From an uncultured Eubacteriales bacterium (lineage in GTDB: Bacteria; Bacillota; Clostridia; Oscillospirales; Acutalibacteraceae): DNA of 25,704 nucleotides. Below are positions 1-25,704 of this stretch, piece after piece (position 1 is the stretch's first letter; each line of letters starts with the position of its first letter). Both the position numbers and the translations under genes were made by a program. Where the stretch lies: the NCBI GenBank assembly GCA_964471035.1, contig CAYYFY010000001.1:1-25704 (forward strand). Direction: 5' to 3'. The notes beneath the pieces were generated by a model, which did not search any database, was not told where the DNA came from, and saw nothing but the letters and a program-made list of their open reading frames with translations.

Positions 1-5
1 TCACA

Positions 6-38
6 GAACCGTACGTGCGGTTTTCCCGCATACGGCTC
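6..38 (-). ncRNA. Group II intron catalytic domain V
   Basis: Minus strand GAGCCGTATGCGGGAAAACCGCACGTACGGTTC: canonical hairpin with AGC triad and AC bulge. Confidence 0.95.
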
Positions 39-39
39 T

Positions 40-1320
40 TCAAACCAACTTTGGTTTCCAGTTCCAGATGTCTTTCGTTAGGTGTGGTTTTTTCACATAG
101 AAATCCCATATCCTTTGGAACTTATCCCATTTCATGCTCCGTTTTTGATGTCTGCGGTTAAGCGTTCGATAGGTCGTATACCTTACGTATATCCAAAAGT
201 TTTCAACCATATGAAAATTGCCACTGATACCATAGTAGTTACAATGCCCTTGAAGCGATAACTGAATGTGTTTCATAGTTTCACTGACCGGCTTGTGCAT
301 GTTTTCATGCAACCACGCCTTGGCACTCTGTTTCTTTGATTTCAATTTCTTCTTGCTTGTTCGCACTCCCAGCCGATATTTTCCTTCTCTGGTCTGCGTA
401 TTGAAGAATGTAAACCCCAAGAAATCAAAGTCCTCTTTTGTCCCTTTGAACCGTCCAATTGGAAGAATGCGCGTTTTGTCCTCCGCTACTTCCAGCCCAA
501 ACTTGCCGAGCCGTGCTATCAAGGCTTCCATAACCTCCAGCGCTTCGTTTTCATACTGAAACATCAGCAGAAAATCGTCTGCGTACCGCACATAATACAC
601 TTCACCTTTGCACTGTTTCCGCAGCACCTTTTCGTACCACAAATCAAGCACATAGTGCAGATACACATTCGCCAGCACCGGCGAAATCTGTCCACCCTGC
701 GGTGTCCCTTTGTCGCTTTCTTTCCGTTCTGCTCCCTCCATTATGCCCGCGATGAGAAATCGCTTCACATAACGCAGGAAATTCCTGTCCGCGATGTCGT
801 TCTCAAGAAATTTCATCAGCCAATCATGGTCTACATTATCAAAGAACCCTTTGATGTCGGCTTCCAGCACATAGTTGACCTTCTTTGTCATAATGGTCTG
901 ATTGATTTCCCGTACCACCATGTGCGCATTCCGTTCGGGTCTGAATCCGTAGGAGCAATCCAGAAACCGCTCCTCGTAGATGTCATTCAGCAATCCAGCC
1001 ATGACGCTCTGTACCAGTCTGTCTTCGTATGCGGGTATCCCCAGCGGACGCATTTTTCCGTTAGCCTTTGGAATGTATGCCCTGCGTACGGGTTGCGGCT
1101 TGTAGCTGAATCGCTTCATTCGGGCGATTAAATCCGCCACGTTCTCGTCCAGCTTCTCCCCGTACTCCGCCTTAGTCATTCCATCTATGCCGACCGCCTT
1201 GTTTTGTACCTGCTTTCTGTGTGCTTCCTTGACACTTGTCGCATTGACACGATTCATCAGTGTTTCCAGCTTCGCATAGGTTCTGGACTGATACCTTATT
1301 TCCTTCAGTTCTTGTTCCAC
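40..1320 (-). CDS. ltrA: Group II intron reverse transcriptase/maturase (RT + X domain, no HNH endonuclease), about 426 aa
   Basis: Motifs AVGIDG, YIPKANGKMRPLGIP, SYGFRP, DIKGFFD, GTPQGGQISPVLAN, YVRYADDF, FDFLGF, GHCNYYG. ORF track starts at 1410, but the GTG at 1320 follows AGGAGG (1331-1336, 10-nt spacer) and 1410 lies in intron domain III. Stop TGA at 40-42 abuts domain V. Confidence 0.93.
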   Translation of the reverse strand: MEQELKEIRYQSRTYAKLETLMNRVNATSVKEAHRKQVQNKAVGIDGMTKAEYGEKLDENVADLIARMKRFSYKPQPVRRAYIPKANGKMRPLGIPAYEDRLVQSVMAGLLNDIYEERFLDCSYGFRPERNAHMVVREINQTIMTKKVNYVLEADIKGFFDNVDHDWLMKFLENDIADRNFLRYVKRFLIAGIMEGAERKESDKGTPQGGQISPVLANVYLHYVLDLWYEKVLRKQCKGEVYYVRYADDFLLMFQYENEALEVMEALIARLGKFGLEVAEDKTRILPIGRFKGTKEDFDFLGFTFFNTQTREGKYRLGVRTSKKKLKSKKQSAKAWLHENMHKPVSETMKHIQLSLQGHCNYYGISGNFHMVENFWIYVRYTTYRTLNRRHQKRSMKWDKFQRIWDFYVKKPHLTKDIWNWKPKLV

Positions 1321-1629
1321 GTACCCGTAACCTCCTGTGTTACCCGTGCTTTCCTTTGGAAAACGCTGATTTGTTGCCCCCTTCGCTCCACCGGCTTTCA
1401 CCGGCTTCACCGCTACTATGAGGCAATCCGACTTCTGACAAGCCTTCGTTTCGCGCTTAGTTTACAATACCTTGCTTGAATCTACCGCTCTCATTGCGGA
1501 TTTCACCGCTTTGCGGAGCCTGTCAGACCTCCCAGGTATGCGTGTATTACTCTTGTGCGCTCGCCACGCTCTATGGACCCCGACGGATTCTCACCAACCT
1601 CGCGTTTACGGTCGGTTCTTTCTGCCTGC

Positions 1630-1645
1630 TGTGAAGGAGAACACA
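1630..1645 (-). other. Intron EBS1 stem-loop (loop UUCUCCUU; EBS1 = CUCCUU at 1634-1639) pairing with IBS1 AAGGAG at 1838-1843
   Basis: Minus strand GCC-GA-TGTG-[TTCTCCTT]-CACA-GCA-GGC in the 3' part of domain I. Perfect 6/6 complement of the six exon bases just upstream of GTGCG. Confidence 0.85.
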
Positions 1646-1845
1646 TCGGCTTCCGTTCTTTATGTCTTACGGGGCTGAATCGCTTCACGCTTTCGCATTG
1701 CGGCTCTCGCACTCCCTGTCCTACGCTTAAACCTCACCTCACGGCTTCGGCTCCAAGGACTCAGTACCGACTGGTCGCTAACCTTTGTCGGGTCAGGTCT
1801 CTCACCCAACTATATTACACGCACCGAACTGGCGCACCTCCTTTG

Positions 1846-1893
1846 TTATTAATACCAAGCACTCGACGTGGAACGAGATCGTCAGATTGATAA
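1846..1893. other. att-like pseudo-palindrome containing a second copy of the rlmD 3' tail (candidate attR or displaced native rlmD end)
   Basis: 19-bp imperfect inverted arms (1846-1864 and 1875-1893, 12/19) around a 10-bp spacer. 1843-1870 matches rlmD 3201-3228 at 21/28 nt. Minus strand reads H-V-E-C-L-V-L-I-T-K-E versus rlmD H-M-E-C-V-V-L-M-S-R-V. Confidence 0.75.
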
Positions 1894-1901
1894 TAAAACC
1901 C

Positions 1902-2021
1902 TACGAACCGCTTGTCCGGCGGTTGATTGAAAAGGTCACCGTTTACAGTGGCAAACAAGTTGCCGCGGACAAATTCATCGTGGAATTTAAGTCCGGCGTG
2001 ACGGTGGAGGTGAAGGAATAA
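1902..2021 (+). pseudogene. C-terminal fragment of a large serine recombinase (site-specific integrase)
   Basis: YEPLVRRLIEKVTVY...DKFIVEFKSGVTVEVKE* resembles the typical C-terminus of Clostridia ICE/IME serine recombinases as I recall it. No catalytic N-terminus or start codon; it begins just after the att-like site. Confidence 0.75.
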
Positions 2022-2029
2022 GAATGATA

Positions 2030-2073
2030 AAAGCAAAGTCGTTTGGGGATTTATATATTCTGGACTTTGCTTT
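2030..2073. terminator. Putative bidirectional terminator between the convergent recombinase relic and methyltransferase
   Basis: Perfect 11-bp inverted repeat AAAGCAAAGTC / GACTTTGCTTT with a 22-nt spacer and A/T-rich flanks. Confidence 0.5.
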
Positions 2074-2114
2074 ATTTTATATTAAATTTTCGCTAATATT
2101 AGAATTTTTCGGTA

Positions 2115-2867
2115 TTACTTCTTTATCGCCTTTATAACAAAACACGTTTCTAAAAAATCAGCAGCGTCGCTATTGTTGTCATAACCGTCTTCAAAAAATC
2201 CCGTTATGCAAAAACCACTCCTAGTTAGTTCGCCTATATAATTATCTAAAGTATGTCCATATTCAATCCAATCCCCTTGATTATCATGCTCATAGGATTT
2301 ATATGGTAGTTTATTGCACGCTATATAATAGTCCCCATCCTGAATATATTCACACAAATAATTTGCTGGATTAGGGGCACACAATATGAAACTACCGCCT
2401 TTTTTTAGGATACGACAACATTCTTGATAAACAGGTGTGACATTCGGGACATAGAACAAAGAGGGTGGATTTATAATAATATCAAAACACTCATCGGAAA
2501 ATCTCGACATATCGCACATATTTCCCTGCTCTATTTTAATTGAGAGATTTTCTTTTTCAACGACAGCTTTATCACGAAGCAGCATATTTTTTGATAGGTC
2601 TAACACCGTTACATTAGCGCCCGCAGCTGCGCATAGAGGAGCTTGTTGTCCCCCGGCTCCCGCAAGGCAGAGTAGTTTGATATCCTTCATTTTTTCCGGG
2701 AACCAACTTCTCGGTAACAGCTTATTACCAGAAATACTGATTTCGAAAATGCCATTCCTTGCTTTTTCGATTTCTGCATGGGTTACAGGGATTGACCATG
2801 AAACATTTTGCTCCACAAGATTATCAATGTTTTTTTCTACTTTTTCAAATATGTTACTATCATTCAT
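2115..2867 (-). CDS. Class I SAM-dependent methyltransferase, 250 aa
   Basis: LLCLAGAGGQQ (motif I variant), VTVLDLS, IEQGNMCDMS, FDIII, ILKKGG. SD AAGGAG at 2878-2883. Visibly AT-rich compared with the flanks. Confidence 0.88.
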   Translation of the reverse strand: MNDSNIFEKVEKNIDNLVEQNVSWSIPVTHAEIEKARNGIFEISISGNKLLPRSWFPEKMKDIKLLCLAGAGGQQAPLCAAAGANVTVLDLSKNMLLRDKAVVEKENLSIKIEQGNMCDMSRFSDECFDIIINPPSLFYVPNVTPVYQECCRILKKGGSFILCAPNPANYLCEYIQDGDYYIACNKLPYKSYEHDNQGDWIEYGHTLDNYIGELTRSGFCITGFFEDGYDNNSDAADFLETCFVIKAIKK

Positions 2868-2990
2868 CGTATAATATCTCCTTAATAAATTTTTTAATCG
2901 TTGTAATAGCGGTATACGTTACAACAACATCCAACCTGTTCACACACACCGGCGAAAAAAAACTTCCAAGTCGTCCACACGAGAACCTCT

Positions 2991-3058
2991 AACATCTATC
3001 CTGTATACTCGTCGAAGGGTATTATCAATCCTGTGCACTCGCGAAGCGGTGACATCAA
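2991..3058 (+). repeat. Two degenerate 30-bp tandem units plus the start of a third, resembling att arms
   Basis: AACATCTATCCTGTATACTCGTCGAAGGGT / ATTATCAATCCTGTGCACTCGCGAAGCGGT / GACATCAA. Similar to ACATCAATACCACGCACTC at 3204-3222. Confidence 0.7.
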
Positions 3059-3189
3059 AATCGTTCTGTCACAAGGAAAAACGCTTCTTTGGACTTGTTC
3101 CCACGGGGCAAAATTATTTGATTTTCAGACTGTGGTTTTCGACGTGAAAAAGCGAAAATCCCTTTGTTTCAAGGCGTTTTTCACCCTCT

Positions 3190-4539
3190 TCAATTTACCC
3201 TTGACATCAATACCACGCACTCCATATGCGGTGTGCGGGGGAACATATCCACCGGAGCGGCGCGCTTGACCGTATAACCCAGCTCCGTGAGGATTGCGCA
3301 GTCGCGGGCGAGCGTTGCCGGGTCACAGGAGACGTAGACAATTTTTTCGGGGTTCATGGCGGCTATGGTTTCGAGCAGTTCTTTGTCGCAGCCCTTTCTG
3401 GGCGGGTCTAAAATGACGGTGTCGGGCGTTGTGCCCTCCTCCTCCAGTGTTTTTGCCGCTACTGCGGCGTCGGCGCAGAGGAAGCGGGCGTTTTTGATGC
3501 CATTTATGGCGGCGTTTTCTAAGGCGTCCCTGACGGCGTCGGGGACGATCTCGACGCCGATGAGTTGTTTGACGCCGCCTGCCATCGACAGACCGATGGT
3601 GCCGGCGCCGCAGTAGAGGTCTAAAAGGGTGTCGGTCGGTTTAGGGGCGGCAAACGCGGCGGCTGTTTTATATAGCCGTTCGGCTTGTTCGTGATTGACC
3701 TGATAAAACGAGAGCGGCGAGAGCTTGATGCGCAGACCGCACAGCTCGTCGGTGATAAAGCCGTCGCCGTACAAAGTTTTACAGCGCGCGCCGAGCACGA
3801 CGTTGGTGTCGTCGGTATTGGTGTTTAATAGGAGCGTCTTAAAGCCGCTTAAGTCTTTCAGCGTTTCGAGTAAACTCTGACCGTGCAAAAGGTCCTTGCC
3901 GTTTATGACGACGCAGACCATCAGCTCGCCCGTGGCAAACGCCTTACGCAGGTAGAGGTGCCGGATAAGCCCTCTGCCTGTCGTTTCGTCATAAACGCTG
4001 ACGTTGTGTTTCTTTATGAATGCTTTCAGCAGCTTAGCCGCCTGTGCAAATTCGGGCGGTTGGAGGGCGCAGCCGCATGAGTCGATCACGCGGTGGCTGC
4101 GCGGCGCGTAGAAGCCGATCTTGACCTCGTTGTTCTCAACGGCGACGGGGTATTGCGCCTTGTTGCGGTAGCCGTCTATGCGCTCTGCGCCGAGGATCGG
4201 CTCAAGGGGGACGTCCATATGGGAAAGACGCCTGAACGCTTCTTTAACGCGTTTTTCCTTATGCGCAAGCTCCGCGTCATAGGAGATGTGCCTAAAAGCG
4301 CAGCCGCCGCACTGTGAAAAGACGGGGCAATCCGGTTTTATCCTGTCCTTTGACGGCGCGGCGATTTCCATACATTTACCAATCGCGTAATGTGGTTTAA
4401 TTTTGATGATACGGCAACGAATTGTGTCGCCTATGGCGGTGTTCGGAACGAATACGGCAAGACCGTCAACCCGTCCGACGCCGTTGCCCTCGGAGGTATA
4501 ATCTTCTATAATTAAGGGTATTTCGTCATTTTTTTGCAT
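3190..4539 (-). CDS. rlmD: 23S rRNA (uracil-1939-C5)-methyltransferase RlmD (RumA/TrmA family, TRAM domain)
   Basis: TRAM N-terminus, Fe-S motif CPVFSQCGGC, LDLYCGAGTIG, ILDPPRKG, YVSCDPATLARD, DMFPRT. Confidence 0.95.
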   Translation of the reverse strand: MQKNDEIPLIIEDYTSEGNGVGRVDGLAVFVPNTAIGDTIRCRIIKIKPHYAIGKCMEIAAPSKDRIKPDCPVFSQCGGCAFRHISYDAELAHKEKRVKEAFRRLSHMDVPLEPILGAERIDGYRNKAQYPVAVENNEVKIGFYAPRSHRVIDSCGCALQPPEFAQAAKLLKAFIKKHNVSVYDETTGRGLIRHLYLRKAFATGELMVCVVINGKDLLHGQSLLETLKDLSGFKTLLLNTNTDDTNVVLGARCKTLYGDGFITDELCGLRIKLSPLSFYQVNHEQAERLYKTAAAFAAPKPTDTLLDLYCGAGTIGLSMAGGVKQLIGVEIVPDAVRDALENAAINGIKNARFLCADAAVAAKTLEEEGTTPDTVILDPPRKGCDKELLETIAAMNPEKIVYVSCDPATLARDCAILTELGYTVKRAAPVDMFPRTPHMECVVLMSRVN

Positions 4540-5122
4540 CGGTCATCTCCCTGACGGTTTCTTTGTACTCGTCATATGTCATAAAGGCGTTTATCAGCTG
4601 TAACAGCGAATTTGCCGACAGCCTTGACGGCAGGTCAAGCCGTTTCAGAAGCGCCTGCCTGCGCCTTTGGCTCTCGGCTTTGCCGCTGAGTCCGTCCTCG
4701 TAAAAATCGGTCTTTGTCACGTGCTTACGCGGCTCACGGGTCTCCTCACAGCACACGCCCGCCTGCCGCAGCGAGGTAGTCAGGACAATCTGTGAGATGC
4801 CCTCGACGCCGAGCTTGCCCTCTTTAGACGGCGCGGTCTTGCGCTGCTCCTTGCCTAAGACATCGGGGATATAGGCGTGTACGACCGTCTCGGGCGGGAC
4901 GAGACTGCCGATGAACGAACGAATCTTGAAACCGGCGGCGTCGCTGTCGGTTAAAATGAGCAGCCCCCTTGACAGCGCGAGGCGGCGAATGAGATTTTGT
5001 TTTTCCTTGTCGTTGAATACGCCAAAGCCGCCGGTCTCGAGGATGACCCCGTCGATGACCGAGGAAAGGCGTATTTTATCGTATTTTCCCTCAACGATGA
5101 TGATGCGGTCTGTCTTGATCAT
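4526..5122 (-). CDS. rnmV: Ribonuclease M5-like Toprim protein (DUF4093 C-terminus)
   Basis: Toprim motifs IIVEGKYD and ILTDSDAAG, C-terminal GKLGVEG; overlaps the rlmD start by 14 bp. Confidence 0.8.
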   Translation of the reverse strand: MIKTDRIIIVEGKYDKIRLSSVIDGVILETGGFGVFNDKEKQNLIRRLALSRGLLILTDSDAAGFKIRSFIGSLVPPETVVHAYIPDVLGKEQRKTAPSKEGKLGVEGISQIVLTTSLRQAGVCCEETREPRKHVTKTDFYEDGLSGKAESQRRRQALLKRLDLPSRLSANSLLQLINAFMTYDEYKETVREMTDAKK

Positions 5123-5129
5123 ATTAAAA

Positions 5130-5259
5130 TTTATGTCCTTTCGGGCTTCATGCCCAAAAGGACATAAAACCTTATAAAAAACGCGGTTTCGCGCACGAAA
5201 TGCGGGTCAGACCGACCGACCCGCAAGCGTTTTTGCGGATTGAAAGTGTAACTTTCAAT
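5130..5259. other. Highly structured intergenic segment (five stems)
   Basis: Hairpin 5130-5168; stem 5177-5184/5227-5234 enclosing hairpins 5187-5200 and 5201-5225; hairpin 5239-5259. Confidence 0.65.
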
Positions 5260-6342
5260 TTAAATCCTTAGAAGATTGATAATCAGGGTCTCCAGAATGA
5301 CCCGCTTGTCGGTGCCGGTGGATTTTAAGTCGGTATCGGCTTTCGAGATGTACAGGATTGCCTCGCGCAGCTGGTCGATTGAATATTTACGCGACGAGGC
5401 GGCTGCGTTTTCGAGCATAAACATCTTGTTTTTCTTATAGACGGGATAGTCCGCTGCGACCGCGTCGCATTTCATGCCGCTCTGTACGGCGGCTTTGACG
5501 CGGAGCATATCCACATACGGTCCGGCTAAAACGGCCAAAAGCTTTATAGGCTCCTCGCGCTGCTTTAACAGCGCATCGAGGTTATAAAGCGCCTCGTCGG
5601 CCTTTTTATCGATGATCTGCTTTGCCAGGCTGAAAATTCTTGCCTGCGGGCTTACGGTGACGGCGCTGTCGATGTCGGCGCGCGTTATCTTTCCGCTTTT
5701 TTTATACGCGCACACCTTATCGATCTCGTTGCGCAGCGTGCCCAATTCGTCGCCGGCGATATTGATCATATAGAGGGCGTCGGTTTTTTCAAGGGTACAG
5801 CCTCTTTTTTCCGCTCCCGTGCAAAGCTGCTTGACAAGCTCGCCTGTCGCAAGCCTGTCCAGCTTTATAACCGTGCCGTATTTTTCAAAGGTCTTGACGA
5901 TTTTGATCCATTTCGCGTTTTTTTCATCCACGGTCACGGCATCCATCCAGAAAACGAGCACCGTGCTTTCCGGAATATCGGAAATGATCTCGATAAGCGT
6001 TTCAAACCGCCCGCTGTCGGGGAGGACTTGTGCTTGTTCCTCCTCCTCGTCTTTTTGTTTGGGCAGCAGGTCGATGAGATTCATATCGTGGACGACCGTA
6101 CAGGCGAATTCGCCCATCATCGGCAGGGAGGAAACAGAGTCGGAAAGCTCGTCGAACGTGACGGTCTTCCCGTCAAACCGATGTAGATTGAACGCCTCAA
6201 ACTCCTTTTCGACTAATCTTTGCGGGATAAAGGAAGCGTAATGCTGCTTTACATAATCCTCGCTGCCGTACAAAAAATAGAGGCGGTCGGGCGTTTTCTC
6301 CCTCAGTTGTTTTTTCAGTTGGTTTTCGTCGATGCGTCCCAC
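5260..6342 (-). CDS. holA: DNA polymerase III subunit delta
   Basis: LYFLYGSEDY, FNLHRFDGK, LRNEIDK-type motifs. GTG start with SD AAAGGAG; conserved position after comEC. Confidence 0.9.
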   Translation of the reverse strand: MGRIDENQLKKQLREKTPDRLYFLYGSEDYVKQHYASFIPQRLVEKEFEAFNLHRFDGKTVTFDELSDSVSSLPMMGEFACTVVHDMNLIDLLPKQKDEEEEQAQVLPDSGRFETLIEIISDIPESTVLVFWMDAVTVDEKNAKWIKIVKTFEKYGTVIKLDRLATGELVKQLCTGAEKRGCTLEKTDALYMINIAGDELGTLRNEIDKVCAYKKSGKITRADIDSAVTVSPQARIFSLAKQIIDKKADEALYNLDALLKQREEPIKLLAVLAGPYVDMLRVKAAVQSGMKCDAVAADYPVYKKNKMFMLENAAASSRKYSIDQLREAILYISKADTDLKSTGTDKRVILETLIINLLRI

Positions 6343-8552
6343 CGCGATGCTCCTTTTTCAATCAATTCACAAGTGCCGTCAATAGCTGTATACCATACGT
6401 TTTCGGTCAGATACAGGGCTTTGGTATAATATTTTGTTCCGGATTTGCTGAATCCTCCGGTGATGACGATCCGTTTCGGAACACAGTGCTGTAGGTTGAG
6501 CGGCAGACCGCCGGAACAGATCAGCGCGTCGAATGTCCCGAACGATGCCGTCATGACCTTCATATCGTTTTCAGCCGACAGGGAAACAAGGTATCGTCTG
6601 CCGCCTGAGTCAATTATAACACATTTCGCGGCGTCTGTATCGTTATAGTATAAATTTATTTCGTTCCATAGGAAATACCGCGCCGTGGGACAGACCTCCA
6701 CGGTCGTTCCGAATAAAGCGGTATTTTCACGGTATACGGCGGCAGCCGTGAAAACCGTTTTTGGCGCGTAGGTCTCTACAAGCGTCTTGTAGCTTTCGGC
6801 ACAAAAGCTGCCGGGTATGACGAGCAGCAGGTCAAGGTCGGTCGTCGGAAGAGCGGGGACGCTGCCCGCTACAGCTCTCTCAAAGCCCGCGCTGTCACGC
6901 GGACAGGCAATCAGCGCGTAGTGGCTGCCGCTCTGCAGTACGATTACCGGCGTACCGGCGGCTTTCAGTACGTGTACGCGTATGTTTTTATAAGAGGGCA
7001 GCAGCGCGCCGATGTTTCCGGCGACAAAAAACAAAAGGCAGAGTATGGATACCGCCGCGAGCGGCAGGCGCGTTTTTCTGCGTATCCATATCACCCACGC
7101 CGCCAGCATTAAAAGCAGCGTCGATACAAACCAGAACGCCCAGACAGTTTCATCGACGGGCAAAGCGGCGTACCGTAAGGAGCCGAGCTTATTAACGCAG
7201 TCGAGCACAAGCCCCGAAAACAGATTGCACAGGGCAAACCAGAGGTTGGCGACGGGTTTTAGCAGGCTTACATAGGAAAGAAGCACGCCCGTGCCGCCGA
7301 ACACCGTAATCAGAGACGCTAAGCTCATGACCGCGAGATTCGTCACCGGCGCGATGAGCGAGACGCGCCCGAACGCCTCCACCATGACCGGCAGCGTAAA
7401 AATAAAGGCGGTCAGCGTGATGATGACGATGTCGCCGGTGTAGCGGACAAAGCGTTTTATGGGCACAAAACGCAATGACGCCGTTTTCGCCGCGAAGCCG
7501 CTCATCAGCGCCTGTCCTAAACTCACGATGCCCAGCGTCGCGGTGACCGAAAGCTGAAAGCCTATTGACAGCACGGCAAACGGATTGACGCAGGTAATCG
7601 CGCAAACCGCTAAGCCCAGCGAGTTGAGCGCGTCGCCGCGCCTTTTAAAAAACGGCGCGCACAGGATGACGGCAAGCATCGCCGAGGCGCGTAAAATCGA
7701 CGGGCTAAAGCCCGTAAGCGCCGAAAAGAACACGAGAAATCCCATGGAAAGAGTATTGGCTAGCCTGCCTCCCAAGCCGAAAACCGTCAAAAAGGCGATG
7801 ATAAACGCCGTCCACAGCGACACGTTGAAGCCCGATACCGCGAGCAGGTGCGCCGCACCGCTATTGTTGAACGCCGCGGCTGTCTTTGCGGAGATGTAGC
7901 CGGTATCGCCCATCACCATGGCGATGACTACACCCGCGCGGTCGCCGCTCAAATAGGACTGCGCCGTCTCGATGATGTTTTCACGCAGCTTCAGTATATA
8001 CCAGAACGGCGTTTTCGAACAGGAGAAGAGCACCTGCGGCGTATCCTGTGCGTAAGCCGCCAGATAAATTTTACGCGCCAAAAAACTTTCTGAAATATCA
8101 CCTTTCTCGTTTTTGGGAACAAAAACAGCCGCGTCGTTGACCGAAATGCAGTCAAAATATGTACACTCGAGCGGCTCTTCGGTATAATACAGGAGCTTTT
8201 GCTTTGTAAACTCCTCACCGATGGAAAACGTTTTGATCTCGTAGCCGTAGCCGTTGTCGTATGTGTACGGCAAAGAGACGACCTTGCCCGTAAAAGCCGT
8301 CGCTCCGTCGAAGCGCGCCGCCGGCATATACGAAAACCGCCAGAACAGCAAGAAAAGTACCGCCGACAGCAGGACGGCGCCTGCGGCAAGCGGTAATTCA
8401 AAAACAGATCTTAGCCTTTTAGCGACAATATAGATAATTAGTGCCACCACAGAAGCGCCCAAAGCGGCATACGCCGCAACAAAGCCGAGCTTACAGCACA
8501 AAAACAGAACGGCGGCGAATGAAAAACCGAATACGCACATCGGTCTCGCCAA
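6315..8552 (-). CDS. comEC: ComEC/Rec2 DNA-uptake channel with a degenerate C-terminal metallo-beta-lactamase-like domain
   Basis: Many TM segments, HLLAVSGFNV, PSILRASAM, SIGFQLSVTATLGI, NLAVMSL. TTG start with GAGGTGA SD; comEC-holA synteny. Confidence 0.88.
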   Translation of the reverse strand: MARPMCVFGFSFAAVLFLCCKLGFVAAYAALGASVVALIIYIVAKRLRSVFELPLAAGAVLLSAVLFLLFWRFSYMPAARFDGATAFTGKVVSLPYTYDNGYGYEIKTFSIGEEFTKQKLLYYTEEPLECTYFDCISVNDAAVFVPKNEKGDISESFLARKIYLAAYAQDTPQVLFSCSKTPFWYILKLRENIIETAQSYLSGDRAGVVIAMVMGDTGYISAKTAAAFNNSGAAHLLAVSGFNVSLWTAFIIAFLTVFGLGGRLANTLSMGFLVFFSALTGFSPSILRASAMLAVILCAPFFKRRGDALNSLGLAVCAITCVNPFAVLSIGFQLSVTATLGIVSLGQALMSGFAAKTASLRFVPIKRFVRYTGDIVIITLTAFIFTLPVMVEAFGRVSLIAPVTNLAVMSLASLITVFGGTGVLLSYVSLLKPVANLWFALCNLFSGLVLDCVNKLGSLRYAALPVDETVWAFWFVSTLLLMLAAWVIWIRRKTRLPLAAVSILCLLFFVAGNIGALLPSYKNIRVHVLKAAGTPVIVLQSGSHYALIACPRDSAGFERAVAGSVPALPTTDLDLLLVIPGSFCAESYKTLVETYAPKTVFTAAAVYRENTALFGTTVEVCPTARYFLWNEINLYYNDTDAAKCVIIDSGGRRYLVSLSAENDMKVMTASFGTFDALICSGGLPLNLQHCVPKRIVITGGFSKSGTKYYTKALYLTENVWYTAIDGTCELIEKGASRWDASTKTN

Positions 8553-8584
8553 ATCATCACCTCATAAAAGTAAGAGAGGGGGAA

Positions 8585-8923
8585 TCAACCCGGAGGCCAT
8601 GTAAAATCACGCCCGCCGAGCAGATGAAAATGCAAATGTTTGACGCTTTGACCCGCGCTGTCCCCGCAGTTGGTGACAACCCGAAAGCCGTCCTTCAATC
8701 CAAGCGTATCGGCTAAAGAAGCGGCAACCTCAAAAATCCGCGCGACGACGGCGCTGTTATCCGCGTTGATCTGCGCCGCGGACGTGATATGCGTTTTCGG
8801 AATCAGCAGAACGTGAACGGGCGCCTGCGGGCTGAGATCGTAAAAGCCTAAAACCGTGTCATCCTCGTAGACTTTATTTGAGGGAATCTCCCCCGCGGCG
8901 ATTTTACAGAAGATACAATCCAT
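8585..8923 (-). CDS. hinT: HIT-family (histidine triad) nucleotide-binding protein
   Basis: MDCIFCKI, PQAPVHVLLIPKTH, HLHFH triad, WPPG end. Confidence 0.95.
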   Translation of the reverse strand: MDCIFCKIAAGEIPSNKVYEDDTVLGFYDLSPQAPVHVLLIPKTHITSAAQINADNSAVVARIFEVAASLADTLGLKDGFRVVTNCGDSAGQSVKHLHFHLLGGRDFTWPPG

Positions 8924-8926
8924 CGT

Positions 8927-11566
8927 TTAACCTCCCAGCATGGTTTTTAGTATACCCTCGGCGGCGGCGAGCGCGTCGCCGAGCTTTGTGACGTCTTTGC
9001 CGCCCGCCATGGCGCTGTCGGGCTTTCCGCCGCCCGAGCCGCCCGCGATTTTGGCTATTTCGCGGACAAGATTTCCGGCGTGCGCGCCTTTTTTAATCGC
9101 GTCTTCGCCGCAGAAACAGACAAACGACAGCGTGCCCTTTTCACTCTGGCGCGCGCCGACGACCGCGACAATATCGCCGCCCTTGTCCTTCGCGCCGTCG
9201 CATACGGCGCGAAGCGCGTCCGCCTGAGCCTCGCCCATATCGGCGGCAAAGAGCTTAATACCGGCAATTTCGATGGGTGTTGAAAGGATGTCCGCCGTCT
9301 TCGATCTGGCGATCTCGCCTTTCAGTGCGGCTATTTCCCTGTCGGCGCTTTTTAGGTCCGCCGCAAGTTTTTGCGCCTTGTCGGGCAATTCGGACAGGTT
9401 GTTTGTTTTGAACGCCGCCGCGATTTTTAGCAGCTCGTTTTCCCTTTCGCGGATAAAGTTAAGCGCGTTTATGCCCGTTACGCCCTCGATGCGGCGTACG
9501 CCCGCGGCGACCGAGGACTCCGCGGTTATCTTGAATAATCCGAGCTCGCCGGTGTTTTCCGCGTGGGTGCCGCCGCACAGCTCGGCGGAATACGCGCCGC
9601 AGCGCACGACGCGCACGGTTTCGCCGTATTTTTCGGAGAACAGCGCCGTCGCGCCGGAGGCCTTCGCCTGTTCTGCAGACATTTCCTCTGAGATAACCGG
9701 CGACGCGGTCAGGATAACCTCGTTGACGCGGTTTTCAACGGCGGTCAGCTCGTCCTTTGTCAGCGCGGCAAAATGCGAAAAGTCAAAGCGGACGACGTCC
9801 GGCGACACATACTGCCCCGCCTGCGCGACATGGGCGCCGAGCACACTTTTCAGCGCCGCCTGTAAAAGATGGGCGGCGGTATGGTTGCGCCTTGTCGCAA
9901 GGCGTTTATCTGTATCAATCGTACAAGTGACACTGCCGCCGACGCGCAGCGCGCCCGCAGTGAGAGTGCCGTGATGGAGATATACCCCCGACGCGGTTTT
10001 CTGTACGCCGGACACCGTAAAGACGGCGTCTTTTGCTGTGATGACGCCGTTATCGGCGATTTGCCCGCCGCTCTCGGCATAGAACGGCGTTTTGTCGGTG
10101 ACGACCACACCTTCGCCGCAGGACGGCAGCTCATCGACCGGCTCGCCGTCTGAAAGCAGCATTACAATTTGTGACTGTGTTTTTGTTTCCTCATAGCCCG
10201 TAAACACCGTCGGCGGGGTATCGCCTATAGAAAGCGATTCGTTTTTCCACGCCTCGGCACCGGCGTCCTTGCGCGCGGCGCGCGCCGTCTGTCTGGCGTT
10301 TTCCGCAAGACGGGCAAAGCTCTCCCCGTCAACGGTCATACTATTCTCAGCGAGGATTTCCTTGGTCAGATCAAGCGGGAAGCCGTAAGTGTCCTGTAAT
10401 TTGAACGCGTCGGCGCCGGACAGCGTTTTGCCGTCGGACACCTTTATCATGTCATTGAGCAACGCAAGACCGCTGTCGATGGTTTTCCCGAAGCTCTCTT
10501 CCTCCATGGCGATAATTTTAATAAGGTAGCTTTCCTTTTCAGTAAGCTCCGGATACGCCGTCTTGTTCTCGTGAATGACCGTCGGGACTATCTCCGACAA
10601 AAATGGCTTTTCGATACCCAAAAGCCGCCCGTGCCGTGCCGCGCGGCGCAGCAGACGGCGCAGTACATACCCCCTGCCGACATTGGAGGGCAGCACGCCG
10701 TCGGCAATCAGAAAGACGGTGCTGCGGATATGATCGGTGATGACGCGCAGCGACATATCGCTTTTCGGGTCGTCGTGATACGCCTTGCCGGCGATGGCGG
10801 ACACTTTATTCATGAGGACTAGCATGGTGTCAACCTCAAAGAGGTTGTCCGCTCCCTGCATGACGCACGCCAGACGCTCAAGCCCCATTCCCGTATCGAT
10901 GTTGGGGCTTTTAAGGCGCGTGTAGTTATTGTTCCCGTCGTTTTCAAACTGGGTAAATACGAGGTTCCAGACCTCGACGTAGCGGTCACAGTCACAGCCG
11001 ACCTTGCAATCGGGAGAACCGCAGCCGTATTTTTCGCCGCGGTCGAAATAGATTTCCGAAGAAGGACCGCACGGACCCGCGCCGTGCTCCCAAAAATTAT
11101 CCTCACGCCCGAGGCGCGCCATGTGCGACTCATCGACGCCGACTTCCTTTGTCCAGATGTCATACGCCTCGTCGTCCTCGTTGAACACGCTGGGGTATAG
11201 CCTGTCCGCCGGAATCTTCAACACCGCGGTAAAATATTCCCACGCCCACATAATCGCCTCGCGCTTGAAGTAATCGCCGAAGGAAAAGTTGCCGAGCATC
11301 TCAAAATACGTGCCGTGGCGCGCGGTTTTGCCCACGCGCTCGATATCGGGGGTGCGTACGCACTTCTGGCAGGAGGTGCAGCGCCCGCGCGGCGGCGTTA
11401 CCTCTCCTGTAAAATATTTTTTCAGTGGCGCCATACCGGCGTTGATGAGCAGCAGACTCTTGTCCCCCTGCGGGATTAAAGAGGCGCTGGGTAAGCGCAG
11501 ATGCCCCTTGCTCTCGAAGAATGAGAGATACGACTCCCGCAGCTCGTTTAAGCCTGTCCACTCCAT
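8927..11566 (-). CDS. alaS: Alanine--tRNA ligase
   Basis: LLLINAGMAPLK, HGTYFEMLGNFSFGDYFK, IDTGMGLER, editing motifs HTAAH and ELCGGTH, C-terminal GGSGGG. Start could be 11566, 11572 or 11575. Confidence 0.98.
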   Translation of the reverse strand: MEWTGLNELRESYLSFFESKGHLRLPSASLIPQGDKSLLLINAGMAPLKKYFTGEVTPPRGRCTSCQKCVRTPDIERVGKTARHGTYFEMLGNFSFGDYFKREAIMWAWEYFTAVLKIPADRLYPSVFNEDDEAYDIWTKEVGVDESHMARLGREDNFWEHGAGPCGPSSEIYFDRGEKYGCGSPDCKVGCDCDRYVEVWNLVFTQFENDGNNNYTRLKSPNIDTGMGLERLACVMQGADNLFEVDTMLVLMNKVSAIAGKAYHDDPKSDMSLRVITDHIRSTVFLIADGVLPSNVGRGYVLRRLLRRAARHGRLLGIEKPFLSEIVPTVIHENKTAYPELTEKESYLIKIIAMEEESFGKTIDSGLALLNDMIKVSDGKTLSGADAFKLQDTYGFPLDLTKEILAENSMTVDGESFARLAENARQTARAARKDAGAEAWKNESLSIGDTPPTVFTGYEETKTQSQIVMLLSDGEPVDELPSCGEGVVVTDKTPFYAESGGQIADNGVITAKDAVFTVSGVQKTASGVYLHHGTLTAGALRVGGSVTCTIDTDKRLATRRNHTAAHLLQAALKSVLGAHVAQAGQYVSPDVVRFDFSHFAALTKDELTAVENRVNEVILTASPVISEEMSAEQAKASGATALFSEKYGETVRVVRCGAYSAELCGGTHAENTGELGLFKITAESSVAAGVRRIEGVTGINALNFIRERENELLKIAAAFKTNNLSELPDKAQKLAADLKSADREIAALKGEIARSKTADILSTPIEIAGIKLFAADMGEAQADALRAVCDGAKDKGGDIVAVVGARQSEKGTLSFVCFCGEDAIKKGAHAGNLVREIAKIAGGSGGGKPDSAMAGGKDVTKLGDALAAAEGILKTMLGG

Positions 11567-11602
11567 AAACATCAACCCTTACCTTCCGGAAAATATGCCC
11601 AA

Positions 11603-11631
11603 AGTATACACCGACAAAGAATAAAAGTCAA
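11603..11631 (-). promoter_or_regulatory. SigA-type promoter for alaS and probably the downstream run
   Basis: TTGACT (11626-11631), 17 nt, TATACT (11603-11608). Confidence 0.75.
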
Positions 11632-11644
11632 TAATACCGCGGAC

Positions 11645-13093
11645 TCACTGCGCCCCTTTATAACCGTTTTTTTCAGCGTGTCCCAGCAGATAGAGAAAGG
11701 CAAACGCCGGTATCCGCAGGATACGGCTTTTGTTTGACGCGGTTTGAATCCCGTAATCTTCCGCGTTTTTTGTGATGATTATGGACGCGCTTGCCTCACC
11801 GCTCAGCTGACAAATGGCATCTTCGTCTTTAACCGTCGCTTGCTCGCGGTACTTAACTTCGATTAAAATATTTTTAATTTTCGGATATTCGACCACAATG
11901 TCAATTTCTTTGTTTTTACTGCCGCCCCGATAATACCCGACGCGCGTCGCCTTTTGATAATAAAACGCGGCGACATGTTTGTATACGGCTGTTTCCGCGA
12001 TTTTCCCCATCTGCGCCGCGTTTGTCAGAATATCGTCGTCCATCAGCACGGCATTGCGGATGGCGGCGTCGGCGATATAAATTTTCGGCTTGGATTTTAA
12101 AACCTTTTTGCCCGACATGGCGATTGGCTGGCTTAGGTAAATGAGATTGGCGCTTTCAAGATATTGAATATAGTTTTCAACGGTTGGACGGCTAACCCCT
12201 TCAAGCTCCTTGGCAATCGCTTCGACGGACACAATTTCCGAGGATACATTACAAAGATATAAAAAGATTCTTTCAAGCTCCGTGGCGTTCCGGATATTGT
12301 ACAAAGCCGGCAAATCTCTTTTGAGCACCTTGTCGACAATATCCTCCCGCATAATCTGTTGAGCGATCACATCGTTTGCCGCCAACGCAAGCTCCGGGAA
12401 ACCGCCCACCTGTAAAAAACGCGTAAAATAATTCTGAACCGACGACAGCTTCATCATTTGCGCCGTTTGTTCCTGCCGCGTCATCGTTAAAAACGATGTG
12501 GGACGTAGATTTTTCGGGAGGTTTGGCTCCTCAACCTTCATCAGAGCGCAGTATTCATAAAAGGATAATGTCGGAACCTTTTGGACTGTCCATCTTCCCG
12601 CTCCGCTCTCCATGCTTCCCCTTACCAGCGCCGGACTTGCCGAGCCGGTGGCGACAACTCTTGTATCGGGCTGCATATCGTAAATGGTTTTCAGCCATGA
12701 AGCCCAGTCCTCGGCGTATTGGATTTCGTCGAAAAAGTAATACGCATCCTGCGCCGGATAAATATCCTCCCGATAACATTCAAGAATATCGTTCATCCCC
12801 GCCAGCTTCAGCATCGGGTGATCCATTGACACAAAAACAATCCGCGTCGGAGGAACGCCGTTCTTCAGCAGCGCGTCGATCATTTGATACTGAATGGTTG
12901 TTTTCCCCACGCGCCGCGTTCCCGTCAGCACGACTGTGCGCCGGATATCGTTTTGCGCGAGTGTTTTCATAGCTTCATAATACGCGAGCCGTTTATAGTC
13001 TTTTGTCAGCGAGGGACTGACAAAACCGCTTTTCCACCATGGATTATAAGCGTTTAATACCTTTAACAAACCTTCACGAGTGGTAACCGGCAT
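11645..13093 (-). CDS. COG1373-type AAA+ ATPase (AAA_14) with winged-helix and DUF4143 PD-(D/E)XK-like C-terminus
   Basis: Walker A GTRRVGKT, Walker B YFFDEIQ, ATGSAS, GGFPE, wHTH-like VEAIAKELEGVSRPTVENYIQYL, KEIDIVV..IEVKY. Confidence 0.88.
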   Translation of the reverse strand: MPVTTREGLLKVLNAYNPWWKSGFVSPSLTKDYKRLAYYEAMKTLAQNDIRRTVVLTGTRRVGKTTIQYQMIDALLKNGVPPTRIVFVSMDHPMLKLAGMNDILECYREDIYPAQDAYYFFDEIQYAEDWASWLKTIYDMQPDTRVVATGSASPALVRGSMESGAGRWTVQKVPTLSFYEYCALMKVEEPNLPKNLRPTSFLTMTRQEQTAQMMKLSSVQNYFTRFLQVGGFPELALAANDVIAQQIMREDIVDKVLKRDLPALYNIRNATELERIFLYLCNVSSEIVSVEAIAKELEGVSRPTVENYIQYLESANLIYLSQPIAMSGKKVLKSKPKIYIADAAIRNAVLMDDDILTNAAQMGKIAETAVYKHVAAFYYQKATRVGYYRGGSKNKEIDIVVEYPKIKNILIEVKYREQATVKDEDAICQLSGEASASIIITKNAEDYGIQTASNKSRILRIPAFAFLYLLGHAEKNGYKGAQ

Positions 13094-13112
13094 TCTTCAT
13101 CACCTCAAACGT

Positions 13113-13141
13113 ATTATAAAGTCAATATGTATTTTTGTCAA
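13113..13141 (-). promoter_or_regulatory. Perfect-consensus SigA promoter of the AAA+ gene
   Basis: TTGACA (13136-13141), 17 nt, TATAAT (13113-13118); SD GAGGTGA at 13100-13106. Confidence 0.85.
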
Positions 13142-13151
13142 GATTTATTTA

Positions 13152-13195
13152 AAGTATACTTAGTATTTATATTTATTTATTTCAAAGTATACTTT
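13152..13195. promoter_or_regulatory. Paired palindromic operator-like boxes
   Basis: AAGTATACTT (13152-13161) and AAAGTATACTTT (13184-13195), centres 33 bp apart, upstream of the -35. Confidence 0.45.
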
Positions 13196-13201
13196 ATTTT
13201 A

Positions 13202-13642
13202 TTACTTCGACTGCCACTTGAATAATAAAATTCCCGCCACGCATAAACCCAGCCCGAGCAGCTTTTTCATCTCGAAACCGGCTTTGTCTACGCCGAACGC
13301 GCCGAACAGCTCGACGAGATAGGCGACTAAAAGCTGCGAAACGACGATGATCATGACCGCCTGCGCGGGACCTAAGGCGTCCATGCCGCGGATGACCGTA
13401 TAGGTAATCGCCGCGCCCATGACCCCGCCGAGCAGCATATACTTGCCGTCGATGTGCAAAAGCGCCGAGAACGAGCTTTCAAAGCCCGTCGCCGCCCATG
13501 CGGCGATACAGACGATAAGCGCCGAAAACTGGACAAAGGAAGCGGACACCCAGATGGACGTCTGCTTGGTGACGCCGGCGTTAAAGATGCCCTGCAGGCT
13601 CATGAGAGCCCCTGAAATGATGGCGATGAAAACTCCGAGCAT
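13202..13642 (-). CDS. DMT-superfamily small membrane transporter (YdcZ/DUF606-like)
   Basis: 146 aa with about 5 TM segments; SLQGIFNA, YMLLGGVMGA, SQLLVAYLVELFG. Confidence 0.8.
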   Translation of the reverse strand: MLGVFIAIISGALMSLQGIFNAGVTKQTSIWVSASFVQFSALIVCIAAWAATGFESSFSALLHIDGKYMLLGGVMGAAITYTVIRGMDALGPAQAVMIIVVSQLLVAYLVELFGAFGVDKAGFEMKKLLGLGLCVAGILLFKWQSK

Positions 13643-13679
13643 AAAAAAACCCCTTTACGCTACTTTGCCCGCGTAAAGG
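13643..13679 (-). terminator. Intrinsic terminator after ychF overlapping the DMT ribosome-binding site
   Basis: Minus strand CCTTTACGC-10 nt-GCGTAAAGG, then GG, T7 and the DMT ATG directly. Confidence 0.65.
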
Positions 13680-13697
13680 AGAATTATGAGAATAAAT

Positions 13698-14792
13698 TCA
13701 GACATTAAAACGGAATAAAACGACGTCGCCGTCCTGCATGACGTACTCCTTGCCCTCGGAGCGGACGAGTCCCTTTTCCTTGGCGGCGGCGAGCGAGCCG
13801 CACTCGATGAGCGTCCCGTACGGGATGACCTCGGCGCGGATAAAGCCGCGCTCAAAATCGGTGTGGATTTTACCTGCCGCCTGCGGGGCTTTCGTGCCTT
13901 TTTTAATCGTCCACGCGCGTACCTCGGGCTGTCCGGCGGTCAGAAAGGACATCAGTCCTAAAAGGTCATAGCTGCGCTGTACAAGCAGATCGAGTCCGCC
14001 CGCGCTGACGCCCAGCTCCGACAAAAACATCTCACGCTCGTCGGCGGGCAGTTCGGCGATTTGCGCCTCAAGCTCGGCGCAGATGGGCAGCACCTCGCCG
14101 CCCTCGTCCTTTGCCAGCGCGCAAACGGCGTTATAGCGCGCGTTTGTCTTGATGTCGGCGGCAAAGTCAGCCTCGCTCATGTTGCAGGCATAGATAACGG
14201 GCTTTGAGGAGAGCAGCGCGACGGTGTCGAGTATCTCCTTCTCCCCGTCGGTCATTTCGACCGCCCGCGCGCAGACGCCGTCGTTGAGCTCTTTCATCAT
14301 CCGCTCCAAAAATCCAAGCTCCGCGCCGAGATTCTTATCGCCCTTCATCGCCTTCTGCGTGCGGTCGATACGCCGCGCGAGCACCTCGACGTCGGACAAA
14401 ATCAGCTCTAAATTGATCGTCTCAATATCGCGCTTCGGGTCGATGCTGCCCTCAACGTGGACGATGTCGTCGTTGTCAAAGCAGCGCACGACATGGACAA
14501 TGGCGTCCACCTCGCGAATATGCGATAAAAATTTATTACCCAGTCCCTCGCCCTTCGACGCGCCCTTCACAAGCCCCGCGATGTCGAGAAACTCGATGGT
14601 CGCGGGCGTCACTTTGAGCGGCGAGTACAGCTCCGCGAGCAAGTCAAGCCGCTTGTCCGGCACGCTGACGACGCCGACGTTGGGCTCGATGGTGCAAAAG
14701 GCGTAGTTAGCCGCCTGCGCTCCGGCGTTTGTCAGAGCGTTAAAAAGCGTGCTCTTGCCGACATTGGGCAAACCGACGATCCCGAGTTTCAT
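13698..14792 (-). CDS. ychF: Redox-regulated ATPase YchF (OBG family)
   Basis: GIVGLPNVGKST, FCTIEPN, DIAGLVKGAS.GEGLGNKFL, TGS-like C-terminus YVMQDGDVVLFRFNV. Confidence 0.97.
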   Translation of the reverse strand: MKLGIVGLPNVGKSTLFNALTNAGAQAANYAFCTIEPNVGVVSVPDKRLDLLAELYSPLKVTPATIEFLDIAGLVKGASKGEGLGNKFLSHIREVDAIVHVVRCFDNDDIVHVEGSIDPKRDIETINLELILSDVEVLARRIDRTQKAMKGDKNLGAELGFLERMMKELNDGVCARAVEMTDGEKEILDTVALLSSKPVIYACNMSEADFAADIKTNARYNAVCALAKDEGGEVLPICAELEAQIAELPADEREMFLSELGVSAGGLDLLVQRSYDLLGLMSFLTAGQPEVRAWTIKKGTKAPQAAGKIHTDFERGFIRAEVIPYGTLIECGSLAAAKEKGLVRSEGKEYVMQDGDVVLFRFNV

Positions 14793-14836
14793 AAAATCAA
14801 TCCTTTTTATTCATTAAAATCCGCTTGACATCAGCC

Positions 14837-15835
14837 TTATCCGGAAATATTCACAATCCCGCGGCATTTCGGAAACTGCGAGCAGCCCCAGAAAGAACTC
14901 CCAACGTTGCCGCCCTTTGAGGCGGTTCGCTTGACCATCGGCGCGCCGCATTTCGGGCAAAGAGGCGTTTCGGATATATACGGTTTGGCGGGAACAGACA
15001 CAGAATTCGCGGCAGGCGTAACCGATTCTTCGGAAGTCACAGCGACAGTTTGAAACGCGGGTTTCGGACTATCCTGCTCTGCGGTGGTGTTCGTTCTGTA
15101 CTTTGCAAAATAGTCTGTTTTACACTCTGTATGTCTTTTTAAAAAGAACTTCGCCCAGCTTTCAATGTCTTTTTCATTTGCGGTAACGCCTCCGGGCTCG
15201 GCATTTATTTTATTGATATAGGAAATCAACTGATCCGCGCGGATAACACGGCTTTTAACGTCTTTAGGAGCATATTTCGCATTTAAAACCGTTTTTGGAT
15301 TGGCAAGCACAACGATATCGCGGTAATTATCCGAAAAGTTCCGATCAACCAAGGCTCTGACAAGGGCGTTGCTCTGCGCGTCGAGAACCATCGCTTTAAG
15401 TAAATCAAGATGCCTTTTACACTGCGTTATCGGAGAATAAATACCTTCCTTTTTATAACCGAAATTTCGGACGAAACTACCCGTATTATCAATCGCAATA
15501 TCTCCGTAAAGGTTTTTACATTCGACAATAAAAACACGCTTGATTGTAACCAAGAGATAATCTATTTGCGCGGTAAGTCCGGCGTGCTCAAAATATAAAT
15601 CATGCAGCACATACATCGGAATATGGCTGTTTTTCAACTCATACATTAAGGCATCTTCGCCGTAAATTCCCGCTTTTATTGCGGCGATATCATTTTCAAT
15701 CGCTTTTTTTATTTTTTCGTCGGTTTCCAATACCAACAGTTTCTCGAGTTCTTCAAGCTGCGCTTTAGCATTACTGTCCTCTTTAAAAATAACCGGTTCC
15801 TTGAATTTTGAAAATAATGCCATAATACGATTCAC
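14837..15835 (-). CDS. NERD-domain nuclease-like protein with C-terminal topoisomerase-type C4 zinc ribbon
   Basis: GIYGE..QIDYLLV..FIVECKN (PD-(D/E)XK-like NERD core); CPKCGAPMVKR..FWGCSQFPKC. Confidence 0.88.
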   Translation of the reverse strand: MNRIMALFSKFKEPVIFKEDSNAKAQLEELEKLLVLETDEKIKKAIENDIAAIKAGIYGEDALMYELKNSHIPMYVLHDLYFEHAGLTAQIDYLLVTIKRVFIVECKNLYGDIAIDNTGSFVRNFGYKKEGIYSPITQCKRHLDLLKAMVLDAQSNALVRALVDRNFSDNYRDIVVLANPKTVLNAKYAPKDVKSRVIRADQLISYINKINAEPGGVTANEKDIESWAKFFLKRHTECKTDYFAKYRTNTTAEQDSPKPAFQTVAVTSEESVTPAANSVSVPAKPYISETPLCPKCGAPMVKRTASKGGNVGSSFWGCSQFPKCRGIVNISG

Positions 15836-15852
15836 CTCTCATTGCGTAAATG

Positions 15853-15882
15853 AGTATACCATACCCTCCTTCGTTTTGTAAA
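15853..15882 (-). promoter_or_regulatory. Putative promoter of the NERD gene
   Basis: TTTACA, 18 nt, TATACT with extended TG; SD GAGGTG upstream of the ATG. Confidence 0.5.
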
Positions 15883-15918
15883 GTTTTTCTGTACCGAACT
15901 ATTCGCCGCATGAAAAAG

Positions 15919-15947
15919 TTGTCAAAGCACGTGATCTGTGATAAGAT
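15919..15947 (+). promoter_or_regulatory. Putative promoter of the symporter operon
   Basis: TTGTCA, 17 nt, TAAGAT with extended TG; SD AGGAGG at 15965-15970. Confidence 0.55.
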
Positions 15948-15977
15948 AATTTTATTCGGTATACAGGAGGTTACAAT

Positions 15978-17378
15978 GTGAAACGACTTCCCGAAAACAA
16001 CAAGATCACGCTCAGCGAATACATAGGCTACGGCATCGGGCCTATAGGCAAAAACCTGATGGCGCCCCTCGTCAACGGCGAGTACCTGCCGAACTACTTT
16101 CGGACATATCTGAAGATCAACAACGGCTTTCTCGCCGTGATGCTCTTCGCCTCGAAAATCTGGGACGGCGCCAACGACCTGATGATGGGCGCTATTATCG
16201 ACCACACCGATTCCAAATGGGGTAAATTCCGCCCGTGGATCTTCTTCGGAGCCATTTTTAACGCCATGACCTCGGTGATGATCTATTTCAACCCGAATCT
16301 TTCGGGCGTCGGGATTTATGTCTATATCACGCTGCTGTATCTTTTGTGCGACGCCACGTTTACGATGATCGACGTCGGCTACTGGTCGATGATCCCCGCC
16401 ATGACGCTTGACGCGAAGGAACGCGACAAGCTCTCCATTCTGCCGCGGGTCACAGGCGCGCTCGGGGGGCTGTTCAGCGCGTTCACTTTAAATATCGTGG
16501 GCGCTCTCGGCAAAGGGGACACCCAGAAGGGGTATATCCGTTTTGCGCTGATTGCCGCCGTCGTCTATATCACGACCTCTACAATCTGCGCCGCGATGAC
16601 GAAGGAGCGGGTCGTGCTCGCGCCCTCGCAGAAGGAGCCCTTCTCATTCATACGCGCCGCCAGGATACTGTTTCGAAACGATCAGGCTTTGGTCGTCGTT
16701 GCCGTCATGGTGCTGTTCAACGCCGCATCGTGTATGCACGGGGGAACGATGATGTACTATTTTACCAATGTGCTGCTCAAACCGAAATCCTACGGCTTTT
16801 ATTCCATCACATCGGGAATCGTCGGCGGGATCGGGCTGTTCGGCGTGCCGATGGCTTCGAAAAAATTCGAGAGAAACAAGGTCTACCTTGCGGCGTATCT
16901 GCTCCCCTGCCTCGGCTATCTGCTGATGATCCTTCAGAACGCCGCCGCCCCAACTAACTTTATTTTCTTCGCGCTGTCGGGCATCATCCCCAGCGTCAGC
17001 TACGGCGCGATGAGTATGATGCAGAGCGTCATGCTCTCCGACGCCGTCGATTACGGGGAGTGGAAATACGGCGAGAGAAACGAGGGTATCATCTTCTCGA
17101 TGCTCACCTTCTTAAGCAAGATTTCAAACGGCATCAGCTATTTAATCCGGTATTCCTGCTTTGCCGCGGTGCGGTTCAACACGCAGGTCGGCGTGGCGAC
17201 GACGCCGGCGGCTGTCAGTATGATCAAATTCCTTCTGTTCTTCGTCCCGCCCGTTTTTCTTATCGGAGCTTTCGTTTTGCATAAGAAAAAGTTTAAACTC
17301 ACGCCCGCCTATATGTCGGACGTAACAGCCCAAATCAAGGAGCGGCGCGCGGCGCTAACGCCGAAAGGAGAAAACTGA
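15978..17378 (+). CDS. Glycoside-pentoside-hexuronide (MelB-like) cation symporter, MFS
   Basis: IWDGANDLMMGAIIDHTDSKWGKFRPW, YWSMIPAMT..ER, DAVDYGEWKYGERNEG; about 12 TM segments. Confidence 0.92.
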   Translation: MKRLPENNKITLSEYIGYGIGPIGKNLMAPLVNGEYLPNYFRTYLKINNGFLAVMLFASKIWDGANDLMMGAIIDHTDSKWGKFRPWIFFGAIFNAMTSVMIYFNPNLSGVGIYVYITLLYLLCDATFTMIDVGYWSMIPAMTLDAKERDKLSILPRVTGALGGLFSAFTLNIVGALGKGDTQKGYIRFALIAAVVYITTSTICAAMTKERVVLAPSQKEPFSFIRAARILFRNDQALVVVAVMVLFNAASCMHGGTMMYYFTNVLLKPKSYGFYSITSGIVGGIGLFGVPMASKKFERNKVYLAAYLLPCLGYLLMILQNAAAPTNFIFFALSGIIPSVSYGAMSMMQSVMLSDAVDYGEWKYGERNEGIIFSMLTFLSKISNGISYLIRYSCFAAVRFNTQVGVATTPAAVSMIKFLLFFVPPVFLIGAFVLHKKKFKLTPAYMSDVTAQIKERRAALTPKGEN

Positions 17379-17380
17379 CG

Positions 17381-18712
17381 ATGAAAAGCAGAACGGTCAC
17401 AATCGAAGGCTTTTTTTCTCCCGAGGATCAAGAAAAATACTTCTATATCCCGTTCGAGGTACCCGAAAATACCGAAAAAATGAACATCTCCTACAGCGTC
17501 GATAAGCCGGAGGGCTCTTGTATTGACTTCGGACTGATTTATCCGGACGGCAGGCAGAACGGGGCTTCAGGAGGCAGGACAAAGGAAATCGTCATCAGCG
17601 CGCGGTACGCGACGGCGGGCTACGAGCCCTGTGAGCCGCACGCGGGCACATGGCAGATCATAGCGGGCGTATACCGCGCCGGAGACGGCGTGAAGGTCAC
17701 CTATACGGTCGAGTTTCAATTTAAGGGAAACCGCTGGCTTAAAGGGGATACCCACACCCACACCTGCCACAGCGACGGAAAACTGACGCCGGAAGCCTTG
17801 CTTGCCCTCGCGCGTAAAAAACGCCTTGATTATCTCATCATAACCGACCACAACAACAACCGCGCGGGATATTCAAACCTGACCGCTCCGGACCTCACCG
17901 TTATAGAGGGTATGGAGCTTACCGCGTACAACGGCCACTGCAATCTCTGGGGAATACGAACGCCCTTTGAGGAGCCATACTGCGCGGAGAGCTTTGAGGA
18001 GTTCATAAGCCTTGCCGAAAAGGCGAAGGCTAATGGCGCGGTGATTTCCGTAAACCATCCCTGCTGCTCCCTGTGCGGCTGGCACTGGCCGCTGGAAGGA
18101 TTTCCGCTCGACGCGGCGGAGCTGTGGAACGGACCTCAGCATATCGATAATATGAAAGCGCTTAGCTGGTGGCACGGCGAGCTGCTGAGGGGCAGAAGGA
18201 TTGCCGCGGTCGGCGGCAGCGACTATCACCAGGATATAGCCGGTATCACCCGTCTTTTGGCTATCCCGACTACGGTCGTATACGCGGCGTCGTCCTCGCC
18301 CGCCGACATACTCGACGCGCTTAAAAACGGCAGAGCCGTGGTCACATCAAGCCCGAAGGGACCGATGCTCTATCTTAAATGCGGCAAGACAATAACGGGC
18401 GGCGAGACGGCTTTTCGGGACGGCATCACCGTGGAGCTGCGCGGCGAAAGGCTCAAAAAGGGACATCTGTTAGAGGTGTTCAACAACGATACAATCATTT
18501 ACAGCGCACCTATAAAAAATGCCGACTTAAACCTGAGCCTTCCCGTAGAATCGTCGGGCTTTGTACGGGCGCAGATTTCCCGTCAATACGGCAGAATCGT
18601 TTCAAGGGTATACCGCCGGATAGCCGGACACCTGATTCCCGCCGAAGCGAACGCGCCGCTGCCGCTGCCGCCGTTTATCACCTGCTTTACCAATCCAATC
18701 TGGTTTGTATAG
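17381..18712 (+). CDS. PHP-domain metallohydrolase (CehA/McbA-like family)
   Basis: GDTHTHTCHSDG, ITDHN, GMELT..GHCN, NHP, GGSDYH metal ligands, plus an N-terminal beta-rich domain. Confidence 0.82.
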   Translation: MKSRTVTIEGFFSPEDQEKYFYIPFEVPENTEKMNISYSVDKPEGSCIDFGLIYPDGRQNGASGGRTKEIVISARYATAGYEPCEPHAGTWQIIAGVYRAGDGVKVTYTVEFQFKGNRWLKGDTHTHTCHSDGKLTPEALLALARKKRLDYLIITDHNNNRAGYSNLTAPDLTVIEGMELTAYNGHCNLWGIRTPFEEPYCAESFEEFISLAEKAKANGAVISVNHPCCSLCGWHWPLEGFPLDAAELWNGPQHIDNMKALSWWHGELLRGRRIAAVGGSDYHQDIAGITRLLAIPTTVVYAASSSPADILDALKNGRAVVTSSPKGPMLYLKCGKTITGGETAFRDGITVELRGERLKKGHLLEVFNNDTIIYSAPIKNADLNLSLPVESSGFVRAQISRQYGRIVSRVYRRIAGHLIPAEANAPLPLPPFITCFTNPIWFV

Positions 18713-18723
18713 GGGGAAATACG

Positions 18724-19404
18724 ATGAATATAATCGCAGAAAAACTTATGGAATCCGCGAAAACCGGACAGGCTGTCACGCTCGCCTTTCTCGGCGACAG
18801 CGTGACGGCGGGCTGTTTTGAGGACGGCGCCGTCGACGAAGCCGCCGTCTACCATACCGTGCTCGGGCAAATGCTGCGCGAACATACCGGCGCGGCGGTA
18901 AAGACCCTCAACTTCGGCGTCGGCGGGGAAAACGCCGAGGCGGGGCTGCGAAGGCTTCAAAGCGTCATCGACGCGAAACCTGACCTCTGCGTCGTCGCCT
19001 TCGGGCTCAACGACGCCCCCGCGGGGGAAAGCCATCTCGCCGACTACGAGCGCTATATGTCGGAGATTCTGTCCGAGCTAATAAAGGCGGGAATCGAAGC
19101 GGCTGTGCTGACGCCGAATCTGATGAACGCGCGCCCCGCACTTTTAAGCTGCCCGCATTATCAGTTTTCACTTCTGACCGCCGAAATCGTGACAAGCGGT
19201 ATGCAGGAGCGGTACAGCGAAGCGGCAAAACGCGCCGCCTCAGAGTGCGGCGCGTTAGTTGCCGACTGCTTTTCCATATGGAAAGCGCTCTGGCAAGATG
19301 GCACCGATACCGATGCGATGCTCTCAAACGGGGTCAATCATCCGACCCGCGCGGCGCATATTCTGTTCGCCGAGGAGCTTTTTCGCGTATTGACGTCGGA
19401 TTGA
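18724..19404 (+). CDS. SGNH/GDSL hydrolase (esterase), about 226 aa
   Basis: FLGDSVTAG, NFGVGG, FGLND, NGVNHP. ATG at 18724 after AGGGGGA; the ORF-track extension to 18379 overlaps the PHP gene. Confidence 0.88.
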   Translation: MNIIAEKLMESAKTGQAVTLAFLGDSVTAGCFEDGAVDEAAVYHTVLGQMLREHTGAAVKTLNFGVGGENAEAGLRRLQSVIDAKPDLCVVAFGLNDAPAGESHLADYERYMSEILSELIKAGIEAAVLTPNLMNARPALLSCPHYQFSLLTAEIVTSGMQERYSEAAKRAASECGALVADCFSIWKALWQDGTDTDAMLSNGVNHPTRAAHILFAEELFRVLTSD

Positions 19405-19435
19405 AGACGGATTGTAACGGATTGAAGCCGAAAGC

Positions 19436-19464
19436 TTGCATTTTCCCGTATTTTCCTATATACT
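19436..19464 (+). promoter_or_regulatory. Putative proBA promoter
   Basis: TTGCAT, 17 nt, TATACT; SD-like AAGAGG before the ATG at 19498. Confidence 0.6.
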
Positions 19465-19497
19465 GTTTTATTATTCAAGATTAAGAGGTAATACGAA

Positions 19498-20283
19498 ATG
19501 GTTAGTCTTAAAGGTATGAAGCGGATCGTCATCAAGGTCGGCACCTCGACGCTCACGCACGAAACGGGAAAAACGAATCTGAAACGGATGCGCGAGCTTA
19601 CGCGCACGCTGTGCGATCTGTCGAACAGCGGGCTTGAGATAGCGCTGGTCACCTCGGGGGCTATCGGAGTCGGCGTCGGAAAGCTCGGGCTCAAGGGCAA
19701 GCCCGACGACACGCCGTCGCGACAGGCGGCTGCCTGCGTCGGCCAGTGTGAGCTGATGTTTTTGTACGACAAATTCTTTCAGGAATACGGCAATACAATA
19801 GGACAGCTGCTCGTCACCAAGAGCGACATCGAGAACGGCGAACGGCGGGAAAACCTGATCAACGCCTTTGAAAAGGTCTTTTCGTTCGGGGCGATCCCGA
19901 TTATCAACGAGAACGACTGCGTCGCCGTCGAGGAGATCGTCTACGGCGACAACGATAACCTGTCCGCGCAGGTAGCCCGCCTTATCGGGGCGGATTTACT
20001 GATTATTCTGACCGACACCGACGGTCTGTACGACAAGGACCCGCGCACCCACGAGAACGCCGTGCTCATACCGATTGTCGAAAAGATTGACGATGCCGTC
20101 TTAGCGCTTGCCGGAGGGCGCGGCAGCAGCCGCGGGACCGGCGGTATGCTCACCAAGGTACAGGCGGCGCGCTTTGCCGCCGAGGGCGGGATTCCGACGG
20201 TCATCATGAACGGCGAAAACCCAGAGGACCTGTATACACTCTACGGCGGACGGCAGACCGGAACACTGTTTTTGGGGGAATAA
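19498..20283 (+). CDS. proB: Glutamate 5-kinase (short form without PUA domain)
   Basis: IVIKVGTSTL, VTSGAI, AACVGQ, PIINEND, GDNDNLSA, TGGMLTK. Confidence 0.96.
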   Translation: MVSLKGMKRIVIKVGTSTLTHETGKTNLKRMRELTRTLCDLSNSGLEIALVTSGAIGVGVGKLGLKGKPDDTPSRQAAACVGQCELMFLYDKFFQEYGNTIGQLLVTKSDIENGERRENLINAFEKVFSFGAIPIINENDCVAVEEIVYGDNDNLSAQVARLIGADLLIILTDTDGLYDKDPRTHENAVLIPIVEKIDDAVLALAGGRGSSRGTGGMLTKVQAARFAAEGGIPTVIMNGENPEDLYTLYGGRQTGTLFLGE

Positions 20284-20285
20284 CT

Positions 20286-21527
20286 GTGGATATAAATCTA
20301 ATTGGTCAAAGGGCTAAAGAGGCGAAAACGGCGCTCGCCGCGGCAAGCGCGTCTGTTAAAAACACGGCGCTAAAGTCGATTGCCGAGGCGCTGACACAGA
20401 ACGCCGCCTACATCATTGCCGAAAATCAAAAGGATCTACAGGCGGGCAAAGAAAACGGCATGTCCGCTTCGATGCTCGACCGGCTCGCGCTGTCAACAAG
20501 CCGTATCGAGGGCATGGCTAAGGGCGCTTTAGAAATTATGGCTGAAACTGACCCGGTCGGGCGCGTGCTCATGGGGAGCACGCTCGTAAGCGGTCTGCGC
20601 ATGAAAAAAATAACCGTGCCCTTAGGTGTCGTCGCGGTGATCTACGAGGCGCGCCCCAACGTGACCGCCGACGCGGCGGCGCTGTGCCTGAAAGCCGGAA
20701 ACGCCGTCATCCTGCGCGGCGGCAAGGAGGCAATACACTCCAACAAAGCCATCGCAGAGGTCATGCGTGGCGCGGTCGAAAAGGCGGGACTGCCCGCGGA
20801 TGTCATCAATCTGATTGAGGACACGGCGCGCGAGAGCGCACAGGCGCTCATGCGTATGAACAAATATGTCGATGTGCTCATCCCCAGGGGCGGGGCGGGG
20901 CTTATTAAATCCTGCGTCGAGAACGCGACGGTGCCGGTTATTGAGACGGGCACGGGCAACTGCCATGTCTATGTCGACGAGAGCGCCGACATCACGATGG
21001 CGGTCAGCATCACAGTCAACGCCAAAACCTCGCGCGTGTCGGTCTGCAACGCCTGCGAAAGCCTGATAATCCATGAAAAAATTCTTGCAAAGGCGCTGCC
21101 CCCCATCGCCGCGGCTCTGCGCGGGAAAAACGTGGAGATACGCTGCGACGAAAAGGCTCTCGCCGTACTGCCCGACGCCGTATTGGCGACGGACGAGGAT
21201 TTTTATACCGAATATCTCGATTACATCATCTCCGTAAAAACGGTGAAAAGCACCGACGAGGCGATCGCCCATATCAACAAATACGGCACGGGGCACAGCG
21301 AAGCCATCGTCACAAAAAGCCTTGCCGACGCCGACAAGTTCACGCTTCGCGTCGACGCGGCAGCCGTCTATGTCAACGCCAGCACGCGCTTCACAGACGG
21401 CGGCGAATTCGGCTTCGGCGCGGAGATCGGCATATCGACACAGAAGCTCCACGCGCGCGGTCCCTTAGGACTGGGCGAGCTTGTGTCGGTCAAGTATATT
21501 TTAAACGGCGACGGACAAGTCCGATAA
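20286..21527 (+). CDS. proA: Glutamate-5-semialdehyde dehydrogenase
   Basis: VPLGVVAVIYEARPNVT, LIPRGGAGLI, GTGNCH, VCNACE, NASTRFTDG.EFGFGAEIGISTQKLHARGP. Confidence 0.97.
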   Translation: MDINLIGQRAKEAKTALAAASASVKNTALKSIAEALTQNAAYIIAENQKDLQAGKENGMSASMLDRLALSTSRIEGMAKGALEIMAETDPVGRVLMGSTLVSGLRMKKITVPLGVVAVIYEARPNVTADAAALCLKAGNAVILRGGKEAIHSNKAIAEVMRGAVEKAGLPADVINLIEDTARESAQALMRMNKYVDVLIPRGGAGLIKSCVENATVPVIETGTGNCHVYVDESADITMAVSITVNAKTSRVSVCNACESLIIHEKILAKALPPIAAALRGKNVEIRCDEKALAVLPDAVLATDEDFYTEYLDYIISVKTVKSTDEAIAHINKYGTGHSEAIVTKSLADADKFTLRVDAAAVYVNASTRFTDGGEFGFGAEIGISTQKLHARGPLGLGELVSVKYILNGDGQVR

Positions 21528-21537
21528 CGGAGGAACT

Positions 21538-22791
21538 ATGAGCAGCTTTGACCTTGTTGTAATCGGCGGCGGCTTTGCGGGCGCCGCGGCGGCTGCCGCG
21601 GGAGCGCGGCAGGGACTCAGCACGCTGTTAGTCGAGAGCGCCGGATGCCTCGGGGGCGCGGCGTCGAACAACCTCGTCTACCCGTTCATGAGCTGGTGGA
21701 CAAAAATCGAAAAGGAGCGCGTCCCGCTGACGAGAGGGATTTTTGAGGAAATCCGCAGCCGGTATTTAAGCTTAGTTCCCGACGGCGATTATCAATTTTT
21801 TAACACGGAATATATGAAGGTCGTCTTAGACCGGCTCGTCACGGAGAGCGGTGTTAACGTGCTGTTTGATACGACGCTCACCGGCGCGGATATCGATGGT
21901 GAAAAAATCGATTGTGTCACTCTTTCGGTCAAGGGGCAGACCTTAAAGGTCGCCGCCAAATGCTTTATCGACGCTACAGGCGACGCCGAGCTGTCCTTTT
22001 TGGTCGGATGCCCGTGCCGCTTGGGGCGCGAGCCGAAAGACTCCCTCTGCCAGCCAATGACGCTCTGCTTTCGCGTCGTAAACGTCGATATCGCGGGGTT
22101 CGTCGAGCAAAAGCCGCAAATGCAGGCGCTCTATAAAGAGTGTCAAGCCGATGGGAAAATCCTGAACCCGCGCGAAAATATTTTAGCTTTTTTGGGACTG
22201 GGCGAGGGCGTCGTCCATTTCAACTCAACGCGCGTCGTGCGCTTGAATCCTATTGACCCGTTCGAGCTGTCAAAAGCGGAAATGCTCGCGCGCGAGCAGA
22301 TGCTGGAGCTGTTTACGTTCTTAAAAGACAATTTCGCGTGCTTCAAGGACAGCGCGCTTCTGACCTCGGCACAGAAAATCGGTATCCGCGAAAGCCGCAT
22401 GATCGACGGAGAATATGTGCTGACGGAGGAAGACCTGAAGGCGTGTACAAAGTTCCCCGACGGCATCGCCGCCGGAAACTACGACATCGACATACACAAC
22501 CCCGAGGGGACAGGTACAAGCCACTACTATTTTCCGGACGGCGCGTACTACACCATCCCCTACCGCTGTCTGGTGCCGCGCGGGGTCAATAACCTGCTTA
22601 CGGCGGGGCGCTGTATCTCGGCGACGCACGAGGCGCAGGCGTCTATCCGCATCATGCCCATCTGCTGTTCGCTCGGCGAGGCGGCGGGCGTCGGCGCGGC
22701 AATAGCCGTAAAGGATACCGTGAGCGCAAAGAACGCCGATACGAAAAAAATCCGTGCCGTTTTAAAAGCGAACGACGCGGTCATCGATTAG
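21538..22791 (+). CDS. FAD-dependent oxidoreductase (FAD_oxidored/PF12831-like)
   Basis: VVIGGGFAG Rossmann motif, FIDATGDAEL, IGIRESR, YTIPYRCLVP..NLLTAGRCISATHEAQASIRIM. Confidence 0.88.
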   Translation: MSSFDLVVIGGGFAGAAAAAAGARQGLSTLLVESAGCLGGAASNNLVYPFMSWWTKIEKERVPLTRGIFEEIRSRYLSLVPDGDYQFFNTEYMKVVLDRLVTESGVNVLFDTTLTGADIDGEKIDCVTLSVKGQTLKVAAKCFIDATGDAELSFLVGCPCRLGREPKDSLCQPMTLCFRVVNVDIAGFVEQKPQMQALYKECQADGKILNPRENILAFLGLGEGVVHFNSTRVVRLNPIDPFELSKAEMLAREQMLELFTFLKDNFACFKDSALLTSAQKIGIRESRMIDGEYVLTEEDLKACTKFPDGIAAGNYDIDIHNPEGTGTSHYYFPDGAYYTIPYRCLVPRGVNNLLTAGRCISATHEAQASIRIMPICCSLGEAAGVGAAIAVKDTVSAKNADTKKIRAVLKANDAVID

Positions 22792-22802
22792 AGGGATTAA
22801 CC

Positions 22803-23609
22803 ATGCAGGACGATTATTTCAAAGAATTTGAGGTTGAAACGGCAGAGGAGCTAACGCCGACTTCGTCGGCGTTGCCGACTGCACCGGCTGCGCCGGAAAA
22901 ACCGGCGCAGCCGGAGAAGCCTCTGGCGCCGCCGAAGCCGAAAAAGCGCAAGCGCAAGTACCCCTGGGCGTTCCCGCTCGGGGTCGTCATGCTGCTTTTA
23001 ACGCTTGTCGGCATCGGTACTATCGTTTCGGCGGTCGTCGGCTTCATACGCGAAAAGACCGACAATACCGAAGAACTGGAACACTACAACCAATACCTTA
23101 CCTGGGTCGTCGCCAACGACCCCGACTCGTTCGACGACATCTCCAAGGCTAACATGACCCATCTGCTCGACATCTCCATCCTGTCGCTGATCTACGACTC
23201 CGTAAACACCGCCGATTACGAACTGACCGACGAGGGCTTGCGCGTTCCGGTGGCACAAGTGGAAGCCTACTACAAAAAGCTGTTCGGCACGGAGCTGCCT
23301 ATTGTCCACGGCACGGTCTCACAGACCGCCTATACCTTCACCTACAACGCGCAGAACGCCTGTTACTATGTCCCCGTAACCGGCGTCACCCCGCCGTTCA
23401 CCCCGCGGGTGACCGCGGTCAATAAAGCGCGCGAGTCTATAGTCATCACCGTCGGTTACATCGGCACCGAAAAGCTCTCGGTCGCCGCCGACGGGTCGAT
23501 TAAAGCCGCCGAACCGGACAAATATATGAATATCACTCTGCGCAAATCGGGCGGCGTTTTCTGTATCTACGCGATACAGGCGGCAAACGCGCCGGAGACT
23601 GGAAGTTGA
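22803..23609 (+). CDS. Hypothetical single-pass membrane protein (acidic/Pro-rich N-terminus, basic patch, TM helix, external domain)
   Basis: SD AGAGG; APEKPAQPEKP, PKPKKRKRKY, then a hydrophobic stretch; host-like codon usage. Confidence 0.75.
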   Translation: MQDDYFKEFEVETAEELTPTSSALPTAPAAPEKPAQPEKPLAPPKPKKRKRKYPWAFPLGVVMLLLTLVGIGTIVSAVVGFIREKTDNTEELEHYNQYLTWVVANDPDSFDDISKANMTHLLDISILSLIYDSVNTADYELTDEGLRVPVAQVEAYYKKLFGTELPIVHGTVSQTAYTFTYNAQNACYYVPVTGVTPPFTPRVTAVNKARESIVITVGYIGTEKLSVAADGSIKAAEPDKYMNITLRKSGGVFCIYAIQAANAPETGS

Positions 23610-23621
23610 GCGCTTACGCGC

Positions 23622-23803
23622 AATGAATAATGAATAATTCAGGGCGGGGCAAGCCCCGCAAAGAACCGCAAGCGGTTTTCTTTGAAAACGCTATCGCGTT
23701 TTCGCCCCGATTATAATGGGTGAGGGCGAAACCCTCCCGAAATTATTCATTTTTCATTAGCAGAGAACCGCTTGCGGTTCTTTAGCGACATTCATTATTC
23801 ATT
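23622..23803. repeat. Miniature inverted-repeat element of AATGAAT heptamers and GC-rich hairpins
   Basis: AATGAATAATGAAT (23622-23635) and its perfect inverse at 23790-23803; a second inverse copy at 23740-23758; a 22-bp inverted pair 23660-23681/23762-23783 (21/22); several small hairpins. Confidence 0.75.
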
Positions 23804-23830
23804 AAAAATCCCCCTAATGGAGATATGATT

Positions 23831-25618
23831 ATGAAAAAAAGGTATCTGCTCGCCCTCCTGCCCATCGCCGCTGCCGCCGTACCGGCGGTTAAGGCTTTTC
23901 GGCTGATGAAAAAGCCGGTCAAGGAACGCAATCCTATTCTTGAAAAGAAGTATGTCGCCGCGCTGTCGCGTCTGCATAAGAATATCCCCGACGCGCCGTC
24001 ACAGGCGCTTCCCAATGCTGTGCCTATCGGCAACGGCGCGTTTTTGAGCGAACCCGCCAAGGGCGCGCACTGGAGCCTCGGCTACGCGAAAATCAGCACG
24101 CTGCCCGCCGACATCCTCGATAAGCCCTACTATATCGGCGGCACGATTTTAGTCCCCTTAAACAAAGCCGAGGCTGTCGAGGACGACCTGTTTGTCAGGA
24201 CAATCTGCCTTGACGACGGCAGCGGGCGGGGCAAAACGGCGTTCGCGGTCGTGGACTGTATCGGTCTTTCCAATAAAAACGTGCGCTTGGTGCGCGAGAT
24301 GCTAAAGGACTTTATGGCCGAGAACAACATCGCCTGCCTGAACGTCGTATCAACGCACGACCACAGCGCGGTGGACACCATGGGCATCTGGGGTCCGGTA
24401 CCGTCGGTATACAAGCACAACAAAGCGGTCTTGAACGGCAATAAAAGCGGAGAACTCAAAAATTCGGTCGACGAGGGCTACATGGCGTTTCTGCTCGGCA
24501 CGATTGCCGCATCCGTCAGACAGGCGTGCCTTTCTATGAAATCGGGCAAGCTGTACGCCGCCCAGATGGGCAATAACAGCCGCGAGCGTTTTAATGAGGA
24601 CGACGACATCGTCGGGCAAGGGCTTTCCGACTACCTGTGGGACAGGCGTCCGCCGCGCGACAACTCGACGCTGCTGACGCGCCTGCGCTTTGTGCCCGAC
24701 GACAAAAACGTAAAGCCGACGCTGATTGTCAGCTGCGCGGGACATCCGTACATAAATTCCCTGCCCATCAGGGGCAAGAACTCCGGCCGGACTATTTCGG
24801 GCGACTTCGTCTACTACATGGGCGACACGCTCGAAAAAGCCGATTACAACTTCCTGTTCTTCAACGGCGCGGTCGAGGCGGTCTATCCGCACAGGCTCTA
24901 CAGCGACAAGCTTAAAAATATCGGCCAGGCGAAAGCGGTCGGCTCCGAGCTTGCCATGATTACGCTCGCCATGACAAAAACGCCGGAGCAGATCGCCGCC
25001 GACCCTGTCCTCAGTCCCGATATATATGAAAAGACTATGGGCATTTTCGGCGAGGGCGAAAAGAGCCAATACGCGTCGTGGCTCGAAAAGAAGGGCGAAA
25101 GGATAGTTCCCGAACAAGAAGTCGAGCCGCTCCTTAACATCCGCGTCGCCGAGGCGCTCTTAAAAGTGGACAATCCGATTTATATCCTCATCGGCAAGCT
25201 GCACATCGGCAGCTTCGGCATTTACAGAACCCCTGACGGCGCGTACAACGGGCTTACAGAGGTCGGCTATATGGAGCTGGGTAAAACCTTAAAATTCGCC
25301 ATGATCCCGGGCGAGATGGACCCGTCTATAACGAGCGGCACGCTCGTCATGAAGGGCGAAAACGTCTGGTCGGGCGAGGACTTCCCCCTGCCCTCCATAG
25401 AGGAAATCGCCGGCACGGACAAGCTCTGCGTCATTGGCTTAGCCAACGACGCCATCGGCTACATCATCCCCGACAACGACTTTTTAATGGTGTTCTTCGG
25501 TTCGTCGGACAGAGCGTATAAGCTGTTCGGCAGCCACTATCAGGAGATTTTCTCGTTCGGAAAAACGACCGCCTCGACGCTGGTCAAAGCGTTTATAAAA
25601 GCGGTTCACGATGATTAA
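23831..25618 (+). CDS. Membrane-anchored or secreted neutral-ceramidase-like metallo-amidohydrolase
   Basis: N-terminal hydrophobic segment; DDLFVRTICL, VVDCIGL, STHDHSAVD, PGEMDP, GLANDAIGYI, YQE..SFG. ATG 23831 is 8 nt after GGAG (ORF track starts at 23825). Confidence 0.65.
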   Translation: MKKRYLLALLPIAAAAVPAVKAFRLMKKPVKERNPILEKKYVAALSRLHKNIPDAPSQALPNAVPIGNGAFLSEPAKGAHWSLGYAKISTLPADILDKPYYIGGTILVPLNKAEAVEDDLFVRTICLDDGSGRGKTAFAVVDCIGLSNKNVRLVREMLKDFMAENNIACLNVVSTHDHSAVDTMGIWGPVPSVYKHNKAVLNGNKSGELKNSVDEGYMAFLLGTIAASVRQACLSMKSGKLYAAQMGNNSRERFNEDDDIVGQGLSDYLWDRRPPRDNSTLLTRLRFVPDDKNVKPTLIVSCAGHPYINSLPIRGKNSGRTISGDFVYYMGDTLEKADYNFLFFNGAVEAVYPHRLYSDKLKNIGQAKAVGSELAMITLAMTKTPEQIAADPVLSPDIYEKTMGIFGEGEKSQYASWLEKKGERIVPEQEVEPLLNIRVAEALLKVDNPIYILIGKLHIGSFGIYRTPDGAYNGLTEVGYMELGKTLKFAMIPGEMDPSITSGTLVMKGENVWSGEDFPLPSIEEIAGTDKLCVIGLANDAIGYIIPDNDFLMVFFGSSDRAYKLFGSHYQEIFSFGKTTASTLVKAFIKAVHDD

Positions 25619-25632
25619 AAGGATTTGATAAC

Positions 25633-25704
25633 ATGATCATACCGTTACAAAAAGTCCTTGCGGTGATACTGATGCTGATCTCCGTCATTATAGGTTTGCC
25701 CATT
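25633..25704 (+). CDS. 5' part of a CDS with a signal peptide or TM segment, truncated by the window end
   Basis: SD AAAGGA, then MIIPLQKVLAVILMLISVIIGLPI, open to the window edge. Confidence 0.6.
   Translation, partial: MIIPLQKVLAVILMLISVIIGLPI

Follow-up and report, generated by a model that had tools for sequence, protein, structure and literature searches.

In Clostridioides difficile, a c-di-GMP-controlled group I ribozyme, attributed to Lee et al. in 2010, reportedly assembles a ribosome-binding site (RBS) by splicing. For bacterial group II introns, three target specificities have been distinguished in a 2015 review, namely homing sites, terminators and attC sites. A specialised IIB1 lineage of Michel et al. 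(2007), as described in PMC12584367, is tied to start and stop codons; it carries an insertion of 300-700 nt in the basal internal loop of domain I, close to the 5' end of that domain, and its sites are long and specific, the groEL stop codon being one example. Full-text searches of the freely accessible literature found no report of group II introns targeting Shine-Dalgarno (SD) sequences. The intron considered here lies on the minus strand of a 25,704-nt stretch of DNA from an uncultured Eubacteriales bacterium (the window), and comparative sequence analysis supports its placement in a previously unrecognised lineage that appears to insert inside SDs, usually behind a promoter. For the window copy itself, a start codon after the intron would lie beyond the window, and the support is at the level of the lineage.

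Positions 1-1837 of the minus strand are best read as the larger part of an apparently intact mobile intron without an endonuclease (En-minus) from a lineage specialised for insertion inside SDs, a reading to which we give a probability of about 0.8. The features of the intron and its flanks are collected in Table 1.

Table 1. Features of the intron and its flanks in the window; the sign ^ marks a splice site here and in the text.
Feature	Position	Strand	Basis or remark
Group II intron, 5' part, D1 to D5	1..1837	(-)	GTGCG 5' end; Rfam RF02005 and RF00029 matches
5' splice site	between 1838 and 1837	(-)	..CAAAGGAG^GTGCGCC..
Ribozyme D1-D4 core	1567..1802	(-)	RF02005, 113.5 bits, E = 9e-32, full model 1-225
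Domain V catalytic hairpin, GAAA loop	1..40	(-)	RF00029 positions 1-41, 42.8 bits, above gathering score, 3' end cut
Intron-encoded protein (IEP), 456 aa, RT and maturase (X) domain, YADD intact	40..1410	(-)	Pfam RVT_1 8.7e-41, GIIM 4e-5
EBS1 hairpin GUG-UUCUCCUU-CAC	1631..1644	(-)	Rfam structure line, local fold
EBS1 loop UUCUCCUU	1641-1634	(-)	anti-SD-like core CUCCUU at 1639-1634
IBS1 AAGGAG (SD core), six final 5' exon bases	1838..1843	(-)	six Watson-Crick pairs with CUCCUU
Internal loop UAAGACAUAAAGA at the EBS2 position of relatives	1657..1669	(-)	Rfam alignment
Rest of 5' exon / upstream leader	1844..1902	(-)	holds TGGTATTAAT at 1857-1848
Serine-recombinase (integrase) C-terminal tail remnant, outside the intron	1903..2021	(+)	tblastn, 90% DNA identity to L161/L162 from 1903

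Across the 5' junction the minus-strand letters read ..AAUAACAAAGGAG^GUGCGCCAGUUCGG.., and GTGCG at 1837-1833 corresponds to the conserved group II 5' end GUGYG. Position 1 of the D1-D4 model falls on intron nucleotide 36, with 35 nt before it and 427 nt in total ahead of the ORF. The ribozyme is IIB-like, and a GAAA loop caps its D5 of 34 nt. Because the window begins inside the intron, it takes in neither D6 nor the 3' splice site nor the 3' exon; all 1837 nt present are about 84% identical in DNA to three related copies (L107, L081 and L082). The IEP is encoded by an intact ORF in domain IV and has its YADD motif at residue 275; the closest PDB relatives are group II intron RTs, which are equidistant and single out none of the classes A-F, CL and ML. 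Pfam gave no match to HNH or DNA-binding domains in this protein; the ORF extends only 23 residues beyond the maturase (GIIM) domain and therefore holds no endonuclease domain, in agreement with the En-minus call of the initial annotation.

The EBS1 sequence 5'-CUCCUU-3' is identical to the 16S anti-SD core, and the exon-intron junction reads AAAGGAGGTG. The EBS1/IBS1 pair proposed earlier is borne out by six of six Watson-Crick pairs (1639-1634 with 1843-1838), and the accompanying statements about the sequence, including a junction that recreates an SD, hold on the minus strand. Since complementarity between EBS1 and IBS1 is the defining pairing of group II introns, such a match is unsurprising alone, and it was the SD identity of the IBS1 that needed testing. 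The hexamer AAGGAG recurs at the three further positions named in that annotation (2878-2883(-), 6350-6355(-) and 17365-17370(+)) and has 19 copies in the window against 9.3 expected, a count reached in 0 of 100 shuffles. This excess is ordinary SD enrichment, as SD usage predicts. Seventeen other AAGGAG sites in the window carry no intron, so the specificity must involve more than this short pairing. The loop UAAGACAUAAAGA, which occupies the EBS2 position of relatives, pairs at most three contiguous bases with the 5' exon, which agrees with the earlier failure to recognise an EBS2/IBS2 pair.

Scans with the IEP yielded 159 related loci (78 from genomes, 80 from metagenomes and one viral). 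Their 5' junctions were found by a profile search with the first 300 nt of the window copy, and their 3' junctions were placed by the conserved ..CUACUCGAC end, at which full-length RF00029 matches finish exactly in the two loci checked (L099 and L014). The lineage, delimited by an IEP identity of about 54% or more to the window protein, comprises about 150 copies hosted by Firmicutes of the gut, rumen and termite gut, and many of the closest IEP relatives (80-89% identical) come from termite-gut metagenomes. An SD core of at least 4 nt is present in the last 8 nt of 74 of 87 distinct 5' flanks (85%), compared with 21% of control 8-mers from the same loci. The last four exon bases in these 87 flanks are GAGG in 42, GGTG in nine and GGGG in eight, and AGGA, AAGG and GGAG occur 4-5 times each.

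The EBS1 follows the exon end. Among 34 relatives, cognate EBS1/IBS1 combinations have a mean of 5.4 paired bases compared with 4.2 when permuted, and none of 5000 permutations reached the cognate value. Examples of EBS1/exon-end pairs are CCUCC/GGAGG, CCUCAA/UUGAGG, CACCUC/GAGGUG and UCCUUU/AAAGGA, and the registers of the anti-SD represented in the lineage are CCUCC, CUCCU and CACCU. Because of this covariation, EBS1 can be seen to shift along the anti-SD and yet to stay on it. The CUCCUU/AAGGAG type of the window copy is also found in L007, L024 and L126, with shifted registers in the remaining lineage; the commonest register is GGAGG^, compared with which the window copy (GGAG^) has its EBS1 shifted by one position. 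Tabulated over the 159 related loci, EBS1 and insertion sites relative to start codons come out in favour of the idea, put forward in the initial annotation, that introns of this kind home to SDs. That idea is thus supported at the lineage level, the 3' exon of the window copy lying beyond the window.

The 3' flanks show the complementary half of the pattern. The first ATG falls at +7 to +12 in 55 of 84 distinct 3' flanks (65%), compared with 10% at random positions, and a start codon with an ORF is found at +5 to +13 in 57 of the 84 and is missing from the other 27. The 3' exon begins with T at +1 in 52/84 and opens with TGA in 27/84, the start codon usually following 7-10 nt on. A typical ligated or empty site reads GGAGG^TGAnnnnATG, an extended SD complementary to the 3' tail of 16S rRNA, and among loci with both flanks, six or more contiguous nucleotides across the junction match AGAAAGGAGGTGATC exactly in 30 of 52 ligated sites. 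Ten sampled downstream ORFs each represent a different Pfam family (LepA, response regulator, SDR, dCMP deaminase, sigma factor, Rep, Phd, RelB, MsrA and phosphoglucomutase, PGM); the downstream genes are unrelated, and the lineage therefore does not occupy one conserved homing site. In Bengtsoniella intestinalis BP47G (L013), the predicted ligated junction is GGGG^AGAUAGACAUG.

Empty sites are available for one of these genes. The Phd antitoxin behind the L099 intron has homologs that are 91-94% identical, and intron-less alleles were identified at three different loci (L163-165, L166 and L168-170), all with an uninterrupted GAGGTGAT-N4-5-ATG. These intron-less sites read ..GCGAGGTGATTGAGATG, ..GAGAGGTGATTGTATG and ..AGAGAGTGATTCTATG, and the occupied L099 site reads ..CGTGGGG^intron^TGAGTTTATG. 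A promoter, TTGCAC-17-TATAAT with TGn, is common to L099 and the intron-less alleles. Because the latter combine an uninterrupted SD with the promoter of L099, the L099 intron sits in a pre-existing SD behind an older promoter, and its precise excision restores an SD 7-8 nt from the start codon. Together with the ATG spacing, these alleles support for the lineage the earlier suggestion that splicing would restore SD-to-start spacing.

A regularity that the initial annotation had missed is the proximity of promoters. A -10-like hexamer, defined as at least five of six matches to TATAAT with A2 and T6, occurs 7-22 nt upstream of the splice site at 64 of 83 sites (77%), compared with 15 of 65 controls (23%; Fisher p = 4e-11), the controls being other SD-ATG-ORF sites in the same loci. 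Exact TATAAT accounts for 36 of the intron-site hexamers against three among the controls, and TGn precedes 31 of the intron-site hexamers. The distance from the -10 hexamer to the splice site has a sharp lower edge and a mode of 10 nt, most sites falling 8-20 nt behind the hexamer, and several sites also have a -35 element at 17 nt. The sites are RBSs close to promoters, and their leaders are very short. With a transcription start about 7 nt past the hexamer, the transcribed 5' exon would be little more than IBS1. The link to promoters could equally arise through access to melted promoter DNA or through selection for expression.

Pairing between the EBS2 loop and the -10 box was considered and is kept as a lead only. 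The loop contains GUUAUA, the complement of TATAAT, in 24 of 74 introns as against 2/74 with loops reversed, and the pairing total of EBS2 loops exceeds that of shuffled loops (z = 5.2). However, the comparison of cognate with permuted exons gave p = 0.04-0.07, reversed loops pair equally well overall, and the putative pairing lies anywhere from 4 to about 14 nt away from IBS1, so this was rejected as a claim.

The SD/ATG pattern runs through the whole cluster of IEPs that share about 54% identity or more with the window protein, and relatives that are at most 48% identical are without it. The window IEP falls within a group of termite-gut copies, 83-88% identical, almost every one of which sits at GAGG^ with ATG at +8. 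There are exceptions inside the lineage: L004 occupies a non-SD site, TCTGGA^, and in the branch of L015, L017, L019 and L159 the two best-matched sites read GGUAGUA-UUGAUG^ (TTGATG^) with a 7-bp EBS2/IBS2. In L019 and L159 the EBS2 loop pairs 7 nt with exon positions -13 to -7, and EBS2/IBS2 pairings of 5-7 bp are seen in L017, L019 and L159. In the relatives, D6 covaries and has a bulged A seven nucleotides before ..CUACUCGAC^; a conserved D6 extension accompanies SD sites and is gone in branches that left SDs. The SD-like strand of D6 was also considered as an ordinary SD for the gene in the 3' exon and rejected, as it is about 28 nt from the AUG and fully base-paired.

The neighbourhood of the window copy is marked by a serine-recombinase remnant. 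The initial annotation added the caveat that AAG GAG also reads as K-E codons of a displaced rlmD tail, but no such tail is present here, the end of rlmD being at 3190. Close to the junction, coding homology is confined to the plus strand at 1903-2018, about 38 final residues of a serine recombinase; the tblastn matches are ends of phage and plasmid recombinase genes, nearly all covering aa 23-60, and stand-alone homologs of this tail are remnants of 41-103 aa. The DNA of a partly syntenic genome (L161/L162) becomes homologous to the window exactly at 1903, and the gap of about 60-65 nt between this point and the intron is without L161/L162 homology. An antisense insertion in a live serine-recombinase gene, suggested by a plus-strand frame at 1785-2021 and by one tblastn hit of 93% coverage, was rejected in view of the restriction of nearly all matches to aa 23-60, the small size of the stand-alone homologs and the start of L161/L162 homology at 1903.

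Further searches around the window copy were negative within their scope. There was no match to a minus-strand terminator in 1800-3300, and a 70-nt fold contained no stable G+C-rich hairpin abutting the insertion site. The 25-nt exon pattern had no match in metagenome or viral contigs, megablast against plasmids returned nothing, and none of the related loci shares the insertion site. Exact-protein look-up found no identical IEP, methyltransferase or RlmD protein, and GC skew gave no signal of replication-strand orientation across 25 kb.

These surroundings bear on whether the window copy follows the habit of its relatives. The lineage could target SDs while this copy is an ectopic insertion into a non-working SD-like hexamer, in which case no start codon would follow and the site would be silent or harmful. 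No -10 hexamer as defined above lies within 22 nt upstream of its splice site, whereas one is present in 77% of the relatives; TGGTATTAAT (1857-1848) is an imperfect -10-like element only, and a weak promoter-like site ends 52 nt upstream of the intron. Moreover, an EBS2 partner is absent, the site adjoins the degraded recombinase tail at an apparent mobile-element junction, and the 27 relatives' flanks without a start codon and ORF at +5 to +13 offer a precedent. An ectopic copy is nevertheless unlikely in our judgement, though it carries real weight: L007, with an equal EBS1 and the same AAAGGAG^ exon end, has ATG at +8, its closest relatives occupy genuine RBSs with few exceptions, and the end of a mobile element is precisely where one would expect a first gene equipped with a promoter and an SD of its own.

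Other alternatives concern the lineage as a whole. The enrichment for SDs and promoters might stem mainly from selection after near-random insertion at short purine-rich sites, with no dedicated recognition of RBSs, and it is true that recognition amounts to 4-6 bp of EBS1 plus the +1 contact, that EBS2 pairing is statistically weak and that many AAGGAG sites within the window are empty. Spliceable sense insertions inside ORFs should be tolerable too, yet the sites crowd into a 6-nt window before starts; EBS1 remains anti-SD-like even across IEPs at 54% identity, the TGA preference at +1 to +3 extends the SD, and the D6 extension tracks SD sites. We find this explanation distinctly unlikely as the principal one, although promoter-proximal RBS enrichment could partly reflect selection after insertion and not target choice. 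The introns might instead be regulators kept by their hosts, that is, ribozyme-gated RBSs in which mobility is secondary or lost. SD and AUG are brought together only by splicing, many hosts are regulators or antitoxins heading small operons, and the SD of the precursor would be sequestered by EBS1; but the RT ORFs are intact, intron-less alleles of one gene coexist with the occupied one, no gene family is preferred, and the presence of introns 80-89% identical at 84-87 different sites in unrelated genes points to recent transposition, which makes domesticated regulation very unlikely. That the intron is an ordinary sequence-specific homing intron with a coincidental AAGGAG IBS1 has a probability close to nil. 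An IBS1 of six nucleotides may have any sequence, AAGGAG is frequent in this genome, with 19 copies per 25.7 kb, and two nested sub-branches act like classical homing introns, with conserved sites and EBS2/IBS2 in L017, L019 and L159, but coincidence would have to account for 85% of 87 flanks ending in an SD core and 65% being followed by ATG at +7 to +12 in front of unrelated genes.

Under the preferred reading, that of an En-minus lineage specialised for SDs, a lariat-RT particle would recognise an SD through EBS1 and the +1 contact and reverse-splice there into the sense DNA strand, these pairings standing in for the 3' tail of 16S rRNA. As there is no endonuclease, the cDNA would probably be primed by the nascent strand at the replication fork, as in other En-minus introns. 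The intron would then be transcribed from the adjacent host promoter. In the precursor, the SD would be sequestered by EBS1 and lie 1.9 kb from the AUG, so that translation of the host gene would depend on splicing, which would re-join SD and AUG and allow the gene to be translated again. On this basis a fourth natural target class could be proposed beside homing sites, terminators and attC, in which mimicry of the 16S tail finds the promoter-proximal RBS of any gene; we put this forward tentatively, with confidence falling a little short of even. Promoter read-out by the EBS2 motif GUUAUA, or access to single-stranded DNA in the open complex, could be added to the 16S-mimic reading, as could a D6 helix mimicking the duplex of SD and anti-SD (or of IBS1 and EBS1).

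If SDs are indeed read in this way, they would add a 'safe harbour' of a new kind, present in very large numbers, and a retroelement would be transcribed from host promoters and yet leave the translation of host genes open to repair by splicing. Every occupied gene would be splicing-dependent for its translation, and dozens of unrelated genes (for example, those for LepA, sigma factors, antitoxins and Rep proteins) would need ribozyme activity to be translated. There are also consequences for genome annotation, where genes behind such introns look RBS-less, and targetron-type tools aimed at translation starts may be suggested. Given the sharp -10 spacing, one may further ask if promoter DNA is something that En-minus introns exploit.

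The relationship to known systems is one of partial likeness. The class C (IIC) introns are similarly En-minus, direct themselves to a generic and abundant expression signal with a short IBS1 and little or no EBS2, and spare genes. They insert after intrinsic terminators or attC, however, whereas the sites here are SDs before a gene, usually behind a promoter and thus at the opposite end of the transcription unit. A hairpin precedes the IIC site, but there is none here, and the flanks of the relatives are promoter and SD. Here, moreover, the IBS1 is 4-6 nt long, the ribozyme is IIB-like with an EBS2-type loop that is used in some branches, and splicing directly affects translation of the host gene. 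RmInt1 (class D) shares an RT-maturase without D/En and the presumed use of nascent-strand primers at the replication fork, but it recognises one long insertion-sequence site through EBS1, EBS2 and EBS3, compared with the degenerate functional motif seen here.

The remaining parallels are with systems connected to translation. The C. difficile group I ribozyme likewise is said to bring SD and start codon to a working distance by self-splicing; it is a group I element at a single domesticated regulatory locus, and is neither a retroelement nor a mimic of its target. The IIB1 lineage of Michel et al. (2007), as PMC12584367 describes it, resembles the present one in being a bacterial group II lineage linked to the translation signals of protein genes. 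Compared with that description, the window intron is without the 300-700 nt insertion, as its D1-D4 model starts already at nucleotide 36, its ORF has no En, and the site of its lineage is the SD itself in many unrelated genes.

Most insertion sites of the intron family lie close to promoters. In the 5' flanks of loci related to the window intron (L001-L159), 77% of insertion sites have a -10 promoter hexamer just upstream, between positions -8 and -22 relative to the 5' splice site. The hexamer is often part of TGnTATAAT, and the commonest gap is 10 nt; the window copy has only an imperfect version. With such spacing, the transcribed 5' exon would be just a few nucleotides long. Many of the occupied genes are the first genes of small autoregulated operons, as read from the 3' exons of nine loci (L054, L082, L099, L111, L121, L136, L011, L112 and L138). 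These encode Phd/YefM, RelB/DinJ and AbrB/MazE-type antitoxins and XRE-type regulators, with assignments based on Pfam for L082 (RelB) and L099 (Phd) and on reading of the protein sequences for the other seven. In operons of this kind, promoters typically overlap very short leaders.

The -10 box also has a possible partner within the intron. In 24 of 74 relatives, the loop at the EBS2 position contains GUUAUA or AUUAUA, exactly complementary to TATAAT. These loops can pair over 6-8 nt with the -10 box that lies upstream, at a variable distance from IBS1, the end of the 5' exon paired by EBS1.

Several isolates and metagenome-assembled genomes contain intron-only contigs at very high coverage (L026, L038 and L002), such as L026 from Gudongella sp. 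(1898 nt, coverage 612), which indicates many copies per genome, collapsed by assemblers. In a further relative, L154 (Ga0099364_10238190), the intron is joined head-to-tail and the contig ends overlap by about 125 nt; the junction could reflect introns repeated in tandem, a circular form of the DNA or an artefact of repeat assembly.

Between a convergent serine recombinase remnant and the methyltransferase gene, the window carries an 11-bp inverted repeat, which probably either acts as a terminator in both directions or marks an old junction of a mobile element. Recombinase tails of this type often persist as stand-alone 48-aa 'integrase' ORFs. Further along, large ORFs are all on the minus strand leftward of a divergent intergenic region and all on the plus strand rightward of it.

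Features of the window and of related introns (slash, junction or insertion point)
Feature	Source	Position	Strand	Detail
Imperfect -10-like element	Window	1848-1857
Serine recombinase C-terminal remnant	Window	1903-2021	+
Inverted repeat	Window	2030-2073		AAAGCAAAGTC..22 nt..GACTTTGCTTT, then ATTTTAT
Divergent intergenic region	Window	15835-15978
Loops with TATAAT complement (examples)	L107, L101, L088, L114, L036	equivalent to window 1657-1669
D6 with extension (example)	L014	2913-2976
D6 with extension (example)	L099	1996-2062
Head-to-tail intron	L154	1-2009; junction 1640/1641		..CTACTCGAC/GAGCGCCAG..
Homing site	L019 and L159			GACGGTAGTA-TTGATG/TCAAG
Homing site	L004			..TTTCTGGA/ACTTG

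Relatives inserted in Shine-Dalgarno (SD) sequences share a conserved distal extension of domain VI (D6), GGCA-AG-CCUUUC..(variable hairpin)..GAAAGG-AG-UGUC, in which an SD-like purine strand (GAAAGGAGUG) is paired with an anti-SD-like strand opposite; compensatory changes (GACU/AGUC, CCUCUC/GAGAGG) occur within it. The D6 of the window copy falls beyond the edge of the window, so this helix is described from the relatives. The extension is missing or altered in branches that have left SD sites (L004 and L015/17/19/20/66). Such sub-branches (L015, L017, L019, L020, L066 and L159, and also L004) occupy conventional homing sites, although they are nested inside the SD-inserting group. Their EBS2/IBS2 pairing is clear, their intron 5' end reads GAGCG or TTGCG, and the SD-like D6 helix is absent or different.

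Follow-up and report, generated by a model that had tools for sequence, protein, structure and literature searches.

Integration Systems Described at the rlmD (rumA) 3′ End

The 3′ end of rumA/rlmD is an integration hotspot in the literature (PMC4288039, PMC4120198, PMC11578063). Phi-m46.1 integrates at the 3′ end of rum, where its 18-bp core, GCATCACGTGGAGTGTGT, encodes H-H-V-E-C-V (PMC4288039). The vanG and ICE-r elements in rumA of Streptococcus and Roseburia use a serine recombinase and a 2-bp target, have imperfect terminal inverted repeats, occur as tandem insertions and supply a new rumA end; the rumA body is fused to an element ORF of ~115 codons, with the recombinase gene, at the opposite end, running into the 11 displaced rumA codons (PMC4120198). 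In Dehalobacter (Firmicutes), a variable chromosomal region that contains several recombinases and decayed elements lies next to the rumA 3′ end (PMC11578063). Cis-mobilizable elements (CIMEs) are, as summarized in PMC13651849 from Pavlovic 2004 and Bellanger 2011, deletion derivatives of ICESt1/ICESt3.

The window analyzed here comprises 25,704 nucleotides (contig CAYYFY010000001.1) from an uncultured Eubacteriales bacterium and is an ordinary case of this well-known hotspot. The original prediction had placed an integration hotspot at the rlmD 3′ end, and both the literature and 22 related loci examined in this study agree with it. Beyond rlmD lies an AT-rich stretch of 1.36 kb (the island), which is likely the leftover right end of a serine-integrase prophage with both of its junctions kept.

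The window shares its target, the H-V-E-C codons, with prophages of the Phi-m46.1 / phi-SsU type, and its site matches the published Phi-m46.1 attB core. Streptococcal rum prophages are likewise temperate phages with cargo genes near their ends and a phage-supplied replacement tail, but their half-site sequences are unlike those of the clostridial family. The recombinase genes of phi-SsuFJNP3_rum immediately follow rum and point away from it, whereas those of the clostridial family point toward rlmD across a cargo slot of 1–5 kb; moreover, the streptococcal examples are phages, whereas the window holds a 1.36-kb relic and no phage. With the vanG and ICE-r elements the window has the hotspot in common, and its element family resembles them in the serine recombinase, the 2-bp target, the imperfect terminal inverted repeats, the tandem insertions and the element-supplied gene end. 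The new tail of the window, however, is 11 codons long, and its recombinase remnant is rlmD-proximal, on the opposite strand and convergent with rlmD, an arrangement that is not of the vanG type. Fusions of the 115-codon type were found in other relatives of rlmD (L003, L021, L029, L042 and L058) and are absent from the window. Like the CIMEs, as far as these are summarized in PMC13651849, the island is short, probably deletion-derived, devoid of recombination genes and situated in an accretion-prone hotspot; both att junctions flank it, and it has neither recombinase nor transfer genes. The CIMEs of that summary differ in using tyrosine integrases, in their ICE origin and in having demonstrated mobilization. 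The nested Dehalobacter island spans 100–400 kb, whereas the window shows 1.36 kb before the contig ends.

The rlmD Gene and Its Replacement Tail

The rlmD (rumA) gene for the 23S rRNA U1939 methyltransferase (3190–4539, minus strand) is full length with a replaced C-terminal tail (TIGR00479, 416.8 bits against a cut-off of 183.55; Pfam TRAM and tRNA_U5-meth_tr). It ends on the minus strand in PRTPHMECVVLMSRVN and a stop codon (3190–3228), giving the protein end MECVVLMSRVN. A second rlmD-type tail, CACGTCGAGTGCTTGGTATTAATAACAAAGGAG, encoding HVECLVLITKE, is found on the same (minus) strand at 1870–1838. Two such tails in the same orientation, ~1.36 kb apart, had been predicted and are borne out: they are identical at 21/28 nt over the span first compared and at 23/33 nt in all, and their His codons are separated by 1358 bp. 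Scanning the whole window for matches of at least 19/28 to the tail returned these two places only, and 40 shuffles contained zero sites with a match of at least 21/28. Between the tails the G+C content falls from ~0.58 in rlmD to 0.32–0.36 in the island.

The rlmD-proximal junction consists of two half-sites that meet at the His codon. The host half-site, or B arm (3229–3260, minus strand; rlmD codons ..VDMFPRTP), is unbroken with the rlmD body and is host-specific in each rlmD-joined locus. The other half-site, P′ (3190–3226, minus strand), encodes the rlmD end, ..MECVVLMSRVN and the stop, and matches the P′ arms of related loci: positions 3194–3216 are 100% identical in four loci from unrelated genomes (L083, L123, L130 and L159) and have 1–5 mismatches in ~60 loci. 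Read outward from the His codon, this half-site in unrelated genomes always lies downstream of a large serine recombinase (LSR) of ~522 aa. The same P′ arm is carried by L229, whose rlmD is 80% identical, and by the X5 strain (97.5% identical). By these comparisons the rlmD-adjacent junction (3190–3260) is attL, the rlmD body joined to the P′ arm. The present C terminus of RlmD had been predicted to be element-derived, and the identity of 3194–3216 across unrelated genomes, together with the conserved phage right arm behind it, supports this. The crossover dinucleotide would be 3227–3228 (TG on the plus strand, CA of the His codon), which falls within the published Phi-m46.1 core. The proximal junction reads CATATG and those of relatives CACGTG or CACGTT, a difference that calls for one or more changes after integration or else for an unusual allele of the element.

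A comparison of rlmD 3′ ends from close relatives had been proposed as a check. The nearest rlmD in species-representative genomes is just 56% identical, a large protein collection yielded one relative at 80% and the next at ~63%, and exact-protein look-ups with RlmD and the island's methyltransferase returned no further contig. All close rlmD relatives found are occupied by the same element family and no island-free relative was among them; consequently there is no empty site to align, and the native tail of the lineage cannot be read from them.

Gene Content of the Island

The island holds the end of an LSR gene (1902–2021, plus strand), namely its last 40 codons, an 8-codon insert (SGKQVAAD) among them, and the stop; in tblastn against the 522-aa LSR of L085 it aligns with residues 491–522. 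A recombinase remnant had been predicted and is real, but it is tiny, the last 40 of ~522 residues, and the window contains no recombinase. No Pfam domain was found in 1902–2021, and the Resolvase, Recombinase and zinc-ribbon domains that characterize an LSR are missing from the window. A search for a full-length recombinase carrying the 8-codon insert that marks the sub-lineage of the remnant yielded remnants of 48–76 aa only; the 48-aa length reflects an internal Met chosen by gene callers. An att-like site inside the recombinase gene was considered as the cause of recurrent truncation at residues 475–491 and rejected, no such site being found.

Between the remnant and the cargo gene lies a hairpin, AAAGCAAAGTC...GGACTTTGCTTT, followed by a T run (2030–2080), which by eye is likely a two-way terminator; a hairpin occupies the same position in relatives. 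A consensus terminator scan did not call it, which we attribute to its long loop. The cargo is an intact gene for a class I SAM-dependent methyltransferase of 250 aa (2115–2867, minus strand; Pfam Methyltransf_11/25/31), which fills the cargo slot separating the integrase from the attachment site; the predicted AT-rich cargo is thereby accounted for. The methyltransferase matched no NCBIfam family at cut-off, and its PHROGs and PADLOC matches are generic only. It is just 25% identical to the methyltransferase of the L083 island, and the idea that the two islands are one cassette was rejected on this account.

The remainder of the island is the conserved right arm of the element (2894–3193), with repeats of approximately TTCGCGAGTGSACAGGATWGATGT (minus-strand reading) and an rlmD-like GGACTTGTTCCCACGGGG at 3092–3109. 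Positions 2894–3255 match ~40 LSR loci by blastn, the same architecture follows rlmD in L230 and L231, and the canonical phage right arm of the family reads ..AGAGTGAGTGTG.. and then repeats. No phage structural, lysis or replication genes were found in 1838–3228, and the window thus contains a remnant rather than a prophage.

The Element Family in Related Loci

The LSR remnant matches the C terminus of ~522-aa LSRs in 80 related loci. The enzymes of this family have Resolvase, Recombinase and Zn_ribbon_recom domains and match the phrog_95 integrase at 497 bits, and 22 of the 80 loci have the LSR gene and rlmD in convergent orientation within 1–5 kb of each other, as in the window. Relatives have a phage amidase (lysin) gene adjoining the LSR gene (L085). 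The L085 LSR is 87% identical to the LSR of a human-gut phage and 67% identical to that of Streptococcus phage phi-SsuFJNP3_rum, a Streptococcus suis prophage whose record begins with the rum gene; the figure relates phi-SsuFJNP3_rum to the L085 enzyme rather than to Phi-m46.1's own recombinase. The attP of the family sits inside viral contigs. From the lysin genes beside the LSR genes, the phrog_95 match, the rum-integrating Streptococcus prophages and the attP within viral contigs, the element family looks like a temperate phage, and the ICE/IME origin first proposed for the island was not upheld. One relative, L210, preserves a complete order of rlmD, attL, 1.9 kb of cargo, attR and native tail.

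The Distal Junction

The second tail, which we term the Y arm (1838–1870, minus strand), forms the far half-site of the distal junction and is also the 5′ exon of a group II intron. It abuts a phage-type half-site, GAACGAGATCGTCAGATTGAT (the X arm; 1871–1894, plus strand), that matches X arms of L083, L085 and other loci. The X arm of the window is kept to about +21/+27 and departs from the canonical arm past ATTGAT. Canonical X arms number 55 in genomes and 6 in viral contigs. In 27 of the 55 cases they adjoin P′ arms; junctions with canonical P′ arms (phage attP) also occur within viral contigs, and further X arms adjoin ~17 diverse native-looking rlmD tails.

Both junctions of the island have the His codon of H-(V/M)-E-C at their centre and are spanned by independent metagenome contigs. 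At the distal junction the crossover dinucleotide is predicted at 1869–1870 (TG on the plus strand, CA of the His codon), the point about which the family attP is dyad-symmetric, with GACATCAAT and ATTGATGTC equally far to either side; P′ and X arms have ATTGATGTC in common at +16 to +24 around this TG/CA. We infer from the attP dyad centre and the general rule for serine integrases that exchange at both junctions occurred at the CA/TG of the His codon. Integration in two orientations via a palindromic ACGT core was considered and rejected, because the CA/TG dyad centre is non-palindromic and the junctions of B fragments with X arms have no ACG.

A 48-bp pseudo-palindrome with the second tail as one arm had been described here. 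Read outward from the CA of His, the two arms are indeed alike at 16/30 positions, with ATTGATAAT opposite ATTAATAAC at +16 to +24, but a repeat search called small overlapping palindromes only; the dyad symmetry is therefore weak alone and becomes convincing only through the relatives. With these, the island is flanked as predicted by attL-type and attR-type hybrid junctions around a common central dinucleotide, and the attP arms of the family are dyad-symmetric.

The second tail could in principle have nothing to do with integration and be a chance or coding-driven likeness, for example an intron homing site or a stray fragment. It is only 33 nt long and fits the exon-binding sequences of the adjoining intron, relatives of which sit at unrelated sites. 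We nevertheless regard such a coincidence as highly improbable, since 21/28 identity occurs nowhere else in the window nor in the shuffles, the tail meets, precisely in register at the His codon, an X arm that more than 55 loci conserve at such junctions, and the LSR remnant is 30 nt away.

Given that the tail belongs to an attachment site, its identity has to be weighed. The original prediction took the copy at 1843–1870 for the displaced native end of rlmD, and as judged from arm distances the tail at 1838–1870 probably is that end. It differs from the nearest element tail, a P′ arm joined to rlmD, at 6/31 nt and from the next ones at 9 and 11, whereas 32 of 33 confirmed element tails (those with a phage arm behind) show 0–5 differences and native tails 4–13. 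However, the Y arm keeps the register of element tails and has an outer motif, ATTAATAAC, similar to theirs, so that anatomy alone cannot separate it from them, and a tandem tail is the competing reading.

Under that reading the second tail would be the P′ arm contributed by another family member situated left of the window, the distal junction would be P′/X and the relic would be the rlmD-proximal member of an array. About half of the X arms (27/55) are joined to P′ arms, and L083 is arranged exactly in this way, with P′/X, an LSR remnant, a methyltransferase gene and another P′; arrays also occur in L226, L123 and L085/L204 and have been published at rum (PMC4120198, PMC13651849). By eye, the Y arm agrees with a P′ variant at 14/16 positions. 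Against this stand the distances given above, and native tails that serve as attB can be equally P′-like (L173, 5/31). In viral contigs the exact Y arm was matched only once, by an unrelated chance hit. Arrays are also made less probable a priori by the P′/X junctions themselves, many of which probably represent nothing more than the attP of phage genomes that are free or unintegrated. A tandem array is an unlikely alternative to a displaced native tail.

Searches for further copies of the junction sequences gave little. Exact-pattern scans of metagenome contigs matched neither the host arm nor the Y arm, the X arm of the sub-lineage is absent from viral contigs, and an assembled copy of the distal junction was not found for the X5 strain. 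In 8 metagenome runs (depth ~4x, stored as contigs) only the filled form was seen, with no joint skipping 1871–3226.

Origin and Fate of the Island

The reading that we favour, a prophage relic with a displaced native tail, would have the following history. A temperate phage whose LSR is aimed at the His-Val-Glu codons near the rlmD 3′ end would once have integrated here, with DNA exchange at or beside the CA of the His codon. The rlmD body would thereby have been joined to a phage-supplied replacement tail, forming attL at 3190–3260 and keeping rlmD intact, and the native tail would have been pushed to the far end of the prophage, forming attR at 1838–1894. A later deletion, extending from just inside the far phage arm to about codon 485 of the recombinase gene, would have removed nearly all of the prophage and left ~1.36 kb: 40 recombinase codons and the terminator, one cargo methyltransferase gene and the repeat-rich right arm. 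Then or earlier, a group II intron may have retrohomed into the displaced tail, which has matching IBS1/IBS2 sequences. The anatomy of the island, the homology of both junctions and of the right arm to many loci and the target of the family are plain from the alignments, and the deletion history of the prophage is the course of events that they suggest. The relic has no recombinase and is presumably immobile, since movement would require a related phage to provide both an integrase and a directionality factor.

Such help might be available, and the island could accordingly be a recombinase-less cassette with working attL and attR that is moved in trans by related phages, like the CIMEs of streptococcal ICEs. 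Small islands flanked by the two junctions have been found repeatedly (in the window, in L210 with 1.9 kb and no LSR left, in L083 with 1.7 kb and in L226 with 3.2 kb), the cargo gene of the window is undamaged, neither core half-site is missing and phages of the family occur in all close relatives as a possible source of the enzymes. On the other hand, cargo varies among the islands, the methyltransferases of the window and L083 being dissimilar and L210 having other genes, so there is no sign of one cassette spreading, nor any sign of the same cassette in other hosts. The truncation points are unequal, as independent decay would give, the X arm of the window is shortened or divergent past about +21 and the metagenome reads contain no excision joint. 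We therefore consider mobility in trans improbable, more so than a tandem array, and retain the decayed prophage as the preferred reading.

The Attachment Region of the Family

Several features recur around the attachment sites. Repeat arrays and copies of rlmD-like half-sites are present in both element arms (2950–3110 in the window; beside the X arm in L085), and in a dozen loci the X arm meets, right at the crossover dinucleotide, a look-alike of the rlmD arm that has no rlmD gene behind it. Relics consisting of cargo and both junctions recur as well, their deletion ends clustering at the last ~45 recombinase codons. It is conceivable, albeit doubtful, that the attachment region of the family is more than a minimal serine-integrase site of ~50 bp, with accessory sites steering the direction or target choice of a two-recombinase system, or with relics kept and moved in trans as cassettes.

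The window is a small, clean example of turnover at the rlmD/rumA hotspot, in which the phage was lost and the replacement tail, one cargo gene and both junctions remain; since the tail was kept, phage DNA has become the permanent end of a core rRNA-modification gene. The comparison set amounts to an attachment-site map for a widespread clostridial integrase family, with ~60 P′ arms, 55 X arms and ~17 native tails. The locus had been proposed as a natural attB/attP set for a large serine recombinase. The window alone gives no usable set of attB, attP and recombinase, because the phage-side distal arm is kept only to about +21/+27, and a practical attB/attP/integrase set should start from intact relatives (L085, L123 and L230) rather than from the relic.

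A Group II Intron in the Second Tail

After 33 nt the Y-arm tail is interrupted by a group II intron (1–1837, minus strand) that had escaped the original prediction and within which the contig ends, its 3′ side being cut by the window edge. The 5′ end, GTGCGCC at 1837, directly abuts the last codon of the second tail, and domain V lies at 40–1. The intron-encoded reverse transcriptase/maturase of 456 aa (40–1410, minus strand) has Pfam RVT_1 and GIIM domains and matches NCBIfam TIGR04416 at 377 bits (cut-off 300). Rfam places group-II-D1D4-6 (RF02005) at 1567–1802 with 113.5 bits and Intron_gpII (RF00029) at 1–40 with 42.8 bits. The defining features of a group II intron are therefore present: besides domain V and the D1-D4 fold, it has a 5′ end of the GUGYG type and carries an RT/maturase ORF within domain IV, and its 3′ end falls beyond the window. 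The first 24 nt are common to 12 related introns, and related introns occupy unrelated sites of the form TATAAT-N-GGAGG. In the window, the exon sequences AAGGAG and GTATTA pair with intron nt 199–204 and 289–294.

The Duplicated rlmD Tail

The 23S rRNA methyltransferase gene rlmD (3190-4539, minus strand) is full length, scoring 417 bits against the rumA/RlmD model (cut-off 184), and its product ends in PRTPHMECVVLMSRVN before the stop codon. A second rlmD-type tail, CACGTCGAGTGCTTGGTATTAATAACAAAGGAG encoding HVECLVLITKE, lies on the same strand at 1870..1838 and is identical to the first at 21 of 28 nt over the span originally compared (23/33 nt overall). No further site matching the rlmD tail at 19/28 or better is present elsewhere in the window, no 21/28 match arose in 40 shuffles, and G+C content falls from ~0.58 in rlmD to 0.32-0.36 between the two tails; the duplication described in the original prediction is therefore real. 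The 5' side of rlmD is followed on the same strand (4526-8552) by a Toprim/DUF4093 gene, holA (DNA polymerase III delta) and comEC, an order conserved with the 80% relative (L229), so that the junction has ordinary core genome on its right. At 3225-3226 the present rlmD reads H-M-E as opposed to H-V-E in relatives and in the family consensus, the proximal junction being CATATG in the window versus CACGTG in the strain from metagenome run X5. This change hits an otherwise invariant motif and adjoins the inferred crossover.

Attachment Sites

Half-sites were named from ~60 loci with an element arm beside rlmD, 55 genomic loci with an X arm, and six viral contigs. The family attP reads, on the window plus strand, right arm-TTTACCCTTGACATCAATACCAC-CGTCTCAACG-TG-GAACGATAGCATCAGATTGATGTC-left arm, with ATTGATGTC in both arms at +16..+24 from the centre on TG. 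On the rlmD strand this central TG reads CA and belongs to the His codon; if serine integrases act here as they generally do, cleavage would fall at this TG/CA dinucleotide. The junction nearer rlmD is attL, with the gene body running into the P' arm. Positions 3194-3216 are 100% identical in unrelated genomes (L083, L123, L130 and L159) and the 300 bp behind them (2894-3193) form a conserved, repeat-rich right arm; the final 11 rlmD codons thus come from a phage, and the proposal that the present tail derives from an element is upheld. So too is the bracketing of the island by attL and attR, the latter joining the X arm (1871-1894), the other phage half-site, to the second tail.

Among the 55 X-arm loci the partner is the canonical P' arm in 27, these being attP or element-to-element junctions, and a diverse, native-looking rlmD tail in ~17, these being true attR. 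The remaining partner, in ~12 loci, is a short look-alike of the rlmD body (seen at L178, L179, L204, L213, L215, L217, L223, L207, L209 and L233). Its ~25 nt, which translate to D-M-F-P-x-T-x on the same strand, run exactly to the central TG before the X arm; they resemble the rlmD host arm in the opposite polarity and are not backed by an rlmD gene. Such junctions are not explained by simple attP x attB exchange. In Acetanaerobacterium elongatum, one look-alike|X and one P'|X junction flank a ~56-kb element.

The right arm carries three to four copies of approximately TTCGCGAGTGSACAGGATWGATGT plus GGACTTGTTCCCACGGGG (D-L-F-P-R), and the left arm three copies of TTCGCGGGRAYAGGTCA (reverse complement V-D-L-F-P-R), with arrays at 2950-3110 in the window, 7440-7600 in L230, 3150-3270 in L231 and 7985-8080 in L085. 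No requirement for accessory sites is known for integrases of the large serine recombinase (LSR) type.

The Recombinase Family

The recombinase remnant noted between the tails is present (1902-2021, plus strand) but comprises just the last 40 of ~522 codons, with an eight-codon insert. The remnant aligns with the C-terminal end of LSRs from a widespread family with Resolvase, Recombinase and zinc-ribbon domains; these LSRs also match the phrog_95 integrase at 497 bits. Genes of this family usually occur as two paralogues plus a fragment, adjoining a phage amidase. The LSR of locus L085 shares 87% identity with a human-gut phage enzyme and 67% with the enzyme of Streptococcus phage phi-SsuFJNP3_rum, whose record opens with the rum gene. 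Given the amidase, the phrog_95 match and this kinship, the element family looks like a temperate phage, not the ICE or IME initially envisaged.

Recombinase truncations cluster, with 11 of ~25 copies starting at residues 475-491 of 522 and preceded by unrelated DNA (L083, L088, L101, L104, L105, L115, L132, L140, L150, L158 and the window, at 1902); no att-like site accounting for this cluster was found in the recombinase gene. Many 48-76-aa "integrase" ORFs in a large protein collection are remnants of the same truncated kind, the 48-aa length resulting from an internal Met. The insert, SGKQVAAD or TASADAAD replacing ED (1955-1978), defines a sub-lineage shared with L081, L083, L102, L109, L115 and the related proteins P0121 and P0122, for which truncated copies but no full-length gene were found. 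The arm repeats, the look-alikes fused to X and the truncation cluster are family-level oddities, none specific to the window, and all three could repay experiments. The natural attB/attP set that had been anticipated is not available in working form from the window alone, which has no recombinase and a shortened phage arm in attR; intact relatives supply a working attB/attP/integrase set.

Origin of the Relic and the Second Tail

In intact relatives, the recombinase genes are followed by a terminator, then by 1-5 kb of variable cargo, the right arm, P' and rlmD. The window instead has the X arm where recombinase codons 1 to ~485 and the whole remainder of the phage would be expected. A single deletion, running from around +21/+27 in the X arm as far as the 3' end of the recombinase gene, would explain this structure; that of L210 is near-identical, ending just beyond the recombinase terminator. 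As cargo, the relic retains an intact gene for a class I SAM methyltransferase of 250 aa, to which no specific family could be assigned. This gene shows no close relationship to what L083 or L210 carry, which speaks for independent decay and not the spread of one cassette. Contigs of four wastewater metagenomes cross both junctions, confirming the relic structure. No excision joint was seen in these runs, an absence that means little at ~4x depth and with contigs only. Comparative anatomy lends good support to reading the relic as one more element of a familiar type, now decayed, at a hotspot already in the literature.

Over the 31 nt past the crossover, the second tail has six mismatches to the nearest rlmD-joined element tail, and 9 and 11 to the next ones. 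Among tails next to an X arm, those backed by a confirmed phage arm have 0-5 mismatches in 32 of 33 cases, whereas native-type tails have 4 to 13. The complete pattern is seen in L210, comprising rlmD, attL, 1.9 kb of cargo, attR and a native tail (HVETVSLLTRTQL, stop). Mismatch distances and the L210 pattern favour a native second tail. Pointing the other way, relics in L083 and L226 are bordered by an element-to-element junction, and the tail could likewise mark such a junction within a tandem array, but this appears unlikely because six mismatches fall outside the range of the 32/33 confirmed element tails and inside the native range. On these distances the second tail is probably the displaced native rlmD end, as first suggested, although no empty rlmD site was found in any data examined, and scans of metagenome contigs for exact matches to the host arm or the second tail gave none. 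Comparison of rlmD 3' ends in close relatives found every one occupied: a 97.5%-identical strain (run X5) has the canonical phage arm after rlmD, and relatives with rlmD at 80%, 63% and 62% identity are occupied too. Across the clade, the site seems to be filled. In L229, L230, L231 and X5 (at window 3194), P' and the phage right arm stand behind rlmD, and two of these contigs end there.

The Group II Intron

The original account of the island end captured the junction tail but missed a group II intron abutting it (1-1837, minus strand). Rfam places the D1-D4 region of this intron at 1567-1802 (113.5 bits) and its domain V, truncated by the window edge, at 1-40; a group II reverse transcriptase/maturase ORF occupies 40-1410. 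The intron 5' end, GTGCGCC, begins at 1837 immediately past the final codon of the second tail, which is therefore its 5' exon. All 12 related introns in other genomes are preceded by a TATAAT-like box, 6-10 nt and GGAGG, a pattern also found at loose read ends. This upstream context (L162-L172) resembles a -10 box followed by a ribosome-binding site, an unusual, loosely defined intron target. The exon sequences AAGGAG and GTATTA find their complements at intron nt 199-204 and 289-294, and the intron lies here because the tail happens to supply its target. As the contig ends inside a multi-copy intron, sequence beyond the second tail is unreadable. In runs X1-X4, positions 1-167 have 2-5 times the read depth of their flanks; in X6, depth over the intron 5' end (1802-1837) reaches ~800x.

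The rlmD Hotspot

That the rlmD 3' end is an integration hotspot agrees both with the LSR loci, 22/80 of which have the gene convergent with rlmD and 1-5 kb away, as in the window, and with published work, in which this target is already documented. Phi-m46.1 integrates at the rum 3' end, where its 18-bp core GCATCACGTGGAGTGTGT encodes H-H-V-E-C-V, and the same paper describes the site as a hotspot used by various elements (PMC4288039). At rumA, the vanG and ICE-r elements form tandem insertions that provide new ends for the gene (PMC4120198), a nested recombinase island lies at the gene in Dehalobacter (PMC11578063), and phage-ICE tandems at rum have been dissected by experiment (PMC13651849). 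In L003, L021, L029, L042 and L058, rlmD continues in frame into an extension of ~100 codons (containing KPDTYIDITVDMDELD and ending FKMI before the stop), which corresponds to the left end of vanG/ICE-r-type elements (PMC4120198); at least two element families therefore compete for the rlmD site in Clostridia.
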